DNA from: a virus | Lineage: Duplodnaviria; Heunggongvirae; Uroviricota; Caudoviricetes | Virus record (IMG/VR): IMGVR_UViG_643348545_000009 | Coordinates: 1 to 53,655 of that record | DNA length: 53,655 nucleotides | Direction: 5' to 3' (one strand) | In this document: piece by piece, positions 1-53,655 of the stretch | How positions within the stretch are numbered: the first letter of the stretch is position 1 | How the letters are laid out: each line of letters begins with the position of its first letter | Made by a program: the position numbers and the translations under genes | Notes under the pieces: model-generated | What the model was told of the DNA's origin: nothing | Seen by the model: the letters and a program-made list of their open reading frames with translations, nothing else | The model's database searches: none

Positions 1-91
1 TCCCCGGTTTCCCTGTCTTTTCCCGGACAGCAGTCAACAGTGACGCCTGCCCGGATATCTGTTAACGAATCTGACGAATACTGCCGCCAGA

Positions 92-274
92 TTACTGAAG
101 CAACACAGCTGCCGCGGTAAAAAGAGCCACCACCCCACCCAGCCACACAAACAACATGAAACACATTGCGCCTGTGGTGTAACGCTTTCTCCCGTATCTC
201 CGGTCTCTGTCTTTGTTCATCATCTGCACCTTCTGAATCATCAGAAGATGCCGCGCATCCGGCAGGACCGCCAT
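92..274 (-). CDS. Small hypothetical membrane protein, translationally coupled to upstream regulator
   Basis: 60-aa ORF with hydrophobic C-terminus (MCFMLFVWLGGVVALFTAAAVLL); its ATG overlaps the stop of the 274..744 ORF in an ATGA arrangement. Confidence 0.2.
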   Translation of the reverse strand: MAVLPDARHLLMIQKVQMMNKDRDRRYGRKRYTTGAMCFMLFVWLGGVVALFTAAAVLLQ

Positions 275-744
275 CAGGCACCAACAAGCCGTCTGACACT
301 CACACCATACAGCCCGTTTTTCGCCATTCCCGTATACAGAAAGGTATTCACCGTCTTTGTGTTAATACCCATTTCACTGGCAAGGCGACAGGGTCTCGAC
401 TGGCGGTAGACATAACCGAACATCACCACCATCTCTGACATCGTCAGCGGGCGGGCAGCACTGTTATACGTCCAGACGCCGTTGTGTATGGCATCACTTA
501 TCTGCTCACCATCACGAAGCAACTCCGCATCCAGTTGCAGAAAATGACGCCCCTGGAACATACACCGCATCAGCCTGCCCAGCAGGCCATCACTGATTAT
601 CAGCCAGGATTCGTCAAAGTCCGGGATATAACGGCGGTTCTCCGGCAGGAAAAACTCCCTCGCCAGTATCACACTGTGTTCCTTCAGCAACTGTTGCAGT
701 CCATATTCCAGGTAGCGGTTCCTTGTGGCCAGAATTACCTTCAT
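274..744 (-). CDS. LuxR-type helix-turn-helix transcriptional regulator (no recognisable receiver domain)
   Basis: 156-aa ORF; C-terminal segment LTMSEMVVMFGYVYRQSRPCRLASEMGINTKTVNTFLYTGMAKNGL fits the LuxR/GerE HTH pattern; ATG at 742-744 preceded by GGAAGG. Confidence 0.5.
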   Translation of the reverse strand: MKVILATRNRYLEYGLQQLLKEHSVILAREFFLPENRRYIPDFDESWLIISDGLLGRLMRCMFQGRHFLQLDAELLRDGEQISDAIHNGVWTYNSAARPLTMSEMVVMFGYVYRQSRPCRLASEMGINTKTVNTFLYTGMAKNGLYGVSVRRLVGA

Positions 745-831
745 CGCAGCACCTTCCTGTTTTTATGCCCCATGAAAAACGGCAGACCAGAGTCCTGCGC
801 CTGCCGTCATACTTCATGTCACCTTCAGCAA

Positions 832-2016
832 TTAAAACTCGAAGTTCACACCAACGTTCCAGGAGGCATCGCCATCACTGAATGCCACGCCTGCTTTCGC
901 TGCGGTCTGCTCGTTGAAGCGGTAACCCACACCCACCGCCAGTGCCTGCTGGTCGCTGTAACCACCAACCGCTGCCGTGGCGTTGAATTTACCCACACTG
1001 TACGGCTGGAACAGACCTGTCAGGGCCGCAGACTGTGCTGCTGCACGCTTCATTTCCTTGTGGTTTTCATTAATCTGGCGCTGCTGGCTGTCCAGACGTG
1101 CTGAATGTTGCTGCAGCGTACGGGTATTGGCTGCAATCGCCTTGCTGTTTTTCTCAATGGATTGCGTGTTACGGGTGACACGGCCATCAATGGCACCAAC
1201 TGCTGCATCAATACGGTCAGTACGACCAGACAGGGCCACCAGACCATCGTTAACAGAAATGGTGTTCTTTGCACCTTCTGCACGGGTCAGGGTGCCATCA
1301 GAACTCACACCAACCAGTGTGCGGGATTCGACTTTTGCAGCTGTTGCAGCAGCCGCAGCATCAATCTTGTCGGTACGCGTGGTCAGTTTACCAAGATTTT
1401 GCTTCTGCGCTTCAAGCTCGCCTTTCTGAGCATCAAGCTCATTCGCAACAATGGTGGAGTGGGCGGCCTCCCCTGCCAGATAGCGCTGTAAAGACATGTG
1501 TTCTTCTATTTCACTCGGATCTGCTGCCACATTTCCATACTTATCCAGGCCGACGTTGGTTTTCATCTGCTGGATTGCTGAAACGCGGTTGTACAGGTCA
1601 CGGATATTCTGTTCTGTCAGAAAAACTCCATCATTCTTACGCGCCAACAGTTTATCTTTCCCTGATGCCGCAGTCTTCATAAAATCATGAAGCTCTTTAT
1701 CATAAACAGTAAATGTTGTCGAACCATCCGCAGAGGTAATTGTAACATTACCATTGACATCTATTTTACTTAGCGCCTGAATCGTTTCCCCCCTCTGCGA
1801 TGCTATACTTCCGTCCTGCCCCCATTTTATATAAGCCGTTTTTGTAGCACCATCAAAATATATCCCATACATAGAACCTGAATTACCGTTTTCCGTTTTT
1901 AGCGCAGAATAATCCCCCGTAGCATCCTGTGTATCCTGTGCAAACGATACACAAGGAACAAACAGCGCTGAAAAAACTGCCGCAGACAAAACAGCCTTTG
2001 TAAACTTCTTGCTCAT
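832..2016 (-). CDS. Trimeric autotransporter adhesin with YadA-like C-terminal anchor; Eib-like (immunoglobulin-binding protein) prophage cargo candidate
   Basis: 394-aa ORF; signal peptide [26 protein letters not shown]; long coiled-coil stalk; C-terminus ...[33 protein letters not shown] typical of YadA/Eib beta-barrel anchors; lies just outside the tail fibre genes. Confidence 0.7.
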
Positions 2017-2672
2017 GTGGTATACCCTATAAAATTATCTGTATACAAATAAAACAGTTCAACATCGGATATATAAAGAAAATCTGATGTCTCGCCGCTC
2101 TCATGAGCTTACTCCTGAAGAAATTCCGAATTTTAATATAAAGTTTTTCGGAATTTCCTTACTATAACGTCGGTGATATCACGTTCGCGAAGGGGTATCC
2201 GCATTACGACTGGCCTGCCACTTATGCTGTCTCTTTATTCATCAACAATTTGTATACGGTTACATATTTAATTGTGAAGTCAGTCACAAAAAGAAGAAAG
2301 TCAAATAATCAAATTGTGCTTAACTGTTTACATCAGCACAATCTGATGACCATTGAAGGACGCACTAAATTATTTTCAGCAATCCCTCAGCCTACGAAAA
2401 TTCTGTATTTGATGATTGTTTTATTTGCTCTCTTTTTATGCAGCCATTCTGTTGCTTATAAAAAAGCACCACTATCCGCGCCCTCATCTCAATATCTTTG
2501 TCGCCGGATAAAAATAACTATCAACCACAAGTATCATGCTCTCGGGGAGCGCGCACTCCCCCACTTTTTTTATCCCTGACAGGGTCAGGAGGCCGTTGCA
2601 TCTCCTTTAATTATCATTGCCAGATTATTTCCTCGACCTGAGTATTCTTTATTTAGCCATAGCTTTGTAGCA

Positions 2673-2697
2673 AGGGGCTGGAGCGCCCCTCTTTTTT
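2673..2697 (+). terminator. Intrinsic terminator-like hairpin plus T7 run on plus strand, abutting tfa 3' end
   Basis: AGGGGC-TGGAGC-GCCCCT followed by CTTTTTTT; reverse complement lacks a U-tract. Confidence 0.35.
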
Positions 2698-3276
2698 TCA
2701 CCTGTCAGCCATGCCGACCTTATACGCCAGTATAGCTTCCGCATCATCCAGCGCTTCAATCTCTTTTTTCATCGTGCGCTGTCTGACATGAATTTCCAGA
2801 CCTTTGGTAAACATCGCCTGCTCTGCAGCAGCACTCAGAGCAATCAGTGTTTCAGCGTCCATCGGTACGTCATTATTGTCCGCATCCGTCCAGAAAAACG
2901 CCTCCGGCAGTATTCCTGCTTTCGCGGCAGCCACTGACGGCTCAAGACGCGCCTGTGTCTGTTTGCCGTAGTCCCATTTACGCCCATTGTGCTCAAACGT
3001 GTAGTTCGCCGCTTCCATCGCATTACGCCAGGCGTTGATCCCGGCGGTTTTGAGTTCTCTGGCTTTTTCCGGGCTGATGGATGGCTGTACATATTCTGCA
3101 ATTTCACCGGCCTCTCCTCTCAGACAAGCGGCATAAATATCCCGCCCGTATGCTTCGGTATCGCTGGCTGTTGCAGTGAAAGGAACCGCCTGCTCAATGT
3201 GCTCAAACTTCACCATGCAATTGACAGCAGTGTGCTCTTTATCTGCCCATTGCGGATTGCTTATTTTTTTCCACAT
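2698..3276 (-). CDS. tfa: Tail fibre assembly protein (Tfa)
   Basis: 192-aa ORF immediately downstream of stf; sequence pattern typical of lambdoid tail fibre assembly chaperones; ATG at 3274-3276. Confidence 0.85.
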   Translation of the reverse strand: MWKKISNPQWADKEHTAVNCMVKFEHIEQAVPFTATASDTEAYGRDIYAACLRGEAGEIAEYVQPSISPEKARELKTAGINAWRNAMEAANYTFEHNGRKWDYGKQTQARLEPSVAAAKAGILPEAFFWTDADNNDVPMDAETLIALSAAAEQAMFTKGLEIHVRQRTMKKEIEALDDAEAILAYKVGMADR

Positions 3277-3296
3277 TCATGTTCATCTCCTGTCTG

Positions 3297-4778
3297 TCAG
3301 TATGCGCGCTGGAACAGCCCGATGCCTTCATTGTCATTTGTCGACGTAATTTCATTACACACCATCCATGACCCCGGAACTGAGGATAGGTTGCCGTCAA
3401 TGCCATCGGTGTTAGCTTTCATATAGTTTCCGTTTTCGTCTTTGATTAGGGCGCATCGCTTAAGGCGTGAACCCGATACAGTTTCTCCTGGCTGATAGGT
3501 TCTGCCGATGTCGGTTATATACGGGCCTAGTGCGGCAATAATGTATGTTCCGATGCTGTAAATTTCCCCGGGTACCAGCCTTCCGGTTGGCCCTTGTGGT
3601 CCCTGTGGTCCCTGTGGTCCGGTTTTACCATCCAACCCGGGCGGTCCCATCGGCCCTCGCCCTCCGGCAGGGCCCCGTGGCCCCGGAACACCCTGCGCCC
3701 CCGCTGGTCCCCTTTCACCTCGTGGCCCTGCCGGACCTGCCTTACCTTCCGCTCCGGCGGTACCATCCTTTCCTGCGGGGCCTGCATCACCTTTGGGACC
3801 AGCTGCACCAGCCGGTCCCCGTGGGCCTGCGGGCCCCACTGCACCAGGTGCGCCAGGTTCCCCCCTGTCCCCCTTCGGTCCGGGGACTGCTGCCCGGGTT
3901 GCTGCCTCTTCTGCCTTCGTTTTTGCTGCCTGCACTTCTGCCATTACCGCTTTCACAGCCTTTGGGGTTGCCGCTTTTGTTTCATCATCGCTGTTGGTAT
4001 CGCTGCTCAGCTGTACAACACCTTTCTGTGATGTGCTGGCATCCGGAACACTGGCGACACTGCCTGCGGGACCCGCAGGACCTGTTGCGCCGGGTTCACC
4101 TTTATCCCCTTTCGGGCCGGTTTGCCCTGCCGGACCCTGTGGTCCGGGTGGTCCGGGTGGTCCGGCCTCTCCACGTGGGCCGGTGTCACCTTTCGGCCCC
4201 GGCGGTCCGCCCGGGTCACCTTTATCGCCCTTCGGTCCCTGTGGACCTGTTTCTCCCCGTTCTCCCTTTGGCCCCGGCTCACCTTTTGGTCCGACCGCCC
4301 CCGTTGCCCCGGCTGGTCCCTGTGGCCCTGTGGCACCCTGTGGACCTGTGTCCCCCTTCTCGCCCGCCGGTCCCCGGGCATTCTCTGCCCGTTTCTTCGC
4401 TTCCTCTGCACTCGCCGCCGACGCTTCAGCACGCTTCAGGATTTCCGCTGCCACCGCTTCCAGCTCTGCAAGCGCTTTCGGGTAATACTGCGCCTCATCC
4501 TGTTCCATCAGAAATTTATTCAGCGTTCCCGGCTCAGAATCCGCCTTCACCAGAATGTCACCCACATACGACGGGGCGTACCCTTCCGTGTTCAGCGTCA
4601 CCCGGTACCACCCCGGCTCCACATCAAAACTGTAACTGCCGGTTTCCCCCGGCTGCCCCTGCGCCACCGTGGTGACTATCACTGTCTCTGTGGTGCGTCG
4701 CGCTTTCAGCTCTATGGTGCATCCCGGCACCGGCTTCCCGGTGCCGTCCTTCAGCACGCCCGATATTCTGACTGTCAT
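3297..4778 (-). CDS. stf: Side tail fibre protein (Stf) with collagen-like Gly-X-Y repeats
   Basis: 493-aa ORF; conserved phage tail fibre N-terminal region, then long runs of GPxGxxG collagen-like triplets; ATG at 4776-4778. Confidence 0.85.
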
Positions 4779-4962
4779 AGATTTCTCCCATAAAAAAAAC
4801 CGCAGTACCGGTTACCCGGTCTGCGATCAGGGGTATAAATTGTGACTGGCTGGTGTTAAAGGGTGCCGTCAGTCAAAGGCACCCGTGGATAATGTACGAT
4901 GTCCGGCTTTTGTCGTTTTCCGGCAATCACGAACAGATGGATGAAACCTCACTATCCACCTG

Positions 4963-7900
4963 TCACGATGCGGTATCAAAATCGTCTGTATAGGATTTCA
5001 GGTAAAACAGAACCGGGTCCGGGATCCGAATTTGACTCGTATCATGAAGTATTGAACCACCCCTGTAAAAAAGCACACCTGCTTCATACCTGAATGTAAT
5101 TTCAACCCGCGCATCACCCTGTCCGGCAGGAATACCCCATGAGCCTGACGCACTTCCGCCAACATCAGAATATACCGGCTCATATCTGCTGGCGTTTTTG
5201 GAAATCTGGACCTCCCGCTCCCCGGTTTTGACTTTGCCTGACCTGGCATGAACGACAACTTTGTCATTTATCTTCATGATGAATTCACCTCTGGAAAATG
5301 AATACGCCATAAGCATAAGCTTGCGATCAAACGGCATGTTGTCTTTCAGCAAAATCATTTTCTGAAAAGTCAGCTGGTTCTGAGTCATTACGCCCTGCCC
5401 CATATCAACCGTGTATCCCTTGACGATATCACCAATGATTCGGTCAGCGCTCATCGTTCCATTAATGGTGCAGTCTTCCGCAATCGTCACGTTATTCAGC
5501 GTACCGGAACTGGCACTGATATTCCCGCTGATATCGGCATTACGGGCCGTCAGCCTGCCGTCCGGCGTCAGGGAGAATGCCGGGGGATTGCCGCCGCTGG
5601 TAATGGTGGGGGCGGTAAGAACCTTTATCAGGGCCTCATTGATAAACGTCTGTCCCCCCTGCGTGACCAGTGCGGGTGTGGTATCACCATTCTCCGGATT
5701 AATGAATGCCACACGGTCCGCTGCCAGCAGTATCTGGCTCTGCATCCCGTCAGGGGTGTTCTCAATACCGGCACCGATACCGGCAATATAGCGACGACCA
5801 TCCTGCATCTGCTGTAGCTTCACCGCCCACATGCTGTTCAGGTCATTATTTGTGTCCGTCTGCACACGCTGGATTTGCTGTATGGTGGCGTTCTGGTCCT
5901 CCAGCGTTTTACTGACCGTCTGCGTGATTTCATTGCGGGTTTCGGTGATGGTGGTCTGCATTTCCGCCATCTCGTCCTTCAGCTGACTGTTGTCAATCTC
6001 TGCCCACAGCGCCTCTGCCAGATGCGTTTTTCCTATCTTTTCCCGGAAAAGTTCCAGATAGCCCGCAGCATCATTGCTCGCCCGTCCACTGGCTTCCACA
6101 AAAGCAGATTTACCCACCAGGTTGACGCTGCGCACATAAAACCAGAAATCCTTTCCGGGCTTAATGTGCGGACCGGAGACACTCCACTGACTGCCGGTCC
6201 CCAGATAACGGGCAGAGGTTTCCACCTGTGCGGCGTCTGCAATTTTTGCCTCCGAAAACCAGAACTCAAACTGCACCGTCGGGTCATAAATGGTCAGTTT
6301 CGGGACTGCCGTTATCTGAAAATACCCCGGCGTCAGTTCAACACCGGCAGGCGCTGCCGGTGCGTTAATCCGGAACGTGGTGGTGGCGGGTTCGCCCTGC
6401 TGGCCATAGCTGTTAATCGCCCTGACCGTCAGGGTGTATTCCCCGAGAGGCAGGCCACTGAAACGGTGCTCCGTATCGGCAGTGATGGCGGTGGTCAGCA
6501 GGCGGCTGTTCTCACCGCTTCCACTGGTCAGGCGCAGACTGAAGCGCACGCCCTTCACCACCCGCGGCGTGTCCCATTTCGCCAGCGCCAGATACTGGCC
6601 GTCAGCTGCGCTCACCTCCACCGTCAGGTGCTGCACTGCCGGTGGGATAACGCTGTTCAGGGTGCCTGACTGCGGCTCAAAGCGGGCTCCGTTATCCACA
6701 ATGGCTTCTTTTTCCGGTACGTGCTGCACCGCCGTGATGGCAAAGGTGCCGTCCGTGTTTTCCCGGATGGCCACACAGCGGAACAGGCGACGGCGCAGTG
6801 ACGGCAGGGAGAGTCCCCACACCCCGTATGTCTCCACACCATCAGGCAGGGTACTGACCTGTATCCGGTCCGGCGCGGGGTGTGCGGTGATGTCCACACT
6901 CACCGGCTTACCGCTGCCGTTAATCAGGTTCACCGTCGATGCACCTGTCCCCGGAAGTGTCACTTCACGGTCCAGCGTCAGGGTGCGGGTGGCAGCATCG
7001 ATGGACAGGACACGTCCGCCGGTCAGGGTCCCGGCATAGTCGTTATCACAGATTTCAATAATGTCACCGGGTGTGTGCCGCAGCCCCTGAGACCCGAGTG
7101 TGAAATCCACCGTCTGCGTTTCCAGCAGTTCGGTCTTTATCACCCACAGCCCGGCACGGTGGGCCTGACCGCGGCTGGTACAGCCGAACGCGTCCATCTT
7201 CAGCAGGTTGCGTCCGTAGCGCAGTATGGCTTCCGGGTCTTCCACCAGTTCCGTGGAGGTCTGCCAGCCGTTCTGCGGGTCGGTGTAATTCACCTCCACC
7301 GCCGTGTGCCGGTCCTTCAGGGCACTGAAGCTGTAGCGGAACCCCACGCCGTTATCATCCACCACCACATCGCTGTTGGTGTACGGCCACACCACATCCG
7401 ACGGGCGGTCCTGAACGAACGTCAGCGTCTGGCCGTTCCATACCGGCATACAGCGCATCGCCGAGCAGAAATCACTGAGAACGTCCCACGCCTTACGCTG
7501 TTGTGCCAGGTACGCATTAAAGGTCATCCGCGGCTCTGTGCCCCCGAATCCATCCGGGACCGTCTGGTCGCAGTACTGCCCGATGGCATACAGCGCCCAC
7601 TTGTCCACATCCGCCGCCCCCAGGCGTTTTCCCATCCCGTAGCGCGGGTGAGTCAGCATGTCCCACAGGCACCAGGCCGGGTTGTTGCTGTATGCCGGTT
7701 TCAGACTGCCGTCCCAGATACCACTGTACGTGCGTTTTTCCGGGTCATAGTTTGACGGCACCTGGATGATGCGACCGCGGATATGGTAGTTCACCGTCAT
7801 CTGCTGGCCGCCGAACTGCTCCGCATCCACCTGCAGCCCCACAATGGCCGTGTTCGGGTAGCACTGTTTCACATCGATGATTTCGGTGTATGACGACCAG

Positions 7901-8493
7901 AGCGTCTTATTCTGCAGCTGGTCCGTGGTGCTGTCCGCCGTCTCCCTGACCATCCGGATGTTAAAGGGGCGGGGAGGCAGATTATCCAGAATCACCGACG
8001 CAAGGAACTGTGAGGTGGTCTTGCCGTTAATGGTGACATCCTTTTCCGTCACCCAGTTACCGTTACGCAGTAACTGAATCAGCAGACGGACAGAGGACGG
8101 ATTACGGTCACCCTTTGACGTGGTCTCCACCAGTGACTGCACCCCGAAGGTCACCCGCAGGCGGTCAATGTTCGCTGACGTAATGGTGCGTGTCACCGGT
8201 TTTGCCCTGGTCACTTCCACACCCAGTACAGTTTCAGAGCCGGAGGACTCAAAGCCTTCCGGTGGTGTCTGCTCCTGCTCCCCGGCGCGCCAGACCGCGG
8301 TCACACCGTGTATCACGGGATTACCGTCCGTGTCCGTCAGCGGGGTTTTGTTCACCAGAATACTCTGCAGGCCTTTCACCGGACCTTCAATGGGTCCCTC
8401 ACCAATCGCATCAATCACGCTCATCATCTGCGTGGATTTGAGGTTGTCTTTCGCCTCACGCGGTGTGTGCGCCCTGCCGCCACCTTTGCCCAT
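4963..8493 (-). CDS. J: Tail tip / host specificity protein J
   Basis: 1176-aa ORF; N-terminus and overall size match lambda J family; follows I in lambda order. Confidence 0.9.
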   Translation of the reverse strand: MGKGGGRAHTPREAKDNLKSTQMMSVIDAIGEGPIEGPVKGLQSILVNKTPLTDTDGNPVIHGVTAVWRAGEQEQTPPEGFESSGSETVLGVEVTRAKPVTRTITSANIDRLRVTFGVQSLVETTSKGDRNPSSVRLLIQLLRNGNWVTEKDVTINGKTTSQFLASVILDNLPPRPFNIRMVRETADSTTDQLQNKTLWSSYTEIIDVKQCYPNTAIVGLQVDAEQFGGQQMTVNYHIRGRIIQVPSNYDPEKRTYSGIWDGSLKPAYSNNPAWCLWDMLTHPRYGMGKRLGAADVDKWALYAIGQYCDQTVPDGFGGTEPRMTFNAYLAQQRKAWDVLSDFCSAMRCMPVWNGQTLTFVQDRPSDVVWPYTNSDVVVDDNGVGFRYSFSALKDRHTAVEVNYTDPQNGWQTSTELVEDPEAILRYGRNLLKMDAFGCTSRGQAHRAGLWVIKTELLETQTVDFTLGSQGLRHTPGDIIEICDNDYAGTLTGGRVLSIDAATRTLTLDREVTLPGTGASTVNLINGSGKPVSVDITAHPAPDRIQVSTLPDGVETYGVWGLSLPSLRRRLFRCVAIRENTDGTFAITAVQHVPEKEAIVDNGARFEPQSGTLNSVIPPAVQHLTVEVSAADGQYLALAKWDTPRVVKGVRFSLRLTSGSGENSRLLTTAITADTEHRFSGLPLGEYTLTVRAINSYGQQGEPATTTFRINAPAAPAGVELTPGYFQITAVPKLTIYDPTVQFEFWFSEAKIADAAQVETSARYLGTGSQWSVSGPHIKPGKDFWFYVRSVNLVGKSAFVEASGRASNDAAGYLELFREKIGKTHLAEALWAEIDNSQLKDEMAEMQTTITETRNEITQTVSKTLEDQNATIQQIQRVQTDTNNDLNSMWAVKLQQMQDGRRYIAGIGAGIENTPDGMQSQILLAADRVAFINPENGDTTPALVTQGGQTFINEALIKVLTAPTITSGGNPPAFSLTPDGRLTARNADISGNISASSGTLNNVTIAEDCTINGTMSADRIIGDIVKGYTVDMGQGVMTQNQLTFQKMILLKDNMPFDRKLMLMAYSFSRGEFIMKINDKVVVHARSGKVKTGEREVQISKNASRYEPVYSDVGGSASGSWGIPAGQGDARVEITFRYEAGVLFYRGGSILHDTSQIRIPDPVLFYLKSYTDDFDTAS

Positions 8494-8732
8494 TACATCA
8501 CCTCTTACCGTGATAATTGTTCACTCACAAAAACAACAGGCACCTCACCGGGTGCCTGCGTCATGACGGAATAAAATTTCTGAATATCTTCACATTTTCA
8601 CACACTGACTGTGGCGCTTATAATTTCGCTGCGTTAGTTTTTTTTGCCCGAGTAACAAAAACAACTCCTTAACATTAATCTTCATTTGTCTGTCCCCGCA
8701 GCTCCGCGATCACTGCGGGATTTTTTTATGTT

Positions 8733-9413
8733 TTATCCCTGTCGACCAATAACCACCACCTTTCCGCCCCCGCCTTCATCACGGGTGCTGATGTCCTGAG
8801 AGATACGTCGTGAACCAACCAGCATTTCCCCGTAAGGCACCGGCATCGGGTTGCCCTGGGCAATCATGTTATCCAGTGAGGAAAAATACGTGTTCTGTTT
8901 ACCGTTATCCGTTGCCCGGTAATCCGGTGTCTTTGCCTTCGGGGCAAGCATCTGCGCCACACCACCCAGAATCATGCTGGCACCCAGTGAAAACAGCATC
9001 GTGGTGGCAGAAAAACCACCGGCTGCCAGGGCTGAACCCCATAACGCCATTGATGCCCCGGCCGTGAAGAAAGACCCCACAATGGCAGCTGCCCCCAGCA
9101 CAATCTGTAGTCCGCCCTTTCCGGCTCCGGCCAGTCGCGGCACAATATGGATAACCGTTCCCTCACCCAGTGGTTCGTGAAGGCGGGCATACACCGCCTC
9201 CGGTGCCGTATCCTCACCGGCAATGCGTATCTGGTACCAGCCTTCGTTCATCTGACGGCGGAATCCCGGCACCTGCTGCGACAGGGCGCGGATGGCTTCC
9301 GCCGCCGTGTTCACATACAGGCTGAAGCGGCGGCCAAATCGTTGTAAATCCCCGTGAAGGCAGATGTGTGCCAGTGGCGGTGACGCCAGACAGAATGCGT
9401 TCGTCGTTGCCAT
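8733..9413 (-). CDS. I: Tail assembly protein I
   Basis: 226 aa; near-colinear with lambda gpI as recalled (…ICLxGDLQRFGRR…, C-terminal …NGKQNTYFSSLDNM.AQGN..PV.YGE…). Confidence 0.9.
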   Translation of the reverse strand: MATTNAFCLASPPLAHICLHGDLQRFGRRFSLYVNTAAEAIRALSQQVPGFRRQMNEGWYQIRIAGEDTAPEAVYARLHEPLGEGTVIHIVPRLAGAGKGGLQIVLGAAAIVGSFFTAGASMALWGSALAAGGFSATTMLFSLGASMILGGVAQMLAPKAKTPDYRATDNGKQNTYFSSLDNMIAQGNPMPVPYGEMLVGSRRISQDISTRDEGGGGKVVVIGRQG

Positions 9414-10048
9414 TTTTCGGAATACCTCTCCCGTTTACTCAGTTGTTCAGGCAGATGGTGAAGCAGTTCACCGTTGCCGCAGTAAATGGCGGCATGATTA
9501 GCCACCGATGCGCCGAAGCAGCACAGCAGGATATCGCCCGGCAGTGCAGAGGACAGGGGCACCCGGTAAAAGCCCGTTGCCTCCATATTGTCCAGGTAAA
9601 GGTTCTGACCGTTGCACCACCAGTCATCCTCACGGTGAAAATCCGGCATATCAATGCCTGCCAGATGGTATGCATCCCGGAACAGCGTGTAACAGTCCGT
9701 CACCCCGTGCGCAAAGCGCCGTCCGGTCAGGTGCGGAACGCAGCGGAATTTGTGAATGTCACCCCGGCAGACCAGCCACCAGGGCAGGGCACTTTTTATC
9801 TGCAGTCGCCGGTCTGCCTCACTCAGCCAGGGCAGACCACCGGGATGACTGTGGACCAGCGCCACAATCTCACCCTGCATCTCCGCCCGCAGCCAGTCTT
9901 CCGGGGCAATACGAAAATACGCCTCCGGCGCTGCGGAGATATTCACACAGGGCAGGTACCGCTCGCCCTCCGTCGTGGTTATCACGAAGCCGCACGACTC
10001 CGCAGGCGCACACCGCCGGGCATGCGCCAATATATTGCTATAGAGCAT
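9311..10048 (-). CDS. K: Tail assembly protein K (JAB/MPN plus NlpC/P60-like)
   Basis: 245-aa ORF between the inserted ant module and I; HSHPGG motif of JAB/MPN domain; AGGAG upstream of ATG 10048. Confidence 0.85.
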   Translation of the reverse strand: MLYSNILAHARRCAPAESCGFVITTTEGERYLPCVNISAAPEAYFRIAPEDWLRAEMQGEIVALVHSHPGGLPWLSEADRRLQIKSALPWWLVCRGDIHKFRCVPHLTGRRFAHGVTDCYTLFRDAYHLAGIDMPDFHREDDWWCNGQNLYLDNMEATGFYRVPLSSALPGDILLCCFGASVANHAAIYCGNGELLHHLPEQLSKRERYSEKWQRRTHSVWRHRHWHTSAFTGIYNDLAAASACM

Positions 10049-10059
10049 GAGAACTCCTG

Positions 10060-10087
10060 ATAAAAAACCCAGCCGAAGCTGGGTTTG
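10060..10087 (-). terminator. Intrinsic terminator downstream of ant
   Basis: Hairpin AAACCCAGC-CGAA-GCTGGGTTT followed on the minus strand by a U-run. Confidence 0.5.
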
Positions 10088-10102
10088 TTAAGTTGTCAAT
10101 TG

Positions 10103-11017
10103 TCAGTAGCGATGCAGTGAAGGCGGCAACTCTTTGTTCTTAAGCCTTTCCCACGCCAGAAGGTTCGTCGGCCCGTCAGGCTCATAAATATCTATATCCC
10201 GCGTGTGATTAATTAAAACGCCCCTCGCCCTCCCGATGGTATACGAGAACTCATAGCCGTAGTCGTGGCATATGCCGGAATAGCCAGACTGAATCAGTTT
10301 TAATGCGGGATACAACTCACGGAACAATGCCTGTGAGCGGTTAGCATAATCCCATAGCCATACAAGGCTGTTTGCTTCTTTTGCGGAAAGCTCGTTGGTG
10401 CTCTTCTCTTGTTTGCCGATTAACTCTCCTTCAAGCGGAACGCGAGCAGCAAGTGACAGAGCTTCGGTAAACTGCTCCTCGCTGATTTCTTTGTACGAAC
10501 ATCCAAAATGTGATTTCAGTGACGACCACATGGTGATCATCGCCTTCGCCTGTTTTTCCTTTGGCAGAGACTGACCGCGACTCATGACGAGTTGTTTAAT
10601 GGCTTCCTGCTGTTCAGTAGTGATTTTCCCCGGCAACGCCTTTTTAGCTTTCAGTGTATTTCCGTAAGACCCCGTTTTACGAATGGATGGCAAAACTTCA
10701 GCTGTCACCCATTTGCGGAATTTGTGCGGGACTGAACCTTTATTGACGGCATCGCGGCAACGCAGAACCAATGTATACATACCTGATTCGCTCACAATGC
10801 TTAAATTCTGCTCACCACCAAGGGTGTAACTTAAAGTTACTCCCTTTTCATCGTCATCAAGTGCAGTAAGCGCCTTGCGTGAGTTAGTCAGATTTAAAGC
10901 ATCACAAACATCTTTTGCTACAAACCACGGCTCACCGCACTTGTTGATGACGCGGATTTCACTGTCGCCGAATTTGAAGATGGTGAAATCGTTTTGTGCC
11001 TTTGCTATACTTTTCAT
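10103..11017 (-). CDS. ant: Phage antirepressor (Ant; Bro-N N-terminal domain)
   Basis: 304-aa ORF; N-terminal [30 protein letters not shown] resembles Bro-N/antirepressor domain; downstream of an Arc-like gene as in P22 immI. Confidence 0.85.
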
Positions 11018-11079
11018 GTCAATATTTCCTAATCCGATTTGTTGATACCGAAGCCCTGACTGTTACAGCAGTTGGGGCT

Positions 11080-11220
11080 TCAACTTTTTAGGCTGCGAAT
11101 AAGACGCTGCACTATTTCTGAATTTAAAGACCTGCCCTCCTCCTTAGCCTTTTCCTTCAATTTTTCTTTAATCTCTGGCGGGATACGAATCCCTAATGGA
11201 GCGATATCTCTAACTTTCAT
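11080..11220 (-). CDS. arc: Arc-like ribbon-helix-helix repressor
   Basis: 46-aa product MKVRDIAPLGIRIPPEIKEKLKEKAKEEGRSLNSEIVQRLIRSLKS resembles P22 Arc (…NGRSVNSEIYQRV…); internal ATG at 11218-11220 chosen over the longer ORF. Confidence 0.7.
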   Translation of the reverse strand: MKVRDIAPLGIRIPPEIKEKLKEKAKEEGRSLNSEIVQRLIRSLKS

Positions 11221-11330
11221 TTCTTTCCCAATTGCTACACCGTGATAACTAAATACTACACCGTGCTTATTTAAAGTCAAAGTTTTTTTGCCTACACTGT
11301 GTAGCAATGCTACAGCGTGCAGGAGGAAAA
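11221..11330. promoter_or_regulatory. Divergent arc/mnt control region with repeated operator-like motifs
   Basis: CTACACNGTG-like motif four times (11235-11244, 11256-11265, 11292-11301, 11311-11320); palindrome CTACAC-T-GTGTAG at 11292-11304; ATTGCTACAC at 11231-11240 is the inverted repeat of GTGTAGCAAT at 11299-11308. Confidence 0.5.
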
Positions 11331-11579
11331 ATGAAAGGTGCAAGAGATATCAGTCCCTTGGGAATTAGGATTCCAGACTATTTAAAGAAACGCATTCAGC
11401 AGGAAGCGGATAAAAACGGCAGATCAATGAACTCAGAGATTGTGCTTATCCTTCAAAAACATGTTGATAATCTTGATGGCCCTCGCTCACTTGAAGGATT
11501 CGCTAACCAAGAAGCTGACAAATTCAAAGAGGCGCTGCTTGAGACGCTAAAGACCATGTATGGTAAGGATGAAAAATAA
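11331..11579 (+). CDS. mnt: Mnt-like ribbon-helix-helix repressor
   Basis: MKGARDISPLGIRIPDYLKKRIQQEADKNGRSMNSEIVLILQ… resembles P22 Mnt (…NGRSMNSELLQIV…); AGGAGG 5 nt upstream of ATG 11331; divergent from arc-ant. Confidence 0.7.
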   Translation: MKGARDISPLGIRIPDYLKKRIQQEADKNGRSMNSEIVLILQKHVDNLDGPRSLEGFANQEADKFKEALLETLKTMYGKDEK

Positions 11580-12115
11580 TGCTGCACACAATTCATTTCT
11601 TATGCCCCGTTAACACTGCCACTGTTGGGCAACTTCAGAACCACTGTCTCACCGCATTATCTCAAGGCGCAACTGAATTAAATATCCATATATCAAGTCA
11701 GGGAGGGGAAACTGCCGCTGGCTTTACTGCGTATAACTTTCTTAAGTCACTCCCTGTTACCGTTAGAACTCACAACATAAGCAATGTTGAATCCATAGCT
11801 AATATCGTTTTCCTGGCTGGCTCAGAACGTTTCGCAAACCCATTATCAAGATTCCTGTTACATCCTCTATTATGGGTCTTTGCCACCCCAGCCGCCGACC
11901 ATGCCAGATTGAGAGAGTACGGGAAATGCCTCGATAACGATCTTGATCGCTTCGTTGAGACGTTCAATATCGACATCGGAACCCATATTAGGTGGGCATC
12001 CCTGATAGCAGACTCGACCATTTTGGATGCTAACAAGGCTCTTGAGCATGGCATAATTAATTCCATAAAAACTGCAAGGCTGGTATCCAATCAGGCAAAC
12101 TGGTGGGTTGTTTGA
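11579..12115 (+). CDS. ClpP-fold serine peptidase homologue, translationally coupled to mnt
   Basis: 178-aa ORF; ISSQGGETAAGFTAYNFL…SNVESIANIVFLAG…RFANPLSRFLLHPL aligns with the ClpP core (INSPGG…GQAASMGAFLLTAG…RFCLPNSRVMIHQP) with Ser and His retained; start ATG overlaps mnt stop (TAATG). Confidence 0.6.
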   Translation: MLHTIHFLCPVNTATVGQLQNHCLTALSQGATELNIHISSQGGETAAGFTAYNFLKSLPVTVRTHNISNVESIANIVFLAGSERFANPLSRFLLHPLLWVFATPAADHARLREYGKCLDNDLDRFVETFNIDIGTHIRWASLIADSTILDANKALEHGIINSIKTARLVSNQANWWVV

Positions 12116-12171
12116 TGGGTAAATCATGATTGCTCCTTATAAAAAAACCACCTGACGGTGGGCATAATCCA

Positions 12172-12870
12172 TTACTGCGAAAGTTTATTAATGGAAAGGA
12201 AACCGCCAAAATTGCCGACATTCCTGCGCAGTTCACACCCGCGCATGCACTTGCTGCATCTGTCCTTACGGATATCGGTGGTGGGTTTATCGAACTCATC
12301 CGCCACAGCCCCGCCCGTGTAACCACACTCATCAGAGCGGTAAGTCCACATACAGGTATTCGCCAGCATAATGCGACCGGGAAACAGCGCCCCGTCCGTC
12401 TCGGTCGGTGTGGCCAGCACAAACGAGGCCGTCATGGCTGTGAGCTGCGACATCTGCTCCACCACCCAGCGGTCCGTCAGCTCCTGCTCCGGGTCAGCCT
12501 CCGGATTGCCTGCCACAAAATTCACCGCATCCAGAAAACGCGCATACACCCGGCGACGAACCACCGTGGCCCCCACCAGGCTCTGCAAATCCTCCGCCAT
12601 CCCGGTGACCAGCCCGAACAGATTCGACACCGTCAGTGACGGGCGGGCACTGCTCCCTTTCCCGTTCATCTCAAAGCCGCTGCCGTCAATCGGGTACGCC
12701 TCATACTTCCGCCCCTGCCAGGTGACCGGCTCCCCTTTTTCATTCAGCTCATTACAGAAAAAATACCGCTCACCGCCCTGTACCGTCAGGTCGATTTCCC
12801 AGAGTACCACCCGCGGTGACTGCTCTGATTTAACCGACTCATTCAGGCTTTCTTCGTTGATCTCCTGCAT
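12172..12870 (-). CDS. L: Minor tail protein L
   Basis: Near-colinear with lambda gpL as recalled (…VVLWEIDLT..GGERYFFCNE.NEKGEPVTWQGR.Y…GNFGGFLSINKLSQ); ATG at 12868-12870. Confidence 0.9.
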   Translation of the reverse strand: MQEINEESLNESVKSEQSPRVVLWEIDLTVQGGERYFFCNELNEKGEPVTWQGRKYEAYPIDGSGFEMNGKGSSARPSLTVSNLFGLVTGMAEDLQSLVGATVVRRRVYARFLDAVNFVAGNPEADPEQELTDRWVVEQMSQLTAMTASFVLATPTETDGALFPGRIMLANTCMWTYRSDECGYTGGAVADEFDKPTTDIRKDRCSKCMRGCELRRNVGNFGGFLSINKLSQ

Positions 12871-12883
12871 AAACATCCACCCA

Positions 12884-12909
12884 TAAAAAAAGGGGCGCAA
12901 TGCGCCCCT
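12884..12909 (-). terminator. Intrinsic terminator downstream of porin moron
   Basis: Hairpin GGGGCGCA-(3 nt)-CGCCCC followed on the minus strand by an 8-U run. Confidence 0.5.
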
Positions 12910-13066
12910 GATAAAATAGTTCAATTAAAAAATCAAAAACGATGAAGGTAATAAAATGAAAATTAAATCAGCTAATAGCTGATCGCAGTGACCAGTGGAA
13001 ATATAACTTCCACTGATACAGGCCATCTGTGAGGGCAGATGGCCTGTATTTATTTACCAGTAATCA

Positions 13067-14230
13067 TCAGAACTGATAAGTCATACCAACAGCAACGATA
13101 TCATCCGTTGCAATGCCCGCATCCCTGGTAAACTTATTCTCATCAACCAGATTGATTTTATAATCAACATAGGTGGACATATTTTTATTGAAGTAATATT
13201 TCGCACCTACGTCAACATACTTAACCAAATCCTGGTCACCATAGTTTTTACCACCTACAATGACATCCTGAGCACGAGACTGCAGGAATGCCAGAGATGG
13301 ACGCAGACCGAAATCAAACTGATACTGCAGTACCGCTTCAAAGTTTTGCGCTTTATCTGCAACTCCTTTATCACCAAAGGTCGTCAGATTCTGAGTTTCG
13401 GAATATGTTGTAGCCAGGTAAAGGTTGTCAGCATCGTATTTTAGTCCGACTCCCCACATCTCAGCGTGTTTACCTTTTGCAACACTACCGGAATCAACAA
13501 CGATCTGCTTTTCAGTCACTTTACCGGTTAAAGGATCAGTTTGTTCAATCGTCAGAGTACCATTCAGACCTTTTTCCTGATTATTGGTTCGGTCCGCATT
13601 AATATATGCGGCAACGATACCAAAACCTTCATATTCATAACTGGCTGAGAAACCGTGACCATCACCATTAGCTTTCCGGAGATCACCCCGATCATTTTTA
13701 CCCTGGTACTGTGCCGCAAAATTCAGGCCATCGACAAGCCCAAAGAAATCTGTATTACGATAGGTTAATACCCCGGAAGTACGGGCTGTCATGAAGTTAT
13801 CGGTCTGGGTCCAGCCATCACCGCCAAACTCTGGTAATACGTCAGTATAAGAACCAACATCGTACGCAATACCATAGTTACGACCATAATCAATGGTGCC
13901 AAACTCACCAAACTTCAGACCTGCAAATGCAAGACGGGTTTTATTACCCGCAGCACCCTCTGATTCAGCTTTATTACCAGAGAACTGATATTCCCACTGA
14001 CCAAAACCAGTCAACTGGTCATTAATCTGAGTTTCACCTTTAAAGCCCAGACGTGCGTATGTCTTATCTCCATCATCCCCCTTATCACTGGAGAAATAAT
14101 GGAGTGCAGTTGCACGCCCATACACATCAAGTTTATTGCCATCTTTATTGTATACTTCTGCAGCCTGCGCCCCCGCTGCAAAAATTACAGCTGCTGCCAC
14201 AGCTGAAAGTGCCACTGTCATTTTTTTCAT
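13067..14230 (-). CDS. General porin, OmpC/OmpF/NmpC/Lc family (phage-borne moron)
   Basis: 387 aa; signal peptide ending AQA; porin motifs throughout; C-terminal …VAVGMTYQF aromatic terminus; AAGGA upstream of ATG; AT-rich own promoter region 14231-14436. Confidence 0.9.
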
Positions 14231-14436
14231 GATTTAATCCTTATTTAAACTGAACTATTCATGCATAGAGATGTCATGAACAAAACTCAAAATATTGTAA
14301 ATTAAATTACGGGTTCAATTTTTATTTTGTTTCAAAATGTAAAAAAACAACTTTGATAGCACTTTATGTCAAGACAAAACAAAAATAACAAGCAAGCAAA
14401 TTAATAAACGATGCTTTTAGGTTTTTTCTCAAAAAC

Positions 14437-14778
14437 TTATCTTATTACCTGTTCCATCATACAACTGAAATCGCTGTACCTGGCGTTATCCGTAATACTC
14501 CACTCCCGGCACACCACCCTGACCGTCCGGTTATGTTTCGGCGGTCGCCACAAAAAGGCACGGTAACCACCATGCCACGATAAAAATTCATCCAGCCAGC
14601 GCCGGGTCGCCTCATCCGTCACCCGGAACACTGCCTGAAATGTCTTCAGTCTGGCATTAAGTCCCGTCGGTCGGCGCTGTTCATAACCGTCACCAAACCG
14701 GACCCTCACCACCGACGGTTTCTCACTCACCTGCATCCCTTCACGCGGGACCAGATGCAGCGTTTTTATCTCAGCCAC
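14437..14778 (-). CDS. M: Minor tail protein M
   Basis: …VVRVRFGDGYEQRRPTGLNARLKTF… matches lambda gpM (…VRKVRFGDGYSQRAPAGLNANLKTY…); GTG start overlaps H stop, internal ATG possible. Confidence 0.85.
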   Translation of the reverse strand: MAEIKTLHLVPREGMQVSEKPSVVRVRFGDGYEQRRPTGLNARLKTFQAVFRVTDEATRRWLDEFLSWHGGYRAFLWRPPKHNRTVRVVCREWSITDNARYSDFSCMMEQVIR

Positions 14779-17700
14779 TCAGCATTCCTCCGTCTCGTCG
14801 CATGGACAGCATCACCGCCTGCACCCGCTGGTCAATCAGCTGAACAAGGCTGCCTGCCGCCTCCGGCCCTATCTGACCGTTGGCCCCGTCATTCTGAATG
14901 GCGATGTGGTAGACCGGGGAATACACCAGACCCGCACTCCCGTTCATCCTGCCCACGGCACGTACGCCCAGCGAGCCATCCGCCGCCCGGGTCAGGGGCA
15001 TTATGGCTTCAGGTCCGGCTTCCCCCATCAGCCCGGCCCCTTTTGCAAAGGCAAAGTACGTGGGCGTATCCACAATGCTGTTGCTGTACGCACTCAGGTT
15101 TGCCGAGGTATACACACCGCCTTTTGCATTCGCCATCGCGCCGCTCAGCCAGCTGCCGATACTGCCCGTTATTCCCCCTGCACCGGACATGCTGTTTGCC
15201 GCCATCTTAATGCCGTTGACAATGGCCGCATTCATAAGAACTTTTGATATTTCCTGCAGTACGGATGAGGCCCAGTTGCGCCATTCCACTTTGTTTCCGT
15301 TCAGCATCTCCGTGATGTTATTCACCAGTCCTGAAATCCCCTCCGTTGCCAGCTGTGCTGCCTGAGAGGCGTAATCGGATGCACTGTCCACCCAGTTACT
15401 GAGCCCCTCCTGCAGCCCTTTCTGCCAGTCCGCACGTTGTTCATCCGACCGGGCATAAAAGGCTTCCTGGTCTTTCAGGCGTTCGCTCAGATACTGCGCA
15501 TTCTGTGCCAGTGCCTGTCTGTAAAAATTCTCACTGATATCCCCGGTCTGATACTGAGACTGAAGGTCCGCATCCTTCTGGCGGAAACTGTCGCGGATCT
15601 GCTGCAACTCCCGCATGCGTTCCCTGGCTCGTTCCCCCTGCCCGTATCCCAGCAGTTCAGCGTCATTTGACGCACGCGCAGCCGCATTCTCATTCTTCAG
15701 TGTCTCCTCCCGGGACTGCAACTGTTCCCGGATTTTTTGCTGGTCAATCAGGGCAGCATTGCGCAGCAGTTCCTGCTTCTGTATCTCCGTCAGGGTTTTC
15801 AGTTCGCCCTGCGCTGTCTGGTATTTCAGCTTCGCCAGCTCTGTATTCTGACCCGCCAGTGCCAGTTGCTCTTTCTGCTGCTTCAGCAGCCGGGAAAAAC
15901 TGTCTTCTGCTTTTTCCGTCTCTGATTTTCTGCCCCGGGATTTGGGTTTATTCGCCTCGTTATTACGCCAGGCTTCCAGGGCATTACTGATGTAACGCTG
16001 TCGTGCCTCCTGATATGAATCCCCCACAAAACCAAGGTCATCCGTCGCATATCCCAGCCGGGCGCGCTCTTTTTCTTCCCCTTTCAGTCGTGACAGGGCC
16101 AGTTGACGCTCCGTGTTATTCAGGGCGCTCTGCTGTTTATTATCCAGAGTAGCCTGTGGCAGTCGCAGCGGTACACTCACCAGTCCCTGACGCTGCTCCA
16201 GCAGTTCATTACCCAGCCCCAGCAGGCGGTTGAACTCCGTATGCTGGCCGTTCATGACCAGCAGTGACTGATACGCTTTATTCTGCTCTGCCGCCTGCTG
16301 ACGAATTAACGCCACACGGCGATCTTCCAGTCCGGCAAGCACATCCTGAATGGACTGCGCCTTTTCCTGCATCTGTGCCAGACGGGACTGCTCAACAGCA
16401 AGCTGCTCTGTTGCCTGAGCAAGCCCTTCCGTTACAGTTTTCACCGAGGTCAGATGGTTTATCATGAAGCCGTTACCGGTCGTCCAGCCCGGATTAGCCA
16501 GCACATACTGATACCCGGCGATTTTTTCCTGCAGGGATTTCACCCGGCTGGCGTGCTCATCAATCAGCCTGTTCTGCTCTGTCAGCGCCTCCCGTGTTCG
16601 CCCTTCATTATCTGAGGCTTCAGGCAGAGACATTGACGGCATTTTATGTGCGATTTCATCAATCGTCAGTGCATACTGGCGCGCAGACTCCCTGGCCTGC
16701 TCCTGATTCTGGTACAGCGTGTACCATGCGGCAGCTCCCAGCATCACCAGTCCGGGTACGCCTCCAGCCAGTCCCAGCGCACCGCTCATCAGACGTGAGC
16801 CCACCGCCGTTGTACTGTTCAGCGCATTCTGGGCGGCGGTTCTGGCTGCAATATTTCTGTTCAGACGTTCCTGTGTGACCGCCAGACGGGCCTCTGCGGC
16901 AATCTGCATCTCCGTCCCGCGGGCTGCCGCCACAGCCTGCTGAGCCCGGTACACGGCTGCCCTTGCCCGCGCCGTGGCAATCTGTGTTCCCCTTAACTGG
17001 GCCTCAGCCAGTGCCACTTCATTACGTGCGGCGGTCACAAGTCCTGCCGTCGCAGACATCGCTCCGGAGGCCAGATTACCAAAGTACCGGGCCACCCCGA
17101 CGGCAACCAGCACACCGGCTGCTGACGCCACATTATCAATATTACCGGCAACACTGTTCAGCACACCAGAGAGCGTTTTTGTCGCACCGCTGGCTTCATT
17201 CGCGCCACCCACCCAGGCCATAAAAGCGTTTTCCACCTTCGTGATACTGCCGGACACCGTTTCCGGCATGGCCACATATTCATCACGTAATGCGCCCAGC
17301 TGGCTGATTAACGCCGGGACAACTTTATCGGTGGTCAGTTTGCCGTCGTTCGCCATCGCCTTCAGGTCTTTACGCGCCACGCCCAGTCCCGCTGCCAGTG
17401 CCCGGATCACCCGGTCACCATTTTCATTAACCGAATTAAATTCCTCGCCGCGCAACACACCCTGTGCCAGCGCCTGACTGAACTGGGTGATCACCGAACC
17501 CGCCTCTGCCGTACTGGCACCAGAAATTTTCAGCCCCGTGGAAATGGCTTCCGTCACCTTCAGGACATCACCGGCACTGTAACCATATTCACGCATTGAG
17601 GCCGCAGAACGGGCAAACAACGCCGCATTATCCGAAAATGACGTCCCCGTCCGCTGGCTGATATCCATCAGCACTTTCTGTGATGACGAAAACTCATCCG

Positions 17701-18013
17701 ATGACTGCGACGCCTGTTTCAGACGGGCATTCACGGAGCTCCATTCATCCGCCAGCGAGATCAGGTGTCCTGTGGCAAAGGCCCCGGCAAACGCTCCCAC
17801 CGTTCCGACAGCCGAAGCGCGGATCTCCGTCAGCTGACTGTTCAGCTCCGCCAGGGCGCGCCGCTGCTCCCGGGCCGCTGCGGCAGCCTGACGCCCGCCA
17901 TTCTGCAGGGTACGGTAATATTCACTACCCATACGGGAAGCCCGCTGGATCTCCGACTGGAATGACTGTGAATTTGCCGAAATTTTGATAATCAGTTCAC
18001 GTAACGTCGCCAT
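14771..18013 (-). CDS. H: Tail tape measure protein H
   Basis: 1080-aa largely alpha-helical/coiled-coil ORF between G/T and M; ATG at 18011-18013. Confidence 0.9.
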   Translation of the reverse strand: MATLRELIIKISANSQSFQSEIQRASRMGSEYYRTLQNGGRQAAAAAREQRRALAELNSQLTEIRASAVGTVGAFAGAFATGHLISLADEWSSVNARLKQASQSSDEFSSSQKVLMDISQRTGTSFSDNAALFARSAASMREYGYSAGDVLKVTEAISTGLKISGASTAEAGSVITQFSQALAQGVLRGEEFNSVNENGDRVIRALAAGLGVARKDLKAMANDGKLTTDKVVPALISQLGALRDEYVAMPETVSGSITKVENAFMAWVGGANEASGATKTLSGVLNSVAGNIDNVASAAGVLVAVGVARYFGNLASGAMSATAGLVTAARNEVALAEAQLRGTQIATARARAAVYRAQQAVAAARGTEMQIAAEARLAVTQERLNRNIAARTAAQNALNSTTAVGSRLMSGALGLAGGVPGLVMLGAAAWYTLYQNQEQARESARQYALTIDEIAHKMPSMSLPEASDNEGRTREALTEQNRLIDEHASRVKSLQEKIAGYQYVLANPGWTTGNGFMINHLTSVKTVTEGLAQATEQLAVEQSRLAQMQEKAQSIQDVLAGLEDRRVALIRQQAAEQNKAYQSLLVMNGQHTEFNRLLGLGNELLEQRQGLVSVPLRLPQATLDNKQQSALNNTERQLALSRLKGEEKERARLGYATDDLGFVGDSYQEARQRYISNALEAWRNNEANKPKSRGRKSETEKAEDSFSRLLKQQKEQLALAGQNTELAKLKYQTAQGELKTLTEIQKQELLRNAALIDQQKIREQLQSREETLKNENAAARASNDAELLGYGQGERARERMRELQQIRDSFRQKDADLQSQYQTGDISENFYRQALAQNAQYLSERLKDQEAFYARSDEQRADWQKGLQEGLSNWVDSASDYASQAAQLATEGISGLVNNITEMLNGNKVEWRNWASSVLQEISKVLMNAAIVNGIKMAANSMSGAGGITGSIGSWLSGAMANAKGGVYTSANLSAYSNSIVDTPTYFAFAKGAGLMGEAGPEAIMPLTRAADGSLGVRAVGRMNGSAGLVYSPVYHIAIQNDGANGQIGPEAAGSLVQLIDQRVQAVMLSMRRDGGMLSG

Positions 18014-18030
18014 TCACCTTTCTCCGGGCG

Positions 18031-18055
18031 AAAAAAAACCTGCCGCAGCAGGTTT
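18031..18055 (-). terminator. Intrinsic terminator downstream of lipoprotein moron
   Basis: Hairpin AACCTGC-TGCGG-CAGGTT followed on the minus strand by an 8-U run, immediately upstream of H. Confidence 0.55.
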
Positions 18056-18076
18056 TATTCATCAGCAGATTATTGA

Positions 18077-18490
18077 TTAAGTTTCGGGTACCAGCCCGGG
18101 ATTCAGACTTCCCGGACTCAGTGTATACATGCCGCCATTGAATGGGTCCACAAGCAACCAGCCAACAATACCACCAAAGACAAAGTTACCACCAATATAC
18201 CAGCCATTAGCCGATGCCTTGATCGGCAGCGTTACGGGCTGATAATTCTCTTTACTGAATGTGATCTGATAACTCTTTTTCCCGAAGTAACTGCCATCTG
18301 ATTTTTCAAGTGTTACATTCTGCGGTGTTTTACCCGAAGAAATTGTTTTCCCTGACTCATCTTTAATAATAAAATCCGCGCCAGCCGGATTACTGTTTAC
18401 CTGTACAGTCTGCGTTTTATCTCCGACAATGGTTGCACACCCCGTCAGAAAAAAACTTACAGAGAAAATCAACAACATGAATTTCTTCAT
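18077..18490 (-). CDS. Lipoprotein moron (unknown function) between H and G/T
   Basis: 137 aa; signal peptide with lipobox LTGC; C-terminal Gly-rich hydrophobic segment; followed by its own terminator. Confidence 0.6.
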   Translation of the reverse strand: MKKFMLLIFSVSFFLTGCATIVGDKTQTVQVNSNPAGADFIIKDESGKTISSGKTPQNVTLEKSDGSYFGKKSYQITFSKENYQPVTLPIKASANGWYIGGNFVFGGIVGWLLVDPFNGGMYTLSPGSLNPGLVPET

Positions 18491-18553
18491 AAAATAACTC
18501 CATTCAGTTAATTTCCCCCAAAAATACTGTAATAAATACCCGCAAGGTTGACA

Positions 18554-18868
18554 TTAATTCTCTGAGGCAAATAACAGAGCATTTTCCAGCTCTGCAAACG
18601 GATCCATCTCCTGCTTGTCCTCATCCTCGCCCCAGCAGAGCATGGCATCCTTCAGTGCAACGTTCATTCCCTGCGCCCCGAAAACCGCTTTCACGATCTG
18701 CGCATTACGGATATCCCCGCGCTCATCGCCCAGCGGAGACACCCTGTCGAACTCCATCCACATCATCGCTTCACTCGCACTCAGGCTATGCCGCAGTTCG
18801 GATAACGTGCGCCCCAGACGGAGCGCAAGTCGCATCAGAAAGCGTATTTCCGGGCGGGCTACTTTTTT
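18554..18868 (-). CDS. T: T segment of tail assembly chaperone G-T, expressed by -1 frameshift from G
   Basis: -1 frame ORF continues past the G stop; slippery heptamer A_AAA_AAG at 18862-18868 (minus strand …GCC AGA AAA AAG TAG). Confidence 0.65.
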   Translation of the reverse strand, partial: KKVARPEIRFLMRLALRLGRTLSELRHSLSASEAMMWMEFDRVSPLGDERGDIRNAQIVKAVFGAQGMNVALKDAMLCWGEDEDKQEMDPFAELENALLFASEN

Positions 18869-19233
18869 CTGGCCGCCTCTGCATCAGCGATCAGATCCAG
18901 TGCCTGACGCAGCAACCGGGCATGTACCGGACCATAGACGACCAGCACCTGCTCCCGATCGTCCGCAGTGAACACCCGCTGCAGATCCGTATCACACAGC
19001 ACATCGCAGAACAGCGTCACATCCGCTTCCAGATTACGGCGGGTTTTCGCCACCACCGACAGAGGTTCGTCACCCGTATCACCGTCATTAAGCACTTCCC
19101 GCCACAGATACCAGGCCTCTGCCGAAGGTTCCCGCAGCACCACGCTGACATTTTCCCATTCAGGCACCCGCACCGTTTTATGACGAAACCCTGACAGTCT
19201 GGCCAGCGCCAGCGTTTTCAGATCCTTTTTCAT
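18859..19233 (-). CDS. G: Tail assembly chaperone G
   Basis: 124-aa acidic ORF between V and H ending at the slippery site; ATG at 19231-19233. Confidence 0.75.
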   Translation of the reverse strand: MKKDLKTLALARLSGFRHKTVRVPEWENVSVVLREPSAEAWYLWREVLNDGDTGDEPLSVVAKTRRNLEADVTLFCDVLCDTDLQRVFTADDREQVLVVYGPVHARLLRQALDLIADAEAARKK

Positions 19234-19247
19234 GATGACCCATCCCC

Positions 19248-19964
19248 TTATCCGGCGGCTGCGCTCACAGTCACGGTGCATTCAACAGACGTCACACTCT
19301 GTGCCCTCTCTGCCGAATCGGTCACCACGCAGGTATATTTCCCCGCATCGGCGGACTGCGCGTTTGGCTTACTGAAGGTGTCAGCCGTCTGCCCCTCAAC
19401 CGGCTGACCGTCCTTCTTCCAGGCGTATTTATACGGCGGCGTTCCCCCGTTGACACTGACTGACATTGTCAGCAGCGCACCAGTATTCACGGCAAGTGTC
19501 TTCTCCAGATTTTTCACAAACGCCAGCGGTACCACATAGAACATCGGTTTGCCTTTCAGGCGCAGTGAAAACGTTGCAGCCACCACGCCGTTGGTACCGG
19601 ATGACCAGGTGTGCTGACGCACTTCCGCCAGGAACTTAAAGCCCTTACCGGACGGAAACTGCACCTTAAACGCATACACCGTGTCATTGTCATAGGCATC
19701 ACGCAGGGCGTTCTGGGCCTGATTCAGATAAAAATTACCCGACATGGAAATCTCGGACGACGCCCCCAGACCGTTGATGTTCTCCTGCTCTGTGGAGCAG
19801 AGCGTGGTCACATCAATATCCTGTTTCTGACCGGCGGTGAACTGGACTTCCTTGATGGTGCAGTCCAGGCGCAGATATTCCGCCTTATCCATAGTTTCAG
19901 CAGTCGCCGGGGCAGATGAAATCATCACCTGCGTCAGCTGTGAGCGTTCATACAAAGCAGACAT
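19248..19964 (-). CDS. V: Major tail protein V with C-terminal Ig-like domain
   Basis: 238 aa; C-terminal …TMSVSVNGGTPPYKYAWKKDGQPV…YTCVVTDSA… Big_2/Ig-like pattern; AGGAGG upstream of ATG. Confidence 0.9.
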   Translation of the reverse strand: MSALYERSQLTQVMISSAPATAETMDKAEYLRLDCTIKEVQFTAGQKQDIDVTTLCSTEQENINGLGASSEISMSGNFYLNQAQNALRDAYDNDTVYAFKVQFPSGKGFKFLAEVRQHTWSSGTNGVVAATFSLRLKGKPMFYVVPLAFVKNLEKTLAVNTGALLTMSVSVNGGTPPYKYAWKKDGQPVEGQTADTFSKPNAQSADAGKYTCVVTDSAERAQSVTSVECTVTVSAAAG

Positions 19965-20030
19965 TCTGCCTCCTGATAATAAAAAACCCGCACGCGGCGG
20001 GGTATGGGTTTTGTAGAAAAAAAGAAAAAG

Positions 20031-20375
20031 TCACACCGTGACCTGAAACTCCAGGGTTGCACGGTAACAGCGGTTTTCCGGAATATAGTCCTGCATTTCA
20101 CTGACGGATCCCGGGGCCAGCGCCATTATGGACTCACGGGCGTCCTGACGTATCTGACGCGCCTGCGTCACAGTCCCGGCATAAACGTCTATCTGCACCG
20201 ACACTGAGGACTCCGCCTGCCCGCCCATCACGTCCGCCGACACCGATGAAATCAGGCTGAAAACCACCCACGGAAGCGCCACCGACGGCCTGCCATCCAG
20301 CAGGGGGACCACATACGGGTACACCTGCCCGCCGGCAAGATGCGCCAGATAAGGATACAAATCCGTCTCCGTCAT
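20031..20375 (-). CDS. Tail terminator / minor tail protein (U position)
   Basis: 114-aa ORF immediately upstream of V; assignment by position. Confidence 0.55.
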   Translation of the reverse strand: MTETDLYPYLAHLAGGQVYPYVVPLLDGRPSVALPWVVFSLISSVSADVMGGQAESSVSVQIDVYAGTVTQARQIRQDARESIMALAPGSVSEMQDYIPENRCYRATLEFQVTV

Positions 20376-20818
20376 CGTCTCAGCACCTCATCAATGGCCC
20401 GGTTCATACGCGCAATTGCCACCTGAGCTGCCTGTTCACTGCGCACATCAAACGCCGGGCGCACAAACGGGTGCGGTGGCATATTCACGGTCCCCATTTC
20501 CACAAACCGCCAGTAGAAAGCATTGCGCGGGTTATCCGCCTTCATGGTGTTATCGCTGTTACCGGTATCCGGATTAACACCACGGATATGGACACCGGAT
20601 TCCATCCCGCCATCGCGGGAGCGCCGGGAAAGGACCACCACATTGCGGCGCAGTTTTCCCCTGCGCACCGGTGCCCGTGACACCACTTCTTCTTTCAGTT
20701 CATTCGCCCCCGCGCGGGTTGCCTCACGCAGTACCCGGTTGTTTTCTGCACCACTCAGAAGCTGCAAATCACGGCTTATTTCTTCAAGTCCCGAAAAATC
20801 CAGCAGGGTTTCGATCAT
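20372..20818 (-). CDS. HK97 gp10-like tail completion protein
   Basis: 148 aa; N-terminus MIETLLDFSGLEEISRDL… and position consistent with gp10 family. Confidence 0.6.
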   Translation of the reverse strand: MIETLLDFSGLEEISRDLQLLSGAENNRVLREATRAGANELKEEVVSRAPVRRGKLRRNVVVLSRRSRDGGMESGVHIRGVNPDTGNSDNTMKADNPRNAFYWRFVEMGTVNMPPHPFVRPAFDVRSEQAAQVAIARMNRAIDEVLRR

Positions 20819-21165
20819 TTTTCCCCTCCCAGCCGACAGAGAATTTCCAGGCGCCCGCCGGTCGCATCCGGCACGGGCACCCCGACAACATTCAGGATAC
20901 AGTCACGCCAGGGACCACTCAGCACATGAAGTCGTGACGCCGCCGTGATTTCCCGACCGGACTGACCGCGCACCCAGATGCGGATTTCCGCCTGCGCCAT
21001 TTCCGCACCGGACTGCATCCGCTCCCGGCTGCTCCTGCCCCGGATATCCGCATGAATTTTCCCGCATGACACCCATTCTTCCGTCATTTCTCCGGCAGCA
21101 TTACGGGTTAACACCGGGTTCAGAATGCTTATCATCTGTGTCAGACGCCCTGCAGAAATTGCCAT
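20815..21165 (-). CDS. Head-tail adaptor / head closure protein
   Basis: 116 aa; ILNPVLTRNAAGEMTEEW… pattern typical of head-tail joining proteins; overlapping stop/start with neighbours. Confidence 0.6.
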   Translation of the reverse strand: MAISAGRLTQMISILNPVLTRNAAGEMTEEWVSCGKIHADIRGRSSRERMQSGAEMAQAEIRIWVRGQSGREITAASRLHVLSGPWRDCILNVVGVPVPDATGGRLEILCRLGGEK

Positions 21166-21174
21166 TCCCCCTCC

Positions 21175-21501
21175 TCATAACACCGTCGGGCAACGCAAAT
21201 CGTAAATCAGCACGGACACAGAAAACGGCAGTTCCCCCTGCACGAGGTCTTCCCGCTCAGCAAGATCCGGATTCCGGTACAACATCCCGGTCAGGCGCAT
21301 GGCAGCCCCCTTCATCCGGGTTAATGCCTCGCCCGGGATCAGTTCACCGTCCTCACGGATCACCCTATCCCGGCTGCCCTGAATGTAGGCCAGCAGCACA
21401 GCTGTAGCCTGACGAACCTTGTCCATCAGCATGTCATCATCCGCGTCATGGTCAACACGCAAATGTGCCTTGATTTCTTCCAGTGTCAGTAATGCCGTCA
21501 T
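21175..21501 (-). CDS. gp6-like head-tail connector protein
   Basis: 108 aa; MTALLTLEEIKAHLRVDHDADDDMLMDKV… typical gp6-like N-terminus. Confidence 0.65.
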   Translation of the reverse strand: MTALLTLEEIKAHLRVDHDADDDMLMDKVRQATAVLLAYIQGSRDRVIREDGELIPGEALTRMKGAAMRLTGMLYRNPDLAEREDLVQGELPFSVSVLIYDLRCPTVL

Positions 21502-22721
21502 TTTCCGCCTCCTGCATCCCGCCCACGTTTTGCAGCCAGAGTCCAGCCGGATGAATGAATGTCTCCGGGCTTATCGCCGGTCATGCTGTTGCAGTGCCAC
21601 AACGAGCCGCCCCACGTCACTGTATCGCCGGGGTGGTAGATTTCACCGGCTCTGAACACACCGCGGTAGAGCATCACCGGCAGGGAAAATGTTTTTTCCG
21701 TACACTGACCACTGCTCTGCCGGATCACCACAGAGAACGACCGTTCACCAATCATGCTGACGTCAATATCCGCCACCCCGTCAACCAGGCATTCCCATCC
21801 CCGCATCCCGTGCGTTTTTTCATACGCCCGCCAGAGTCCGCCCTGGTGTGTGGCATACGTGCCCCGGGGAAAGGATTTTTGATCGTCAATGGCGGGGAGT
21901 ATTTCCAGTGCCGTGGCATCACGCCCGTCCTGCGGAACCGGCAGGGCACTCACCGCATCATTCACCGCCTTCTGCAGTACATCCGGATCGTAGTCACGAC
22001 CATCACGCGGGACTGGGATATGACTTACGGCCTCTTTCACCATCTGCTCAAGCATCGGACGCACATCATCCGGGGTGATACTTTTTCCGTCCGCCGGTAG
22101 CGGAATATTTGCGACCGCATCATTCACCGCCTTCTGCAGTACATCCGGATCGTAGTCACGACCATCACGCGGGACTGGGATATGACTTACGGCCTCTTTC
22201 ACCATCTGCTCAAGCATCGGACGCACATCATCCGGGGTGATACTTTTTCCGTCCGCCGGTAGCGGAATATTTGCGACCGCATCATTCACCGCCTTCTGCA
22301 GTACATCGGGATCATAGTCACGACCGTCGCGCGGAACAGGAATATGGCTTACCGCCTCCTTCACCATCTGTTCAAGCATCGGACGCACATCATCCGGGGT
22401 GATACTTTTTCCGTCCGCCGGTAGCGGAATATTTGCGACCGCATCATTCACCGCCTTCTGCAGAACATCGGGATCATAGTCACGACCATCACGCGGTACC
22501 GGAATGGCCCCCACCGCATCATCCACCATCGCCTGCAGAACAGAGCGAACCTCATCCAGCGTCACATGCTTCTGTAGTACCGCGGACAGGGAAGCCAGTT
22601 TCTCTTCAGACTGCTGCGCCTGCGCGGCTATTTTCCCCTCAAATGTGCGCTGTAAATCCGCCAGCACTGCGGAAAATTCTTCACCCAGCGCACGGATAAT
22701 GGACAGTTCACGTTCATTCAT
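21498..22721 (-). CDS. Virion-associated protein with tandem 54-aa repeats (head decoration or fibre candidate)
   Basis: 407 aa; coiled-coil N-terminus, about 3.3 copies of IPVPRDGRDYDPDVLQKAVNDAVANIPLPADGKSITPDDVRPMLEQMVKEAVSH, distinct C-terminal domain; sits between portal and connector genes. Confidence 0.55.
   Translation of the reverse strand: MNERELSIIRALGEEFSAVLADLQRTFEGKIAAQAQQSEEKLASLSAVLQKHVTLDEVRSVLQAMVDDAVGAIPVPRDGRDYDPDVLQKAVNDAVANIPLPADGKSITPDDVRPMLEQMVKEAVSHIPVPRDGRDYDPDVLQKAVNDAVANIPLPADGKSITPDDVRPMLEQMVKEAVSHIPVPRDGRDYDPDVLQKAVNDAVANIPLPADGKSITPDDVRPMLEQMVKEAVSHIPVPRDGRDYDPDVLQKAVNDAVSALPVPQDGRDATALEILPAIDDQKSFPRGTYATHQGGLWRAYEKTHGMRGWECLVDGVADIDVSMIGERSFSVVIRQSSGQCTEKTFSLPVMLYRGVFRAGEIYHPGDTVTWGGSLWHCNSMTGDKPGDIHSSGWTLAAKRGRDAGGGK
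21955..22500. repeat. Near-perfect 162-bp tandem repeat, about 3.3 copies, in-frame within the 407-aa CDS
   Basis: Unit boundaries (CATTCACCGCC…) at about 21959, 22121, 22283 and 22445; copies nearly identical. Confidence 0.85.
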
Positions 22722-24082
22722 TTTTTCAGAATCCCCCTGAACATCGCCTTCACCGCATCATGCTCTGTTTCAGTGATTGCCTTATTACCGTCAGATGCGC
22801 TGTCAGGCGGTTGCGCTAAGGCCGTTTTCCCGGTCGACGCGAACGGATCCTCACGGGCATCACGACGGGACAGCGCCTCCAGACTGTAGTTCTGCTGCTG
22901 AAGATACAGTGCATCACCTCCCGCAAGGGGCGGCAGGTTCTCACGTTTACGGGCCTCATTGGGCGTGAGAAGCGTATTTTTCACCGACTCACCCAGCGTT
23001 TTCATGCGCCGTTCGCTGTCCATTCTCAGCAGCGTGGTGACGTCAAACTCCGTACTCTCGTTTTCCCCCGTTTCCAGCGCCTCATCCAGTAACAGTTCAA
23101 TGGACTCAATCAGCGTCTGCAGGCACTGGGAATAATACTGCTGCTCCAGCGCCTCCACGTTGTCACTGGAAGGTGGCTGGCCAACGCCAATCTTGTAGGC
23201 CGGGACACGGAACACCGAACAGACAATTTCAGCGGTCATCTTCAGTTGTTCCACCGTCTGCGCATCCACCGGTGAAAACGTCGTGGGGTTGTATTTTGCC
23301 CCGTTGCTCAAAATGGCCGTTTTCCCCGCATTTTCGCCGGTATACCCGCTGTCCCAGTTGCTCTTCAGTTTTTTCGCATTTTCTTCCGTAATACTGCCGG
23401 GGATCTCAATCACCCCGGACGGCCTGCCGCCATTTCTGAAAAAAGACGTCGAATTTTCCTGAATATGATGCCCCTGCGTGGCCGCCAGCCCGGCGGCATA
23501 CACCGGCGGCAGCCCCACAAGCGGATGAAAAAAACAGTTAAACCGGTCGTGGATCACTTCCCGGGCAGGCACCGTCACCGCCTCCGTGATCCCGCAGTTC
23601 CGGTCCGGCGTGATGCGATAGAACACCTCGCCGTCATCCGCCACCAGAGGTTCAACCCGGCTCCAGTCCAGAATACGCAGTTCTTTGATCTGCCCCCGGG
23701 AGTTACGGATTTTCAGCACCACCGTATTGCCGTGACGCAGTTTGGCGTTCAGCCACAGTTCAAAAAACTGGATACGATTCTGCTGTGCATTGGGACGACG
23801 ACAGAGACGGGCAATATCCCCCTGCCGTTTTTCACGGCGGATCCCCTGTGTATCCGTCTGCATCAGGCGCAGCCGCATTTTGGCGATATCCTGGGATATC
23901 AGCGAAATGCAAGAAAACACCGCATGAAAGGAGAGGACACTTTCCGGATCGGCTTTCACACCCTGCTGCCAGGCGCCGGAAAAGGGCTCAGCCACCGCCT
24001 GAAACAGGCTGGTCCAGCCCGCCTCTCTTACGTCACGTCCTGATTTCTGGTTTTTTCGGGTTCGCCGTAAAAGGTTCCACAT
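22718..24082 (-). CDS. Portal protein, HK97 family
   Basis: 454 aa; …NAGKTAILSNGAKYNPTTFSPVDAQTVEQLKMTAEIVCSVFRVPAYKIGVG… matches the conserved HK97 portal core. Confidence 0.85.
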   Translation of the reverse strand: MWNLLRRTRKNQKSGRDVREAGWTSLFQAVAEPFSGAWQQGVKADPESVLSFHAVFSCISLISQDIAKMRLRLMQTDTQGIRREKRQGDIARLCRRPNAQQNRIQFFELWLNAKLRHGNTVVLKIRNSRGQIKELRILDWSRVEPLVADDGEVFYRITPDRNCGITEAVTVPAREVIHDRFNCFFHPLVGLPPVYAAGLAATQGHHIQENSTSFFRNGGRPSGVIEIPGSITEENAKKLKSNWDSGYTGENAGKTAILSNGAKYNPTTFSPVDAQTVEQLKMTAEIVCSVFRVPAYKIGVGQPPSSDNVEALEQQYYSQCLQTLIESIELLLDEALETGENESTEFDVTTLLRMDSERRMKTLGESVKNTLLTPNEARKRENLPPLAGGDALYLQQQNYSLEALSRRDAREDPFASTGKTALAQPPDSASDGNKAITETEHDAVKAMFRGILKK

Positions 24083-24249
24083 TCGCCATGCTCCGCATCA
24101 CGTTTCTTTTTCTGACCTGCCGGACGTCGCACCGTGATGTACTCCGCCTTTCCCAGGCGAACCAGCACCTCCGCACACGGCTGTGCCACATCACGGATAT
24201 CCCTGGCCCGGGCATCATGCGTGCCCTGCAGATATCGGATCTTTGCCAT
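24028..24249 (-). CDS. Hypothetical small protein between capsid and portal genes
   Basis: 73-aa ORF overlapping portal start by 55 nt; no recognisable domain. Confidence 0.2.
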   Translation of the reverse strand: MAKIRYLQGTHDARARDIRDVAQPCAEVLVRLGKAEYITVRRPAGQKKKRDAEHGECGTFYGEPEKTRNQDVT

Positions 24250-24293
24250 AACCTGTTACGGGAGGCGCACGCCTCCCGTCCTCCTTATCAGAC

Positions 24294-26231
24294 TCAGCCG
24301 CCGGACGCACTGCCGTAGTTCACTCCGGTGATCACCGCCACCGCCGCGGTACGGCGACGACGCCAGTTGATCCAGCGCTCCGCACGGATGGCCACACTGC
24401 CTGTCTGGAACATGGAAACCAGCTCCACCGGCGACGGCGTGGTACTGTCGCCGGTCGGCTCAGACTGCATTTCCAGTGATGCCTCGCGGGACATATCCAC
24501 TGCCACGCCGCCGTCATCCGCCAGATAAATATCCGGGGCATTCACCAGCACCAGCTGGTCACCCACGTACTGGGAGACAATCACCGGCAGCCCCTGGAAG
24601 GAGCCACCCAGCAGGGTCATGTCCGGGTATTCTTTCTGACCCAGCGCATTTTTACGCATGGACAGCGCCAGGGCATTGGTGCTGGACATCAGCCAGACAG
24701 CACCAGTGGGCTGCAGGTTTGCTGCCACAAACTGTCCAAACGCCGCCTCTGCATCCGCATCCGGGTTACCGCTTGATGCCGTGCCCTTCACATCATGGGT
24801 GATGGACGCCGGGGAGACATCTGCCACCGCCGCTTTTTTCGGGTCCACAAAGTCTGTATCCAGACGCGCCACCACCGCTTCCGCCAGCGCATTACGGACC
24901 AGTGCATCAGCAGCCGGACTGGAAAAACGGATCAATTCTTCCGTCAGTACCGCAATGGCCGACACCTTCGCATGACTGAAGGTGATGGATTCAAAATCAA
25001 ACTTCGTCAGGGGTTTTGCCTTACCCTCACCCACCCAGCCGGCAGCACCGCCCGACACCTGGGCGTGCACACGGATATTGAACGGCACCTGACGAAGTGC
25101 AGGGATCCCGCCCTGACCAAATCGCCCGATAATGGTCTGAGGACGCAGGTAATCAATAAAGTCCTGTGCGTATTCCTGATATTCAGACAGGCTGCCTGCC
25201 CACTGCGGATCCGTGGTGGTCCCCGCGCCCACTGCCGATTTCAGGACATGATGCAGACGACTGTCATCCGGATACTGACGACGGGCCACTTCCAGGGCTT
25301 CAGAGCGGACACCTTTAGCCGCAGCCAGCGATTTGGCAAAACGTGCGAAACCAATCCCCTTATCCAGTTTCTGCTCCACACGGATCACCGGCGCAGAAGC
25401 CACCGCGGCCACATTCCCGTTACCGGCCTGTTTCACCGGCTGCGCCGTGGCGGCCTTACCGGCTTCCAGTTCACGCAGGCGCTTCAGGTGCGCATCCACC
25501 TGACGTATTTCCGCTGCGGTGTTGTCGTAATGCTCTTCCTCCTCCACATCCAGCGTGCGCCCTTCCTCTGCGGCTTTGGTCATGACCTCCTCAAGGGAGG
25601 CTGCCAGTGCTGCACGCTTGTTTTCAAAACTTTTAATCTGTTCGCCAATATTCATTATGGTCTTTTCCTTATGAAAAACGGTTGTTGACTGTGCCGCAGC
25701 GCCGGCAGAAGATGCGATTTTCACCACCGGTTTCCGGTTGCCGGACGCGGCAGAAAACTGGCGGTCGTAAGATTTAATGGTCCGGATGGTGCATTCCGCA
25801 TTCGCGGGCACGGTGACGGCAGACACCTCCATCAGCTCCCAGCGCAGAAAATGCAGTCCGCCTCCGTCCAGAAAGGTGTATTCATGGGGACGGAAGCCCA
25901 CGGACAGCCCCCTGACCAGCCCGGTCTTAATGGCCGCCCAGGCCTCATCCAGCCGGGCAGCCAGTTGCGATGGCATATCCGGCACGGGCTTCGCCAGTGT
26001 TGCCGTGATTTCCAGCCCTTCGCTGACCCGGCGCACCGTACACTGCCCCACCGGGCGGGAATGGTCATGCTGCCAGAGAAACGGGATCGCACTGCCAAAC
26101 TCCGCGCCCTCCGGCTCCAGGATGTCACCATCCCGATCCGGAGAAGGCGTTGACGCAATCCCGGTGATCACCCGCTCATCCTCACTGAAGGATTTCACCG
26201 TCAGCAGGGAGCAGGCCCGTTTAAGAGTCAC
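24294..26231 (-). CDS. Fused prohead protease (HK97 S78-like) and major capsid protein
   Basis: 645 aa; N-terminal …FLWQHD…GLSVGFRP…VSAVTVPAN… protease-like, C-terminal …GGAAGWVGEGKAKP…ELIRFSSPAAD… HK97 capsid-like; GTG start with AGGAGG 5 nt upstream. Confidence 0.75.
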   Translation of the reverse strand: MTLKRACSLLTVKSFSEDERVITGIASTPSPDRDGDILEPEGAEFGSAIPFLWQHDHSRPVGQCTVRRVSEGLEITATLAKPVPDMPSQLAARLDEAWAAIKTGLVRGLSVGFRPHEYTFLDGGGLHFLRWELMEVSAVTVPANAECTIRTIKSYDRQFSAASGNRKPVVKIASSAGAAAQSTTVFHKEKTIMNIGEQIKSFENKRAALAASLEEVMTKAAEEGRTLDVEEEEHYDNTAAEIRQVDAHLKRLRELEAGKAATAQPVKQAGNGNVAAVASAPVIRVEQKLDKGIGFARFAKSLAAAKGVRSEALEVARRQYPDDSRLHHVLKSAVGAGTTTDPQWAGSLSEYQEYAQDFIDYLRPQTIIGRFGQGGIPALRQVPFNIRVHAQVSGGAAGWVGEGKAKPLTKFDFESITFSHAKVSAIAVLTEELIRFSSPAADALVRNALAEAVVARLDTDFVDPKKAAVADVSPASITHDVKGTASSGNPDADAEAAFGQFVAANLQPTGAVWLMSSTNALALSMRKNALGQKEYPDMTLLGGSFQGLPVIVSQYVGDQLVLVNAPDIYLADDGGVAVDMSREASLEMQSEPTGDSTTPSPVELVSMFQTGSVAIRAERWINWRRRRTAAVAVITGVNYGSASGG

Positions 26232-26294
26232 ATCAGCCTCCTGAAAATAAAAAAACCGCCGCAGCGGTCCATGATGGTTACAGGGTGAACAGGG

Positions 26295-27956
26295 TTATAT
26301 GAAAAAAACCGCATATTCTTTCTTTTTCGGCTCCGGATTCAGGGACATCAGGGATACCGCATTGAAGAGCGCCATCAGCGGGTCAATTTTCCCCCGCCCG
26401 CTGGCCTGTTTGGTAATAAGGATAGCGTTACCTTTAGGCTCCACCCGGGCATTGCCAACGCACCAGGCCATCAGTGGCTGACCACCATGCACCAGTACTC
26501 CCTCAGCCAGTTTGCGCTCGGTGGTTTTTATGGCCCCGCCCAGCTTCCAGCCCTGGCTTATCCCCACCACACTCTCATCGGGGATCCCGGCTTCCGCCAG
26601 TGAATCCAGAATCTGCCCCACGCCTGACGGGTCAATACCGATATGGTCCAGTAACTCAGCCTCATGAATGCGACGCACATACTCCGCCACTTCCGCCGTG
26701 TCATCCCCGACCCGACGGACAATGGTCATATCCCCACAGGCAACAAAATCCTGAAAACGGGCTGCCTCACTTTTTCGTCTGGCCACCGCGGTTTCATGTG
26801 CCCAGGCATGGCCCCAGCCCAGCCATTCGCGGGTCTCCCGGTCACGCCCAATCACATACATCCCCAGCAGATCATCCAGCCCTCCGCCGTCAATCCCCAC
26901 CGTCACCACATCAGCACGCTGCAGAATATCGTCCAGACTGATGCGCCTGCCCTGCTGCTCCCAGAAATCCGCCCCCGCCCAGCGGTCAGAACGCAGGGCA
27001 AGACCAATTTCCACATTGGCGTGTTTTGACATGAAACCGCGAAAAGTCTCTTCACCGGCTTCCCGGGCTTTACGGTACTCCCGGTACAGAAACGCCTCAT
27101 CCACCGAATAACCGAGATTCGGATTGACCATGGCGAGGTTTTCCATCAGCAGGTGCTCACCGCTCTCCACCATCTCCGGCGGATGCTCAAAAATCACCGG
27201 CAGAAAGTGCGGATCATGAATTTTGCCGTCACGCACATCCCGGGCGTACTGCAGTTTCTGCCTGAACACCCCGGCAGGCGGCTCATTCGACTGGGTGGTC
27301 GTATACACCACAAACCCTTCCGGGCGGGAGGCAAGGCCGCCTATGGCTTCACGTAACATGTCCTCCGCCTTGTACTGTTTGCCAAACAGCCATAACTCAT
27401 CAATCAGCGTACCCACGGACTTGATACCGGACACCGTATTCGGATCGGCTGCCACCACCTTCAGGGTGGTGTCCGTCACCCGGTGGGTGATGGTCCGGAT
27501 ATGCGTCTGTACCTGGCAGAGGTCATCCAGATCATCGTCGCGTCGTACCATATCCCGGGCAGGGTTGAAGGCGTTGGCTGCCACCTCCACGGTCGGGGCC
27601 AGAATGGTGTAGCCCGCCGCCTGCCGCCAGTTCAGTAACAGCGCCGTCATCATGATCCCGGCGGCCAGCGTGGACTTGCTGTTTTTTTTAGGTATCAGAA
27701 TGAACACTTCCTTGATATGGCGCACACCGGTCTGCGCATCGTAGGAGCCAAACAGGGCCGCCACCAGGTCAAACACCCACTGTGCACAGGACTCCCCGAA
27801 CGTCGGGCTGCCCGGTGCATCCACAATCCGCAGTTGTTTAAAAATCGCCAGGGCATGTGCGGCCTGCTCCGGATAAATCGGAGCCGGAATAATCGACAGC
27901 CCCTTTTTCAGGCGTACTGCCCAGTCCGGGCAGGCCGTGCTCCACCCTGGTATCAT
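26295..27956 (-). CDS. terL: Terminase large subunit
   Basis: 553 aa; ATPase and nuclease regions typical of HK97-type terminases; start ATG overlaps TerS stop (ATGA). Confidence 0.9.
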   Translation of the reverse strand: MIPGWSTACPDWAVRLKKGLSIIPAPIYPEQAAHALAIFKQLRIVDAPGSPTFGESCAQWVFDLVAALFGSYDAQTGVRHIKEVFILIPKKNSKSTLAAGIMMTALLLNWRQAAGYTILAPTVEVAANAFNPARDMVRRDDDLDDLCQVQTHIRTITHRVTDTTLKVVAADPNTVSGIKSVGTLIDELWLFGKQYKAEDMLREAIGGLASRPEGFVVYTTTQSNEPPAGVFRQKLQYARDVRDGKIHDPHFLPVIFEHPPEMVESGEHLLMENLAMVNPNLGYSVDEAFLYREYRKAREAGEETFRGFMSKHANVEIGLALRSDRWAGADFWEQQGRRISLDDILQRADVVTVGIDGGGLDDLLGMYVIGRDRETREWLGWGHAWAHETAVARRKSEAARFQDFVACGDMTIVRRVGDDTAEVAEYVRRIHEAELLDHIGIDPSGVGQILDSLAEAGIPDESVVGISQGWKLGGAIKTTERKLAEGVLVHGGQPLMAWCVGNARVEPKGNAILITKQASGRGKIDPLMALFNAVSLMSLNPEPKKKEYAVFFI

Positions 27957-28516
27957 CCGTTGCCCTCATTATCGTTATTCACCACCAGGCGGGGTGGTGG
28001 TGGCACCGCAAAACGGTTAGCCGCTTTTTTCGCCGCGTCACCTTTTGCCGATTTTTTACCGGCATCCCCTTTTTTATGGTGCGTGAACTGTGCCAGTCGC
28101 CAGGCCGCATCCAGTGCCAGTTTCGGGTCAATGCTCAGGTTTTCCACCAGGATCCTCCCCATCGCTTTTACCGGATCAGGAAGACCGTCTTCCATGTAAT
28201 CAATACCTGGTAGTGGTGTGAGACTTTGCCGGTCATCAGGCGGCAGTGAAACCGGGGTGTTCTTTTCCGCCGGAGGGGCTTCCTGATGGCACTCCTCCGT
28301 CTGCGTCTTTTTCTGCCGGTAAACAGGAACCTCATCCACCTCCACCGTCTCGCCCTGCTTACGGGCAATAAACGCGAGCACCTCCGGATCTTTTGCCAGC
28401 TGCGAGCCTTTAACCCTGGCGGTCTTCGCCGAATAACCGGCGGCAATGGCTGACGCTGTTTTGTTTTTCCCGGACATGAGCGCCAGCGCAAATTTTCGTT
28501 TTTGCGTTGTCAGCAC
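27953..28516 (-). CDS. terS: Terminase small subunit
   Basis: 187 aa; N-terminal …KRKFALALMSGKNKTASAIAAGYSAKTARVKGSQLAKDPEV… Terminase_2-like HTH; start codon uncertain (GTG at 28516). Confidence 0.75.
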   Translation of the reverse strand: MLTTQKRKFALALMSGKNKTASAIAAGYSAKTARVKGSQLAKDPEVLAFIARKQGETVEVDEVPVYRQKKTQTEECHQEAPPAEKNTPVSLPPDDRQSLTPLPGIDYMEDGLPDPVKAMGRILVENLSIDPKLALDAAWRLAQFTHHKKGDAGKKSAKGDAAKKAANRFAVPPPPRLVVNNDNEGNG

Positions 28517-28589
28517 AGCCTCCTCCCGGGTCCAGAACGCACTCAGCCGGGTATGGTTCAGCCCATTTTTCCCGGCGCCTCATGCCGCA

Positions 28590-28716
28590 AATGTTAACTG
28601 CTGCCTGGTTAACATTTGCTGAAAAAGCCAGTTAACATTTTTTCCATGCAACAAACTGAATAATAAAGATAAAAACCGAAAAAATGCCCGGACAGCCAGT
28701 TAACATGTTAACTGGC
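28590..28716. other. cos / terminase-recognition candidate: clustered GTTAAC-containing repeats
   Basis: TTAACAT-type motifs at 28591-28600, 28607-28618, 28629-28641 and a perfect 14-bp palindrome GTTAACATGTTAAC near 28699-28712, between HNH and terS. Confidence 0.35.
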
Positions 28717-28805
28717 CTGAAACGGGAATTTTTTCTCTGCGTGAGACGGGGCGCGGTGTCCGGGACGATCGTTTTTATCGCCGGATGATCCCCCCCCAGG
28801 GCGGG

Positions 28806-29171
28806 TCACAGTCCGATGATATCGTCTGCCCTGCCACGACCTCCGGACACTTCCGGCAACGTCGGGTCCGGCATACCACTCGCCGCTTCACTGGCTGACT
28901 TCTGGCGATGACATTCAGTACAGAGCGTCCAGAGATTCGTCTCCTCATTACCACCACCGAACTGAAGTGCAATTCGGTGATCGAGTTCACTGTCACAGAG
29001 GTCAACCACACGCCCACAGAGACAGCACTGCCCGGCGTCCCTCAGCCAGATATGACGCTTGAGGGAAACACGTGCACTGCCACTGACACGACGCTGTTCC
29101 CCCTTCAGAATATTCACCCGTCGGGTATTCAGTGTTTTGATTCTGCTCTGGAGTGTACGAAGCTCAGCCAT
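28806..29171 (-). CDS. HNH endonuclease (packaging-associated)
   Basis: 121 aa; …CCLCGRVVDLCDSELDHRIALQFGGGNEETNLWTLCTECHRQK… HNH motif; adjacent to cos-like region and terminase. Confidence 0.85.
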   Translation of the reverse strand: MAELRTLQSRIKTLNTRRVNILKGEQRRVSGSARVSLKRHIWLRDAGQCCLCGRVVDLCDSELDHRIALQFGGGNEETNLWTLCTECHRQKSASEAASGMPDPTLPEVSGGRGRADDIIGL

Positions 29172-29212
29172 GTAAAATCCCCGTCATATGGCAATCAGTA
29201 AAGGAAATAAAT

Positions 29213-29413
29213 ATGTCATCGAAAAACCGGACCCGCAGAACCACAACCCGCAATATCCGTTTCCCCAATCACATAATTGAACAGATCAACATCGCCCTTG
29301 AGCATAAAGGGTCCGGTAACTTTTCAGCGTGGGTTATTGAAGCCTGCAGGAGAAGGCTGGCAACAGATGCAACGCATCTGCGCCCGGCCAGCATGAAAAA
29401 TAACGAGAAATGA
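29213..29413 (+). CDS. Ribbon-helix-helix (CopG/Arc-like) DNA-binding protein
   Basis: 66 aa MSSKNRTRRTTTRNIRFPNHIIEQINIALEHKGSGNFSAWVIEACRRRL…; AAGGAA upstream of ATG 29213. Confidence 0.5.
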   Translation: MSSKNRTRRTTTRNIRFPNHIIEQINIALEHKGSGNFSAWVIEACRRRLATDATHLRPASMKNNEK

Positions 29414-29544
29414 ACGTTCGGTTACAGGAGCAGGTACCCACTGTCCTCCAACAATATTTCATCTTCATATCCGACGGAACAAGACTTACCCTGCCGGGAT
29501 GTACAGAATAACAACAGAGTGATAATTAATTTCTGATGAAATAA

Positions 29545-29877
29545 TCAGGGTGCAGAAGGACTAAAGATAAACGTTTTCTTCACGCCTTTACACGGCCTGT
29601 CCTTCTCAAATCGCCATTTTGCCATCGCCTTTACAACCTGCTCATCAAACAAATGGTGCGGCTCTGAACGGATAAACTCAATTCGGGTGACTGTACCATC
29701 AGCACCAATATCAAACTTCACATCAACCCGTCCCTTTATATAATTTGCCGCTGCATAGGCCGGATATTGTGGTAATGCCTTCACCAACTGTCGGGGCATA
29801 TCTGTTTTATGTTGCGTACAGCCCATAACCAGAGAAGACAACAAAATAATTAACGGAAGATTTCTTTTCATTTTCAT
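29545..29877 (-). CDS. Outer-membrane lipoprotein with TonB C-terminal domain
   Basis: Lipobox LVMGC with Thr at +2; …PQYPAYAAANYIKGRVDVKFDIGADGTVTRIEFIRSEPHHLFDEQVVKAMAKWRFE… aligns with TonB C-terminal domain (…PQYPARAQALRIEGQVKVKFDV…). Confidence 0.65.
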   Translation of the reverse strand: MKMKRNLPLIILLSSLVMGCTQHKTDMPRQLVKALPQYPAYAAANYIKGRVDVKFDIGADGTVTRIEFIRSEPHHLFDEQVVKAMAKWRFEKDRPCKGVKKTFIFSPSAP

Positions 29878-30304
29878 TCCCGGCACAGATAAGAATAAGT
29901 CTTATTCTAACAATGCCACCCTGTCGGTCATCAATCCTCTGCTTGATGGCAACGACAATTATCCGACTTAAATCACAAATCAGACACATAACAGGGCTTG
30001 CGAGGTAACACATCGTCCGGTTTCTTCCACCATCGCACCGGACGAGCGACCATGAGGGGACAACGCCGCGCGCCGTTAACGCGGTAAACCCCGGTGTGTA
30101 TCGTTTTTGATTATCCCCGCACACTCGCGCAGAGGAGTCTCCCGGTCGGGCTGCGGTCATGGTTAATGCGGGAATACGGCGACGATACAGCGCATGATAT
30201 GTCAGGCTTGAATACCTTTATCCGTTAAAAAGGATATCAGTTAAGTTATCCCGTGCAGGGTATAAGCCATTATCAAGCCCACCAGTAGATGGGCTTTGTA
30301 ATGG

Positions 30305-30562
30305 CTACTTCGCTTTTGCTTCCGCTCGCTTACACCGGCGCTTTTCTTTCTTCTCGGCTTTTGCCATGTCCATGAATGCCTGCATGATCGAGTTCCGCAT
30401 CATGTAGCTGACAAAGTGATGATTGACACAGCCGTTGAGGCGCAACTGCTCGCCAAACTCATCCACCGAGGCCAATGCTTCCATCACGCCCTTCTCGCCT
30501 TTCATGAACGCTGAGAAGTCGCGCCCCGCTCTGGAGGCGCATTCAATGACACGATCACTCAT
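30305..30562 (-). CDS. Hypothetical protein, translationally coupled to KilA-N gene
   Basis: 85-aa ORF; ATG overlaps stop of upstream gene (ATGA); terminator-like hairpin GCCCACCAGTAGATGGGC just downstream. Confidence 0.45.
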   Translation of the reverse strand: MSDRVIECASRAGRDFSAFMKGEKGVMEALASVDEFGEQLRLNGCVNHHFVSYMMRNSIMQAFMDMAKAEKKEKRRCKRAEAKAK

Positions 30563-31125
30563 CCCGGAAGCCCGGGGATTGTGATCTGCAACTGGTTAGC
30601 CAGGGAGTTAATCTCAGCGATCAAACCAGGTTTCGTGTAGCGCCATGCCGCAAGGCCTTGCCCGCAGAAGCTCGCCATATCTTTTTTCTGATCAAACTCA
30701 TGACACTTCATATTGAGCTGCGCACTTAAGCTGTTGCGATGCTGGAGTTCTCCGGTGAAGTAGTCATCCAGGACTTTATAGGCTGCATATTTAAATCCGG
30801 GGTTTAGCCATGCTGCATAATCATAAGCAACAAACTTCCCGCCATATGTTCCACCGTGTACACCGCGCTCAGTAAAAACCACAGATTCGTGGTTTTTCTC
30901 CAGCTCGGCTAAGAACTCTTTGGTCTGCTTGTTTCGCAGGTAGTGGTACGGAGATTCAGATTCACTTTTACCACTGGCTTTCCACATATCAGTGAGGCAG
31001 ATCATGCCATCTTCAGCGACACGGATTGGCTGATTGAAGAGGGTTAATGATTTCATGTCGTATACCTGTTCTTTGAAATGAACCTTTGCCGCATAGGAAA
31101 CCAGCCCACCGAGGCTCGCCAGCAC
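30559..31125 (-). CDS. KilA-N domain protein
   Basis: …SLTLFNQPIRVAEDGMICLTDMWKASGKSESESPYHYLRNKQTKEFLAELEK… KilA-N/APSES-like; true start may be the internal ATG at 31056. Confidence 0.65.
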   Translation of the reverse strand: MLASLGGLVSYAAKVHFKEQVYDMKSLTLFNQPIRVAEDGMICLTDMWKASGKSESESPYHYLRNKQTKEFLAELEKNHESVVFTERGVHGGTYGGKFVAYDYAAWLNPGFKYAAYKVLDDYFTGELQHRNSLSAQLNMKCHEFDQKKDMASFCGQGLAAWRYTKPGLIAEINSLANQLQITIPGLPG

Positions 31126-31254
31126 TAACTGGTATCCTCAAAGGCTCATTCCAAAGGGGCAGGCTCGGTGGTTATCATGCGCTGCGGTGCGCGGTGAAAT
31201 TCAGATATGAAAAAGCCCACGCGTTTACGTGGGCTGGTGTGCATGACGTCAGGA

Positions 31255-31584
31255 CTAACCGATGAGTTTTAAATCAGCTTTTCGGTGTTTTTTCTGATCG
31301 GTATAAAAATTTTCATGTGGACCGATGCTAAGGAGGTAGAGCTCAAGTTTATCGTCAAGCCAGCTGTAACCCAGAAGCACCAGTTGATTATTCAGCTGAA
31401 ATTTATGCACACGAAGAAAACTGAGGTCTCCTTTCTTTTGCGTTCCCAACAGAGGATTATCAATTATTCTGTCGATCTCATCTTCCACAACTTTCAGTTG
31501 CGCTTCCGGGAGTTTACTCAGAGACTTTTCAAAACGCCGACTCTGATAAACATCAATTTCACGACCTGTCTGTTCTTCTGACAT
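31255..31584 (-). CDS. Type II toxin, RelE/ParE superfamily
   Basis: 109 aa; …GDLSFLRVHKFQLNNQLVLLGYSWLDDKLELYLLSIGPHENFY… typical RelE/ParE fold signature; overlaps upstream antitoxin gene by 26 nt. Confidence 0.7.
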   Translation of the reverse strand: MSEEQTGREIDVYQSRRFEKSLSKLPEAQLKVVEDEIDRIIDNPLLGTQKKGDLSFLRVHKFQLNNQLVLLGYSWLDDKLELYLLSIGPHENFYTDQKKHRKADLKLIG

Positions 31585-31789
31585 AACGCGTTACCTTGTT
31601 GTGTCTGATTTCGCTTTGTGACAGCAGAACTTCGCTAATAAAACTGAATGGCAGATCTGGATTATCTTCAGCTATACGACCAATCTTAGCCCAGTGCTCA
31701 ATTTGCTTTGGTATGCTGCGACTTGCGGCATCAGCGTGAACCTTTACGTCACTGACGAAATCATCGTCTAAACGGATGCTTGTTGCCAT
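31559..31789 (-). CDS. Type II antitoxin, ParD-like
   Basis: 76 aa MATSIRLDDDFVSDVKVHADAASRSIPKQIEHWAKIGRIAEDNPDLPFSFISEVLL… matching the ParD-like antitoxin family pattern. Confidence 0.7.
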   Translation of the reverse strand: MATSIRLDDDFVSDVKVHADAASRSIPKQIEHWAKIGRIAEDNPDLPFSFISEVLLSQSEIRHNKVTRYVRRTDRS

Positions 31790-31930
31790 TATGGGGTGCC
31801 TCTCTGTGGTTGTACTTCATGCGGTGCGTACGCATACGCTATGGAAAAGCGCACCTAAATCATGCAACAAATTGTCGCATAATGCAATCTTTACCTCCGC
31901 AGAAGATTGACAGCATTCATGCTGGCTCTG

Positions 31931-32398
31931 TTAATTCAGGCACTGAGTACGGATATATTCCTGTGCCCCTTCCAGTTGCTTCTGCATCGTCATCAGCCGC
32001 TCTCTGAGGGTGAAATAATCCCGTTCAGCGGTGTCTGCCAGTCGGGGGCCGGTTGCATTATCCACGCGGGCGGTGCCGGTGGCTTCACGCACGGGACCTG
32101 GACAGGTGGCGTTGATACGCAGGCTGCGGCGACCAGCGGCAACGTCAGCGCGAAGAGTTTCATTTTCAGCTCTCGCATCAGCTAATTCCCTCGAGTATTT
32201 TGCATCGAGCGCAGCAACATCACGCTGGCGCACCTGCATATCAGTAATGGTTGCGTTTGCCAGCTCCAGCTCTCTGACTTTTTTATCGCGCTGCGCTTTG
32301 TAGGTGATGGCGTTATCGCGGTAATGATTCAGCCCCAGACTAAGCACACCACAGGCTACCAGCAGGACAATAATCACCACACACAGAACACGGTTCAT
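31931..32398 (-). CDS. Rz: i-spanin Rz
   Basis: N-terminal TM ([21 protein letters not shown]) then coiled-coil periplasmic domain; contains embedded Rz1 frame. Confidence 0.8.
31993..32163 (-). CDS. Rz1: o-spanin Rz1 (lipoprotein embedded in Rz)
   Basis: [34 protein letters not shown]…: lipobox AAAC, proline-rich, in +1 frame within Rz. Confidence 0.75.
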
Positions 32399-32616
32399 AT
32401 CACCACCAACGGATTGCCCAGACCAGAACAGCAATGGCCACAATACGAATGGCAAATGCCATTGCCCGAATAAGTTCAGCACTCATCTTTTTAAAGTTCA
32501 CGATTTCAGCGCAATGACCAGTTTTGCCAGCCCATACAGCATCGGAGACACAGCAATACCAACAGCCACCCACTTAATAGCAAAAGCCAGCGCTCTGCTG
32601 ATGTCATCAGTCACTG

Positions 32617-32748
32617 TCACCCCAGCAGCCCCGACGAAGACAACATCACCCAGGCGAGGGACAGAAAAAGAGCAACCAGCATTAGTGAAAATGAAATACC
32701 GACAATCACACACAGGACCTTTGCCGGCGTTATGAGTTTGTCTGACAT
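32617..32748 (-). CDS. Small putative membrane protein
   Basis: 43-aa MSDKLITPAKVLCVIVGISFSLMLVALFLSLAWVMLSSSGLLG with one TM segment; gene model uncertain. Confidence 0.2.
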   Translation of the reverse strand: MSDKLITPAKVLCVIVGISFSLMLVALFLSLAWVMLSSSGLLG

Positions 32749-32842
32749 CTTTACCCCTTGATAGCAGTAATTAACTGGGCAACCACCCATAAAAACGGAA
32801 TCAGCCAGACCAGCAAAAATTTCCAGTCCATTTTTATCATCT

Positions 32843-33538
32843 TCATGCTGCGGTAGCTCTCCATGCAGCAAGCAGACCAGCAATCCACTCAACACCTTTT
32901 GGGGTGAATTTAACCTGCGTAAAAGCATGACCATTGCCCGTCTCGCCCGTTTTCACGCTAAACCGCCCCGCATCCAGGTGATGCGAGTAAGGCGTCATTT
33001 TTCCAGCGAGGCGATACATTATTCCGTTCTCCAACAAAAACAGCCGGAAATCGGTTTCTTTGATACCGAGTAACTTAGCAACTTCCCGGAATCCCATCAG
33101 ACCAGATGCTTCAACATAGTTATCAACAAATTCAGCCTTCGGCGCTGCTATTGCCAGTTGATTTTCCAGCACTGCTTTCTGTTCAGCCAGTTTTGCCGCA
33201 AATCGCAACGCCTCAGGTAAAGTCCGGGGGATCTGAATACCATGCATCGCTTTGAGTCTTGCCAGCACAGAACGACGAACGGCCTTTGACTCCCTCATGC
33301 CAACGAGCATCATCTGGTCAAAATCCAGATCATAGTATGCCGTTCTTGTCTGGTTATTGTTTAACCGGAATTTTTTTCCGGTTCCATCAAGCTCTAGCTC
33401 ATCCTCAATTTTTGCAAGAAACTTACGCGGTTCATGAGGGACTTCTCCGGCTTCTGCCCGGGCTGGATTAATAATGTTATTCAGAAAATCCAGACTACTC
33501 ATGGATATTTCATGATCGACAGAAATCATCTCTTTCAT
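32843..33538 (-). CDS. Phage antirepressor-like protein (KilA-C/Ant C-terminal domain)
   Basis: 231 aa; C-terminal …FVDNYVEASGLMGFREVAKLLGIKETDFRLFLLENGIMYRLAGK… antirepressor-type pattern; inserted between endolysin and Rz. Confidence 0.6.
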   Translation of the reverse strand: MKEMISVDHEISMSSLDFLNNIINPARAEAGEVPHEPRKFLAKIEDELELDGTGKKFRLNNNQTRTAYYDLDFDQMMLVGMRESKAVRRSVLARLKAMHGIQIPRTLPEALRFAAKLAEQKAVLENQLAIAAPKAEFVDNYVEASGLMGFREVAKLLGIKETDFRLFLLENGIMYRLAGKMTPYSHHLDAGRFSVKTGETGNGHAFTQVKFTPKGVEWIAGLLAAWRATAA

Positions 33539-33811
33539 GGTTGATTCCTTTTAGTGATGAACCCTGCGCACAGGAATAACCAGCCCAAAGAGGGTTAACC
33601 AGACCACTGCCGGTTATCCACCAGGGCTCATCCTGAAAGGTTCTTTGGTTTATTTACGCTTGTGCGAAGCGCAGAAATGACAAAGGCACCATTACGGTGC
33701 CTCTGCGTGAAATAATGTTCCTGACTTTATTCACTTACATTTTGCCAGCTCGCAGGATTTCGTGTTATCCGCCCGCGTGAGCAAGCGTCATTTTTCAGCA
33801 AAATATTCTGC

Positions 33812-34345
33812 TTATCTGTCGATTCCCCAGCACGCCAGCGCGCTCTCCTGGTCTCGCCGGGATACCTGACCGTAACAGTTATTTGAGCGAATACGGCAGT
33901 CCCTGCCACCGTCCTTAATCCACCAGCGAATCGCCTCACATGCTCCCCTGCGATCACCAGCATTAATTCGTTTATAAAACGTCGACGGGAAACACTTACC
34001 GGGACCAATGTTGTACGGACAGAATGACGCGATCCCCGCTTTCTGGGGTTCGGTCAGCGGCACTCTGATGTTTTTCTCCACCCACGCCAGCGCTTTATCA
34101 CGCTCAATGGCGTTAACCCGGTCGCATTTTCCCTTCGACAGCTTCATGCCAGGAATAACAGGCTTACCATCCACCCGGGTGGCTCCACGGCAGATGGTCC
34201 AGATCCCCGCACCATCACGGTATGCCATGGTGTGGTTACCTTCTTTTTCGTCAAGAAACTGGTCGAGGATTTCAGGCGCAGACGCCCCTGCACCAATCAG
34301 CGCCAGAACGACAGCCGACAGGCCGTATTTGATTTTTGCGTTCAT
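33812..34345 (-). CDS. R: SAR endolysin (phage lysozyme with N-terminal signal-anchor-release domain)
   Basis: 177 aa; N-terminal MNAKIKYGLSAVVLALIGAGASAPEIL… SAR-like segment, lysozyme core …GIWTICRGAT… resembling R21/P1 Lyz. Confidence 0.85.
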   Translation of the reverse strand: MNAKIKYGLSAVVLALIGAGASAPEILDQFLDEKEGNHTMAYRDGAGIWTICRGATRVDGKPVIPGMKLSKGKCDRVNAIERDKALAWVEKNIRVPLTEPQKAGIASFCPYNIGPGKCFPSTFYKRINAGDRRGACEAIRWWIKDGGRDCRIRSNNCYGQVSRRDQESALACWGIDR

Positions 34346-34456
34346 GGATATTTATCAGGATTTATCGGTTCCGAATCCCTGGATATGTTAAGCCTTCACC
34401 CCGCCAGTGGTGGGCACTGGCCAGGGTATGTCAATCTGATAAACACAGAGGTGACT

Positions 34457-34717
34457 ATGGATTATCCAAATCTACCAAAACAAACTTTTGCTGATTTAAT
34501 CGCACTCAGGCAAGCAGTCGTAGCTCTAATCAACGTGTTGCCGGATGAGGAAAAGGAATTAGTTAAAGCAATTCTTAACAGAACTGCCGCCGATTTTTCA
34601 TCATTCCCACTGACAGATGACCTTGCGGACCTTCCTGAATTAATTGCAGCGTCCGCCATTAAGCTTACTGAAGAGATTTACTCTCCTCAAAAGCCTTCAC
34701 AAAATTCCTGCGAGTAA
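34457..34717 (+). CDS. Hypothetical acidic protein, convergent with the 169-aa gene
   Basis: 86 aa from ATG 34457 with GAGGTG 3 nt upstream; 3' end overlaps the opposite-strand 34665..35174 gene by 53 nt. Confidence 0.35.
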   Translation: MDYPNLPKQTFADLIALRQAVVALINVLPDEEKELVKAILNRTAADFSSFPLTDDLADLPELIAASAIKLTEEIYSPQKPSQNSCE

Positions 34718-35174
34718 CTTCAATGCAATAATCGTAAAACGCCGCGAACTGCTCATCGCGGCGTTTTTTTGCATCTTCAGAAGGCATCAGCGTCGACAGT
34801 TTTTTATTCAGTTCAACGACGCAATTCTCCAGTTTTTCAATGCGTGATTCGATATCATCTTTTTCTGACAGTATCGTGTTATATGCATTGTTAATTTGTA
34901 TGGTATACCGATCTTCGGAACAAAGGCACTTTTCCTGTGACTGTTCATCCCCTTCACATAACCCGGCAGCAATATCCATGAAAAACTGCTTCGCCTTCTT
35001 TTTCGCCTCAGCTTCGTAAAACTCCAGCGGGGCACCTTCAACACGATCAAGATCAATCACCACATTTGGCAACAACAGTGACGTATACCCACCCGTTTCC
35101 AGCGCTACAGTAACAGTAATCTTATCCGGGTAATTATTTATCCCTTTAACAACCAGTTCGTATTGTTTATTCAT
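34665..35174 (-). CDS. Hypothetical protein inserted between holin and endolysin
   Basis: 169 aa, soluble, coiled-coil C-terminal half; ATG at 35172-35174 overlaps the S21-like frame stop (ATGA). Confidence 0.5.
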   Translation of the reverse strand: MNKQYELVVKGINNYPDKITVTVALETGGYTSLLLPNVVIDLDRVEGAPLEFYEAEAKKKAKQFFMDIAAGLCEGDEQSQEKCLCSEDRYTIQINNAYNTILSEKDDIESRIEKLENCVVELNKKLSTLMPSEDAKKRRDEQFAAFYDYCIEVTRRNFVKAFEESKSLQ

Positions 35175-35211
35175 CGTCTACTCTCCCCGCGCCGCCTTAC
35201 GCCGGTCTTCT

Positions 35212-35394
35212 TTAATCTTTGAAATACCGGTTCGTCAGATATGTCAGCAGCCCAAACAGCAGACTCCCCAGCACGCCTATTGCCGCCCACTGAGACGGGG
35301 AAACCCTGTCCAGAAACTGCAGGAACCAGTAGCCCGTTCCCACCGCTGACGTGGTGTATGACACACCTGTTGTGATTTTTTCCATCTGGTACAT
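35212..35394 (-). CDS. S: Pinholin (S21-like class II holin), C-terminally truncated by a +1 frameshift
   Basis: [60 protein letters not shown] matches S21 as recalled (…[25 protein letters not shown]…LTYLTN.YFK); dual Met starts; the S21-like tail [13 protein letters not shown] is encoded in another frame. Confidence 0.8.
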
Positions 35395-35469
35395 ACCCCG
35401 TCTCCCGTACTCGGAAGCTCACAACAACAAAAGGGCCACCAGCTCTTTACTGATGGCCCTGCCCCGCCG

Positions 35470-35760
35470 TTACAGCATTGTGCCCGGTTCGGGTTGTGTG
35501 TCTGTCATATCCGTCACCGGTGACTCCGGCTGAATATCACCATTTTCCGTGGTGACATCTTCCGCCTGTGGTTCCGGAAGCAGTTCCGGGGATGGTTCCG
35601 GCTGTGCACCAAGCAATTCATCCAGAATTGAATCCACTTCTGCATCAAGACGCGCCTCAAGGTTCTGCCGAAGTTGCTGTTTCAGTGCGCTCCGGACTTC
35701 TTCAGAGCGCAGGACTTCCTTCACTGCCTCAGCAGTGACCAGCGATTTTATTTCTGACAT
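35470..35760 (-). CDS. Hypothetical acidic protein
   Basis: 96 aa from ATG 35760 (MSEIKSLVTAEAVKEVLRSEEV…), Glu/Pro-rich C-terminus. Confidence 0.4.
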   Translation of the reverse strand: MSEIKSLVTAEAVKEVLRSEEVRSALKQQLRQNLEARLDAEVDSILDELLGAQPEPSPELLPEPQAEDVTTENGDIQPESPVTDMTDTQPEPGTML

Positions 35761-35797
35761 AGGATTTTCTCGTTGAAAGGTGTTGTCAAGAAAGTGA

Positions 35798-35980
35798 CTA
35801 CGGAATGAGCGGATCTTCGGGTTTGCTTCCGGCTGACTGACTGGCGCTGATTTTCTCTGCGGCCCTTTTATCAATCTGCCTGCGCCAGAAATCGCGCACT
35901 GCCCTGTACCCACCCGAAAGAAGATACATAACACAGACTGCCGTACAGAAGTACAGCATCACCTGATGAACAAATGTCAT
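35798..35980 (-). CDS. Small putative membrane protein
   Basis: 60 aa with one TM segment (VMLYFCTAVCVMYLL). Confidence 0.3.
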   Translation of the reverse strand: MTFVHQVMLYFCTAVCVMYLLSGGYRAVRDFWRRQIDKRAAEKISASQSAGSKPEDPLIP

Positions 35981-36119
35981 AGTTTCTTACCGTTATGGTT
36001 GACAATGAGAACTGTTTTCATTTAAAAAACCGATATACGAAAGCATCTTTTCTTTACATTCTCCATTGGGATTACCTCCGCCAGCTTCCGTTCCTGCCGC
36101 TGGCGGCTTTTTTTGCCGG

Positions 36120-38108
36120 TTATGATGATGCCCGGCTTTCGTTAACTTTGACTGTGACCGTATCAAGCAGTACAGGATACGTCGCTTTTGCCCCCGTGAT
36201 ATCTGTCAGCGTCAGCGTATCTGCTGTAAAGCCATCATTTGTCCACATCACAAGGTCAAACGCCGTCTGCTCTGTACCATCAATTACCGGAACGACTCTT
36301 TCGCTGTTATTTCCCGCAAAGCGGAAAACAACCGTATGCCAGTTATGGTCAAACGCACCAAATGTACCCAGTTGTGCATTCGACGTGCCCTTGTGGTGCA
36401 TAAGATTCAGATTTGATGCATCCGTCTGAAGGAAGAATGATGCCAGCATACTGTTTGCTGCCGCGCCTGACGCCCACTGCGACACCGGCCAGTAGAGACC
36501 AAAGACAAACTGTCCGTTCACCAGTTCGCTTCCATCCGGAATTTTGAACCGTACGGCAATTTCACCCCCCTTGCTGAGAAGATTTTTTGCCTCCTCCACT
36601 GCAACAGTACGGAACATTTTCCAGGACGTCAGTTTACCGGGCTGTTTTTCCAGTCGTAGCGCTTTCCGTCCACCGTCATCAGTCACAGTGCCTTTGCCAC
36701 CGGCAGCCCCCCACTGCTGCTCTGTCCATACACCATTTCCACTGTTCGCATCATATTCAGCCACCGTCCTGGTACTGCTCACGGCCTCATCATGACCAGT
36801 ACCAGCAACACCGCCATCCTGCGGTTTCTCAACACCCGGTACCCCCGGACTGACATCATCACCGGGAGTTGTACCACCCAACTGCGGTGCGCTCTGCCCG
36901 GTAAGGAACGATAATGTCCGCCCGGCGTACTGCAAAATGGCACCTGCCAGGCGGTCTGAAACAATGCCTCTTCGCGCCCATGAACTGAAGTGCGTTTTAC
37001 GATCGGCTGACGTCCAGTTACTGGCAGTGCGTGACGCAGCACCATAGTATCCCGCCGGGATAATGTCCGGATCTTCTGACGGCTCGTTTGTCGGCACATT
37101 CACACCATGCTCATCCGTCATCAACGGCACAAAGAAGATTTTTTTTGCGGATTTCGTCTTGTATGCACCATACACCGCATCGTATTGCGAAGAATAAGTC
37201 TGCTTCCAGTAGTAGGTCGTGTCGCCACAAATCCAGGGAACCGATGACGGAGAGCCCCCGAGACACTGACCTCCGAATTCCGACAGGTCAGAACGATATT
37301 TTTCCACCATGGAATCAAACAGCCCCGGCTGAGTGGCGTATGCACCCTGTTTCAAATCAAACTCGCCCTGCATCCAGACCACTGCAAGCAGAATATTTTT
37401 AGGGTTAGCCTTCAGTGCGGCCTGAGTACGGGTAAGCAGGTCCTTGTACAGTGGCTTATCTACACCCCAGCGTGCCGAGGTCTCGCTTGCGCCGGTGGAT
37501 TCGCTGAAAGTACCTTCATCGCCCTCCAAAAATGCAGAACCACCACGGCAGCACGGAACCAGAAGAATACCGGCATTCGCCGGAATAAACGGCAGCAGTT
37601 TTTTGGCGATATGCAGCCCCTGCCCCACGGTTCCGTACTGCCCCTTTGACAAGTCCGCTTTCGGATGGTTAAGACGGCTCATGTCCTGTACATCATGCAG
37701 ACAATGGTCCGCCGGAATGATGTCGTTATATTTACAGGCGACACCACCCGGTGTCACCGTACTGCGACGCGCCAGTTGCTTAATGCGCGGGTCCGGACGG
37801 TCATATGTCTCCGGCAGCGGCAGCCCTTCACCAAAAGACATTGAGTTTGACTGCCCCGCCAGAACAACAACAAAGTAATACTCCGGTTCGCTGGTGGTGC
37901 TGATAACTGTGCCTTCTCCATCCGACGGCTTCACCACCACAGGTGTGGTGACATCACCTTCCGCCGCAATGGCCTGCATCAGGGTATAAGGCGTGATGGC
38001 GACAGGGCTGCCAAATGGCTGCCACCCCTCCTTCAGTTTTTGTGTCAGTCGCTCCGCAAGGTCTGACGGCGACGCCGCCCTGACCACATCGTAGTGTTTA
38101 AATGTCAT
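36120..38108 (-). CDS. nanS-p: Prophage-encoded sialate O-acetylesterase-like protein (NanS-p-like; DUF1737 N-terminus plus SGNH-type esterase)
   Basis: 662 aa; N-terminal MTFKHYDVVRAASPSDLAERLTQKLKEGWQPFGSPVAI… DUF1737-like; …VVLAGQSNSM… SGNH-like motif; position between Q and lysis genes as in Stx-type phages; GGGAGG upstream of ATG. Confidence 0.8.
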   Translation of the reverse strand: MTFKHYDVVRAASPSDLAERLTQKLKEGWQPFGSPVAITPYTLMQAIAAEGDVTTPVVVKPSDGEGTVISTTSEPEYYFVVVLAGQSNSMSFGEGLPLPETYDRPDPRIKQLARRSTVTPGGVACKYNDIIPADHCLHDVQDMSRLNHPKADLSKGQYGTVGQGLHIAKKLLPFIPANAGILLVPCCRGGSAFLEGDEGTFSESTGASETSARWGVDKPLYKDLLTRTQAALKANPKNILLAVVWMQGEFDLKQGAYATQPGLFDSMVEKYRSDLSEFGGQCLGGSPSSVPWICGDTTYYWKQTYSSQYDAVYGAYKTKSAKKIFFVPLMTDEHGVNVPTNEPSEDPDIIPAGYYGAASRTASNWTSADRKTHFSSWARRGIVSDRLAGAILQYAGRTLSFLTGQSAPQLGGTTPGDDVSPGVPGVEKPQDGGVAGTGHDEAVSSTRTVAEYDANSGNGVWTEQQWGAAGGKGTVTDDGGRKALRLEKQPGKLTSWKMFRTVAVEEAKNLLSKGGEIAVRFKIPDGSELVNGQFVFGLYWPVSQWASGAAANSMLASFFLQTDASNLNLMHHKGTSNAQLGTFGAFDHNWHTVVFRFAGNNSERVVPVIDGTEQTAFDLVMWTNDGFTADTLTLTDITGAKATYPVLLDTVTVKVNESRASS

Positions 38109-38210
38109 GAATCCTCCCGGTCGGGATAATGTTGTGAGTCAGATGAGGGGCGGGCTGAAGTCCGGAAGTTACAGGACAATGGCAGGAGGAAGACTACAGC
38201 CCGCAATACG

Positions 38211-38235
38211 AAAAAGGCCGCGCAGTTGCGCAGCC
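38211..38235 (-). terminator. Intrinsic terminator about 100 bp upstream of the esterase gene
   Basis: Hairpin GGCTGCGCAACTGCGCGGCC followed by UUUUU on the minus strand. Confidence 0.4.
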
Positions 38236-38290
38236 TTATGAATTCTGGTTAAAATCCATTCGATTATAAAAATGTATATCTCATGCTGTT

Positions 38291-38316
38291 GCCCGAACCC
38301 ACTCGGGCTTTTTTTT
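38291..38316 (+). terminator. Plus-strand intrinsic terminator-like hairpin
   Basis: GCCCGA-ACCCACT-CGGGC followed by T8. Confidence 0.4.
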
Positions 38317-38326
38317 GCCCACAAGA

Positions 38327-38556
38327 AAGCCCCTCCGGAGAGGGGCTAAAGCCGCGTATCTGTATCATCATGCACATGGTGCCGGGTGCCTCCCGGTGAG
38401 TTCAGCCCGGTGCCACTAAACCCGCGTCATTCTCGTTTTGATAATCAGAGATTATACCGTCACCAGTCGCCCCTCCGCTCAGGGGGATTCACCATGCGAA
38501 ATTTTTTTAACAAATGCCCAGTCTGACAGGCAACTGTCAACTTACTGAATTGTGAG
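38327..38556. repeat. Copy A of a ~230-bp hairpin-rich element
   Basis: Shares with copy B: AAAGCCCCTCCGGAGAGGGGCT, ATGCCGGGTGCCTCCCGGTGAGTTCAG, CCCCTCCGC.CAGGGGGATTCACCATGC, TTTTAACAAA, CAGTCAAC, CTGAATTGTGAG, in the same order. Confidence 0.6.
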
Positions 38557-38812
38557 CAACATAGCATTTAACGGGGAACCTGTTTTCTGCAGTAAAAAGG
38601 CCCACCGGAGCGGATGGGCCTGGAAGGATAGCGGTCATGTGATGCCGGTTTCCCGGTAACTCAGCACCGGTATCTGAGTCAACGTTTTCTCTACTGGGTC
38701 ATTTCCGATACGCCCTGCCTGCTGACAGGCTTTCATCACATCTGAAAATATAGCACCCTGACTGATACTGTAGTACCTAAGGTTCCAGAAACTGTGATGT
38801 ATCCGGCACAGA

Positions 38813-39039
38813 AAAGCCCCTCCGGAGAGGGGCTGGAGAGTGGCGCTATGTGCCATTGCATGATGCCGGGTGCCTCCCGGTGAGTTCAGTATCAGCACCT
38901 GAACCCGCACAGAAAGGATAAGGGTCGGTGACAAAACACCAGTCGCTGATTGCCCCTCCGCACAGGGGGATTCACCATGCCAGTTTCTTTTAACAAACTC
39001 CCCGCAAACCAGACAACAGTCAACCGCCTGAATTGTGAG
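38813..39039. repeat. Copy B of the ~230-bp hairpin-rich element
   Basis: Same ordered motif set as copy A; diverged spacers. Confidence 0.6.
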
Positions 39040-39163
39040 GTATTTAAAAATTTCAACGGGTAACTGATACCCTGCTAATCGCCTGATGCTTTCTTTTTCA
39101 GCAACGGGAAAGCAACAACCACCACACCCACCAGCCGCCCATTTACCACAAATAAAAAAGCCT

Positions 39164-39361
39164 TCAGGACTGAAGGCGTCTGTAACAACCGAACTGATAG
39201 TCTGCCAGCCCCGCCATAACAAGCTGGGTCAGTATTAACTGGCAGCGTTCGCGTGAAAGGTAAGTATTCTGCGCAATCTCCCCGACTGTCGCCGGGTCGG
39301 TGACGCTTAATTCATTAAACACCACTCTGGCGGTTTCGGTCATATCCTGCTGTTTTAGCAT
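39164..39361 (-). CDS. Hypothetical small protein downstream of the late terminator
   Basis: 65 aa from ATG 39361 (MLKQQDMTETARVVFNELSV…); followed by terminator-like hairpin GCCTTCAG-GAC-TGAAGGC with U-run. Confidence 0.35.
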   Translation of the reverse strand: MLKQQDMTETARVVFNELSVTDPATVGEIAQNTYLSRERCQLILTQLVMAGLADYQFGCYRRLQS

Positions 39362-39484
39362 GTCTTTTTCCCTTTTCCGGTTAACGTGACACACCAATAA
39401 CTCTTGTCGAAAAAGCCAGCAAGATGAAAGGTCGCTATTCACGACCACCAGCGCGTTTAACGTCCTGTGCCGTTTTTCGGGCAT

Positions 39485-39506
39485 AAAAAACCCGCCAGTG
39501 GCGGGG
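39485..39506 (-). terminator. Strong intrinsic terminator (tR'-like)
   Basis: Hairpin CCCGCCACTGGCGGG followed by UUUUUU on the minus strand, about 200 nt downstream of a TATAAT hexamer at 39689-39694. Confidence 0.5.
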
Positions 39507-39708
39507 ATCTTTTGATAAAAACGACAAAGGCACCATTAAGGTGCCTTTTACACAGGGCAGCAGGCTTGTCATCACCTTATTGCTACTCCTGGCTTCCAGT
39601 TCGGAAGTCTCACAAGTCCCATCAGGGTACAGCGACAGTATCAGTCAACACTCTATGATTCTGCTGAACAGGCAGTTTCGCACTGTACATTATAACCTGT
39701 TAAGCCAA

Positions 39709-39734
39709 CAAAAAACCCGCTCGGCGGCGGGGTT
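39709..39734 (-). terminator. Intrinsic terminator-like hairpin just downstream of Q
   Basis: Hairpin AACCCCGCCGCCGAGCGGGTT followed by UUUUUU on the minus strand. Confidence 0.4.
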
Positions 39735-39803
39735 TGCTTACTTTGCCATCGCGTACAAAATCGGCAAAATATCAGATTTACACGGAATATATGATCTTCA
39801 GTT

Positions 39804-40487
39804 CTATTTTGCAAGATATGGTTCTAAATTAAGCGACTTTTTCCGTGAACGTACCCGCATTACTGAAATAAGAGCATCCCTGTCCAGCATCTCTGCACTA
39901 CCCCGCATAGCCAACCAGTGAGGCCTGTGTGTTTTTGTCCATGTAGATTTAGCAACTCCTATGAACAGCGCTAACTCCTGATGTTCATAGGTCTCACGCC
40001 CTGCCAGCTCACTCTTCACATCCTGTGCCGCCAGCCAAATCAGTTTCTTCAGACGATCCAGCGTTTTCCCTGCAATTTTTCTGGTACCAGCCTGAGCTTT
40101 AAACTCACCCCATACCCATTGTGTTATAGTGACCTGATCTTCCCAGCAAACATTTCCACTGTAGCACCACAGTAACCACGCCTTCTGATGTTCTTCCAGT
40201 TCCAGAACGGCACGCCGCCACGATGATGTTGCAAACTCAACCGGTCTGACCAGCGCAATTGATGAGCCTTTCGCCAGTGATTGTTTACCCGGGATCGGTG
40301 GATTATCCCGCGTGATCATTTTTCCGGTTACCTCATCGCGATAACGAATTTTTTTGCGTCTGTAACGCCCTGTATCGAACAGGGCATTCTCCTGCCAGGC
40401 TTCCAGCTGGCCTTTTGTCGCCCCACTGAGATCCGCAGTGGCAATCATGAGTTGCTCACGAACAAACTGTAAATACTGGTTATTCAT
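39804..40487 (-). CDS. Q: Late-gene antiterminator Q
   Basis: 227 aa from ATG 40487 (overlaps rusA stop, ATGA); Q-family pattern and position upstream of the late region. Confidence 0.75.
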   Translation of the reverse strand: MNNQYLQFVREQLMIATADLSGATKGQLEAWQENALFDTGRYRRKKIRYRDEVTGKMITRDNPPIPGKQSLAKGSSIALVRPVEFATSSWRRAVLELEEHQKAWLLWCYSGNVCWEDQVTITQWVWGEFKAQAGTRKIAGKTLDRLKKLIWLAAQDVKSELAGRETYEHQELALFIGVAKSTWTKTHRPHWLAMRGSAEMLDRDALISVMRVRSRKKSLNLEPYLAK

Positions 40488-40843
40488 GCGCACTCCAGTT
40501 CTGTGATTTTTATCCCCAGCCGCCCGCCAGGAACAGGCAGGCCACGCACAATATTGATTTCATCAAACTGCTCATCGTCCATTAACAACCCCGCGTGCGT
40601 CAGCGCATCCAGCGGTGCTTTCAGAATATTGTCCAGGTCACGACGACGCTTATCCGGTGGCTCTGCAATAATTTTTATTGCCAGCCGTCCGGACAGGCTT
40701 AATTTCAGTCGCTGCTGGCGAACAATAAGCGACACTGCCCGGCGATAACGCTCCCCGGCTTTTGATACAAAATATGTGCTGCCACGGCGTCGCCAGTAAG
40801 TGTTCACCGTCGGCGGGTAAGGTAAAACCAAATCTATGAGCAT
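40484..40843 (-). CDS. rusA: Holliday junction resolvase RusA
   Basis: 119 aa MLIDLVLPYPPTVNTYWRRRG… with conserved RusA motifs (…DLDNILKAPLDAL…). Confidence 0.9.
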   Translation of the reverse strand: MLIDLVLPYPPTVNTYWRRRGSTYFVSKAGERYRRAVSLIVRQQRLKLSLSGRLAIKIIAEPPDKRRRDLDNILKAPLDALTHAGLLMDDEQFDEINIVRGLPVPGGRLGIKITELECA

Positions 40844-40855
40844 CAGTCACCTCTT

Positions 40856-41905
40856 TTACCCAAGCACGCCAGTTGCAAAGGCGTGATCAAGAAAACGAAA
40901 AATTAAATCAACCTGAGAACCATGCTTTTCTTCGAACGCCAGCGGATCCGCATGAAGCTCGTTGTGATGCTCCCGACACAGCGGTAGCGTGAAAATATCG
41001 TGAGATTTTGTCCCCATTCCGCCCTGACCATGACCAATCAGGTGATGGGGATCGTCGGCTGGCTTACCACAACACGCACACGGCTGTGTCTTCACCCAGC
41101 GTTTGTATTTCTCGTTAACCCAGCGGCGACGTTTAGGTCGTTTCATGAAAGATTCCGGAGACTCAGGATCAACGGCAATGCTGACCACCGTCTTTTCCTG
41201 TGGTGAGTTCTGTTGCTGGTGGGCGTGAGGCAGCGGCGCAAGATTTTTTGTGCGCTGTTTCAGGATGCTGGTGGCGGTCTGCTCTCCCGGCACGATGTCG
41301 CTCTCGCGGTATACTGAGCGAATTTTTTCCGCACGTAACCCCAGAGAACGACGTAATGCTGCCTCTGGTAGCGCGTCCGCCACCTGATTGCAGACCGCCC
41401 ACCAGGATAATTCAGCCAGCGATAATTCCCGCTCCTGCGTGCCATTCATTGCATGGCGTATGACGTCAATCATCCATGCTGACAAGTTTTGATGAGCAAG
41501 TTGCTCGAGTGATTCGGATGTCTGGTCACGCAGCTGGTTGTCGCAGTGCCAGCACAACACCATTGCGCCGGTACCATAACGGTGAATAACGGTTTCGCTG
41601 TGATGATAATCGCCGTGTGGCCACTGGCAGGATTTAATATGGCGCAACAGCCAGTCAGACAATGCACCAGCACCACCAGCAGCACGAATTACCCGTGCGT
41701 TACTGAAAAACGGCAGCAATGTTTTGTCTTCCACCAGCGGCTGGCGAACGGCAGGAACGACCCCGGACGGCAGATTACGCATGCTTTTCGGTTCCGGCTC
41801 CACCAGTACCCGGGTATTGTGGAATATAGGCATGGATTCACGGCCTGGCTTAAGGACCACCAGCCCGAGTTCCGGAACCAGAACAGGTCGAAGTAATACC
41901 CGCAC
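40856..41905 (-). CDS. DUF968 family protein (YdfU-like)
   Basis: 349 aa; C-terminal Cys/His cluster …KTQPCACCGKPADDPHHLIGHGQGGMGTKSHD…LPLCREHHNELH… typical of YdfU/DUF968 as recalled. Confidence 0.75.
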   Translation of the reverse strand: MRVLLRPVLVPELGLVVLKPGRESMPIFHNTRVLVEPEPKSMRNLPSGVVPAVRQPLVEDKTLLPFFSNARVIRAAGGAGALSDWLLRHIKSCQWPHGDYHHSETVIHRYGTGAMVLCWHCDNQLRDQTSESLEQLAHQNLSAWMIDVIRHAMNGTQERELSLAELSWWAVCNQVADALPEAALRRSLGLRAEKIRSVYRESDIVPGEQTATSILKQRTKNLAPLPHAHQQQNSPQEKTVVSIAVDPESPESFMKRPKRRRWVNEKYKRWVKTQPCACCGKPADDPHHLIGHGQGGMGTKSHDIFTLPLCREHHNELHADPLAFEEKHGSQVDLIFRFLDHAFATGVLG

Positions 41906-41906
41906 G

Positions 41907-42185
41907 TTACCTCCAGATGCGTTGCTGGAATGTGCGGGACGGACGCGGTGGGCGTTCAGAGTAAGGAAGCCTGACGGAGATTATCCAGTGACGATAATCG
42001 AGGCTGAGGGTTTTCCTAAACTCATACCCACGTCTGCGGTAGTTCTGAATCAGCCATTCGGCCTGTTCTTCAGTGCATGGGGCGTGCTGTAACCAGTCAG
42101 ATTTGAATGCATGAGAACGCCGCCCGTGCCTGCTGGCAAAGACGGCTGAATTATCAGAATTGTATAATTTGGTATCGTGCGCCAT
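41907..42185 (-). CDS. Hypothetical protein
   Basis: 92 aa from internal ATG 42185 (MAHDTKLYNSDNSAVF…); the longer ORF would need a TTG start. Confidence 0.4.
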   Translation of the reverse strand: MAHDTKLYNSDNSAVFASRHGRRSHAFKSDWLQHAPCTEEQAEWLIQNYRRRGYEFRKTLSLDYRHWIISVRLPYSERPPRPSRTFQQRIWR

Positions 42186-42352
42186 CGGTTGTCTCTGCTG
42201 GCGCAGCAGGTGCCAGTTGTTCAGGCTGGCGTGCGAATTGTAAACCAGAATGCCAGGAAAAAACAAAACCCGCCGAAGCGGGTTAAGTGCGGGTGCGTTG
42301 AGGATGCCTGACTCATCAGAGGTGGCGAGGGATTTCTCCCTCGCCAGGTCTC

Positions 42353-42508
42353 TTACTCCTCAGGTTCGTAAGCTGTGAAGACAGCGACCTCCGTCTGGCC
42401 GGTTCGGATTCGTACCTCGCAGAGGTCTTTCCTCGTTACCAGTGCCGTCACAATGACGGTAATACAGATGACGATCAGGGCGACTAACATCGCCTTTTGC
42501 TGCTTCAT
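42353..42508 (-). CDS. hok: Hok/Gef family type I toxin (HokD/RelF-like)
   Basis: 51 aa MKQQKAMLVALIVICITVIVTALVTRKDLCEVRIRTGQTEVAVFTAYEPEE, near-identical to recalled HokD. Confidence 0.9.
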   Translation of the reverse strand: MKQQKAMLVALIVICITVIVTALVTRKDLCEVRIRTGQTEVAVFTAYEPEE

Positions 42509-42744
42509 AGCCTGCTTCTCCTTGCCTTTCGGCGTGTAAGAGGCTAACCTACATGTGACTAGCATGAAATTGGCCTCAGATTAATGTTAAGCGTCCTGCA
42601 AGACGCATAATGTTAACTGGGGCTTTTCTCTATCTGCCGTTGGTGTTCATGCCCGAGGCAGATAGCCTCAAGCACCCGCAGCAATTCTACTTAACTCACG
42701 TCACCTCGCCAATATGAAATCAATCAGAAAGGTGATCCATAAAA

Positions 42745-43431
42745 TCACTCCTTCTCTTCTTTTCCGTAGTGGAGTTGGCCAATTTTGATAAGAGGGCGTC
42801 CCTGAGATTTGCGGTGTAGATTGGTATCGCGCAGAGAATACACACAGCCACAATATTCCTGCTGATAGAATTTTTCGCGCTTGCTGATTTCAATCATACG
42901 GGACGAGCCGCCCTGCTTGCGCCAGTTATAATCCCAGTACACCATACCCGGATAATGCGCAACAGCTCGCCGCCCACACTCGTTAACCTGCTGCATATTT
43001 TTCCAGCGTGAAATGCCCAGTGAACTGCTGATCACACTGAAACCATTTTCAGCAGCGTACAACGCTGTCCGCTCAAAACGCATGTCAAAACACATGGTAC
43101 AACGGATCCCCCTCTCAGGCTCCCATTCCATTCCTTTGGCACGTTCAAACCAGTTGTCGGTGTCGTAATCAGCATCGATAAACGGCACGCCGTGTTGTTC
43201 AGCAAAGCGAATATTTTCATCCTTACGAATTAAATACTCTTTCTGAGGATGAATGTTCGGGTTGTAGAAAAAGATGGTGTAGTCGATTCCCGAGGCCTGA
43301 AGCGCCTCCATCACTTCACCGGAACATGGAGCACAGCAAGAGTGCAGTAGTAGTTTGTTTGCCCCGTTTGGGAGTTCCAATTTAGGCCGTTTGAAATCAG
43401 CAATAGTCATAAATATTTTTATTGGGGTCAT
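42745..43431 (-). CDS. DUF208 / epoxyqueuosine reductase QueH-like protein
   Basis: 228 aa; N-terminal …[15 protein letters not shown]… and downstream Cys pairs (CTMC, YCGCVY) match my recollection of the DUF208/QueH signature. Confidence 0.6.
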
Positions 43432-43584
43432 GAAAATAGCACAGAGTGTAGCATCAGAGCAGGGCTATCGGGAATATATGTCTAAATCTGGTAATATCTG
43501 GTTTTGACGCAAAGCGGACAACCACGCTGGCTCTACCCTGCGCCATGAAAATGTCAATTCACATCTGAACTAATGCTCTTTAAT

Positions 43585-43980
43585 CTAGTAACGTCTAAAA
43601 TACCTAACATTTCCTTGATAAAATGCCAGTACACGCTGCATAACTTCGCTCTGGCGGCACTCACGACAAATTATGTTCTGCCGTCTGTTGTAACGACGTA
43701 TTTCTCCGTCAGGTAACTTTCGAATCAGTGTCGGGTCAGCAGCCTTCTCCGGTGTCTTACGCCATACGCGATACGCCTGCTCTGATGGAAATACCCCGCA
43801 ATCAGAGAGCCAGACATCACCACTGGCCGCAAGCGCACCAGATAAACGACGAATAGCGGTCTTACTGACACCCGTTTTATCTGCCAGTTGTCGAAAAGTT
43901 TCTCGTCCGCTCAGGCGCACGAATTCCACAATGCGCGCCTTCACTTCTTCCCGCTCTTCTGGTGTAAATACTTTTGCCAT
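43585..43980 (-). CDS. Hypothetical HTH DNA-binding protein
   Basis: 131 aa from ATG 43980 (GGAGG upstream); HTH-like segment LADKTGVSKTAIRRLS. Confidence 0.45.
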   Translation of the reverse strand: MAKVFTPEEREEVKARIVEFVRLSGRETFRQLADKTGVSKTAIRRLSGALAASGDVWLSDCGVFPSEQAYRVWRKTPEKAADPTLIRKLPDGEIRRYNRRQNIICRECRQSEVMQRVLAFYQGNVRYFRRY

Positions 43981-43995
43981 AAGCGCCTCCGGCAA

Positions 43996-44721
43996 TCACT
44001 TTTCCGACACAATACGACCGGATGAATCGACAATCTGTCGAACAATATCCCGGTGCTTGTTCAGCTCCCGCAGCGCGGCGCAGACTCGCTCCCACTTCTG
44101 AACCTGACCTTTTGCCCGGCGCAGCTCGCGGTTAGCCACATGCAGCGATGGTAAAATCAGACCATCCGGATGTTTTCTGGTGAACGACGGCTGTGACTGC
44201 ACTGTGACCGCCACACTTTCCGTTTTTATTTCTTCCTGTGTTTCTGCTTCCCGGACAGGTAACGCAACACCTGCTGGCTGAGGAAAGGCTTTACCATCGG
44301 TTTCCGCTACGGATGCAGCTTCCGGCTCTGCCGGTAAATCAGCGCCCGGTATGCAGTAACGAAATTTACCGCCCTGATTCACGCGAATCAGACGCCCTTT
44401 GCTGATTGCCATGGCCAGCGATGAATTCGCCCGGCGGGAGGTAATCCCGAACATCAGTGCCAGCTCATCCGCCGTTTGTGGGCCATGTTGTTCAATCGCC
44501 TCAGTCAGCATTTGCGCTGTCACTTTCGGTACCGGTGACACCGGTTCACTTTCACCAGCCTGAATCAGCCGCCACATCGAACCCTTGTTATCCGCTTCAC
44601 CGCGGCGCTTCAGTTTCCACAGTTCGTTGACCGCATCTTCACGGCTGATTCCAAGGCGGGCCGCCACTACCTGTGAAGAGGCTCTTTTCAGTGCTTTCAG
44701 TGCGTCAAATACGGTTTCCAT
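43996..44721 (-). CDS. Hypothetical winged-helix-like phage protein (DUF1627-like?)
   Basis: 241 aa from ATG 44721 (GGAGGA upstream); N-terminal …[35 protein letters not shown]…. Confidence 0.45.
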
Positions 44722-44754
44722 TAAAATTTCCTCCGACAAAATCGTTTCTCAGAT

Positions 44755-45420
44755 TCAAATAAAACCAGCTGCCTTCCGGCGTTCGTATTCCTGTTTCAGC
44801 CGTTCAATTGGCGTTGGCCCTTGCGGGTGTTTCGCCCCTTCCAGTTGTCGTCGCACTGGCGGAACACTCATCCCGTTACCAACATGCTTTGCCCATTTCG
44901 TCAGTTGCCGTTCCGCAAGTCGTTTTAACTCACCCTGCGTCATCTGGCGCTCAATCCCTCTGGTACGCATTTCGAGGCAGATGTGGTACAGCACAGGCTG
45001 TGGCCACGGGTATTTATCACTCCCGTCGTATCGCCAGGATTCATTGCGCCAGCGCCGGTACTCTTCCATCACTGCATCCACCGTAAGACCAAATGGATTT
45101 GCCCCACTCTCCGAAATCAGTGCAACAAACTCAGCCAGGTCCGGGGGCCACGTTTCACCCGCCCGGCAGCGGTCCATGCACTGACGGCAGACCAGCCGGA
45201 TTTGCTGTTCAGTCATCGCGCCAATCTGGGCAATCCAGAGCTTCGAAGGTGCGGCCCCGTTCTTCTGGGTCCAGCGGTTCGAATACACCTCCCCCATAAG
45301 CTCCCACAGCTTCCAGGCCGTTTCCGTCGCTGATAAATCCGTTTTCACGTTCCCACTGCTCACGTGCTGCCCGAATTTCCTGAACTGCCCGTGATGCGGT
45401 GCCACCTGGTGCTGCTGCAT
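44755..45420 (-). CDS. P: Replication protein P-like (helicase loader)
   Basis: C-terminal …SDKYPWPQPVLYHICLEMRTRGIERQMTQGELKRLAERQL… resembles lambda P (…ESYPWKSNAHYWLVTNLYQNMRANALTDAELRRKAADEL…); start uncertain (45420, 45297 or 45216). Confidence 0.65.
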   Translation of the reverse strand: MQQHQVAPHHGQFRKFGQHVSSGNVKTDLSATETAWKLWELMGEVYSNRWTQKNGAAPSKLWIAQIGAMTEQQIRLVCRQCMDRCRAGETWPPDLAEFVALISESGANPFGLTVDAVMEEYRRWRNESWRYDGSDKYPWPQPVLYHICLEMRTRGIERQMTQGELKRLAERQLTKWAKHVGNGMSVPPVRRQLEGAKHPQGPTPIERLKQEYERRKAAGFI

Positions 45421-46255
45421 GGTTTACCCCCTTGCTGACTGGTTTTACCTGTGCCCTGACGTGCTGCACGTGGCGGGCAAATTTCTGCTCCCACTGAACC
45501 TGCGTGAAAACCTTCCCCTCCGCCATCCAGTAATCCCGGAATGCGGCAAGCTCTGCAGGTGTAAATTCCGGCTCAGGCAGAGCCATACCCCACACTGCTG
45601 CCCGTTGTCGAAAATCCGACGACGGCTGCCAGACAGTAGTCATCGAAAATTTCCCGATCGGTTCGCTCAGGCCGTCCAGGTATTCAGGTTCGGCTGTCTG
45701 CAACGGCGCACCATGCGACTCACCGGTTGGAGCACTCTCGCGCATGCGCGCGTTATGTGTGGGGTTTAATTCTGTATCTGTATCTTTATCTGTCGTGACT
45801 TGTCGTGACGGATGCGTGACACGTCGTGACTCATCGTGACAATCAGCATCATATTTCCGCAGCTTTTCGCGCTCCCGCTGCGCTCTCTTGCGCTCTGCCG
45901 GGGATTTTGCCGTTTGCGAAACGTTACCATTGTCCTCTTTCAGCACCTGACGTTTTTCCCATCCGGAAATAAGGTCACCATCCAGAACCCGCCCCTGCAT
46001 TGCATGCAAAATTGAATCAATTACGTCTTCCGCCACATCAAGCGCACTTGCTAAATCTTCCGTCGTGACATCAATGTGACCACGTAGTGACACGCCGTGA
46101 CATGTCGTGACATTTCGTGACGCACTCACCAGAAGGTGGATATACACCGCCATCACTGTTGCGATTGGCTGTCCTGAGACCCTGGCAATGGTTCGCCATT
46201 TGGGATCATTTGGCATGTCATGCCACAATCTGAGCCAGGCATTAGCCATACTCAC
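45209..46255 (-). CDS. O: Replication initiator / replisome organiser (O-like) containing the origin iterons
   Basis: 348-aa ORF upstream of P; two iteron clusters lie inside the coding sequence. Confidence 0.7.
   Translation of the reverse strand: MSMANAWLRLWHDMPNDPKWRTIARVSGQPIATVMAVYIHLLVSASRNVTTCHGVSLRGHIDVTTEDLASALDVAEDVIDSILHAMQGRVLDGDLISGWEKRQVLKEDNGNVSQTAKSPAERKRAQREREKLRKYDADCHDESRRVTHPSRQVTTDKDTDTELNPTHNARMRESAPTGESHGAPLQTAEPEYLDGLSEPIGKFSMTTVWQPSSDFRQRAAVWGMALPEPEFTPAELAAFRDYWMAEGKVFTQVQWEQKFARHVQHVRAQVKPVSKGVNHAAAPGGTASRAVQEIRAAREQWERENGFISDGNGLEAVGAYGGGVFEPLDPEERGRTFEALDCPDWRDD
45786..45840. repeat. Origin iteron cluster 1 (five (T)CGTGAC repeats, ~10-11 bp spacing)
   Basis: TGTCGTGAC TTGTCGTGAC GGATGCGTGAC ACGTCGTGAC TCATCGTGAC. 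Confidence 0.7.
46061..46122. repeat. Origin iteron cluster 2 (six GTGAC repeats, ~10 bp spacing)
   Basis: CGTCGTGACA TCAATGTGAC CACGTAGTGAC ACGCCGTGAC ATGTCGTGAC ATTTCGTGAC. Confidence 0.7.
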
Positions 46256-46317
46256 CTCATCTGATACCGAACTTTACCCTCGAACATCCGGAAGAAATCC
46301 GGCATGAATATTGTTGG

Positions 46318-46743
46318 TCAATGCACGACAACAGCATTACCAGGCTGACCACCACTGTTAGTCAGGGTGCCCCAGGCGATCGCCGCTGCGACAAAATCAT
46401 CCACATCTTTCACCAGCCGATCCCTCCGTTCGACGATCTCACGGTAATATTCAGAGCTGTGACTGCGCATACGGGCCACCAGCAGAGGCGGCATTGCCTT
46501 TTCGATCGCCGGTAACAGAGCCTGAATTTTTTCAACAGCATCAGGGGTGTCTTTATCCAGCCAGCGGAAAATTTTCTGGGTATTACGGGCCAGGGCTTCC
46601 GGATGGCTGTCGTCGTACAGTTCCGGGAACGTCATTCCCAGCTCGAAATACGCTTTGGTAATTTTCGCAGCCGGTACTTTTTCGCCGTCCGGATGCGCCC
46701 AGACATTCATCGCCATGCGGATGTGTTCATGCTTGATTTTCAT
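46318..46743 (-). CDS. YdaT-like protein (cII-position gene of Rac-type early operon)
   Basis: 141 aa beginning MKIKHEHI…, as I recall for YdaT-family proteins; AGGAG upstream. Confidence 0.55.
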   Translation of the reverse strand: MKIKHEHIRMAMNVWAHPDGEKVPAAKITKAYFELGMTFPELYDDSHPEALARNTQKIFRWLDKDTPDAVEKIQALLPAIEKAMPPLLVARMRSHSSEYYREIVERRDRLVKDVDDFVAAAIAWGTLTNSGGQPGNAVVVH

Positions 46744-47008
46744 GAATCAAGCTCCTAGAAAGTGGTTGTGTTAACGTTTTGGTATCTTCCAGCTCGGGCC
46801 AAATATTCATCCAATCAAAAGGCCTTAGTTGCTGACGTGTAACTTCACCATTACTGGCTCGCTCAATAAGGACACATAACGATGCCCCTAACACTTGACC
46901 TTTACTCAATGCTTTTCTTAGATAACCGATGCTGGTACCACACTCGCATGCAAACATACGCTGTTCATCTGACGAAAGAGAATTGAGAAATATTCTTAAT
47001 TCTTCCAT
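46727..47008 (-). CDS. Cro-like repressor (YdaS/DicC-position HTH protein)
   Basis: 93 aa; …GYLRKALSKGQVLGASLCVLIERASNGEVTRQQLRPFDWMNIWPELE… YdaS-type pattern; AAGGAG upstream of ATG 47008; divergent from repressor. Confidence 0.7.
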   Translation of the reverse strand: MEELRIFLNSLSSDEQRMFACECGTSIGYLRKALSKGQVLGASLCVLIERASNGEVTRQQLRPFDWMNIWPELEDTKTLTQPLSRSLIHENQA

Positions 47009-47112
47009 AGCTACTCCTTAGTAAACACAGCAAAGAATACCCACAGGTAAACAAAAGTCAATACCCACAGGTTGTTTACCTTGCGGTAATTGCATCTATT
47101 ATTTACCTATGG
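47009..47112. promoter_or_regulatory. Divergent immunity promoter/operator region
   Basis: TACCCACAGGTA at 47038-47049, TACCCACAGGTT at 47062-47073, and the inverted form TACCTATGG at 47104-47112 overlapping the repressor ATG. Confidence 0.5.
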
Positions 47113-47528
47113 ACAAATATGAATTTAGACGACAGCAACTCATCAAAATTCGTGATGAGAAATGCGATGGTAAAGCGGTTAACGTGGCCAGAAAGATCGG
47201 GCGCGAGCCTTCTTATGTATCAAGAATGTTGTACCCAGAGGGGAAAAAGGGAAAAAAACGGATCGCTGATGATATGGTGGAGATTATCGAAGAGTCCTTT
47301 GGGTTACCCCGGGGATGGATGGATGGTATCGTTTCATCATCAACGAACACAGCCTCCAGTTATGAAACAAGGGTTCTAACGCCACGACAACGTATTTTTT
47401 TAGATCTCTTAGACGAACTGCCAGAAAGTGAAGCGGATAAATTATTAAAAACTCTTGAAGAGAAAAAACAGTATTACAATATGATCTACGAAGAAATCCG
47501 TAAAAAGAAAGCACAAAACGCATCATAG
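47109..47528 (+). CDS. Prophage repressor, DicA/RacR-like HTH (no S24 peptidase domain)
   Basis: 139 aa; HTH KAVNVARKIGREPSYVSRML; C-terminal …LTPRQRIFLDLLDELPESEADKLL… resembles DicA (…LSPKELELLELFNALPESEQD…). Confidence 0.8.
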   Translation: MDKYEFRRQQLIKIRDEKCDGKAVNVARKIGREPSYVSRMLYPEGKKGKKRIADDMVEIIEESFGLPRGWMDGIVSSSTNTASSYETRVLTPRQRIFLDLLDELPESEADKLLKTLEEKKQYYNMIYEEIRKKKAQNAS

Positions 47529-47571
47529 CTCACCAAACAACTAGTCACCAGTTAAGACACCGCAAAAATTT

Positions 47572-47618
47572 ACCCATAGGTATTTACTTTTTAAATACCT
47601 ATGGGTATCCTTCTTTTC
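47572..47618 (+). terminator. Intrinsic terminator after repressor gene; stem carries operator-like motif
   Basis: Perfect 15-bp inverted repeat ACCCATAGGTATTTA / TAAATACCTATGGGT with 5-nt loop, followed by T-rich tract. Confidence 0.55.
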
Positions 47619-47792
47619 ATACCAACCCACCCCGCCCCACAGAATGCAGGGCAATACTTCGAGTTACCCGGCAGTGGTCAGGGGTTAAGTAGCCAGCCCG
47701 AGGCGTATGAACATGACGGCGGGAACACTTTGTATAACAGCGCAGCAGGTTTTTGTTCCGCTACCCCGGCGTTAAGGGGAAATGAGGTCAGC

Positions 47793-47945
47793 ATGGATAC
47801 TATCGAGCTTGGCAACAGCGAATCTCTGGTATGCGGCGTGTTTCCCAACCAGGACGGCACGTTTACCGCGATGACGTATACCAGAAGCAAAACGTTTAAA
47901 ACGGAAGCTGGCGCGCGTCGCTGGTTAGCAAGAAACTCTGACTGA
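47793..47945 (+). CDS. YdfA-like small protein (DUF1391-like)
   Basis: 50 aa MDTIELGNSESLVCGVFPNQDGTFTAMTYTRSKTFKTEAGARRWLARNSD; purine-rich region upstream of ATG 47793. Confidence 0.55.
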   Translation: MDTIELGNSESLVCGVFPNQDGTFTAMTYTRSKTFKTEAGARRWLARNSD

Positions 47946-48043
47946 TGAAGGTTAGTAATTAAAGAGTTCTCCACAGGCGAAGTGGAATACGTTCGCCGGA
48001 CACGGGTAAGCATTCGGCATGCTCTTTAACAATCTGGGTATTC

Positions 48044-48490
48044 CTAACCACAAAGGAATCGCATCAATTTGGATTTTGCAGACAGTTTCTCTTGTTGTTC
48101 TACGGAGATTCCTATTTTGATCTGGGTTTTTAAGATTGCGATATCTTTAAGCGACGACCAAATATTATCATCTGTTTTTTCCAGGAGCTTTAACTGCATT
48201 TTCAATTCCGAATCGGAATATTTTTCTGCATCATCATAAAGCTGCAGATATTCTGCGGATTTTCTCATTGCGTTACCTGACTTTTGTCCGAATCCGTAAA
48301 TCGTTTGAACGGTTGCTATCACAACAATGAGAACTCCAGAAACTTCAGGAATAAATCCACCAATGACAGATGAACCGAGGATAATACTCACCACTGAGAA
48401 AAGTTTATCGAGACGACCAGTCGCTACAGAGAATAGTTGTTCAAGAAAATAACCATATAAAACCCTGTCAAGAATATCATCCCGGTCCAT
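48044..48490 (-). CDS. Two-transmembrane protein with C-terminal coiled coil (SLATT-like or SieB-like topology)
   Basis: 148 aa; hydrophobic helices LFSVVSIILGSSVIGGFI and VSGVLIVVIATVQTIYGF then helical K/E-rich tail; opposite strand to the surrounding dicA-dicB operon. Confidence 0.5.
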   Translation of the reverse strand: MDRDDILDRVLYGYFLEQLFSVATGRLDKLFSVVSIILGSSVIGGFIPEVSGVLIVVIATVQTIYGFGQKSGNAMRKSAEYLQLYDDAEKYSDSELKMQLKLLEKTDDNIWSSLKDIAILKTQIKIGISVEQQEKLSAKSKLMRFLCG

Positions 48491-48496
48491 ATATCA

Positions 48497-48757
48497 TCAC
48501 CTGCTTGTTTGATTGTTGCTGTTCCCCCTCTCCTCTGAAGGAGCTGGAGATGGTTTTGGTCGAATGTTTTTCTCAGGTATATGTTTCCTGGTATTCGGAA
48601 TGTCCGCCCTGTCCGCAGGCTTACCAGTACCTGAACAATTCTTTTGAACCACCATATAAAACACCTTCCTGTTGTTGGGGATATCCAGATTATACAGATT
48701 TCCTGTTATTGGGGAATGACGGAAACCACCTCGCCTGACGTGGTTAAAAGCAGGCAC
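48497..48757 (-). CDS. Hypothetical basic protein (weak gene model)
   Basis: 86-aa ORF ending 7 nt upstream of the 148-aa gene start; GTG start; competes with an overlapping plus-strand Cys-rich ORF. Confidence 0.15.
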   Translation of the reverse strand: MPAFNHVRRGGFRHSPITGNLYNLDIPNNRKVFYMVVQKNCSGTGKPADRADIPNTRKHIPEKNIRPKPSPAPSEERGNSNNQTSR

Positions 48758-48952
48758 ACAACACGAAAGCGCACGGCGAGATTCCTTTGCATATAAGGCT
48801 TGTCGTTAAATTTCTTCGACCGTGCACTTCCGGTTGTGGCACTCCGCGAAATGGCGCGGCGGTAAGTATGGCTGGGGTTTCCTCCATTGCTCCAGAAAAT
48901 GCACCGGGTTGTCAGGTTGACCATACGCTTAAGTGACAGCCCCGCCACAATA

Positions 48953-49010
48953 CCCATGCGTAGTCTTTGGTGGCATCAGTTCTACTCCGTGACTGCTCTG
49001 CCACCCTTTT
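48953..49010 (+). ncRNA. dicF: DicF-like small RNA with terminator
   Basis: …TTTGGTGGCATCAGTTCTACTCCGTGACTGCTCTGCCACCCTTTTT closely matches recalled E. coli DicF (…TTTGGCGGTATCAGTTTTACTCCGTGACTGCTCTGCCGCCC); lies just upstream of dicB. Confidence 0.6.
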
Positions 49011-49193
49011 TAAAGTGAATTTTGTGATGCGGTGAATGCGGCTATGCGCACGCGGAACAGTTAAAACCGTAAAGTGGTCTTTTACGGGGCGTAACGGGCA
49101 TCCTTCTGTATTCCGGCGTTAATTGTTAACTGGTTAACGTCACCTGGAGGCACCAGGCACTGCATCACAAAATTCATTGTTGAGGACGCGATA

Positions 49194-49382
49194 ATGGAAA
49201 CGTTATTACCAAACGTTAATACGTCTGAAGGTTGTTTTGATATTGGTGTTCTGCTCAGTAACCGGGAGTTTACGGAAGATGCCATTAAGATGAGAAAATA
49301 TGAACCTTATCTTCTCAATGATAATTCCATACTTTCCAGAATTGCCCTTCTTGAACTTGGTATTATCGGAGAACAGCAGTGA
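49194..49382 (+). CDS. dicB: Cell division inhibitor DicB
   Basis: 62 aa METLLPNVNTSEGCFDIGV…TEDAIKMRK… matches recalled DicB N-terminal half (MKTLLPNVNTSEGCFEIGV…TEDAINKRK…). Confidence 0.8.
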   Translation: METLLPNVNTSEGCFDIGVLLSNREFTEDAIKMRKYEPYLLNDNSILSRIALLELGIIGEQQ

Positions 49383-49567
49383 CTTCAGCGTTTGCACTGA
49401 TAATGACCGTTTTTCTTATAACGGGTGAGCCGCAGAATGTGATTACCGGAATTTATGACAGTAAGTCATCCTGCATTCAGGTAAGGGACGAACAAAAAAT
49501 CCCCGGTGAATGCCTCCCGTTAAAAAAAGTATCGCTGTACCTGAATAACGAAACACCGGCTGGATAA
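49379..49567 (+). CDS. ydfD: YdfD-like small membrane protein
   Basis: 62 aa with N-terminal TM (MTSAFALIMTVFLITGEP…) and …EQKIPG.C.P… resembling YdfD; GTG start overlaps dicB stop (GTGA). Confidence 0.55.
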   Translation: MTSAFALIMTVFLITGEPQNVITGIYDSKSSCIQVRDEQKIPGECLPLKKVSLYLNNETPAG

Positions 49568-49659
49568 CCCGCCAGCCATATTAACGCCATACCAACGGAT
49601 TAAAAATGCCAGCAATGGCAGGAATTTGTTCATCCTTAAAATGGTTATGAGGTTTATCA

Positions 49660-52017
49660 ATGAACGCTGATAAAGAAGAAATTGCACTATATTACGAAGC
49701 CAAAAATGACAAAGTCAGAAAACGCCTTGGGATTAAAGGTGGTTTTTACTGGCGCACAGCAAAAAAATTATCGGTTGCAATATCACGCGGTGTTGCTGCA
49801 ATGGACGATGCCGGATTTGACGAAGAGGATTTTAAAAAACCCATCCGCGTCCATTTACCCGTTGTGAATGACCTTCCACCGGAAGGTGTGTTTGATACTG
49901 AATTCTGCAACCGATACGAAAAAGGCGGAGAAGATGGTATCACAATGATATTTATAGCGCCCTCCCCCTCAGTTCAGGACAAACCAGCCAGCACTGACAA
50001 TACCAACGTCAATGGCGAAGACATGGCTGAGATTGAGGATAATATGCTCCTGCCGATTTCCGGTCAGGAACTGCCCATTCGCTGGCTTGCGCAACATGGC
50101 AGCGAAAAACCGGTAACGCACGTTTCACGAGAAGAACTTCAGGCATTACATATCGCACGAGCTGAAGAACTACCGGCTGTTACTGGCCTGGCTATTTCCC
50201 ACAACACAAAGCTGCTCGACCCGCTGGAGATTCGCGACCTTCACAAATTGGTACGCGACACTGACAAAGTTTTCCCTAATCCCGTTAATTCCAGTCTGGG
50301 GTTCATGACTGCTTTTTTCGAAGCATACCTGGACACTGACTATACCGATCGAGGTCTGCTGACAAAAGAGTGGATGAAAGGAAATCGTGTTTCTCGCATC
50401 ACCCGCACGGCTTCCGGTGCAAATGCCGGTGGCGGAAATAAAACCGATCGTAATCCTGACTTAGTACACACCCTCGATACTCTGGATGTGGAGGCTGCAG
50501 CAGCCACGCTTCCGATGGATTTTAATATTTATGAAATTCCCGGGAGCGTTTATCGTCGCGCAAAAGAAATCGTCCTGAAAAAAGAAAGTCCGTTCAGGGA
50601 ATGGTCCGCAGCACTTCGCGCAACCCCTGGTATCCTGGACTATTCCCGCGCAGCTATTTTTGCACTTATCCGAAGCGCCCACCCTGAGTTTTATCACTAC
50701 CCGGGGCGCCTTCAGGGGTATATCAATGCCAACCTGACAGAAACTGATCACGAGAATCCCACAGCTGAAACGCTCATGGCTGCCCGGCATACACCGGAAA
50801 AAGATATCCTGGAAGAAATTAACGGCGGACTGGCTGCTGAGTGCAAAACAGAAGAAGAAAAAAATGATGAAGATAACCCGCAGCCGCTGGATGACAAGTC
50901 ACAGGTAAAAGTTACCGCTGACGAAGTAAACAAAATTATGCAGGCAGCCAATATCAGCCAGCCTGACGCCGATAAGTTGCTTGCTGCCTCTCGCGGAGAA
51001 TTTGTTGCAGGGATTAGCGACCCGAATGATCCGAAATGGGTAAAGGGGATTGAAACCCGCGATTCTGTAAACCAGAACCAGCAAGAATCGGAACAGAACG
51101 ACCAGAAAGCGGAACAAAACAGCCCAAATGCGTTACAAAACGAGCCAGAAACGAAACAACCTGAACCAGTAGTGCAACAAGAACCGGAAAAGATCTGCAC
51201 CGCCTGCGGTCAGACCGGCGGCGGCAACTGCCCTGATTGTGGCGCGGTGATGGGCGACGCAACATACCAGGAAACATTCGATGAAGAGAATCAGGTTGAA
51301 GTTCAGGAAAATGATCCGAAGGAAATGGAAGGCGCTGAACATCCACACAAGGAGAATGCTGGCAGCGCTCAGGATCACGCCAGCGATAGTGAAACTGGCG
51401 AGACGGCAGATCCCTTAATTACGGTGAACGGTCATCACGTTATCACATCCACCAGCAGGTTGTGGCACCATCTGATGATTGACCTTGAAACAATGGGCAA
51501 AAATCCTGATGCCCCGATTATCTCAATAGATGCAATATTTTTCGATCCGCAAACCGGAGATATGGGACCGGAATTTAGTAAGACTATCGATCTGGAAACT
51601 GCTGGCGGAGTCATTGATCGTGACGTCATTAAAAGGTGGCTGAAGCAATCACGTGAAGCGCAGTCTGCCATTATGACCGATGAAATCCCGTTAGATGATG
51701 CACTGTTACAATTGCGGGAATTTATCGACGAAAACTCCGGTGAATTTTTTGTTCAGGTCTGGGGAAATGGAGCCAACTTCGAAAACACGATTTTGCGCCG
51801 TTCATACGAACGGCAGGGGATCCCCTGCCCGTGGCGTTACTACAACGATCGCGATGTACGCACAATCGTTGAGCTGGGGAAAGCCATAGACTTCGATGCC
51901 AGAACTGCTACCCCATTCGAAGGTGAGCGCCATAATGCACTTGATGACGCCCGTTATCAGGCAAAATACGTTTCAGCTATCTGGCAAAAACTGATCCCGA
52001 GTCAGGCTGATTTTTAA
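49660..52017 (+). CDS. Large exonuclease-like protein (YdfE/ExoVIII-position) with C-terminal DEDD-type 3'-5' exonuclease domain
   Basis: 785 aa; acidic Q/E-rich linker, zinc-ribbon-like [17 protein letters not shown]-terminal …[11 protein letters not shown]…DAIFFD…WGNGANFE…[11 protein letters not shown]… DnaQ-like motifs. Confidence 0.7.
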
Positions 52018-52088
52018 TGTTCAACCGTCGCCGGTTGCAATTGGTATTCTGCAACCGGCGTTCATCTGATGTAAGAGATAAAGAATCG

Positions 52089-52340
52089 ATGAGCGAAGTA
52101 ATCATGATCGTCTCTCCTGGCAAATGGGTATCCGAAGAGCAGTTAATTGCACTTAAAGGAATCAAAAAGGGAACGCTAAAAAAAGCCAGGGAAAAATCGT
52201 TTATGGAAGGAAGGGAATATAAGCATGTCGCTCATGACGGTATGCCATGGGATAACAGTCCATGCTTTTACAACCTGGAAGAAATTGATCGCTGGATTGA
52301 GCGCCAGGCATCTGCAAGACCAAGACGTCATCTTGCTTGA
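52089..52340 (+). CDS. xis: Excisionase (Xis-like)
   Basis: …LKKAREKSFMEGREYKHVAHDGMPW… resembles lambda Xis core; immediately upstream of int. Confidence 0.6.
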   Translation: MSEVIMIVSPGKWVSEEQLIALKGIKKGTLKKAREKSFMEGREYKHVAHDGMPWDNSPCFYNLEEIDRWIERQASARPRRHLA

Positions 52341-52359
52341 CTAAAAGCAACACGAACCA

Positions 52360-53655
52360 ATGAGAGAAGCTGAAATGAAATATCCGACAGGCGTGGAAAA
52401 CCATGGAGGGAAATTACGTATCTGGTTTGTTTATAAAGGTGTAAGAGTCCGGGAAAATCTTGGGGTTCCTGACACAGCAAAAAACAGACGCATTGCAGGT
52501 GAGCTACGCGCCTCTGTTTGTTACGCAATAAAAACTGGCGCTTTCGACTATGCAAAACAGTTTCCCGCCTCACACAATCTGGAAAAATTTGGTGAGGCCC
52601 GACAAGATTTAACCATAAAAGAACTGGCTGAAAAATTTCTGGCACTGAAAGAAACTGAAGTCGCAAAAACGTCACTCAACACGTACCGTGCCGTCATCAA
52701 AAATATTCTGAGCATAATAGGTGAAAAAAATCTTGCATCATCGATTAATAAAGAAAAATTGCTGGCGGTACGTAAAGAGTTACTGACTGGATACCAGATC
52801 CCCAAAAGTAACTATATTGTTACACAACCAGGGAGATCGGCTGTTACCGTAAATAATTACATGACAAATCTTTACGCCGTGTTCCAGTTTGGTGTTGATA
52901 ACGGTTATCTGGCAGACAATCCATTTAAGGGGATCTCACCATTAAAGGAGTCGAGAACCATCCCGGATCCACTTTCGCGGGAGGAGTTTATCCGCCTTAT
53001 TGACGCGTGCAGAAATCAGCAAGCCAAAAATTTATGGTGTGTTTCCGTTTATACTGGGATTCGCCCTGGTGAACTCTGTGCGCTTGGATGGGAAGATATA
53101 GATCTGAAAAATGGAACAATGATAATCAGAAGAAATCTGGCAAAAGACCGTTTTACAGTACCAAAAACACAGGCGGGAACCAATCGTGTGATTCACCTTA
53201 TTAAGCCCGCAATCGACGCTCTCCGGAGTCAGATGGCACTAACGAGACTGAGCAAAGAGCATATCATCGATGTTCACCTCAGAGAATTCGGCAGAACAGA
53301 GAAACAAAAATGTACCTTTGTTTTTCAACCTGAAGTGTCAGCGAAAGTAAAAAATTATGGTGACCATTTTACCGTTGACTCAATAAGGCAGATGTGGGAC
53401 GCAGCGGTAAAGCGTGCCGGAATCCGCCATCGCAAATCGTATCAGTCGAGACACACTTATGCCTGCTGGTCGTTAACAGCAGGAGCTAACCCGGCATTCA
53501 TTGCAAACCAGATGGGCCATGCAGATGCGCAAATGGTGTTTCAGGTGTACGGGAAATGGATGTCAGAAAATAATAATGCGCAGGTAACGCTGTTAAATAC
53601 ACAGTTAAGCGAGTTTGCCCCAACCATGCCCCATAACGAAGCAATGAAAAATTAA
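52360..53655 (+). CDS. int: Tyrosine recombinase / phage integrase
   Basis: 431 aa; C-terminal catalytic region …RHRKSYQSRHTYACWSLTAGANPAFIANQMGHAD…VYGKWM…; stop codon is the last codon of the window. Confidence 0.9.
   Translation: MREAEMKYPTGVENHGGKLRIWFVYKGVRVRENLGVPDTAKNRRIAGELRASVCYAIKTGAFDYAKQFPASHNLEKFGEARQDLTIKELAEKFLALKETEVAKTSLNTYRAVIKNILSIIGEKNLASSINKEKLLAVRKELLTGYQIPKSNYIVTQPGRSAVTVNNYMTNLYAVFQFGVDNGYLADNPFKGISPLKESRTIPDPLSREEFIRLIDACRNQQAKNLWCVSVYTGIRPGELCALGWEDIDLKNGTMIIRRNLAKDRFTVPKTQAGTNRVIHLIKPAIDALRSQMALTRLSKEHIIDVHLREFGRTEKQKCTFVFQPEVSAKVKNYGDHFTVDSIRQMWDAAVKRAGIRHRKSYQSRHTYACWSLTAGANPAFIANQMGHADAQMVFQVYGKWMSENNNAQVTLLNTQLSEFAPTMPHNEAMKN

What the first reader, a model, noticed from the sequence alone, without database searches (positions are those of the whole stretch)
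34346..35174. Two convergent, 3'-overlapping ORFs inserted between holin and endolysin
In S21-type lysis cassettes S and R are adjacent. Here a 169-aa soluble coiled-coil protein and a convergent 86-aa acidic protein occupy ~830 bp between them, with 53 bp of antisense overlap. The 169-aa gene's ATG overlaps the stop of the holin's ancestral reading frame (ATGA), so it was acquired as a coupled downstream gene. Candidates include a lysis-timing regulator, an anti-defence factor or a toxin/immunity pair; I recognise neither sequence.
Basis: partly seen in the sequence, partly recalled or inferred. Interest (0 to 1): 0.6.

Follow-up and report, generated by a model that had tools for sequence, protein, structure and literature searches.

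The report
YdfR-type gene plus nested convergent gene
Between the holin and endolysin genes of this E. coli lambdoid prophage lie a member of the widespread, poorly understood YdfR/DUF1327 family and a small acidic-protein gene on the opposite strand; the pair is a recurrent, catalogued accessory module of such phages with unknown function, not a novel insertion.

Summary
Both ORFs exist at the stated coordinates, with a 53-nt 3' overlap. They are not unrecognisable and this is not an unusual insertion. The 169-aa ORF belongs to the YdfR/DUF1327 family (Pfam 118 bits). This family sits next to S21-type holins in about half of 5,426 complete E. coli genomes, including K-12 Qin (essQ-ydfR-rrrQ). 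The 86-aa ORF is PHROG 2572, and its exact sequence occurs on about 1,000 public contigs as "hypothetical protein". The claimed ATGA overlap is wrong: the ancestral holin frame ends TAG-ACG-ATG. The window's holin also carries a +1 frameshift. The 86-aa ORF behaves like a real gene. It has a Shine-Dalgarno site, its start is kept as ATG or GTG, between-lineage dN/dS is 0.2-0.3, and a hairpin terminator lies inside the partner's codons. In three diverged lineages it is always convergent with, and 3'-overlapping, a homologous helical "tail" module. That module is either free-standing (67-73 aa) or fused to DUF1327. The likeliest reading is a late-expressed YdfR-type protein plus a nested, independently transcribed moron-like gene, with late transcription acting antisense to it. 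Function remains untested, no defence, toxin or anti-CRISPR relationship held up, and interest is modest.

The parts
35212..35394 (-). S21-type (class II, pinholin-like) holin gene, truncated to 60 aa by a +1 frameshift. The extra A lies in the run at 35218-35220. The intact 71-aa frame would end at TAG 35178-35180.
   Evidence: Pfam PF04971 93 bits. Alignment with PhiR12_1 shows the single-base insertion. No complete E. coli genome matches better than 99.0% here.
34665..35174 (-). 169-aa YdfR/DUF1327-family ORF. It has the DUF1327 domain (aa 1-80, nt 34935-35174), a disordered linker (aa ~73-106) and a helical 'cc-tail' module (aa ~103-169, nt 34665-34868).
   Evidence: Pfam DUF1327 E 2e-34, 118 bits against a 25-bit cut-off. 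phrog_2091 matches full length at E 1e-84. 265 homologues found. AF2 model. A strong SD (GGGGAGAG) lies 6-7 nt upstream (read from the sequence).
34457..34717 (+). 86-aa acidic ORF predicted as three helices (PHROG 2572), convergent to the late operon.
   Evidence: phrog_2572 E 4e-50 full length. Remote homologues P0139 and P0140 sit in the same geometry. The + frame has the lowest dN/dS of six frames, 0.21-0.30. AF2 predicts three helices at pLDDT 66.
34448..34453 (+). Shine-Dalgarno sequence GAGGTG, 3 nt before the ATG of the 86-aa ORF.
   Evidence: Read from the sequence. Diverged lineages keep AAGGA plus an ATG or GTG start at the same place.
34361..34389 (+). Candidate weak sigma-70 promoter for the 86-aa gene: -35 TTTATC (34361-34366), 17-nt spacer, -10 TATGTT (34384-34389). 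It lies within the conserved block ATATTTATCAGGATTTATC.
   Evidence: The block, the spacing and a TAT(G/T)(T/G)T hexamer are conserved in all three lineages, including one where no lysozyme start is adjacent. It matches only 7 of 12 consensus positions and was not reported by the promoter scan, so it is inferred, not shown.
34736..34770 (+). Intrinsic-terminator-like hairpin (12-bp stem, 8-nt loop, T7 tail) 19 nt after the stop of the 86-aa ORF. It is embedded in codons KKRRDEQFAAFY of the 169-aa ORF on the other strand.
   Evidence: The 91-nt segment 34700-34790 containing the hairpin folds at -25.1 kcal/mol, z -3.0. A hairpin is present at the same distance in all three lineages, with two double-sided compensatory pairs and one U.G valid only on the + strand.
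34665..34717 (.). 53-nt segment coding on both strands: the C-terminal 17 codons of each ORF plus their stop codons.
   Evidence: The overlap is 53 nt in 71 of the 72 related loci where a partner ORF was detected (9 further loci gave none) and 59 nt in the two other lineages.
34371..34409 (-). Possible remnant of the 3' end of a long-form ydfR. It reads HHWRGEGLTYPGIRNR*, compared with AYWLHPGLTYLKVRI* in the long form.
   Evidence: tblastn of the 287/296-aa forms gives 46% identity over 13 aa, E 0.34, in the ydfR frame. This is weak.
33812..34345 (-). Endolysin (lysozyme R) gene, the next late gene. Its start lies 319 nt downstream of the ydfR stop, so it is uncoupled from ydfR, unlike in K-12 Qin.
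   Evidence: Pfam PF00959 83 bits. In K-12 the ydfR and rrrQ coordinates overlap by 4 nt.

Best explanation
The interval is the normal, highly mosaic accessory slot of S21-type lysis cassettes in enterobacterial lambdoid prophages. It holds a two-gene module.

Gene 1 (169 aa, late strand) is a YdfR/DUF1327-family protein. It is translated from the Q-dependent late transcript directly after the holin. Its N-terminal DUF1327 domain is the part that, in K-12 YdfR, binds the catalytic half of RNase E and co-purifies with RNA. Here that domain is fused through a disordered linker to a helical 'cc-tail' module.

Gene 2 (86 aa, opposite strand) is a genuine small acidic helical protein gene with its own ribosome-binding site, a candidate weak promoter and a hairpin terminator lying inside gene 1's last ~35 codons. 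It resembles a moron, like lambda bor, which is encoded on the opposite strand beside the lysis genes.

The cc-tail and gene 2 always travel together as a convergent, 3'-overlapping unit.

Inferred mechanism: gene 2 is transcribed independently, most likely at a low level in the lysogen, and terminates at the hairpin. After induction, antiterminated late transcription reads through the hairpin and across gene 2 in antisense. This would silence gene 2 by collision and RNA duplex formation, and would place a double-stranded RNA segment between ydfR and the endolysin gene. The module is accessory, not essential for lysis.

Shown: family membership, gene reality, conserved geometry and mosaic exchange. 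Inferred: the promoter, the timing of expression, the antisense interplay and any protein-protein contact.
For: Identity: DUF1327 at 118 bits; phrog_2091 and phrog_2572 full length; annotated the same way in PhiR12 phages and RefSeq.

Ubiquity: part of the region matches in 2,704 of 5,426 E. coli genomes, and K-12 Qin has essQ-ydfR-rrrQ.

Mosaicism: the family combines DUF1327, a linker A or B, a short or long coiled coil, an RRDEQFAAFYDYC segment, and alternative ends. Breakpoints fall at 34421 and 34725, with other cargo in L004 and L006.

Gene 2 is real:
- The cassette occurs in 314 genomes.
- 70 of 81 loci are intact.
- Remote homologues at 58% and 42% identity have the same length and belong to the same PHROG.
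- An SD plus an ATG or GTG start is kept.
- The + frame has the lowest dN/dS (0.21-0.30) and the highest BLOSUM score of six frames.
- Variants within the lineage are 15 synonymous to 23 nonsynonymous.

Terminator: the 91-nt segment containing the hairpin folds at -25 kcal/mol and a T7 tail follows the stem. A hairpin is kept in three lineages with compensatory changes that alter the partner's amino acids.

Conserved pairing: convergent overlaps of 53 or 59 nt occur in L016-L019, L104, L106-L111 and L027, in two different positions of the lysis region. The lineage 1 tail is homologous to the free-standing 73-aa partner (E 8e-6).

YdfR biochemistry: residues 1-72 bind the RNase E N-terminal domain by BACTH and pull-down, and RNA co-purifies (PMC13232886).

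Late-operon context: the Q-like, esterase, DUF826, S, R, Ant and Rz genes are all on the - strand.
Against: - No promoter upstream of gene 2 reached the scan's threshold. The proposed one matches only 7 of 12 positions.
- There are no expression data for either strand.
- 11 of 81 loci have lost the start or stop of gene 2, and a Salmonella variant deleted most of it while keeping the partner. Selection is therefore weak, or absent in decaying prophages.
- The family is confined to Enterobacteriaceae phages.
- T-tails after the hairpin are poor in lineages 2 and 3.
- The covariation statistics rest on five distinct sequences (33 of 500 shuffles reach the observed value).
- The open antisense frame shares third codon positions with the + frame and also shows dN/dS below 1.
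- RNase E binding was shown for K-12 YdfR, which is 41% identical, and overproducing it changed few transcripts.
- Both AF2 models are of low confidence.
Confidence: 0.5

Rival explanations
1. The 86-aa ORF is not a gene. It is an open antisense frame kept by chance or by constraints on the late mRNA, and only the YdfR-family ORF is functional. The hairpin would then serve the late transcript, for example as a stability or processing element.
For: No clear promoter was found. The distribution is narrow and all close relatives are at least 81% identical. 14% of loci have a damaged start or stop. Within-lineage dN/dS is only about 0.4-0.8. The hairpin also occurs in long-form ydfR genes that carry no + strand cargo (L006).
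Against: Most of the ORF (34457-34664) lies where the late strand has no conserved ORF, yet length, start (ATG or GTG), SD and stop are kept down to 42% identity. The + frame has the best dN/dS and substitution scores of all six frames. Natural indels are in frame. L027 has a U.G pair compatible only with + strand RNA.
Confidence: 0.12
2. The two ORFs form a toxin-antitoxin, abortive-infection or immunity pair. This would resemble prophage type I TA loci, whose convergent transcripts overlap at their 3' ends.
For: It is a mobile two-gene unit with obligatory pairing and convergent 3' overlap, carried on prophages. The geometry recalls B. subtilis txpA/RatA-type loci (from my own knowledge).
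Against: There are no TA, defence or toxin family hits in Pfam, NCBIfam or PADLOC; the best is PDC-S11 at E 0.003 and 15 bits on the coiled coil. Neither protein is hydrophobic or has a recognisable enzymatic fold. Loci exist with the 86-aa gene deleted or start-less while the partner is intact. Other loci carry the partner module replaced by other C-termini. Such variants would be lethal or pointless for an addiction pair.
Confidence: 0.07
3. The 86-aa acidic helical protein is an anti-defence factor, such as an anti-CRISPR-like or DNA-mimic inhibitor, carried as cargo in the lysis region.
For: It is small, acidic (pI 4.3) and helical, like many anti-defence proteins. A profile search of the PDB gives AcrIIC4 over about 62 residues of an 88-aa protein at E 0.11.
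Against: That E-value is not significant. hhalign gives 9% probability over only 25 columns. Foldseek against the PDB and against viral models does not recover AcrIIC4 or any hit at E<=1. E. coli has no type II-C CRISPR (from my own knowledge). Placement convergent inside the late operon is atypical for early-acting anti-defence genes.
Confidence: 0.08
4. The YdfR-type protein, with or without the 86-aa protein, is a lysis-timing regulator. It would act as an antiholin-like or endolysin-regulating factor, as LydB does beside the P1 holin.
For: The gene follows the holin with a 3-4 nt spacer in intact relatives and overlaps the endolysin start in K-12. According to the paper read, a genetic screen linked ydfR to envelope integrity. 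The slot lies inside the lysis cassette in every lineage.
Against: No similarity to any known antiholin or lysis regulator was found. The protein is soluble with no membrane segment. K-12 YdfR's only reported partner is RNase E. Phages with the same holin and endolysin carry very different or much shorter versions.
Confidence: 0.2

Closest known systems
E. coli K-12 YdfR (Qin prophage, b1555; Pfam DUF1327 / NCBI 'YdfR family protein')
   Same: The N-terminal domain is homologous (41% identity; Pfam 118 bits). The position directly after an S21-type holin gene and before the lysozyme gene is the same, as is late-strand orientation.
   Different: K-12 YdfR is 103 aa, its coordinates overlap the rrrQ start by 4 nt, and it has no convergent gene. 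The window's protein is 169 aa with a different linker and an added helical tail, and a 319-nt antisense-coding spacer separates it from R. RNase E binding is shown only for the K-12 protein.
Long-form YdfR proteins (287/296 aa; phrog_1085)
   Same: They share DUF1327, the linker, the coiled coil and the RRDEQFAAFYDYC segment. The first tail residues are alignable (IEVTRRNFVKAF against RKVMSRNLAECF).
   Different: They continue on the late strand into a ~135-aa C-terminal domain of unknown function instead of stopping opposite a convergent gene. The window keeps at most a 13-aa remnant of that domain's end.
Morons of lambdoid phages, for example lambda bor (opposite-strand, lysogen-expressed gene beside Rz)
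   Same: Both are extra genes in or next to the lysis cassette, on the strand opposite the late operon, with their own terminator. Both are present or absent among otherwise similar phages. In lineage 2 the homologue sits exactly in the bor position, between Rz/Rz1 and the small terminase.
   Different: The gene is not intergenic. Its 3' end and terminator are nested inside the coding sequence of a late gene, and it is always paired with that gene's tail module. The promoter and expression in the lysogen are unproven. The product is a cytoplasmic acidic protein, not a lipoprotein.
Convergent 3'-overlapping type I toxin-antitoxin loci of prophages (for example B. subtilis txpA/RatA, bsrG/SR4)
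   Same: Both have convergent transcription units whose 3' ends overlap by tens of nucleotides on prophage DNA.
   Different: Here both partners are soluble protein-coding genes, there is no small hydrophobic toxin, and natural loss of one partner is tolerated.
AcrIIC4 anti-CRISPR (PDB 7f7p, 7msl, 8hns)
   Same: Similar size (88 against 86 aa), helical, and a weak LP..E.(V/I)K.L...A..FSS motif match.
   Different: The match is not significant (E 0.11), hhalign probability is 9%, and there is no structural match. It is not treated as related.

Membership tests
YdfR / DUF1327 (PF07041) | Match to the Pfam model above the gathering score. | tested here: met
   118 bits against a 25-bit cut-off, E 2e-34, residues 1-80 on profile positions 1-80 of 93.
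YdfR / DUF1327 (PF07041) | Genomic position between a class II (S21-type) holin gene and the lysozyme gene of a lambdoid prophage, on the late strand. | tested here: met
   Window gene order is the same as K-12 essQ-ydfR-rrrQ and many RefSeq loci.
YdfR / DUF1327 (PF07041) | Binding of the RNase E N-terminal catalytic half through residues 1-72, the only reported biochemical property. | not testable with these tools
   Reported for K-12 YdfR only (PMC13232886). The window's domain is 41% identical.
PHROG 2572 (86-aa ORF) | Full-length match to the PHROG profile. | tested here: met
   E 3.6e-50, residues 1-86 of 86. Remote homologues P0139 and P0140 match the same PHROG.
DUF1823 (PF08853), the label given to the 86-aa ORF in the PhiR12 phage records | Match above the Pfam gathering score. 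| tested here: not met
   15.3 bits against a 25-bit cut-off, E 0.023, 30 residues only.
Moron (independently transcribed accessory gene in a phage late region) | Own intrinsic terminator downstream. | tested here: met
   Hairpin with T7 tail at 34736-34770, inside a 91-nt segment that folds at -25 kcal/mol. A hairpin is conserved in three lineages.
Moron (independently transcribed accessory gene in a phage late region) | Own promoter upstream. | tested here: inconclusive
   No site passes the 9-of-12 scan. A conserved 7-of-12 candidate with fixed 17-nt spacing is present in all lineages.
Moron (independently transcribed accessory gene in a phage late region) | Present or absent among otherwise similar phages at the same site. 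| tested here: met
   The cassette is in 314 of 5,426 genomes, against 2,704 with a match to part of the interval (mostly its DUF1327 end). Alternative cargo or none occurs at the same breakpoints.
Moron (independently transcribed accessory gene in a phage late region) | Expression from the repressed prophage. | not testable with these tools
   Needs strand-specific transcript data from a lysogen.
Toxin-antitoxin or anti-phage defence system | Match to a known toxin, antitoxin or defence protein family. | tested here: not met
   PADLOC gives only PDC-S11 at E 0.003 and 15 bits on the coiled coil. Pfam and NCBIfam give nothing.
Toxin-antitoxin or anti-phage defence system | Interdependence of the partners: loss of the neutralising partner is not tolerated. 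| tested here: not met
   Loci lack a start, a stop or most of the 86-aa gene while the partner ORF stays intact.
AcrIIC4 anti-CRISPR | Significant similarity in sequence or fold. | tested here: not met
   HMM E 0.11. hhalign probability 9%. No Foldseek match.
S21-type pinholin (PF04971), the flanking gene | Pfam match and an intact 71-codon frame with the charged C-terminal tail. | tested here: inconclusive
   The Pfam match is met at 93 bits. The frame is broken by a +1 insertion that removes the last 12 residues, and function cannot be judged here.

The most novel reading that the evidence does not exclude
The convergent, 3'-overlapping pair (helical tail module plus PHROG 2572 acidic protein) is a dedicated regulatory device of temperate enterobacterial phages. 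In one version the acidic protein binds and neutralises the tail of the RNase E-binding YdfR protein. In another, its transcript acts as an antisense or RNase III switch on the late mRNA between holin and endolysin. Either way, prophage-state expression would gate lysis-gene output or late-mRNA stability until Q-dependent transcription overrides it.
Probability: 0.15. Interest if true: 0.6.

Novelty: new member of a known kind. Interest (0 to 1): 0.3.

Why it matters
As it stands this is bookkeeping. It corrects a mis-reading and places both ORFs in catalogued families. It also flags an annotation problem: RefSeq marks intact 169-183-aa YdfR genes as pseudogenes, and the PhiR12 phage records label the 86-aa ORF DUF1823 on a sub-threshold hit.

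The one point of wider interest is that about half of the E. coli genomes searched carry a YdfR-family gene inside a prophage lysis cassette and nobody knows why. A 2026 report links K-12 YdfR to RNase E. A conserved partner gene nested antisense in its 3' end gives a concrete, cheap genetic handle, using PhiR12 lysogens of K-12, to ask what this slot contributes to lysis, late-mRNA fate or lysogen fitness.

Tried and rejected
- DUF1823 label for the 86-aa ORF: sub-threshold.
- AcrIIC4 relationship: PDB profile hit at E 0.11, rejected by hhalign at 9% and by Foldseek against the PDB.
- PADLOC, NCBIfam and Pfam gave no defence, TA or lysis-regulator family.
- The fungal TPR/CHAT proteins found by phmmer (P0141, P0142; E 2e-8 summed over repeats) were judged repeat-motif resemblance, not homology.
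- Rfam: nothing in 33700-35600 except a 16-bit STnc470 fragment at the terminator upstream of the holin.
- The open 65-aa antisense ORF (34462-34659, -) was considered as the real gene. It was rejected because its start codon and length vary between lineages and its dN/dS and substitution scores are worse than those of the + frame.
- The idea that the cassette replaced the C-domain of a long-form ydfR has only weak support: a 13-aa remnant at E 0.34 plus shared breakpoints. The direction of the event is left open.
- Literature searches for DUF1327, ydfR, the PhiR12 phages and lysis-cassette morons found only the RNase E interaction paper.
- The genome-contig scan returned a single E. coli locus.
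Full report
**Observation**

All genes around the finding lie on the - strand and form a lambdoid late operon. In order they are a Q-like gene, a SASA/nanS-p-type esterase (36120-38108), a DUF826 gene, an S21-type holin (35212-35394), the 169-aa ORF (34665-35174), a lysozyme gene (33812-34345), an Ant/KilAC gene and Rz. The 86-aa ORF (34457-34717) is on the + strand and shares 53 nt (34665-34717) with the 3' end of the 169-aa ORF.

Two details are wrong. First, alignment with phage PhiR12_1 (99.7% identical over 34300-35450) shows the intact holin frame ends TAG-ACG-ATG. That is a 3-nt spacer, not an ATGA overlap. Second, the window's holin carries one extra A (35218-35220) that truncates it to 60 aa, 37 nt before the next ATG. 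None of 5,426 complete E. coli genomes matches this stretch better than 99.0%. The frameshift is therefore private to this sequence or a homopolymer read error.

**Identity of the two ORFs**

The 169-aa ORF is a YdfR/DUF1327-family protein. Pfam gives 118 bits against a cut-off of 25 for residues 1-80, and phrog_2091 matches over the full length. The 86-aa ORF is PHROG 2572 over its full length. The 'DUF1823' label it carries in the PhiR12 records rests on a sub-threshold hit (15 bits against 25). Its exact sequence is on about 990 public contigs, always named 'hypothetical protein'.

**How common the arrangement is**

Some part of the interval, mostly the DUF1327 end, matches in 2,704 of 5,426 complete E. 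coli genomes, with up to 8 copies per genome. K-12's Qin prophage has essQ-ydfR-rrrQ, with ydfR overlapping the lysozyme start. S and R are therefore usually not adjacent in these cassettes. The 86-aa cassette (34422-34724) is rarer: 314 genomes at 90-100% identity, 8 phage records, and Salmonella prophages with a different holin type. The whole 829-bp arrangement at 80% coverage or more occurs in 34 genomes. RefSeq annotates the DUF1327 gene at these loci as a pseudogene 'missing C-terminus', although ORFs of 169-183 aa are intact.

**Mosaic structure of the YdfR family**

YdfR-family proteins range from 103 to 296 aa and are built from exchangeable pieces:
- the DUF1327 domain;
- one of two linkers;
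- a short or long coiled coil;
- the segment RRDEQFAAFYDYC;
- one of several ends.

One end is the tail IEVTRRNFVKAFEESKSLQ*, always found opposite the 86-aa gene or a deletion remnant of it. Another is a ~135-aa C-terminal domain on the late strand (the 287/296-aa forms). Other ends also occur.

DNA comparison puts the exchange points at about 34421 and 34725. At the same slot an O145:H28 prophage carries a different 777-bp cargo containing a 233-aa + strand ORF that matched no Pfam, PHROG or PADLOC family. Another prophage carries the long-form C-domain, interrupted by a frameshift in the A7 run. The window keeps a faint remnant of the long form's last residues just upstream of R (E 0.34). 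The tail's first residues also align with the start of the long C-domain.

**Is the 86-aa ORF a gene?**

Close relatives are too similar to decide, with dN/dS of 0.4-0.8 and 15 synonymous to 23 nonsynonymous variants. An exhaustive phmmer search of 1.84 billion representatives found two diverged small homologues: P0139 (93 aa, 58% identity) and P0140 (89 aa, 42% identity). Both match PHROG 2572.

The evidence for a real gene is as follows.
- Between lineages the + frame has the lowest dN/dS (0.21-0.30), the highest identity and the best substitution scores of all six frames. The open antisense frame, which shares third codon positions with it, scores worse.
- The start is kept as ATG or GTG behind a Shine-Dalgarno sequence (GAGGTG or AAGGA).
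- Natural indels are in frame.
- AF2 predicts three helices and a disordered tail, at low confidence (pLDDT 66).

Against strong selection, 11 of 81 related loci have lost the start (ATG to ACG) or the stop. One Salmonella variant has deleted most of the ORF while keeping the partner.

**The pair is a conserved unit**

In every lineage the acidic ORF is convergent with, and overlaps by 53 or 59 nt, a late-strand ORF. The C-terminal regions of lineages 1 and 2 are homologous (E 8e-6). The partner takes three forms:
- fused to DUF1327 between S and R (the window, L003, L106-L111);
- a free-standing 67-aa ORF directly after the holin (L027);
- a free-standing 73-aa ORF after Rz/Rz1 and before the small terminase, which is the position of lambda bor (L016, L104).

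A hairpin lies 20-24 nt after the + strand stop in all lineages. In the window it spans 34736-34770 with a T7 tail, and the 91-nt segment containing it folds at -25 kcal/mol. Across lineages two stem pairs change on both sides (G-C to A-U, G-C to C-G) while altering the partner's amino acids (RRD...FAA to RHH...GVA). One variant has a U.G pair valid only in + strand RNA. With five distinct sequences this is suggestive only (33 of 500 shuffles reach the observed value).

Upstream, the block ATATTTATCAGGNTTTATC, a 17-nt spacer and TAT(G/T)(T/G)T are conserved in all lineages, including the one where no lysozyme start is adjacent. I read this as a weak sigma-70 promoter (-35 at 34361-34366, -10 at 34384-34389). 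It matches only 7 of 12 positions and was not called by the scan.

**Mechanism**

What is shown: family membership, the reality of both genes, the nested terminator-like hairpin, and the conserved convergent geometry.

What is known from the literature: K-12 YdfR residues 1-72 bind the catalytic N-terminal half of RNase E (bacterial two-hybrid and pull-down), and RNA co-purifies with it. Overproduction changes few transcripts (PMC13232886).

What is inferred: the 169-aa protein is made late, directly after the holin. The 86-aa gene is an independently transcribed, moron-like unit that terminates inside ydfR. After induction, antiterminated late transcription runs through it in antisense. This would shut it off and create a double-stranded RNA stretch between ydfR and R. 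In this arrangement R lies 319 nt from the preceding stop and has no obvious SD. The module is dispensable for lysis, because related phages lack it.

**Rivals and negative results**

No defence, toxin-antitoxin or lysis-regulator family matched. The only structural-database lead, AcrIIC4 at E 0.11, failed hhalign (9%) and Foldseek. Fold searches of both low-confidence models returned nothing specific. Rfam found nothing relevant. A toxin-immunity pair is disfavoured because one partner can be lost naturally. A lysis-timing role cannot be excluded.

**Verdict**

This is an ordinary, catalogued accessory module of E. coli and Salmonella lambdoid prophages whose function is unknown. The claim of an unusual insertion and the coupling argument were not. 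The conserved nesting of a small convergent gene in the 3' end of a YdfR-type gene is a modestly interesting, testable detail.

Noticed in passing
window 35178-35220 (- strand): The S21-type holin gene has a +1 insertion in an A-run (TTCAAAGATT against TTCAAGATT). This truncates it to 60 aa and removes the charged C-terminal tail. It also differs from its closest relatives by two point changes, one of which changes L to R. No complete E. coli genome shares the indel, so it may be a homopolymer sequencing error.
   Followed up: partly
RefSeq loci L002-L006 and L008-L010 (for example L003 2038-2373): NCBI PGAP annotates the DUF1327/YdfR gene as 'incomplete; missing C-terminus' pseudogenes of 246-336 nt. 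Uninterrupted ORFs of 169-183 aa are nevertheless present there and conserved. This looks like an annotation artefact caused by the family's mosaic C-termini.
   Followed up: partly
L004 1562-2263 (+), E. coli O145:H28 12E115: A different 777-bp cargo occupies the same slot, bounded by the equivalents of window 34421 and 34725. It contains an unannotated 233-aa convergent ORF that matched no Pfam, PHROG or PADLOC family. It overlaps in antisense a 263-aa read-through form of the DUF1327 ORF.
   Followed up: partly
L006 1166-1230, E. coli 2012EL-2448: A long-form ydfR is split into 194-aa and 135-aa ORFs by a one-base change in the A7 run that immediately precedes the conserved hairpin. A slippery A-run next to a strong stem-loop inside a coding sequence could be tested for programmed or transcriptional slippage.
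   Followed up: no
window 35432-35460 (- strand): A strong terminator-like hairpin (12 pairs, then TTTGTTGTTG) lies between the DUF826 gene and the holin gene, inside the late operon. The same spot gives a weak Rfam STnc470 fragment (16 bits).
   Followed up: no
window 32843-33538 (- strand): An Ant/KilAC-domain gene (231 aa) sits between the endolysin and Rz genes. The otherwise near-identical PhiR12_1 has two small hypothetical ORFs at this place, so this is another mosaic slot in the same lysis cassette.
   Followed up: no
window 34457-34590 (86-aa ORF, residues 10-45): phmmer matched the segment FADLIALRQAVVALINVLPDEEKE to the repeated unit DLADLAEAISAQQKAVNLTPEGH of fungal-type TPR/CHAT proteins (E 2e-8 summed over 5-6 repeats). 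This probably reflects a TPR-like helix-turn-helix motif and not common descent.
   Followed up: partly
window 34346-34366: A direct repeat TTTATC-N4-TTTATC lies immediately upstream, on the other strand, of the endolysin start codon. It is conserved even in phages where no lysozyme gene is adjacent. The endolysin gene has no recognisable Shine-Dalgarno sequence here.
   Followed up: partly

Follow-up and report, generated by a model that had tools for sequence, protein, structure and literature searches.

The window analysed here, i.e., the whole stretch of 53,655 nucleotides, corresponds approximately to positions 1,664,939-1,718,593 of CU928162.2, the chromosome of Escherichia coli ED1a, a commensal strain of phylogroup B2 (PMC2617782). 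It carries a lambdoid prophage whose lysis cassette lies on the minus strand between positions 30559 and 35394. From its upstream end, the cassette encodes a holin, a DUF1327/YdfR-family protein, a lysozyme, an antirepressor with an ANT domain (32843-33538), and the spanins Rz and Rz1, with an 86-aa open reading frame on the opposite strand between the DUF1327 and lysozyme genes. Beyond Rz/Rz1 lie a ParD-like/ParE-like pair (~31255-31790) and a gene for a KilA-N protein (30559-31125). The N-terminus of the endolysin contains a Gly/Ala-rich hydrophobic stretch (YGLSAVVLALIGAGASAP), which suggests that the enzyme is of the SAR type. The holin is flanked by the same genes, encoding DUF1378, DUF826, and DUF1327, as its intact allele in other genomes. 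The setting is that of a Q-dependent late operon with a probable SAR-type endolysin and spanins, in which the DUF1327 and ANT genes are interspersed. The features on which our analysis rests are listed in Table 1.

Table 1. Features of the lysis module and of the holin gene, with positions in the window.
Feature	Positions	Strand	Basis or remark
Late-gene antiterminator Q, 229 aa, upstream of the lysis cassette	39804..40493	minus	PF06323, 297 bits, full-length match
Truncated class II (S21-type) pinholin ORF	35394..35212	minus	60 aa, stop TAA at 35214-35212
Dual start of the ED1a holin	Met1 35394-35392; Met4 35385-35383	minus	
Codon 27, TTT (Phe)	35314..35316	minus	TTG (Leu) in comparators; private L27F in TMD1
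Codon 56, CGG (Arg)	35227..35229	minus	CTG (Leu) in all comparators; private G at 35228, L56R, cytoplasmic end of TMD2
One-base insertion, AAAG	35217..35220	minus	AAG or AAA in all relatives (alignments)
Out-of-frame tail remnant with TAG at 35180-35178	35178..35216	minus	frame translation; TAG is the original 71-aa holin stop
DUF1327/YdfR-family gene, 169 aa	34665..35174	minus	ATG 3 nt after the original holin stop
Endolysin, 177 aa, full length	33812..34345	minus	Phage_lysozyme (Pfam match)
i-spanin Rz, 155 aa from MNRVLC..., intact	31931..32398	minus	PF03245, 168 bits
o-spanin Rz1 ORF embedded in Rz, 61 aa, intact	31993-32178		lipobox LVAAAC

Several other features were observed around the cassette. 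A strong terminator-like hairpin (35432-35460, minus strand), with a 12-bp stem and a T-rich tail, lies between the DUF826 gene and the ribosome-binding site of the holin; it is inside the late operon, where Q antitermination presumably carries transcription through it. A 662-aa carbohydrate esterase of the SASA family (DUF1737, SASA, and DUF6645 domains, 36120-38108) is encoded on the minus strand between Q and the holin. Stx phages carry nanS-p at the matching position. The 195-aa open reading frame at 38635-39222 had no Pfam match, and no tRNA genes were found in the window (1-53655). The prophage is a mosaic. Its tail-tip and host-specificity region is ~96% identical to that of the PhiR12 phages and its head and tail-shaft genes resemble those of Lys8385Vzw and Stx2c phages (~92%), whereas near-identity to PhiR12 is confined to ~1.6 kb around the holin.

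We sampled genes across the prophage, and those for the integrase, exonuclease, Q, endolysin, Rz/Rz1, TerL, capsid protease, and portal are all full-length open reading frames whose domain matches are also full length. Of the sampled genes only that of the holin is damaged, and the prophage is not visibly decayed. General prophage decay, one of the explanations first offered for the state of the holin, is thus not supported.

The holin gene encodes 60 residues and is annotated as a "putative phage lysis protein S" (UniProt B7MV00, CAR07916.2). The protein matches PF04971 (Bacteriophage P21 holin S) with a score of 93.2 bits (E = 9.4e-27), far above the Pfam gathering score of 26 bits, but only over profile positions 1-55 of 64. 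There was no matching model in NCBIfam. The sequence-only reading had assigned the gene to the S21 type from a sequence of the phage 21 holin that proved exact, i.e., 100% identical over 71 aa to the protein of Escherichia phage 21 (OL657228.1). A gap-free alignment with S21 shows that the ED1a protein keeps the topological features of the family, a Gly/Ala/Ser/Thr-rich TMD1 and a pore-lining TMD2 (W36...Y57). Of the 59 residues common to the four aligned sequences 43 are invariant, including the motif TYLTN. The ED1a holin thus probably has the two-TMD topology of pinholins. Members of this family depolarise the membrane through small heptameric pinholes, which leads to the release of SAR endolysins. 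The allelic class to which the ED1a holin belongs, starting with MYQMEK (35383-35394, minus strand), keeps in both its intact and its ED1a form the dual start of S21 at Met1 and Met4, with Tyr2-Gln3 in place of Lys2-Ser3. The antiholin character of S21-71 comes from an extra basic residue, and the N-terminal extension of the longer product of this class (M-Y-Q, against M-K-S-M in S21) has no such residue.

The ED1a protein departs from its family at the C-terminus. The last codons of the gene are AAC (35232-30), CGG (35229-27), TAT, TTC, AAA (35220-18), GAT (35217-15), and TAA, so that the protein ends in …TNRYFKD. The charged tail of the family, K-I-(K/R)-E-D-(R/K)-R-K-A-A-R-G-E, which ends at residue 71, is missing from the protein and is encoded in the +1 frame only. 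That a single extra base truncates an S21-type holin at residue 60 had been proposed from the letters of the DNA, and both the position of the stop and the frames proved right. The out-of-frame reading begins with ATT (35216-35214), and 3 nt separate its TAG from the ATG (35174) of the DUF1327 gene. Removing the minus-strand G at 35217 restores, as predicted, a 71-aa holin that aligns with S21 without gaps at 76% identity. The repaired protein matches PF04971 with 107.6 bits over profile positions 1-63 of 64, i.e., putting the tail codons back in frame raises the score by 14.4 bits. Because the repaired reading extends the family match in this way, the out-of-frame codons are the holin family's own tail. 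Moreover, the DNA past the extra base is the same as in phage PhiR12_1 and E. coli NCTC9112, which have intact genes, so the resemblance of the +1 frame to an S21 C-terminus does not arise by chance. The tail-coding sequence also contains the Shine-Dalgarno-like GGGGAGAG of the DUF1327 gene. The collection lists the identical DUF1327 protein in 705 blocks; in each of the nine other loci shown, the holin encoded upstream of it has 71 or 75 aa.

To place this C-terminus among its homologues, we anchored 129 family representatives on the PSQW motif. The truncation would have been unremarkable if homologues normally ended in …YFKD, but they do not: 79 of the 129 end at position 71, and the ED1a holin is the shortest and the sole member ending at 60. 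All of the large holin clusters have proteins of 71 aa (985, 914, 1584, 402, 297, and 201 members). The tail YFKI(K/R)ED(R/K)RKAARGE is kept in at least nine genera, namely Escherichia, Citrobacter, Salmonella, Enterobacter, Cronobacter, Kosakonia, Erwinia, Franconibacter, and Klebsiella. It stays conserved while the sequence of TMD1 varies, and it is covered by the PF04971 profile. In ED1a the part that is lost, I(K/R)EDRRKAARGE, amounts together with K59 to six basic and three acidic residues.

Other disrupted ends occur in the family. The tails of some singletons (P0063, P0103, and others) are disrupted right after YFK59, and P0063 is a 104-aa fusion between holin and DUF1327. These cases suggest that the A-rich stretch TTCAAAATTAAAGAAGA might be a mild hot spot for indels. 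As read from these sequences, damage at the A-rich spot after K59 appears sporadic and recurrent, without spread. A different one-base insertion is found near the end of the holin gene in SCU-104 (locus L003, 1607-1834; also P0027 and L016), with GCGCGGGGG instead of GCGCGGGG. It gives a 75-aa holin ending in ...AARGRVDDE, which overlaps the start of DUF1327. This variant is not a singleton, as its form starting at Met4 (P0027, 72 aa) represents a cluster of 81 members.

The nearest relatives of the ED1a allele are those of phages PhiR12_1, PhiR12_2, and PhiR12_5 and of E. coli NCTC9112, which encode a 71-aa holin and are 99.3% identical over 401 bp; SCU-104 and G1/2 were the further loci in this close alignment. 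Within the holin gene, ED1a differs from PhiR12 and NCTC9112 at exactly three positions (Table 1). The first is the insertion, which shifts the frame and stops the protein after residue 60 (...Y57-F58-K59-D60). The nearest relatives read TTC AAG ATT at this place and other alleles AAA-ATT, whereas ED1a reads AAAGATT. As judged from the alignment, the extra base may equally be an A (AAG to AAAG) or a G (AAA-ATT to AAAGATT), and the same protein is restored whichever of the two is taken out. The two other changes, L27F and L56R, had escaped the sequence-only reading, although the Arg is visible in ...TNRYFKD. Position 27 is naturally variable in the family (L, W, V, F, or M; Trp in S21), and L27F is therefore probably neutral. 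Position 56 is nearly invariant as Leu across the family representatives, and TNRYF was absent from the other members among the 134 retrieved family proteins. On sequence grounds, L56R would shorten TMD2 at its cytoplasmic end.

The ED1a allele is unique to ED1a-like genomes in the collections searched. The 50-nt context of the frameshift was matched at 2806 places in 5426 complete E. coli genomes, but never exactly (49/50 with one gap at best). For the context of L56R there was none among 3926 places in the same genomes, and for the 51-nt context of L27F none in the 5426 genomes either. ED1a itself is absent from the annotated E. coli collection that was used. A 24-mer spanning the frameshift had no match in the viral or metagenome contig collections. 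A scan with a 19-mer gave 7 matches in species-representative genomes and 1 in viral contigs, against ~4 expected by chance, and all of them were in unrelated taxa and outside a holin context. The exact 60-aa protein was found only on CU928162.2 and in a second ED1a-like assembly (GCA_907175735.1), while the intact 71-aa allele, WP_000284506.1, is on at least 1000 contigs.

The three changes are also clustered. We compared ED1a with 11 comparators, i.e., nine loci with the identical downstream DUF1327 protein, PhiR12_1, and NCTC9112. Between 34294 and 36656 (2363 bp), the only columns private to ED1a are 35314, 35228, and 35217, all of them inside the 217-bp holin gene. Three changes placed at random would all land within 217 of 2363 bp with a probability of 7.7e-4, or of ~7e-3 once the two private sites that bound the region are counted, both being post hoc figures. 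The region below 34293 is uninformative because the lysozyme gene of ED1a is there a different allele from those of all 11 comparators. That all changes are non-synonymous is, with two substitutions only, not significant by itself.

Is the extra base real? The sequence-only reading had left this as a choice between a real mutation and a sequencing error. An indel of one base in a short A-rich run is the classic form of consensus error, the authors of the ED1a genome themselves warn that sequencing errors account for some of the single-base frameshifts seen in published genomes (PMC2617782), and the many similar lambdoid prophages of ED1a complicate assembly. If the base were an error, the true ED1a gene would be a normal 71-aa holin. 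Yet, the genome was sequenced by Sanger to 12-fold coverage and finished by primer walking (PMC2617782), and version 2 of the CU928162 record keeps the extra base. The second assembly, GCA_907175735.1, has an identical 10-kb locus and a different total length (5,208,720 against 5,209,548 bp), but it has the same record coordinates and may have been reference-guided. The run itself is just AAA and not a long homopolymer. The neighbouring changes count as well: the indel has private substitutions at distances of 8-11 and ~95 bp, whereas the flanking ~2.1 kb have none, and three independent errors within 100 bp of otherwise clean sequence are unlikely. The coverage, the second assembly, and the two nearby substitutions thus lean towards a real mutation, and we regard an error as quite improbable. 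The holin was not returned as a pseudogene in the accessible part of the supplementary tables of the ED1a paper (PMC2617782). Literature searches found nothing for the S21 tail peptide, no mention of GCA_907175735, and no identified test of the induction of this ED1a prophage.

The same clustering could be produced by recombination, if the three changes had been imported together from a divergent, unsampled holin allele. The region is indeed mosaic, as the distinct allele of the lysozyme gene below 34293 attests. But the contexts of the variants occur in none of the 5426 E. coli genomes nor among the 134 retrieved family proteins, and the rest of the holin gene is identical to the PhiR12/NCTC9112 allele, whereas a diverged tract would have added synonymous differences. 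We rejected such an import, for which the data searched hold no donor context, and we consider it very improbable.

We also considered whether both proteins could be made from the same gene. At TTC-AAA-G, a tRNA-Lys might slip from AAA to AAG in a programmed +1 ribosomal frameshift (as in prfB), yielding a 60-aa and a 71-aa holin; the sequence AAA-G does permit re-pairing in the +1 frame, and the product would be exactly the 71-aa reading with its tail. The site has none of the features of programmed frameshifting, however. The A-site codon is GAT, which is common and neither a stop nor rare, the stop comes one codon further, where tRNA-Asp cannot re-pair on AUU, and there is no Shine-Dalgarno-like stimulator upstream (...ACGAACCGGTATTTC). 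The allele is present in one strain among thousands of loci, without conservation, and relatives encode the 71-aa protein directly. We therefore rejected this explanation, whose probability seems to us close to negligible. Transcriptional slippage was likewise rejected on the sequence, the A run having only 3 nt.

Hence, we consider it likely that ED1a carries a genuine one-base insertion private to its lineage, and that the resulting tail-less pinholin is probably attenuated or mistimed. The insertion brings the stop forward and thereby removes the conserved, net-positive cytoplasmic tail. The 60-aa product should still insert in the membrane and might form pinholes, because both TMDs and the anchoring Lys59 are kept, but triggering without the tail would probably be weakened or mistimed. 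SAR endolysins are released slowly on their own, and lysis is not strictly dependent on the holin. Upon induction, lysis would then depend to a larger extent on the SAR endolysin being released slowly and independently of the holin, after which the spanins would act. Since this release does not need the holin, one would expect delayed or gradual lysis and not a complete block. The change looks like an early step in the attenuation or decay of the lysis module and not like a new mechanism.

How much activity remains is less clear-cut than the mere deletion of a tail would suggest, given L27F, L56R, and published truncation data. In E. coli, S21-68 was shortened residue by residue down to K56 (K59 in the numbering of the 71-aa form) and still formed pores, i.e., its C-terminus was "largely dispensable for assembly" (bioRxiv 10.1101/2021.04.20.440580). 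The terminal basic residue was critical in these truncations, and Arg could replace Lys and even improved function (bioRxiv 10.1101/2021.04.20.440580). The screen scored pore formation under overexpression and not the timing of lysis (bioRxiv 10.1101/2021.04.20.440580). Because truncations to the same lysine still form pores, the ED1a allele is not necessarily null, and its holin could even have near-full activity, although the published variants lack the terminal Asp and L56R.

These data also speak for a reading in which the truncation is neutral or compensated: the 60-aa protein would be a fully competent minimal pinholin, L56R would restore the charge at the membrane interface, and the timing of lysis would be essentially kept. 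Besides the pores formed by S21-68 ending at K56 and the weight of a basic C-terminal anchor (bioRxiv 10.1101/2021.04.20.440580), a count of charges fits this reading. Including the terminal carboxylate, LYFKD has a net charge of -1 and RYFKD of 0, as in the pore-forming S21(1-56), and L56R lies just 8-11 bp from the indel, both changes being private to ED1a. L56R could thus be compensatory. On the other hand, at least nine genera keep the tail while TMD1 drifts, which argues that loss of the tail is costly in nature. L56 is nearly invariant, an Arg at this site, three residues into the conserved TNLYFK motif, might be harmful in its own right, and the published assay concerned pores under overexpression and not phage lysis timing. 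On balance, we find neutrality or compensation rather unlikely, and keep an attenuated or mistimed holin as our preferred reading.

A bolder version of the same idea is that selection acted on the lysis gene of the resident prophage, the frameshift and L56R being coupled, with L56R compensating or tuning the effect of the frameshift, to give a minimal pinholin anchored by R56 and K59 instead of the tail. We think this doubtful. If it were true, evolution would have produced an equivalent of the engineered S21(1-56) variants, and the presence of three protein-altering changes in 217 bp, against none in the surrounding ~2.1 kb, would be due to selection instead of drift.

The mutation is of an ordinary kind, private to one strain, and affects a well-characterised gene family in a long-published genome; it has little bearing beyond the strain. 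Only two points are mildly interesting, namely that three private changes, all of which alter the protein, lie close together, and that L56R may compensate for the lost charge. For annotators, B7MV00/CAR07916.2 should be read as a truncated allele of a 71-aa holin, on which the current annotation is silent. For those working with the strain, the otherwise complete-looking ED1a prophage may be predicted to lyse late, poorly, or asynchronously on induction. The tail is dispensable for pores in an engineered assay and nevertheless conserved in at least nine genera, which suggests that it has a role in timing or regulation. The ED1a allele provides a natural test case for this role.

Among the closest known systems is phage 21, whose holin belongs to the same PF04971 family. 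Its record (OL657228.1, CPT_21_66/67) annotates the S21-71 antipinholin and the S21-68 pinholin and, after them, a SAR endolysin and both spanins (i- and o-). The repaired ED1a holin is 76-77% identical over 71 aa without gaps, and shares the dual start at Met1/Met4, the core of TMD2 (...TYLTN.YFK), and, out of frame in ED1a, the tail. The Q-dependent late operon, the SAR-type endolysin, and the Rz/Rz1 spanins are further points of likeness. ED1a differs by its stop at K59-D60, without IREDRRKAARGE, by R56 instead of L56, and by Tyr2-Gln3 instead of Lys2-Ser3. In addition, DUF1327 and ANT genes are inserted between its holin, endolysin, and spanins, whereas S, R, and Rz are contiguous in phage 21.

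The engineered truncations of S21-68 are a further close system; the shortest ends at K56, the very lysine that ED1a retains. In contrast to them, the ED1a protein has a terminal Asp, L56R, L27F, and a backbone of 77% identity, and it is a natural prophage allele. Closest in sequence is the intact allele WP_000284506.1 ("class II holin family protein"), found in PhiR12_1/2/5, NCTC9112, and G1/2, with identical DNA except for the three positions. Unlike ED1a it has 71 aa, L27, L56, and the full tail, and its carriers include phages whose deposited records are complete phage genomes and give K-12 or E. coli C as the host. A possible analogy is that with the cytoplasmic C-terminal regulatory domain of lambda S105 (Blasi et al. 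1999, J Bacteriol 181:2922, as cited in PMC7312051), where the last TMD is likewise followed by a short cytoplasmic tail, highly charged and net-positive. This tail reportedly tunes the timing of lysis and is not needed for hole formation. Lambda S is nonetheless a class I holin with three TMDs, from an unrelated family, and makes large holes, unlike the class II holin of ED1a.

Finally, EssD and EssQ of E. coli K-12 are members of the same family that reside in the cryptic prophages DLP12 and Qin and, like the ED1a holin, belong to prophages of commensal or laboratory E. coli (the cluster bearing the name EssD, P0096, is at 77% identity). Both holins have the full length of 71 aa with an intact tail, and the DLP12 and Qin prophages are defective. 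ED1a shows the reverse situation, i.e., a prophage that looks complete and yet encodes a truncated holin.

What the first reader, a model, noticed from the sequence alone, without database searches (positions are those of the whole stretch)
38109..39163. Two copies of a ~230-bp hairpin-rich element between Q and the esterase gene
Copies A (38327-38556) and B (38813-39039) share an ordered set of conserved blocks including two GC-rich hairpins (AGCCCCTC/GAGGGGCT and CCCCT…AGGGG followed by GATTCACC) separated by diverged spacers. Conserved stems with variable spacers suggest a structured RNA or protein-binding site rather than coding sequence, and the reading frame from the shared ATGGTGAATCC is not conserved. 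The elements occupy the site where Stx-type phages carry tRNA and toxin genes; I found no tRNA-like T-loops or toxin ORFs.
Basis: seen in the sequence. Interest (0 to 1): 0.55.

Follow-up and report, generated by a model that had tools for sequence, protein, structure and literature searches.

The report
Known prophage small-RNA genes (STnc100)
The two repeated hairpin-rich elements are tandem genes of STnc100, an already catalogued small-RNA family that lambdoid prophages carry between their late-gene activator Q and their lysis genes, so the finding is real but ordinary.

Summary
Both copies are full-length, high-scoring matches on the minus strand to Rfam family RF02076 (STnc100): 38317-38526 at 165.5 bits and 38804-39009 at 138.1 bits, against a curated threshold of 47. 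A third, diverged copy with the same fold lies between them (about 38741-38592). An AsxR-like small RNA (38261-38313, + strand) converges on copy A.

This is the Hfq-binding sRNA "dyad" already described between the late promoter and the lysis genes of EHEC prophages (EcOnc27/AsxR). PasD1 and PasD2 of EPEC are distant relatives. In an Stx2a phage the same element sits 75 nt after stx2B. The whole 1.1-kb arrangement occurs in 344 of 5426 complete E. coli genomes.

Each copy looks like an independent gene: a sigma-70 promoter, a structured core of about 120 nt, a single-stranded linker of about 25 nt and an intrinsic terminator.

Across 127 homologues from many Enterobacterales the core shows strong covariation. 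That analysis also suggests two things absent from the Rfam consensus structure: a shifted register for hairpin 1, and a pseudoknot.

The family's function is still unknown. The most likely one is Hfq-dependent base pairing in trans. Verdict: already known, low interest.

The parts
38987..39016 (-). Predicted sigma-70 promoter of copy B: -35 TTGTCT (39016-39011), extended -10 TGTTAAAAG (38995-38987)
   Evidence: Read from the sequence. Across 134 non-redundant family members a TAnnnT hexamer peaks 11 nt upstream of helix P1, and many members carry a TTGAC-like motif further upstream. Inferred; not mapped experimentally.
38808..38980 (-). STnc100 copy B, predicted RNA of about 173 nt: structured core 38980-38858, single-stranded linker 38857-38835, intrinsic terminator 38834-38815 plus U tail
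   Evidence: Rfam RF02076, 138.1 bits, full model. The minimum-energy fold reproduces P1, P4, P5 and the terminator. Terminator scan. The 5' end is inferred from the RNA-seq-estimated start of PasD2, which falls on the first base of P1.
38592..38741 (-). Copy C: diverged STnc100-like unit with the same architecture (P1 AUGUGAUG/CAUCACAU, a replaced P2, P4, P5 with a GAAA loop), terminator 38621-38598
   Evidence: Rfam STnc100, 30.1 bits, below the threshold of 47. Minimum-energy fold. Terminator. Alignment with copies A and B.
38504..38533 (-). Predicted sigma-70 promoter of copy A: -35 TTGCCT (38533-38528), extended -10 TGTTAAAAA (38512-38504)
   Evidence: Read from the sequence. Family-wide position of the -10-like hexamer relative to P1. 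Inferred.
38321..38497 (-). STnc100 copy A, predicted RNA of about 177 nt: core 38497-38374 (P1 38497-38490 with 38381-38374; P2 38487-38470; P3 38466-38461 with 38412-38407; P4 38423-38415 with 38406-38398; P5 38396-38382), linker 38373-38348, terminator 38347-38328 plus U tail
   Evidence: Rfam RF02076, 165.5 bits, full model. Fold. Helices supported by covariation. 84.5% identical to the copy downstream of stx2B in an Stx2a phage.
38261..38316 (+). AsxR/AgvB-type small RNA with its own terminator (38291-38308 plus T tract), convergent with copy A; the predicted 3' ends lie about 5 nt apart
   Evidence: Rfam RF02703 AsxR, 63.0 bits, exactly at its threshold of 63; AgvB 43.4 bits, below its threshold. 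Terminator. The paired arrangement is described in PMC7873438.
38214..38237 (-). Further intrinsic-terminator-like hairpin between the sRNA dyad and the esterase start codon (38108)
   Evidence: Terminator scan. Its role is not established.

Best explanation
The region holds three head-to-tail genes of the prophage small-RNA family STnc100 (Rfam RF02076). EcOnc27/sRNA103 of Stx2 phages is a member or close relative, and PasD1/PasD2 of EPEC are distant relatives. Two copies are canonical and one is diverged. A convergent AsxR-type sRNA completes the locus.

Each unit is a self-contained gene on the late-gene strand:
- a sigma-70 promoter, predicted to start transcription at the base of helix P1;
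- a compact core of about 120 nt, made of closing helix P1, bulged hairpin P2, a P3-P4 pseudoknot around a variable insert, and the invariant hairpin P5;
- a single-stranded linker of about 25 nt that differs between copies;
- an intrinsic terminator.

The most likely mechanism is Hfq-associated base pairing in trans. The linker would be the target-pairing seed, the terminator with its U tail the Hfq-binding module, and the structured core a stabilising or specificity domain. Because the units lie in the leader of the late operon, Q-modified polymerase would also read through them during lytic growth.

What is shown here: family membership, strand, fold and synteny. What rests on published work on relatives: transcription, Hfq binding and pairing to targets. 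What is inferred: the promoters and the seed for these particular copies.
For: Membership: full-length Rfam matches of 165.5 and 138.1 bits against a threshold of 47.

Same position as in an Stx2a phage: the element lies 75 nt after stx2B and upstream of the esterase gene. Copy A is 84.5% identical to that copy.

Synteny: in Citrobacter and Pantoea the elements also lie between a Q-type antiterminator (or NinG) and the holin/lysozyme/Rz genes, on the same strand.

Fold: strong covariation, pseudoknot P3 and strand-specific G-U pairs.

Gene-like units:
- A -10-like hexamer peaks 11 nt upstream of P1 in 134 non-redundant members.
- 165 of 274 cores have their own terminator, at a median of 28 nt after P1.
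- The RNA-seq-estimated 5' end of PasD2 is the first base of P1.

Literature on relatives:
- EDL933 has 11 transcribed STnc100 copies, one confirmed by northern blot (PMC5331693).
- EcOnc27 binds Hfq and forms a dyad with AsxR; such dyads lie between the late promoter and the lysis genes in at least eight Sakai prophages (PMC7873438).
- PasD1 and PasD2 were detected by northern blot and form Hfq-dependent chimeras with many mRNAs. Their predicted seed, UGUGAG, falls in the linker when placed on the PasD2 sequence (PMC8550237).
- PasD and STnc100 are proposed to share an ancestor (bioRxiv 10.64898/2026.05.13.724894).
Against: - No expression or Hfq-binding data exist for these particular copies.
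- The terminator U tails (UUUCUUGU, UUUUCUGU) are interrupted, which is not ideal for Hfq.
- The predicted -10 hexamers (TAAAAA, TAAAAG) lack the conserved final T, so the promoters may be weak.
- No validated direct target exists for any STnc100 member. The reported effects of EcOnc27 on fimZ and espA come from overexpression and their mechanism is unclear.
- The core is conserved from Pantoea to E. coli down to invariant loops and junctions. Ordinary Hfq sRNAs do not need that, which suggests an additional or different function.
- 11 of 274 cores are followed by another core or a tRNA gene with no terminator between them.
Confidence: 0.85

Rival explanations
1. The conserved pseudoknotted core is the functional part. 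It binds a specific protein or small ligand, or mimics a tRNA-like substrate, for example as a decoy, a sponge or a sensor. On this view Hfq-mediated seed pairing is secondary or incidental. This does not exclude family membership; it concerns what the RNA does.
For: - Invariant sequence blocks (GGUGAAUCCCCCU..GCGG.GGGGC and UCACCGGGAGGCACCCGGCA) persist across many genera, while the helices around them covary.
- Pseudoknot P3 is supported by partner permutation: 6.40 nt against 4.61 +/- 0.09. PasD2 also has the complementary segments (AAUGAUC/GAUCAUU).
- Outside E. coli only the core is conserved. It occurs in arrays of up to 5-6 units, sometimes 6-41 nt from the next core or from a tRNA gene with no terminator between.
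- All 199 core-tRNA pairs within 3 kb are on the same strand.
- P1 (7-8 bp) directly abuts the 5-bp P5, like the acceptor and T arms of a tRNA.
Against: - No ligand or partner is known.
- ARAGORN and the Rfam tRNA model find nothing in the elements.
- The P5 loop, AGGCA, is not a T-loop.
- Most units have their own promoter placed to start transcription at P1 and their own terminator. RNase P-type processing from arrays is therefore not the main way they are made.
- Terminator sequences differ between members (copies A and B, copy C, PasD2, the L141 units), and I saw no antiterminator pairing in copy A, so a riboswitch-style platform is not evident.
Confidence: 0.25
2. The units act in cis on the late transcript. 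They would be a series of terminators or processing and stability elements in the leader, keeping the esterase and lysis genes silent without Q and shaping the mRNA once Q is present. The small RNAs would then be by-products.
For: - The units lie on the late-gene strand between Q/pR' and the esterase and lysis genes in every genus examined.
- The 2.1-kb stretch scanned has 16 terminator-like sites against 2.4 expected by chance, most of them on the late strand.
- StxS is a published case of a regulatory RNA produced by early termination of the late transcript (PMC7873438).
Against: - A terminator does not need a conserved pseudoknotted structure of 120 nt in front of it.
- The units appear to carry their own promoters.
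- Relatives accumulate as discrete, Hfq-bound RNAs in uninduced lysogens.
Confidence: 0.12
3. The repeats act at the DNA level, as a repetitive extragenic element such as ERIC or REP, or as a recombination site, with no RNA function.
For: The family has many copies per genome, up to 18 places. It shares a 10-nt string, GTGAATCCCC, with the ERIC1R primer sequence as I recall it from memory.
Against: - Compensatory changes include 345 G-U cells against 59 A-C cells. This is strand-specific and points to RNA rather than duplex DNA.
- The ERIC1R-derived 22-mer has no match in the window even with 3 mismatches allowed.
- In every locus examined the elements lie in prophage late regions.
- Relatives are transcribed.
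Confidence: 0.02
4. The elements encode small proteins, starting for example from the shared ATGGTGAATCC.
For: Short ORFs of 33-54 aa, and one 195-aa ORF with a TTG start, overlap the region. Some EDL933 STnc100 copies have appreciable ribosome footprint coverage (PMC5331693).
Against: - Reading frames are not conserved between copies, because the spacers differ by indels that are not multiples of three.
- The ATG lies inside helix P1, which covaries as RNA: CAUGGUG, GCGGUG, GUGAUG and GCUAUG each appear with the matching partner strand.
- The 195-aa ORF has no Pfam match.
- PGAP annotates no CDS there.
Confidence: 0.02

Closest known systems
STnc100 (Rfam RF02076, 'Gammaproteobacterial sRNA STnc100')
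   Same: Copies A and B match the whole 206-position model at three to three and a half times the curated threshold. The genomic context, a lambdoid prophage late region, is the same.
   Different: Nothing essential differs. Covariation here favours a hairpin-1 register shifted by one base, with a bulged nucleotide, and adds a pseudoknot that is not in the Rfam consensus structure line. The first 30 or so positions of the Rfam model appear to be promoter rather than RNA.
EcOnc27 / sRNA103 of Stx2 phages, and its dyad partner AsxR
   Same: Same position (immediately upstream of the sialate esterase gene nanS-p), same orientation, same convergent pairing with an AsxR-type RNA. Copy A is 84.5% identical to the STnc100 copy after stx2B in an Stx2a phage.
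   Different: This prophage has no stx or tRNA genes. It carries three tandem units instead of one. Its AsxR-like RNA differs from the family consensus in the 5' half.
PasD1 / PasD2 (EPEC E2348/69 Hfq-dependent sRNAs; EHEC homologue EcOnc13)
   Same: Same location, directly upstream of the esterase gene. Same layout: core, then a linker holding the seed, then a terminator. Same P1-P2 start, and the P3 pairing is possible.
   Different: PasD2 scores only 41.4 bits against the STnc100 model, below threshold. Its P5 is degenerate and its linker (seed UGUGAG) and terminator are different. None of the three window copies is a PasD variant.
Phage T4 tRNA-cluster stable RNAs (species 1 and 2, rnaC/rnaD); recalled from my own knowledge, not tested
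   Same: They are structured stable RNAs of about 120-140 nt and unknown function, encoded among phage tRNA genes on the same strand.
   Different: No sequence or fold comparison was made. Most STnc100 units have their own promoter and terminator rather than being cut out of a tRNA precursor.

Membership tests
STnc100 (RF02076) | Covariance-model score at or above the curated gathering score (47 bits) over the full model | tested here: met
   Copy A 165.5 bits and copy B 138.1 bits, both covering model positions 1-206. Copy C scores 30.1 bits, so it does not meet this test.
STnc100 (RF02076) | Base-paired architecture maintained by compensatory change | tested here: met
   91.5% of cells paired; 19 of 27 pairs show changes on both sides; 0 of 500 shuffles reach the observed value. 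The window copies fold into P1, P4, P5 and the terminator.
STnc100 (RF02076) | Location in a prophage late region, on the late-gene strand | tested here: met
   Q (PF06323) lies upstream and the SASA esterase downstream, all on the minus strand. The same synteny holds in an Stx2a phage, Citrobacter and Pantoea.
STnc100 (RF02076) | Expressed as a discrete, Hfq-associated small RNA | not testable with these tools
   Shown only for relatives: a northern blot for STnc100_4 (PMC5331693), Hfq crosslinking (Hfq-CRAC) for EcOnc27 (PMC7873438), RIL-seq for PasD (PMC8550237).
AsxR (RF02703) | Covariance-model score at or above the gathering score (63 bits) | tested here: met
   38261-38313 (+) scores 63.0 bits, exactly at threshold. 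The AgvB model gives 43.4 bits against a threshold of 56. Membership is marginal; it is best called AsxR/AgvB-type.
PasD | Sequence similarity to PasD1/PasD2, including the seed region CCUUGUGAGUUCUGG | tested here: not met
   In the alignment with PasD2 (E2348/69 741157-741328), copies A and B share only the P1-P2 block and the general layout. Copy C aligns poorly, and the seed is absent from all three.
tRNA | Cloverleaf with a T-loop and an anticodon arm, detectable by ARAGORN or Rfam RF00005 | tested here: not met
   No tRNA in the window. No tRNA hit in 35000-42000 at E-value up to 1.
Transcription-terminating riboswitch | Aptamer followed by a terminator, with mutually exclusive antiterminator pairing | tested here: inconclusive
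   The core-linker-terminator layout is present. By inspection copy A has no antiterminator pairing, terminator sequences are not conserved across members, and some cores have no terminator at all.
ERIC/REP repetitive extragenic elements | Match to the ERIC consensus and dispersal outside prophages | tested here: not met
   The ERIC1R-derived 22-mer, recalled from memory, has no match with up to 3 mismatches. All loci examined are prophage late regions.

The most novel reading that the evidence does not exclude
The roughly 115-nt core of STnc100 may be an autonomous, pseudoknotted RNA domain. Its invariant loops are conserved in the late-operon leader of lambdoid prophages across Enterobacterales, often in arrays and always co-oriented with phage tRNA genes. 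It may have a specific function of its own that nobody has yet described, such as binding a host or phage factor or a metabolite, or acting as a tRNA-like decoy. The Hfq-dependent seed pairing reported for PasD and EcOnc27 would then be only part of the biology. As far as I can see, the pseudoknot and the corrected P2 register appear neither in the Rfam structure nor in the RNAalifold models of the 2026 preprint.
Probability: 0.3. Interest if true: 0.6.

Novelty: already known. Interest (0 to 1): 0.2.

Why it matters
For this window it matters little. The elements are standard parts of lambdoid prophages in E. coli, and near-identical copies are in hundreds of public genomes, although NCBI's pipeline leaves them unannotated.

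The family itself has some importance:
- It sits next to the Shiga toxin genes.
- Its members are abundant Hfq ligands that contact virulence mRNAs.
- SNPs within EcOnc27 were among the best predictors of haemolytic uraemic syndrome in a machine-learning study (PMC12711010).
- No function has been assigned to it.

The comparative analysis done here gives a better structural model for designing mutants. It includes the pseudoknot, the revised P2, the position of the promoter relative to P1, and the linker as the probable seed.

Tried and rejected
1. tRNA or degenerate tRNA. ARAGORN finds none in the window and the Rfam tRNA model gives no hit.
2. Copy C as a PasD homologue. Alignment with PasD2 of E2348/69 shows it is not one; it is a separate diverged member.
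3. RNase P-type processing as the origin of the 5' end at P1. This became less likely once a -10-like hexamer was found at a fixed distance upstream of P1 in 134 non-redundant units. It could still apply to the few units packed into arrays.
4. Riboswitch with an antiterminator. The P2 3' strand (GAGGGGC) can pair with the 5' half of the copy A/B terminator (GCCCCUC). However, terminator sequences differ between members (copy C, PasD2, the Pantoea units), so the complementarity is not a family feature.
5. ERIC-like repeat. No match.
6. Coding sequence. No conserved frame, no Pfam match and no PGAP CDS.
7. Thermodynamic stability alone. z-scores are only -1.5 and -2.3. The argument for structure rests on covariation, not on folding energy.
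8. A column-based count for P3 was not attempted, because MAFFT does not keep that helix in register. A partner-permutation test was used instead.

Full report
**What is there**

The genes in this part of the window all run on the minus strand. They are a DUF968-type gene (40856-41905), rusA (40484-40843), antiterminator Q (39804-40493, PF06323), a 65-codon ORF (39164-39361) and a sialate O-acetylesterase of the NanS-p type (36120-38108; DUF1737, SASA and DUF6645 domains). The finding lies in the 1.05-kb gap between the small ORF and the esterase gene.

It reports blocks of 88, 31 and 28 nt, 80-97% identical and about 484 nt apart. The predicted RNAs are 76% identical overall, with conserved blocks separated by diverged spacers.

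**Identification**

A scan of 35000-42000 against Rfam 15 gives two full-length minus-strand matches to RF02076, STnc100. They are 38317-38526 (165.5 bits, E 2.7e-38) and 38804-39009 (138.1 bits, E 2.8e-31), against a gathering score of 47. A scan of the whole window repeats them.

Between them lies a third, sub-threshold match at 38592-38765 (30.1 bits). Its minimum-energy fold has the same architecture, with P1, a hairpin in place of P2, P4, a GAAA-looped P5 and a terminator.

On the plus strand, 38261-38313 matches AsxR at exactly its gathering score of 63.0 bits. It is convergent with copy A. ARAGORN finds no tRNA gene anywhere in the window.

**What the literature says about the family**

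- STnc100 is among the most abundant sRNA families in Rfam and has no assigned function (PMC9029176).
- E. coli O157:H7 EDL933 has 11 copies. They are transcribed, and one was confirmed by northern blot (PMC5331693).
- In Stx2 phages one copy lies 75 nt downstream of stx2B (PMC12370729). I confirmed this in Stx2a phage Stx2_95, where stx2B ends at locus position 4955, STnc100 spans 5030-5244 and the esterase gene starts at 5466.
- That copy overlaps the Hfq-bound sRNA EcOnc27/sRNA103 (PMC12711010).
[quoted passage not shown] The window's copy A plus its AsxR-like partner is such a dyad.
- PasD1 and PasD2 of EPEC are Hfq-dependent sRNAs of 172-173 nt with many RIL-seq partners. PasD2 lies directly upstream of the esterase gene (PMC8550237).
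- A 2026 preprint proposes that PasD and STnc100 share an ancestor (bioRxiv 10.64898/2026.05.13.724894).
- I fetched the PasD2 locus. It scores 41.4 bits against the STnc100 model, below threshold, and is not the same as any window copy.

**Distribution**

A megablast of 38100-39200 finds the family in 2921 of 5426 complete E. coli genomes, with a median of 2 and a maximum of 18 places per genome. The whole three-unit arrangement, at 80% coverage or more, is in 344 genomes. The best match is 99.7% identical. PGAP annotates nothing in the gap.

Among phage records 354 have a match, mostly Stx-converting phages, but none has the full arrangement.

Pattern scans of IMG/VR and of one genome per species recovered more than 200 loci. 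They come from Kosakonia, Enterobacter, Pantoea, Erwinia, Klebsiella, Citrobacter, Salmonella, Trabulsiella, Cedecea, Raoultella and others.

In Citrobacter braakii and Pantoea the elements again lie on the late-gene strand, between a Q-type antiterminator (or NinG) and the holin/lysozyme/Rz genes.

**Structure**

Outside E. coli only the core is conserved. This core corresponds to Rfam positions of roughly 30-155, from CAUGGUG to CACCAUG.

I aligned 127 core sequences that were less than 87% identical to each other and counted pairs. Overall, 91.5% of cells are paired. Shuffles give 81.0% (0 of 500 reach the observed value) and slid partners give 43-47%. Nineteen of 27 pairs show changes on both sides.

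- **P1, the closing helix.** Seven of its 8 pairs show compensatory change, for example GC:81 with AU:31 at one pair and UA:86 with CG:25 at another.
- **P4.** All 8 pairs show compensatory change.
- **P5 (CCGGG-AGGCA-CCCGG).** It is almost invariant. Part of the sample was selected for this sequence, but the IMG/VR set, which was selected on a different block, also keeps it.
- **Hairpin 1 (P2).** The data favour a register different from Rfam's: U.G, CCC/GGG, one bulged base, CC/GG and a UNNGC loop. This register is 99.7% paired, with compensatory changes at three pairs. The Rfam register is 87.9% paired and no better than shuffles.
- **P3, a pseudoknot.** The segment just after P2 is complementary to the loop of P4. 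The longest complementarity averages 6.40 nt between true partners and 4.61 +/- 0.09 nt when partners are permuted among sequences; the highest of 200 permutations is 4.91. Many distinct pairings occur, such as CUGGUG/CACCGG, AUCAGC/GCUGAU, CCAGUC/GACUGG and AAUGAC/GUCAUU. Copy A uses CUGGUG/CACCGG and copy B AUCAGCG/UGCUGAU. PasD2 has the complementary segments AAUGAUC/GAUCAUU. The Rfam consensus line has no pseudoknot.
- **Strand.** G-U cells outnumber A-C cells by 345 to 59, so the folded strand is the late-gene sense strand.
- **Folding energy.** The z-scores are modest, at -1.5 and -2.3.

**Gene anatomy**

In 134 non-redundant units a TAnnnT hexamer peaks 11 nt upstream of P1, and many units carry a TTGAC-like motif further upstream.

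In the window, copy A has TTGCCT, an 18-nt spacer and TGT-TAAAAA. Copy B has TTGTCT, an 18-nt spacer and TGT-TAAAAG. The predicted starts are therefore at the base of P1. This agrees with the published estimated 5' end of PasD2, which is the first base of P1.

Of 274 cores, 165 have their own terminator at a median of 28 nt after P1. Eleven are followed within 6-41 nt by another core or a tRNA gene with no terminator between.

So the usual unit is promoter, core, linker and terminator, as in the window. The linker is where the PasD seed lies, and it differs between copies A and B. The two copies are therefore not a recent duplication. They are two diverged family members placed side by side, and copy A is closer to the Stx2-phage copy (84.5%) than to copy B (76%).

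**Relation to tRNA genes**

The elements are neighbours of those genes, not replacements for them. All 199 core-tRNA pairs within 3 kb are co-oriented, and none is on opposite strands. In many phage contigs a Met-Arg-Arg tRNA trio ends about 105 nt upstream of a core. In the Stx2a phage the order is the tRNAs, then stxAB, then STnc100. In Citrobacter a core ends 8 nt before a tRNA-Met gene.

**Mechanism and verdict**

The best-supported reading is a set of ordinary STnc100-family sRNA genes. They most likely act with Hfq by base pairing through the linker, and Q-modified polymerase also reads through them in the late transcript.

What remains unexplained is why the core is so strongly conserved and so elaborately folded. 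A specific partner or ligand for the core cannot be excluded, and this is the only part with real novelty potential.

As a finding about this window, it is already known and ordinary.

Noticed in passing
window 39708-39814 (-): A promoter-like site (TTGCAA, 17-nt spacer, TATATT; 39814-39786) overlaps the end of Q. About 60 nt downstream is a strong terminator (39731-39716, CCCGCCGCCGAGCGGG followed by a T tract). This looks like the pR'-tR' unit that yields a short 6S/StxS-type transcript. More terminators follow at 39548-39526, 39505-39491 and 39177-39160, and there is a weak isrK-like hit at 39485-39544 (19.8 bits, below threshold).
   Followed up: no
window 39164-39361 (-): A conserved 65-codon ORF (MLKQQDMTETARVV...) lies between Q and the sRNA units. 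It has no Pfam match, and RefSeq annotates the 198-bp gene at this position as hypothetical protein WP_000917768.1. A 198-bp hypothetical gene sits at the same position after Q in Stx2a phage Stx2_95 (L002 1925-2122); the two were not compared.
   Followed up: partly
window 42503-42677 (-); 11019-11085 (+); 48955-49006 (+): Other Rfam matches above threshold in the window: sok antitoxin RNA (113.2 bits; a near-identical genome annotates hokD next to it), sar RNA (69.4 bits) and DicF (58.9 bits). All are typical of lambdoid or P22-like prophages.
   Followed up: no
L141 860-2060 (-), Pantoea sp. App145 plasmid pAPP145_2: Six STnc100 cores lie in two groups of three. Within a group the cores are 12-56 nt apart and only the last is followed by a terminator-like hairpin. 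Each group is preceded by a similar block (CGCCGATGTGTGGCATGGTTTTATTTG / CGTCGATGTGGGGCAGGGTTTTATTTG), possibly a duplicated late-promoter region. The middle core of each group has an unusual P1 (GCCGGAACG / GCUGGAACG).
   Followed up: partly
L160 5680-5752 (-), Candidatus Pantoea formicae: ARAGORN reports a tRNA-like gene with a four-base anticodon (ctaa), embedded between STnc100 cores.
   Followed up: no
L155 2583-3377 (+) and L056 5220-5316 (+): Matches to isrI (RF01392, 46.7-60.2 bits, above its threshold of 45) are interleaved with STnc100 units on the same strand. The late-region arrays therefore mix several RNA families.
   Followed up: no
window 38214-38237 (-): A terminator-like hairpin (AAGGCTGCGCAACTGCGCGGCCTT followed by a T tract) lies downstream of copy A, on the strand opposite the start of the AsxR-like gene and just before the esterase start. 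It could end read-through transcripts or a longer isoform.
   Followed up: no
L002 (Stx2a phage Stx2_95) 5244-5466: No AsxR match reached the gathering score in this Stx2a phage, although STnc100 is present after stx2B. The AsxR partner of the dyad may be more variable than the STnc100 partner.
   Followed up: no

Follow-up and report, generated by a model that had tools for sequence, protein, structure and literature searches.

The queH Locus of the Prophage

The window, meaning here the whole stretch of 53,655 nucleotides that was analysed, is a complete-looking lambdoid prophage with its integrase at the right end. Its early-right operon runs on the minus strand and comprises the genes for a YdaS-like protein, YdaT, a DnaT-like replication protein, P, DUF1627, DUF977, queH, hok/sok, orf119, DUF968, RusA and Q. 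The gene under study had been placed by an earlier note, made from the letters alone, at 42745-43431 in the nin-like region of a prophage, and both the position and the setting are borne out: an open reading frame of 228 amino acids with an ATG start, as given by the longest-ORF call, occupies exactly 42745..43431 on the minus strand, and queH is located between the replication genes and Q. It had also stated that Qin carries relBE at this place, which is correct: the order in MG1655 Qin is ydfT(Q)-ydfU(DUF968)-rem-hokD-relE-relB and that in the window Q-RusA-DUF968-orf119-hok-QueH, so that queH occupies exactly the place of relBE.

Those coordinates require one correction, because the probable start of queH is the second ATG, Met8, at 43410, giving a protein of 221 amino acids. 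The RefSeq entry WP_000150294.1, named 'epoxyqueuosine reductase QueH', begins at Met8 and is identical to the window protein over its 221 amino acids, and the orthologues from Erwinia, Scandinavium, Enterobacter and other genera start at the equivalent methionine, sharing the leader M-T-x-x-x-F-K-R-P-K-L-x-L-P. Since RefSeq and the orthologues agree on Met8 and the 7-codon N-terminal extension before it is not conserved in the chromosomal orthologues, the coding sequence is taken as 42745-43410. No recognisable Shine-Dalgarno sequence precedes either ATG (43431 or 43410) on direct inspection of the sequence. The features of the locus are as follows, with residues numbered, here and below, from the first codon of the 228-aa frame:

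42353..42677, minus strand: hok/sok type I toxin-antitoxin module, downstream neighbour of queH and one border of the slot (Pfam HOK_GEF, E = 1.3e-23; Rfam sok, 113 bits)
42745..43410, minus strand: queH coding sequence, 221 aa from Met8 (Pfam PF02677, PDB 7lc5, RefSeq WP_000150294.1, N-termini of orthologues)
42844..42852, minus strand: CGC motif (C194, C196), invariant in 19 of 19 diverse QueH proteins including that of T. maritima
43090..43101, minus strand: CxxC motif (C111, C114), likewise invariant in 19 of 19 including T. maritima
43324..43338, minus strand: CCAPC motif (C32, C33, C36), aligned with C9, C10 and D13 of T. maritima QueH (phmmer against 7lc5)
43411..43526, minus strand: 5' non-coding part of the queH cassette, kept whatever gene precedes it
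43445..43453, minus strand: candidate extended -10 promoter element TGCTACACT, 43 nt before the Met8 ATG and the same in all prophage alleles
43585..43995, minus strand: DUF977 gene, upstream neighbour of queH and the other border of the slot (Pfam DUF977, E = 3.8e-40)

Family Membership, Cysteine Motifs and Fold

The assignment to the QueH family is supported by profile, structure and motif. Residues 27-201 match positions 1-174 of the 175 of the Pfam QueH profile (PF02677, formerly DUF208; IPR003828) with E = 1.1e-65 and 221.5 bits against a gathering cut-off of 23.5, a match that, as a sequence comparison, lies far beyond chance. The earlier proposal of a DUF208 protein of the QueH type is upheld by this profile search, and the RefSeq name agrees with it. 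Searched with phmmer against the PDB sequences, the protein matches only the T. maritima QueH entries 7lc5, 7lc7 and 9deu and the mutants 9dco and 9d86 (E about 1e-21; best match 7lc5, E = 7.8e-22), with an identity of about 31% over 175 residues. Meanwhile, the NCBIfam profile scan of the window protein gives no model match, and the RefSeq name must therefore have another source, probably evidence of the Pfam or BlastRule type. In PHROGs, the protein falls in phrog_3217, whose profile starts only at Met41 of the window protein; many phage gene calls in this family would therefore be N-terminally truncated and lack the CCAPC motif.

The conservation of cysteines was followed in an alignment of 19 diverse QueH sequences, namely the window protein, T. 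maritima QueH, records labelled as phage (with S. aureus and Listeria as hosts), five sequences from faecal metagenomes with 32-52% identity to the window protein, and 10 proteobacterial chromosomal proteins. The Staphylococcus and Listeria 'phage' records and the faecal 'Bacteriophage sp.' records are UNVERIFIED and unannotated, so they serve here solely as diverse QueH sequences and are set aside as proof of phage carriage. C32, C33, C111, C114, C194 and C196 are invariant in all 19 sequences, and position 36 is a cysteine in 18 of them, the only exception being the aspartate of T. maritima (D13). In addition, CCAPC is present in each of the 120 nearest database homologues. The N-terminal 10-residue string quoted in the earlier note corresponds to residues 28-37 of the 42745..43431 frame, and the downstream cysteine pairs that it pointed to are those of RCTMC (C111/C114) and YCGC (C194/C196).

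These positions coincide with what we take to be the metal-ligand residues of QueH, an N-terminal CCxxC/D, a central CxxC and a C-terminal CxC, and judging by the alignment the window protein carries all of these putative ligand cysteines. With cysteine at position 36, it appears to have the majority form of the QueH site. C9S and D13N mutants of the T. maritima enzyme are present in the PDB, indicating that these two positions were targeted for study.

Regarding the fold, an AlphaFold2 model built from a 33-sequence alignment is of moderate confidence (pLDDT 74.3, pTM 0.76). Its five best PDB matches are the QueH structures 7lc5, 7lc7, 9d86, 9deu and 9dco (E = 3.5e-9 to 9.5e-8; target-normalised TM 0.72-0.78), followed by the Fe-S tRNA thiolases (TtuA) of the same superfamily with TM below 0.5. 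The window protein is thus predicted to have the fold of the solved QueH structures.

Cassette Borders and the Accessory Slot

The limits of the cassette can be read from the breaks in homology, which lie near 42742 and near 43526. Where a genome lacks queH, its homology to the hok module sets in near 42742, at the queH stop codon; on the other side, about 115 bp before the queH ATG align in four prophage contexts, with either the DUF977 gene or a methyltransferase fragment lying upstream. When a 1.7-kb query spanning DUF977, queH and hok was used, 13,583 partial matches were obtained in E. coli genomes, compared to 1,017 for queH itself. These comparisons describe queH as a discrete insertion between conserved phage genes that is absent from related prophages. 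The base composition also changes at this place, the G+C fraction being 0.41-0.49 around the 5' part of the cassette compared to 0.52-0.59 in the flanks.

The slot accepts other cargo as well. In strain E21, queH is followed by one open reading frame and then by a KwaB-like anti-phage gene in place of hok; together with relBE in K-12 and the sharp borders, this marks the slot as a hot-spot for cargo, in which queH is one among several alternative cassettes. The right-hand part of the prophage, the last 23.7 kb of the window (30000-53655), is mosaic, and none of the complete E. coli genomes matches it over at least 80% of its length. Moreover, there are no tRNA genes in the window, and hence no link of queH to phage-borne tRNAs.

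Chromosomal Relatives and Origin

Outside Escherichia, the nearest relatives by amino acid identity are found in Scandinavium (92%), Kluyvera (91%), Enterobacter (88-90%) and Symbiopectobacterium (87%), followed by Erwinia (85-86%) and by Providencia, Proteus, Photorhabdus and Serratia (about 80-86%); overall, the chromosomal queH products of other Enterobacterales are 80-92% identical to the prophage protein. Alpha-, beta- and other gamma-proteobacterial QueH proteins are still 74-80% identical, marking QueH as a very conserved enzyme. A match to 'Acinetobacter phage MD-2021a' (78% identity) was discarded, as this record is a mislabelled bacterial chromosome contig with soxR, tadA and similar genes, and no phage.

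The contexts of the relatives that were examined are ordinary non-phage chromosome. In Erwinia, queH lies between a purL-type gene and a two-component sensor kinase gene (HAMP/HisKA/HATPase); in Providencia, it is near a TmcA-family gene and a SAICAR synthetase (purC-type) gene; the Enterobacter gene adjoins those for isocitrate dehydrogenase and chorismate mutase, and the Scandinavium gene stands amid dehydrogenase and Hcp genes. Another copy, 85% identical, adjoins DNA methylase and Vsr genes of the dcm/vsr type. When the eleven early-region proteins of the window were searched by tblastn against 80 species-representative loci, lambdoid neighbours were found near queH in Escherichia albertii alone; they accompany all 80 of the IMG/VR loci, each with a DUF977 gene nearby. 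For this reason, the prophage-borne arrangement seems to be confined to Escherichia, with a chromosomal queH of the Enterobacteriaceae as the probable donor.

Occurrence and Selection in Escherichia

By megablast, queH is found in 995 of 5426 complete E. coli genomes (18%). At least 80% of the gene length is retained in 985 of the 995 carriers, the remaining 10 holding less than 80%, and the identity is at least 99% in 707 carriers, 95-99% in 181 and 90-95% in 107. The gene is labelled 'epoxyqueuosine reductase QueH' by RefSeq in E. coli carriers, UniRef also uses the name QueH, and the exact window protein is recorded on at least 1000 contigs. Relatives occur on 189 IMG/VR contigs, the best 80 IMG/VR matches being 100% identical to the query. 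Carriage is also seen in an isolated phage, Escherichia phage HannyBb (PP925841, 45 kb), which has queH at the same position with 95% identity, annotated as 'hypothetical protein'.

Compared with two diverged prophage alleles, the window allele shows dS values of 0.285 and 0.115 and dN values of 0.016 and 0.007, giving dN/dS ratios of 0.057 and 0.058, respectively. A ratio of about 0.06 among prophage alleles means strong purifying selection on queH within the prophage lineage.

Upstream Region and Candidate Promoter

When the sequences 5' of queH in three prophage alleles were aligned with their counterparts from Scandinavium, Kluyvera and Enterobacter, one invariant block emerged, TGCTACA(A/C)T (TGCTACAMT), 43-44 nt before the ATG. 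The block is present at -43/-44 in front of the chromosomal queH genes of Scandinavium, Kluyvera, Enterobacter quasihormaechei and Symbiopectobacterium, the rest of the upstream region being unalignable, and it follows the pattern of an extended -10 element (TGnTAnAAT). The looser pattern TGnTAnnnT occurs within 110 nt upstream in 23 of 79 chromosomal loci compared to 5% of random background windows, and the strict form of the extended -10-like motif in 7 of 79 compared to 0.2%. Nucleotide homology to Scandinavium reaches 50 bp 5' of the ATG, and divergence in the 115-bp non-coding upstream part is roughly half of that at synonymous sites of the coding sequence. A scan for consensus promoters upstream of queH made no call, and there is no -35 match. 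Taken together, the comparison is suggestive of the TGCTACA(A/C)T block being a promoter of queH itself.

The idea of a riboswitch or a structured leader in front of queH was dropped, as this region has no Rfam match and a fold z-score of only -0.93. Likewise, no terminator lies between the queH stop codon and hok/sok, the only one predicted in 42200-44100 being at 42267-42284, downstream of hok. This makes read-through from the early-right operon possible, and queH may be transcribed in this way and be silent in lysogens.

Queuosine Completion, QueG and the Proposed Role of the Prophage Enzyme

QueH is an iron-sulfur enzyme that converts epoxyqueuosine (oQ34) into queuosine (Q34) in tRNA-Asp, -Asn, -His and -Tyr. 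E. coli does not synthesise B12 de novo and must import the cofactor; the gut is rich in corrinoids, and how frequently E. coli is limited for B12 in nature is therefore uncertain. In the outer membrane, corrinoids are transported by BtuB, which is also the receptor for E-group colicins and for some phages.

The production of oQ and Q by E. coli is well established (PMC5372724, PMC4646009, PMC9508795). As described by Frey et al. (1988), cited in PMC4646009, the final step of Q synthesis in E. coli is cobalamin-dependent; it is carried out by QueG, which contains B12 and two [4Fe-4S] clusters (PMC4646009) and is one of the four cobamide enzymes of E. coli (PMC11841063). QueH is a non-orthologous replacement of QueG in this last step, from oQ-tRNA to Q-tRNA (PMC5372724, PMC9508795), and a cobamide-independent alternative to the cobamide-dependent enzyme (PMC6461909, PMC5372724). 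The earlier note had stated that E. coli relies on the non-homologous QueG, and the genomes agree: all 5426 complete E. coli genomes carry queG, every queH carrier included, which means that each carrier has both enzymes. From its two functional suggestions, an effect on the completion of tRNA queuosine is favoured by the evidence, while a role in a 7-deazaguanine (DNA modification) pathway is unsupported, with no partner gene in the 40 open reading frames searched.

We consider it probable that the gene encodes a functional QueH which, as a captured moron, supplies lysogens with a cobalamin-independent reduction of oQ. In the course of events proposed here, a chromosomal Enterobacteriaceae queH would have been captured along with some 50 bp of the promoter-proximal sequence belonging to it. 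The accessory slot that the DUF977 gene and hok/sok delimit in a Qin/Rac-type lambdoid phage would have received it, and it would now be spreading among Escherichia prophages as a moron. As every E. coli has the B12-requiring QueG, the prophage enzyme would add no new reaction; it would duplicate that of QueG and free it of the cofactor requirement, in a pairing that may be comparable, by analogy, to MetE/MetH. A lysogen could then complete Q synthesis when corrinoids are scarce or their uptake has been lost. The analysis itself establishes the family of the protein, the conservation of its ligands, its fold, the purifying selection on it, the structure of the cassette and the coexistence with queG; we infer the enzymatic activity in E. 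coli, the expression of the gene in the lysogen from a promoter of its own and the benefit of sparing B12. The stronger form of this proposal, in which queH is a lysogenic-conversion gene whose own-promoter expression of a B12-independent enzyme uncouples queuosine completion in the host from the corrinoid supply and from BtuB, is put forward tentatively, as a possibility with somewhat less than an even chance of being right.

Several other readings of the locus have to be weighed against this one. QueH could be used by the phage in lytic growth only, being transcribed with the early-right genes after induction so that more Q is made and NAU/NAC codons are better translated. Its place inside the early-right operon, on the same strand and between the replication genes and Q, fits this idea, as does the lack of a terminator separating it from its neighbours, and a 2026 preprint on Shewanella describes shifts in queG expression and in Q levels upon phage infection, with effects on NAT-biased genes. 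However, NAU codons show no enrichment in the phage open reading frames, which have a NAU fraction of 0.558 compared to 0.62 in the sampled flanking host genes, so that a phage need for Q in NAU-rich genes was dismissed as unsupported; moreover, the cassette retains the promoter-like element of its chromosomal ancestors, and the QueG of the host already performs the reaction whenever B12 is present. A purely lytic use is thus regarded as unlikely. The gene could also have hitch-hiked as a passenger that is selected for no function in E. coli, its conservation reflecting recent capture and lambdoid recombination. A recent spread would indeed account for the 707 of 995 E. coli copies that are at least 99% identical and for the best 80 IMG/VR matches being 100% identical, and the reaction duplicates that of QueG; yet diverged alleles, with dS up to 0.29, keep a dN/dS of about 0.06, just 10 of the 995 carriers hold less than 80% of the gene, and the putative ligand residues are all intact, which makes a passenger quite improbable.

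The usual cargo of the slot raises the idea of defence or counter-defence, for example by altering the anticodon modification seen by tRNA-targeting toxins or nucleases: relBE occupies the slot in the Qin prophage of K-12, the KwaB-like anti-phage gene of strain E21 lies downstream of queH past one open reading frame, and hok/sok adjoins queH in the window. No PADLOC-DB model matches QueH or the seven neighbouring open reading frames, however, the sequence has hardly diverged from that of the chromosomal non-phage orthologues, and the cassette has no specific partner gene; such a role is very doubtful. Participation in a phage 7-deazaguanine pathway of DNA modification or anti-restriction is scarcely credible, even though phages do modify their DNA with 7-deazaguanines through enzymes of the Que pathway (PMC6884629, PMC10516641). 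A Pfam scan of 40 open reading frames of the window, from the early, lysis, structural and cargo regions, found no homologue of TGT/DpdA, FolE, QueA, QueC, QueD, QueE or QueF, and this absence of any partner gene led to the rejection of the idea. Known phage systems end at derivatives of preQ0, preQ1 or G+, and the virus survey contains no QueA, QueG or QueH (PMC6884629); QueH acts after the tRNA-specific QueA step; an identity of 80-92% to chromosomal non-phage queH products speaks against this pathway as well. The supply of a cobalamin-independent oQ reduction to lysogens is therefore retained as the preferred reading.

Novelty and Significance

The QueH family, its reaction and its structure are already known, as is the name of this exact protein in RefSeq and UniRef, and with the gene already named in about 1000 genomes the novelty is lower. 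The result is a correct and slightly under-appreciated annotation together with a testable physiological hypothesis; it is no new kind of system, and the discovery is a modest one. In the searchable literature, no mention of a phage- or prophage-borne QueH was found, nor a paper on WP_000150294, and Hutinet et al. (2019) reported no QueA, QueG or QueH homologues in the viruses that they analysed (PMC6884629). There is in addition an annotation gap, as the gene is 'hypothetical' or of 'unknown function' in phage resources (HannyBb and PHROG 3217, respectively) and is named in the RefSeq bacterial genomes.

About one in five complete E. coli genomes has a prophage-borne second enzyme for the last queuosine step, non-homologous to the first and B12-independent. 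If it is expressed in lysogens, this would be a clear case of a phage changing the cofactor dependence of a translation-related pathway of its host, and it would offer a simple genetic handle on what Q does beyond oQ. If the proposal is true, lysogens could maintain their tRNA in the fully modified state in niches poor in B12 or once BtuB has been lost, and among phage-borne enzymes of the tRNA-specific queuosine branch, a class absent from the viruses of the 2019 survey (PMC6884629), QueH would be the first to be functionally defined.

Comparison with Known Systems

The structurally characterised relative is T. maritima QueH (7LC5, 7LC7, 9DEU), with which the window protein has in common the full-length profile match, the six invariant cysteines and, as far as the model goes, the fold. 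They differ in the residue at position 36, where T. maritima has Asp13 and the window protein Cys36, cysteine being the majority form in the family; besides, the window protein is longer by about 20 residues at the C-terminus, carries a short leader at the N-terminus and is encoded by a prophage. The resemblance is closer to the chromosomal queH genes of Enterobacterales (Scandinavium, Kluyvera, Enterobacter, Erwinia, Providencia, Photorhabdus and Serratia), which have the same length and start as the prophage copy and, in the closest genera, the same TGCTACAMT block 43 nt upstream. The surroundings are different, because none of the lambdoid neighbours of the window are near the chromosomal genes, whereas the prophage copy is flanked by DUF977 and hok/sok.

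Compared with QueG (YjeS) of E. coli, which according to the literature catalyses the same reaction from oQ-tRNA to Q-tRNA, the prophage enzyme is non-homologous. QueG is B12-dependent and belongs to the core genome (5426 of 5426), whereas QueH is accessory (18% of the genomes) and B12-independent (PMC6461909). The DpdA systems of phages, in which DpdA is accompanied by FolE, QueD, QueE and QueC, draw on the same queuosine/7-deazaguanine biochemistry, but none of their signature genes are among the window open reading frames that were scanned. Finally, queH resembles other lambdoid morons, such as relBE-hokD of Qin, in being a discrete cassette between conserved phage genes; it has a candidate promoter, without a detected terminator of its own, and differs from them in its cargo, which is a tRNA-modification enzyme rather than a toxin-antitoxin, virulence or defence gene.

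Cargo of the queH slot

Directly downstream of queH, the gene for a QueH-family epoxyqueuosine reductase, lies a complete hok/sok locus, comprising a Hok/Gef ORF, which is a mok-like reading frame, and a sok match in Rfam at 113 bits. Homology between the window and K-12 stops at 42522; in the Qin prophage of K-12, relBE replaces the hok 5' regulatory region. The prophage of E. coli E21 has two other genes after queH in place of hok/sok: one encodes a hypothetical protein of 204 aa, the other is a KwaB-like (Kiwa) anti-phage gene. Defence cargo is exchanged in the slot adjoining queH.

Window 42353-42677, minus strand: hok/sok type I toxin-antitoxin locus
NZ_CM143892.1, positions 3308-5821 of the E21 locus (L012): queH, 204-aa hypothetical gene, KwaB-like gene

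QueH in phage resources

The QueH protein is entered in PHROG 3217 as unknown function, and its homologue in phage HannyBb is annotated as 'hypothetical'.

PP925841.1, 33011-33697 (6001-6687 of L014, the HannyBb locus): queH homologue

Because the PHROG 3217 profile begins at Met41, past the CCAPC motif, it suggests that QueH-family gene calls in phage genomes are systematically truncated at the N-terminus. Several 'phage' records with QueH matches (CAKLQH020000001.1, OR844989.1, MT83xxxx) probably represent contigs of bacterial chromosomes or virome scaffolds that are unverified, and they should be excluded from tallies of phage-borne QueH; an example is the 'Acinetobacter phage MD-2021a' record, which spans 328 kb and carries soxR, tadA and cynX.

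Other modules of the prophage

A second cargo gene of the prophage encodes an OmpC/NmpC-like porin (Pfam Porin_1, E = 1.8e-139), and it is located within the tail-gene block. At the left end of the window, adjoining the tail-fibre genes, is encoded a trimeric autotransporter, possibly Eib-like. An immI-like module is inserted among lambda-like tail genes, pairing an antirepressor with Bro-N and P22_AR_C domains and the sar antisense RNA (Rfam, 69 bits).

832-2016, minus strand: 394-aa protein with YadA-like membrane anchor
10103-11085: P22-type antirepressor (minus strand) and sar (plus strand)
11579-12115, plus strand: ClpP-like ORF
13067-14230, minus strand: full-length general porin gene
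48955-49006, plus strand: DicF sRNA (59 bits)
49660-52017, plus strand: 785-aa exonuclease fusion protein

In the last of these, the N-terminal domain of exonuclease VIII is joined to a 3'-5' exoribonuclease domain of the Rv2179c-like type.

36120-39009: segment downstream of Q, with two STnc100 copies, an AsxR match and a SASA/DUF6645 esterase gene

Here, the STnc100 sRNA copies score 165 and 138 bits, and the AsxR ('anti-stx2') sRNA match scores exactly its gathering score. The arrangement of this segment looks like the late region of Stx phages, but toxin genes were not seen.

Follow-up and report, generated by a model that had tools for sequence, protein, structure and literature searches.

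The 53,655-nt stretch of phage DNA analysed here (hereafter the window) exhibits a DicF-DicB-YdfD-like module that is the known E. coli prophage division-stopping cassette. The cassette is ordinary apart from a minority DicF allele with a swapped 5' end and a conserved folded RNA leader between dicF and dicB.

A Qin-type cassette in the early-left operon

The module belongs to a mosaic lambdoid prophage and is part of its early-left operon, in the order repressor, ydfA-like gene, dicF, dicB, ydfD-like gene, exonuclease, xis and int. The repressor, the ydfA-like gene, dicF and dicB all share one strand. The features discussed below are located in the window as follows.

46318-46743, minus strand: YdaT-like gene, divergent (Pfam YdaT)
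46727-47008, minus strand: Cro/YdaS-like gene, divergent from the repressor (Pfam YdaS)
47109-47528, plus strand: prophage repressor gene, upstream of the operon (PHROG 5736 'transcriptional regulator', 234 bits)
48044-48490, minus strand: gene for a 148-aa protein, between the ydfA-like gene and dicF (from a BLAST map of the window against K-12)
48756-48841, plus strand: long hairpin upstream of DicF, shared by the K-12 and window precursor folds
48955-49011, plus strand: DicF sRNA, type II allele (Rfam RF00039), with a KilS-like 5' tail (CAUGCGUAGUCUUU), the DicF hairpin and a U-tail
49014-49178, plus strand: structured RNA leader of five helices, from the DicF terminator to the dicB ribosome-binding site
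49194-49382, plus strand: dicB, 62 aa, 'YEPYLLNDNS...' C-terminal allele (Pfam PF05358, NCBIfam NF049927)
49379-49567, plus strand: ydfD-like DUF1482 gene, 62 aa, GTG start (Pfam PF07358; PHROG 1092)
49660-52017, plus strand: 785-aa exonuclease of the same operon, after the ydfD-like gene (Pfam domains Exonuc_VIII and Rv2179c-like 3'-5' exoribonuclease)

From the sRNA to int, this order is that of the dicBF locus of the K-12 Qin prophage (dicF b1574, dicB b1575, ydfD b1576). Both loci exhibit a leader of about 170-190 nt before dicB, an overlapping ydfD-type gene and then an exonuclease. Homology between the two covers the ydfA region (91%), the upstream hairpin, the DicF hairpin and loop, the leader, the N-terminus of dicB, and int (93%). 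The K-12 regulatory layout, dicC/dicA followed by dicBp (PMC10448788), also matches that of the window. The window is without the ydfB and ydfC of Qin and, unlike K-12 Qin, has an intact exonuclease, xis and int; in K-12, the ydfE remnant is what corresponds to this exonuclease. A promoter scan found none upstream of dicF or dicB.

In the matching loci, a gene annotated as exonuclease is followed by an excisionase, an integrase and ompW. Prophages adjoining ompW in E. coli EC2, G1/2 and O103:H2 12009, as well as the O157 PPompW phages, exhibit the same local order and an identical DicB. No copy of the 1-kb module region with 100% identity is present among complete E. coli genomes (best 97.7%), and the coverage of the surrounding 25 kb never exceeds 66% in any of them.

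The 148-aa antisense-strand gene lies within a 728-bp stretch that is missing from K-12 Qin. Its exact protein sequence occurs on 722 contigs, with one UniRef name ('SLATT domain-containing protein'), and corresponds to PHROG 6315 (unknown function); it has zero matches in Pfam, NCBIfam and PADLOC. Located between the promoter region and dicF, this gene could hinder transcription, a point against the role proposed in the next section.

Proposed role of the module

We consider it probable (roughly 0.8) that the module is a host-takeover segment of an early-left (pL-type) operon of the Qin-type dicBF family. The identities, the gene order, the RNA structures, the allele frequencies and the in-silico pairings are results of the analysis; from them we infer the expression and processing of the module, and all of its phenotypes, as follows. 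By analogy with K-12 DicA and dicBp, the repressor would hold the operon off in the lysogen. Derepression would yield a polycistronic transcript running through the ydfA-like gene, an RNase III-type hairpin and DicF. Transcription would mostly stop at the DicF hairpin and U-tail, giving an Hfq-type sRNA, the loop of which would pair with the ftsZ ribosome-binding site, pykA and manX, lowering FtsZ synthesis and blocking division. Transcripts reading through would pass the folded leader into dicB and the ydfD-like gene, and then into the recombination, excision and integration genes. DicB would recruit MinC to the septum and block ManYZ-dependent phage entry, and the translationally coupled ydfD-like gene may act as its K-12 homologue, which inhibits IspG and causes lysis. 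In the type II DicF, the single-stranded 5' tail would have been exchanged for that of the Rac sRNA KilS, and the AU-rich RNase E site region is gone. Such an sRNA would thus still act on the loop targets but no longer on xylR, and it may have another mature 5' end.

The dicB and ydfD-like genes

Over its full 62 aa, the dicB product exceeds the cut-offs of Pfam PF05358 (129.5 bits against 27) and of NCBIfam NF049927 (111 bits against 100). The initial annotation had described a DicB homologue with a diverged C-terminal half, and alignment with K-12 DicB bears this out: 38/62 residues are identical (61%), with 26/34 in the N-terminal part against 12/28 in the C-terminal part (43% over residues 35-62, the window protein differing at 16 of the last 28). 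The protein is exactly RefSeq WP_000449172.1, named DicB (e.g. in O103:H2 strain 12009), and the same sequence is present on at least 1000 contigs; the divergence is therefore no novelty.

The YdfD-like protein exhibits a match to Pfam PF07358 (52.8 bits, cut-off 25; residues 4-61 on profile positions 1-57), a hydrophobic N-terminus and 44% identity (27/62) to K-12 YdfD. Its start overlaps the dicB stop, as GTGA in the window and as ATGA in K-12. With the DUF1482 match, these features agree with the earlier description of a GTG-started YdfD-like gene coupled to dicB; the same subtype starts with ATG in other loci. The exact sequence, named 'DUF1482 family protein', is found on 262 contigs. Both window proteins are thus exact public sequences (on hundreds to more than 1000 contigs) and already known and, as both are in RefSeq, recognizing this textbook module adds little by itself.

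K-12 YdfD binds and inhibits IspG and causes lysis, as shown only for the K-12 protein, and its deltaC1 and L63A mutations abolish lysis (PMC8835842). The window protein ends in ...ETPAG (62 aa) against ...IPAGL in K-12, the terminal Leu63 being missing.

K-12 DicB binds MinC, blocks Z-ring formation and inhibits ManYZ, and provides about 100-fold lambda resistance through ManYZ and MinC (PMC6832061). It is conceivable from this, if rather doubtful, that the cassette mainly serves the lysogen in anti-phage exclusion, DicB acting against ManYZ-dependent DNA entry, rather than in a division block at induction. The immunity-proximal position of the cassette, next to an accessory gene on the opposite strand, would suit such a role. 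However, the PADLOC defence models are matched by none of DicB, the YdfD-like protein and the 148-aa neighbour, the operon is repressed in lysogens except in a subpopulation (PMC10448788), and the window DicB differs from that of K-12 in its C-terminal half.

A minority dicF allele

In a search of the whole window, Rfam RF00039 matches positions 48955-49006 (plus strand) over model positions 1-52 of 52, with 58.9 bits (E = 1.9e-10) against a gathering score of 48 bits. K-12 dicF obtains 76.7 bits in the identical search, 18 bits more than the window allele. A full-length match above threshold, followed by a U run after the hairpin, corroborates the initial reading of this stretch of about 50 nt as DicF-like and ending in a terminator. 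The 5' divergence noted in that reading is also evident: the window and K-12 differ at 14 of 58 aligned positions, 10 of them within the first 12 nt. Of the other four differences, two make up a compensatory pair in which C-G has become U-A; a U.G turned into C-G and a U replaced by C in the loop account for the rest. The compensatory stem pair is present in all three type II subvariants. The hairpin retains the same fold and nearly the same stability (-15.8 kcal/mol in the window, -15.9 in K-12) and is followed by UUUUU; across 19 variants, 98.7% of its cells are paired, with one compensatory pair. A simple terminator scan misses this hairpin because its loop is longer than 8 nt.

At 95% identity or more across the whole query, the type II allele occurs in some 205 of the 5426 complete E. 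coli genomes (about 4%); among IMG/VR loci, 5 of 120 have it. It comes in three subvariants, and the allele persists with differing downstream cargo. Among the ompW-adjoining prophages, that of EC2 has a type II DicF identical to the window's and that of G1/2 a type II subvariant, whereas O103:H2 12009 and the O157 PPompW phages have type I. Scanning genome contigs with a 17-base DicF core gave 51 loci, seven of them DicF-like and every one of these type I; since most of the 51 are chance matches in unrelated phyla, the scan shows little beyond the absence of type II from species representatives. DicF is usually taken as one sequence, yet a different 5' seed is present in about 4% of the complete E. 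coli genomes. Type II DicF thereby offers a natural experiment on the rewiring of a two-seed sRNA.

The type II tail, UG(C/U)GUAGUCUU, is identical at 10-11 of 11 positions to that of KilS/Rac-SA53 (UGUGUAGUCUU), whereas the K-12 DicF tail agrees with the latter at 2 of 10 positions. In a membership comparison, the window tail conforms to the KilS form UGUGUAGUC(C/U)U, with a C where KilS and the other type II subvariants have U. KilS is a 98-nt sRNA that may have its own promoter (PMC8175672). Its loop (UUUUUUCUUGAAGUUCGG) bears no relation to the ftsZ-pairing DicF loop, which the window has, and the cargo is dicB in the window against KilR in the Rac type, so that neither the KilS loop nor kilR is found here. 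The Rfam DicF model gives 41.1 bits on the Rac-SA53 copy of KilS, under the gathering score.

Sequences related to dicF were reportedly described in other prophages, Rac included, by Faubladier and Bouche in 1994, and a 2019 study by Melson and Kendall reportedly deals with the four dicF copies of EHEC. A 2016 survey compared dicF copies that were only those more than 99% identical. None of the papers searched mentions KilS and DicF together.

Predicted target pairing and processing of DicF

In K-12, DicF uses its loop/3' part to pair with ftsZ and pykA, and its 5' end to pair with xylR (Balasubramanian et al. 2016, PMC5069750). Duplexes were predicted for DicF segments restricted to the target sites published there; unrestricted duplexes of whole DicF against 140-nt targets were long and uninformative, and were replaced by these. 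The loop/3' part is almost unchanged in the window, the loop differing by one base. The predicted pykA duplex is nearly as stable as in K-12 (-21.4 against -22.3 kcal/mol), and that of manX reaches -29.9 against -33.9 kcal/mol. At the ftsZ site (-29..+1), the predicted energy is -21.3 kcal/mol against -27.9 for K-12, the weakening being due to the loop U to C and a stem G to A change. At the xylR site (+8..+21), the K-12 tail is predicted to pair at -16.7 kcal/mol; for the window tail no pairing is predicted at this validated site, its best energy being -9.1 kcal/mol elsewhere. The window DicF is thus predicted to have lost xylR pairing and to have kept the loop pairing with ftsZ, pykA and manX. 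The initial annotation had suggested that the 5' divergence could change target specificity, naming ftsZ. As the tail carries the divergence and ftsZ pairs with the loop, the suggestion holds for xylR-type targets and fails for ftsZ.

The lower DicF score, the weaker ftsZ pairing, the deletion of the K-12 RNase E site described below, the diverged C-terminus of DicB and the YdfD-like protein, 44% identical to that of K-12 and without Leu63, run counter to the role proposed above.

Two further candidate pairings were considered. KilS has a RIL-seq link to yncL, and a 10-bp match (UGUGUGUAGU) to the yncL 5' UTR was considered for KilS; the 16-nt tail was not distinctive against shuffles, and the match is kept as a lead only. 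The window's own tail exhibits a C:A mismatch at this match. A minimum-energy fold pairing the type II tail with the dicB Shine-Dalgarno sequence and AUG (-11.9 kcal/mol) was rejected as probably due to chance, since 9% of shuffles were equally stable.

In the K-12 DicF precursor (PMC10448788), an RNase III cut yields a 190-nt species, and RNase E processing creates the 5' end of the 53-nt species. The 5' end of the 190-nt species lies 137 nt upstream of that of the 53-nt species, in the 3' arm of the upstream hairpin. This hairpin is conserved at 0.9-0.99 over 111 unique loci and, by analogy, would be cut by RNase III in the window as well. An AU-rich segment of 14 nt (TCTGTTATCAATTT) with the K-12 RNase E cut site is missing in the window. 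With this site deleted, a mature sRNA may well begin elsewhere than at the KilS-like tail, although another site might serve in its place.

The loss of the RNase E stretch, the fall in Rfam score and the rarity of the allele would all fit a drifting relic, in which the type II dicF still terminates transcription but regulates nothing through its altered 5' part. No discrete tailed sRNA would then be made, and the likeness to KilS would stem from a common ancestor of the Qin-type and Rac-type left operons; such shared ancestry is plausible, as the two types of region are alignable along their whole length. The C for U in the window tail points the same way. We nevertheless regard a relic as unlikely. 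The hairpin has been maintained by a compensatory change on both sides and by U.G to C-G, the loop is the same save one base, and the allele occurs in several subvariants, with varied cargo, in 205 complete genomes. Moreover, the KilS-like patch spans no more than about 25 nt inside otherwise Qin-like flanks, which looks like the exchange of a patch and not like general drift.

A structured RNA leader between dicF and dicB

The 'spacer' between dicF and dicB is a structured RNA, supported by covariation, and shares homology with the STnc100 core. Its closing helix of 21 bp pairs 49014-49034 with 49158-49178, and a hairpin with a UUGUUAACUGG loop is found in the leader. An RNAalifold analysis of 19 diverse sequences gave 33 pairs, 13 of which exhibit compensatory double changes; 98.7% of cells are paired. 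None of 500 shuffles matched the observed values on any of five measures, and slid controls gave 0-2 covarying pairs. At least 117 of 130 loci are predicted to form a helix of 21 bp or more, a Klebsiella version among them. In the Klebsiella copy, the closing helix (22 bp) and a hairpin of 8 bp have an entirely different sequence and the same geometry. We found no description of this folded leader.

A model, R1, was made from leaders only, with no STnc100 sequence. It scores 146.6 bits on the window leader, and the two STnc100 loci of the window align to it from end to end, one with 62.9 bits (E = 1.4e-16) and the other with 49.7 bits (E = 9.9e-13). Detection is reciprocal: the Rfam STnc100 model (RF02076) gives 32.4 bits on the window leader, 34.4 on that of K-12 and 32.9-43.8 on other leaders, all below its gathering score of 47, so that Rfam yields 32-44 bits on leaders and R1 50-63 on STnc100 loci. 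The closing helix, the GUGAAU junction and the hairpins of STnc100/PasD are also present in the dicF-dicB leader, and the hairpin CC(U/G)GG-AGGCA-CC(A/C)GG is common to STnc100 and the leader.

The window shares its architecture with the Rac kilS-kilR locus (K-12 b4833, b1352), Rac-SA53 and the Shigella phage 75/02 Stx. In these loci, an sRNA ending in a terminator precedes the same structured leader and the gene for a small division inhibitor, and an exonuclease gene lies further downstream. The same leader occurs upstream of kilR, of a terB-like gene and of other cargo genes. Around it, the sRNA head (DicF-I, DicF-II, KilS or none) assorts independently of the cargo, which may be either of two DicB alleles, a divergent DicB, KilR, a TerB-like protein or a small membrane peptide.

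This independent assortment on either side is what a recombination joint would yield, and the near-invariant leader is more conserved than the adjacent coding sequence, but conservation as DNA only, as a recombination linker or mosaic joint of lambdoid modules, is very improbable given the double changes at 13 of 33 pairs, which no shuffle or slid control approached, the Klebsiella helices and the recovery by R1 of both Rfam STnc100 loci in the same fold. A role as a recombination joint and a role as RNA do not exclude each other.

The intergenic regions of dicF-dicB and kilS-kilR are thus one covariation-supported fold related to STnc100. This shared fold joins the DicF and KilS leaders, STnc100 and PasD into one lineage, and provides a testable candidate for the processing of read-through transcripts and for translation control of toxic small proteins.

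A bolder reading of the two unusual features is put forward only tentatively: that type II DicF is a seed-swap chimera with KilS-type targets, and that the leader is a functional RNA of the STnc100 lineage cut by RNase III. The chimera would combine the 5' seed of KilS with the hairpin and loop of DicF, so that KilS-type targets would replace xylR while ftsZ, pykA and manX would be kept. The closing helix of about 21 bp would be the RNase III site, the cut freeing the sRNA and setting both the 5' end and the translation of the toxic cargo that follows. Division-inhibition cassettes might then be assembled from three swappable parts, namely an sRNA head, the leader and a toxin.

The leaders and STnc100 differ in their ends and in their genomic settings. 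A 3' terminator was sought in the leader and none was found; unlike STnc100, which has one, the leaders run straight into an ORF, and the dicB ribosome-binding site begins 5 nt past the closing helix. STnc100 precedes an esterase gene in the late region, whereas the leaders belong to the early-left operon; those of P7 and D6 are located in a tRNA region.

The DicF-DicB-YdfD-like module

Every feature that the initial annotation had named in the interval 48950-49567 is present there, and none is a chance match. The module corresponds to dicF-dicB-ydfD of the E. coli K-12 cryptic prophage Qin:

48955..49006, + strand: DicF sRNA (Rfam RF00039, 58.9 bits over the whole model; gathering score 48)
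49014..49178: leader, the structured RNA between the DicF terminator and the dicB ribosome-binding site
49194..49382, + strand: dicB, 62 aa (Pfam DicB, 129.5 bits; NCBIfam NF049927, 111 bits, cut-off 100)
49379..49567, + strand: ydfD-like gene, 62 aa, GTG start (Pfam DUF1482, 52.8 bits)

DicF had been described as divergent at its 5' end, and the alignment with K-12 Qin bears this out: 14 of 58 aligned positions differ, 10 of them within the first 12 nt. K-12 dicF scores 76.7 bits against the Rfam model under identical search conditions. DicB exhibits the diverged C-terminal half that had been claimed, with 38 of 62 residues identical to K-12 DicB (26/34 in the N-terminal and 12/28 in the C-terminal part). 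The YdfD-like protein (27/62 identical to K-12 YdfD) is coupled to dicB as annotated: its GTG start and the dicB stop share the sequence GTGA. This GTG is a variant of the ATG present in closely related genes of its subtype. The observation is real and its names are right; taken as stated, it is ordinary: a known prophage division-inhibition module, the proteins of which are already catalogued.

Both window proteins are known ones, as exact sequence matches show. DicB is identical to RefSeq WP_000449172.1, annotated as DicB in O103:H2 strain 12009, EC2 and G1/2, and its exact sequence occurs in at least 1000 contigs; that of the YdfD-like protein occurs in 262, as 'DUF1482 family protein'. DicB has two major C-terminal alleles, K-12-like and 'YEPYLLNDNS...' (about 100 IMG/VR loci). 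The window DicB is of the latter type, which accompanies both DicF types found in the IMG/VR loci (type I with a K-12-like 5' tail; type II, as in the window, with a swapped one). The YdfD-like protein ends in ...ETPAG and lacks Leu63 of K-12 YdfD. Since deletion or substitution of this residue abolished lysis by the K-12 protein (PMC8835842), lytic activity of the window protein cannot be assumed.

A structured leader shared by several cassettes

The "spacer" between DicF and dicB is a structured RNA. Conservation over 111 unique loci reaches 95-100% in the non-coding blocks 49012-49071 and 49117-49193 and stays high through roughly the first 14 dicB codons, to 49236; the remainder of the coding sequence of dicB and ydfD is less conserved. 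RNAalifold, applied to 19 diverse leader copies, yields five helices with 33 pairs, 13 of which exhibit compensatory double changes, and pair counting finds 98.7% of leader cells paired. No shuffle reached the observed value (0/500 on each of five measures), and slid controls gave 0-2 pairs with compensatory double changes. The closing helix in the window consists of 21 contiguous pairs (49014-49034 with 49158-49178), beginning 3 nt past the DicF U-tail and stopping 5 nt short of the dicB Shine-Dalgarno sequence. At least 117 of 130 loci have a predicted closing helix of 21 bp or more, among them that of Klebsiella, with 22 bp of different sequence. The length and position of the closing helix make it a candidate RNase III site; a cut there would part sRNA and cargo mRNA and fix the 5' end of the latter. 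Opposite the leader and the N-terminal part of dicB, the minus strand has a 67-aa ORF (49082..49285) that roughly matches the most conserved block; conservation there is probably explained by RNA structure.

The leader element also precedes other genes, at a distance of about 20 nt. Rac-type phages have kilR in that place, P7 and D6 have a terB/tciA-like gene, and a Klebsiella phage has small ORFs with a lambda-Kil-like gene after them. In the P1-like phages P7 (L183) and D6 (L190), at about 1431..1564, it follows tRNA genes and immediately precedes the terB/tciA-like gene, which the D6 record describes as 'tellurite or colicin resistance or inhibition of cell division by homology'. The predicted closing helix in these two phages is much shorter (5-8 bp).

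The window also contains a group of Rfam-recognized RNAs between two ORFs:

36120-38108, - strand: 662-aa esterase-like ORF, one flank of the group
38261-38313, + strand: AsxR match, exactly at the Rfam gathering score
38317-38526 and 38804-39009, - strand: STnc100 (RF02076), two tandem copies (165.5 and 138.1 bits)
39804-40493, - strand: 229-aa ORF, the other flank

All leaders exhibit sub-threshold matches to the Rfam STnc100 model (32-44 bits vs 47). Conversely, R1, a covariance model that we built from leader sequences alone, finds both bona fide STnc100 loci of the window end to end (62.9 and 49.7 bits). The leader is therefore homologous to the core of STnc100, but lacks the STnc100 terminator. 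R1 also gives a third, weak match between the two copies (38629-38749, - strand, 15.8 bits). A covariation-supported, STnc100-like leader common to kilS-kilR and other cassettes is worth recording.

The sRNA heads (DicF-I, DicF-II, KilS or none) and the cargo genes assort independently across the leader. Type I DicF and leader are followed by kilR in place of dicB in an IMG/VR contig (L027), a GTDB MAG contig (L165) and phage Evi (L189), and a divergent DicB (MEKLSCNASTSE...) is encoded on contigs L095, L098 and L062. Head sRNA and division inhibitor are thus exchanged independently. Such assortment fits a three-part cassette; it is also compatible with the leader acting as a recombination joint.

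The type II DicF allele

Among 120 IMG/VR loci collected by a DicF-core pattern, the K-12-type tail UUUCUGGUGACGUUU (type I) is dominant, and type II accounts for five loci, which fall into three subvariants (AUGCGUAGUC, AUGUGUAGUC and AUGUGUAGUA). A 73-nt type II-specific query was found at full coverage and at least 95% identity in 205 of 5426 complete E. coli genomes, with a 100% match in EC2. Type I is carried by O157 PPompW phages, O103:H2 12009 and phage Tritos. The DicF-like matches in GTDB species representatives are type I without exception; their record titles give Escherichia or Shigella, except for three metagenome bins with other labels. Besides having the new tail, type II invariably lacks 14 nt (TCTGTTATCAATTT) immediately before the K-12 5' end and has a compensatory C-G to U-A pair in its stem, a second stem change from U.G to C-G, and a loop change from U to C. 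Hairpin stability is unchanged (-15.8 kcal/mol in the window vs -15.9 in K-12). In all non-K-12 RefSeq genomes inspected, DicF of either type has no ncRNA feature, so that its copies and alleles are invisible in routine annotation.

A counterpart of the type II tail is found in KilS (b4833), an annotated 98-nt sRNA upstream of kilR in the K-12 Rac prophage, which was discovered by RIL-seq with yncL as partner (PMC8175672). In an alignment of Qin, Rac, Rac-SA53 and the window, KilS holds the position of DicF, and its tail ...UGUGUGUAGUC(C/U)UGGCGGCAUCAG corresponds to AUG(C/U)GUAGUCUUUGGUGGCAUCAG, the tail of type II, whereas the loops of the two RNAs are unrelated. The Rac-SA53 copy scores 41.1 bits with the Rfam DicF model, under threshold. 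As the KilS-like tail is flanked by Qin-like sequence, type II resembles a DicF with a short KilS-type patch, about 25 nt long, set into it; an intermediate lineage may have been involved. The literature accessible to the search contained no joint mention of KilS and DicF.

We infer function at this locus from work on K-12 and from in silico pairing. Compensatory mutagenesis established that the 3'/loop region of DicF pairs with the ftsZ ribosome-binding site and pykA; its 5' end pairs with xylR (Balasubramanian et al. 2016, PMC5069750). Segment-restricted duplex predictions at the published sites gave, for K-12 and window DicF respectively, -22.3 and -21.4 kcal/mol with pykA, -33.9 and -29.9 with manX, and -27.9 and -21.3 with ftsZ; with xylR, K-12 DicF gave -16.7 kcal/mol and window DicF no pairing at the site. 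The suggestion that the 5' divergence alters ftsZ targeting is accordingly unsupported. The 5' change would instead concern xylR-type targets, and ftsZ pairing is predicted to be only mildly weakened, through the loop and stem changes. K-12 DicF requires RNase E for its 53-nt species and RNase III for its 190-nt species (PMC10448788). The long hairpin housing the RNase III cut is conserved in the window (about 48756-48841). With the AU-rich sequence around the RNase E cut missing, type II may have another mature 5' end than K-12 DicF. Type II also deserves recording, for a tail resembling that of KilS, for xylR pairing that is predicted to be lost and for the absence of the RNase E site.

Genomic setting

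The module is part of the early-left operon of a lambdoid prophage. YdaS/Cro-like and YdaT-like genes are divergent to the repressor gene; a DUF1391 (ydfA-like) gene precedes dicF, dicB and the ydfD-like gene. Downstream follow an exonuclease gene (785 aa; Exonuc_VIII and Rv2179c-like domains), a xis-sized ORF and an integrase gene reaching the window end. Three further features lie upstream of dicF:

47109-47528, + strand: repressor gene (PHROG 'transcriptional regulator')
47571..47607: perfect 16-bp inverted repeat (TACCCATAGGTATTTA ... TAAATACCTATGGGTA, 5-nt loop), between the repressor and ydfA-like genes
48044..48490, - strand: 148-aa gene, between the ydfA-like gene and dicF

BLAST reveals homology to K-12 Qin in five places. 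Three are the ydfA region (91%), the block 48746 to 49305 (82%) and int (93%); the other two are pieces that follow ydfC (a short one) and ydfD. The window lacks ydfB and ydfC. In E. coli EC2 and G1/2, annotated prophages with equal gene order adjoin ompW. Among complete E. coli genomes, the best match to the 1-kb region reaches 97.7% rather than 100%, and none covers more than 66% of the 25 kb around it; the element is therefore a new mosaic built of known modules.

The 148-aa gene lies inside a 728-bp insert (48018..48745) missing from K-12 Qin. Its exact protein sequence occurs in 722 contigs, with one UniRef name 'SLATT domain-containing protein', and matches PHROG 6315, a family of unknown function; Pfam, NCBIfam and PADLOC searches gave no match. 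It looks like an accessory gene, which the early-left transcript would read antisense. The inverted repeat, flagged on both strands by the terminator scan, could be an operator or a terminator. Elsewhere in the window, Rfam identifies a sok antitoxin RNA (42503..42677, - strand, 113.2 bits), suggestive of a hok/sok-type locus, and a P22-type sar antisense RNA (11019..11085, + strand, 69.4 bits).
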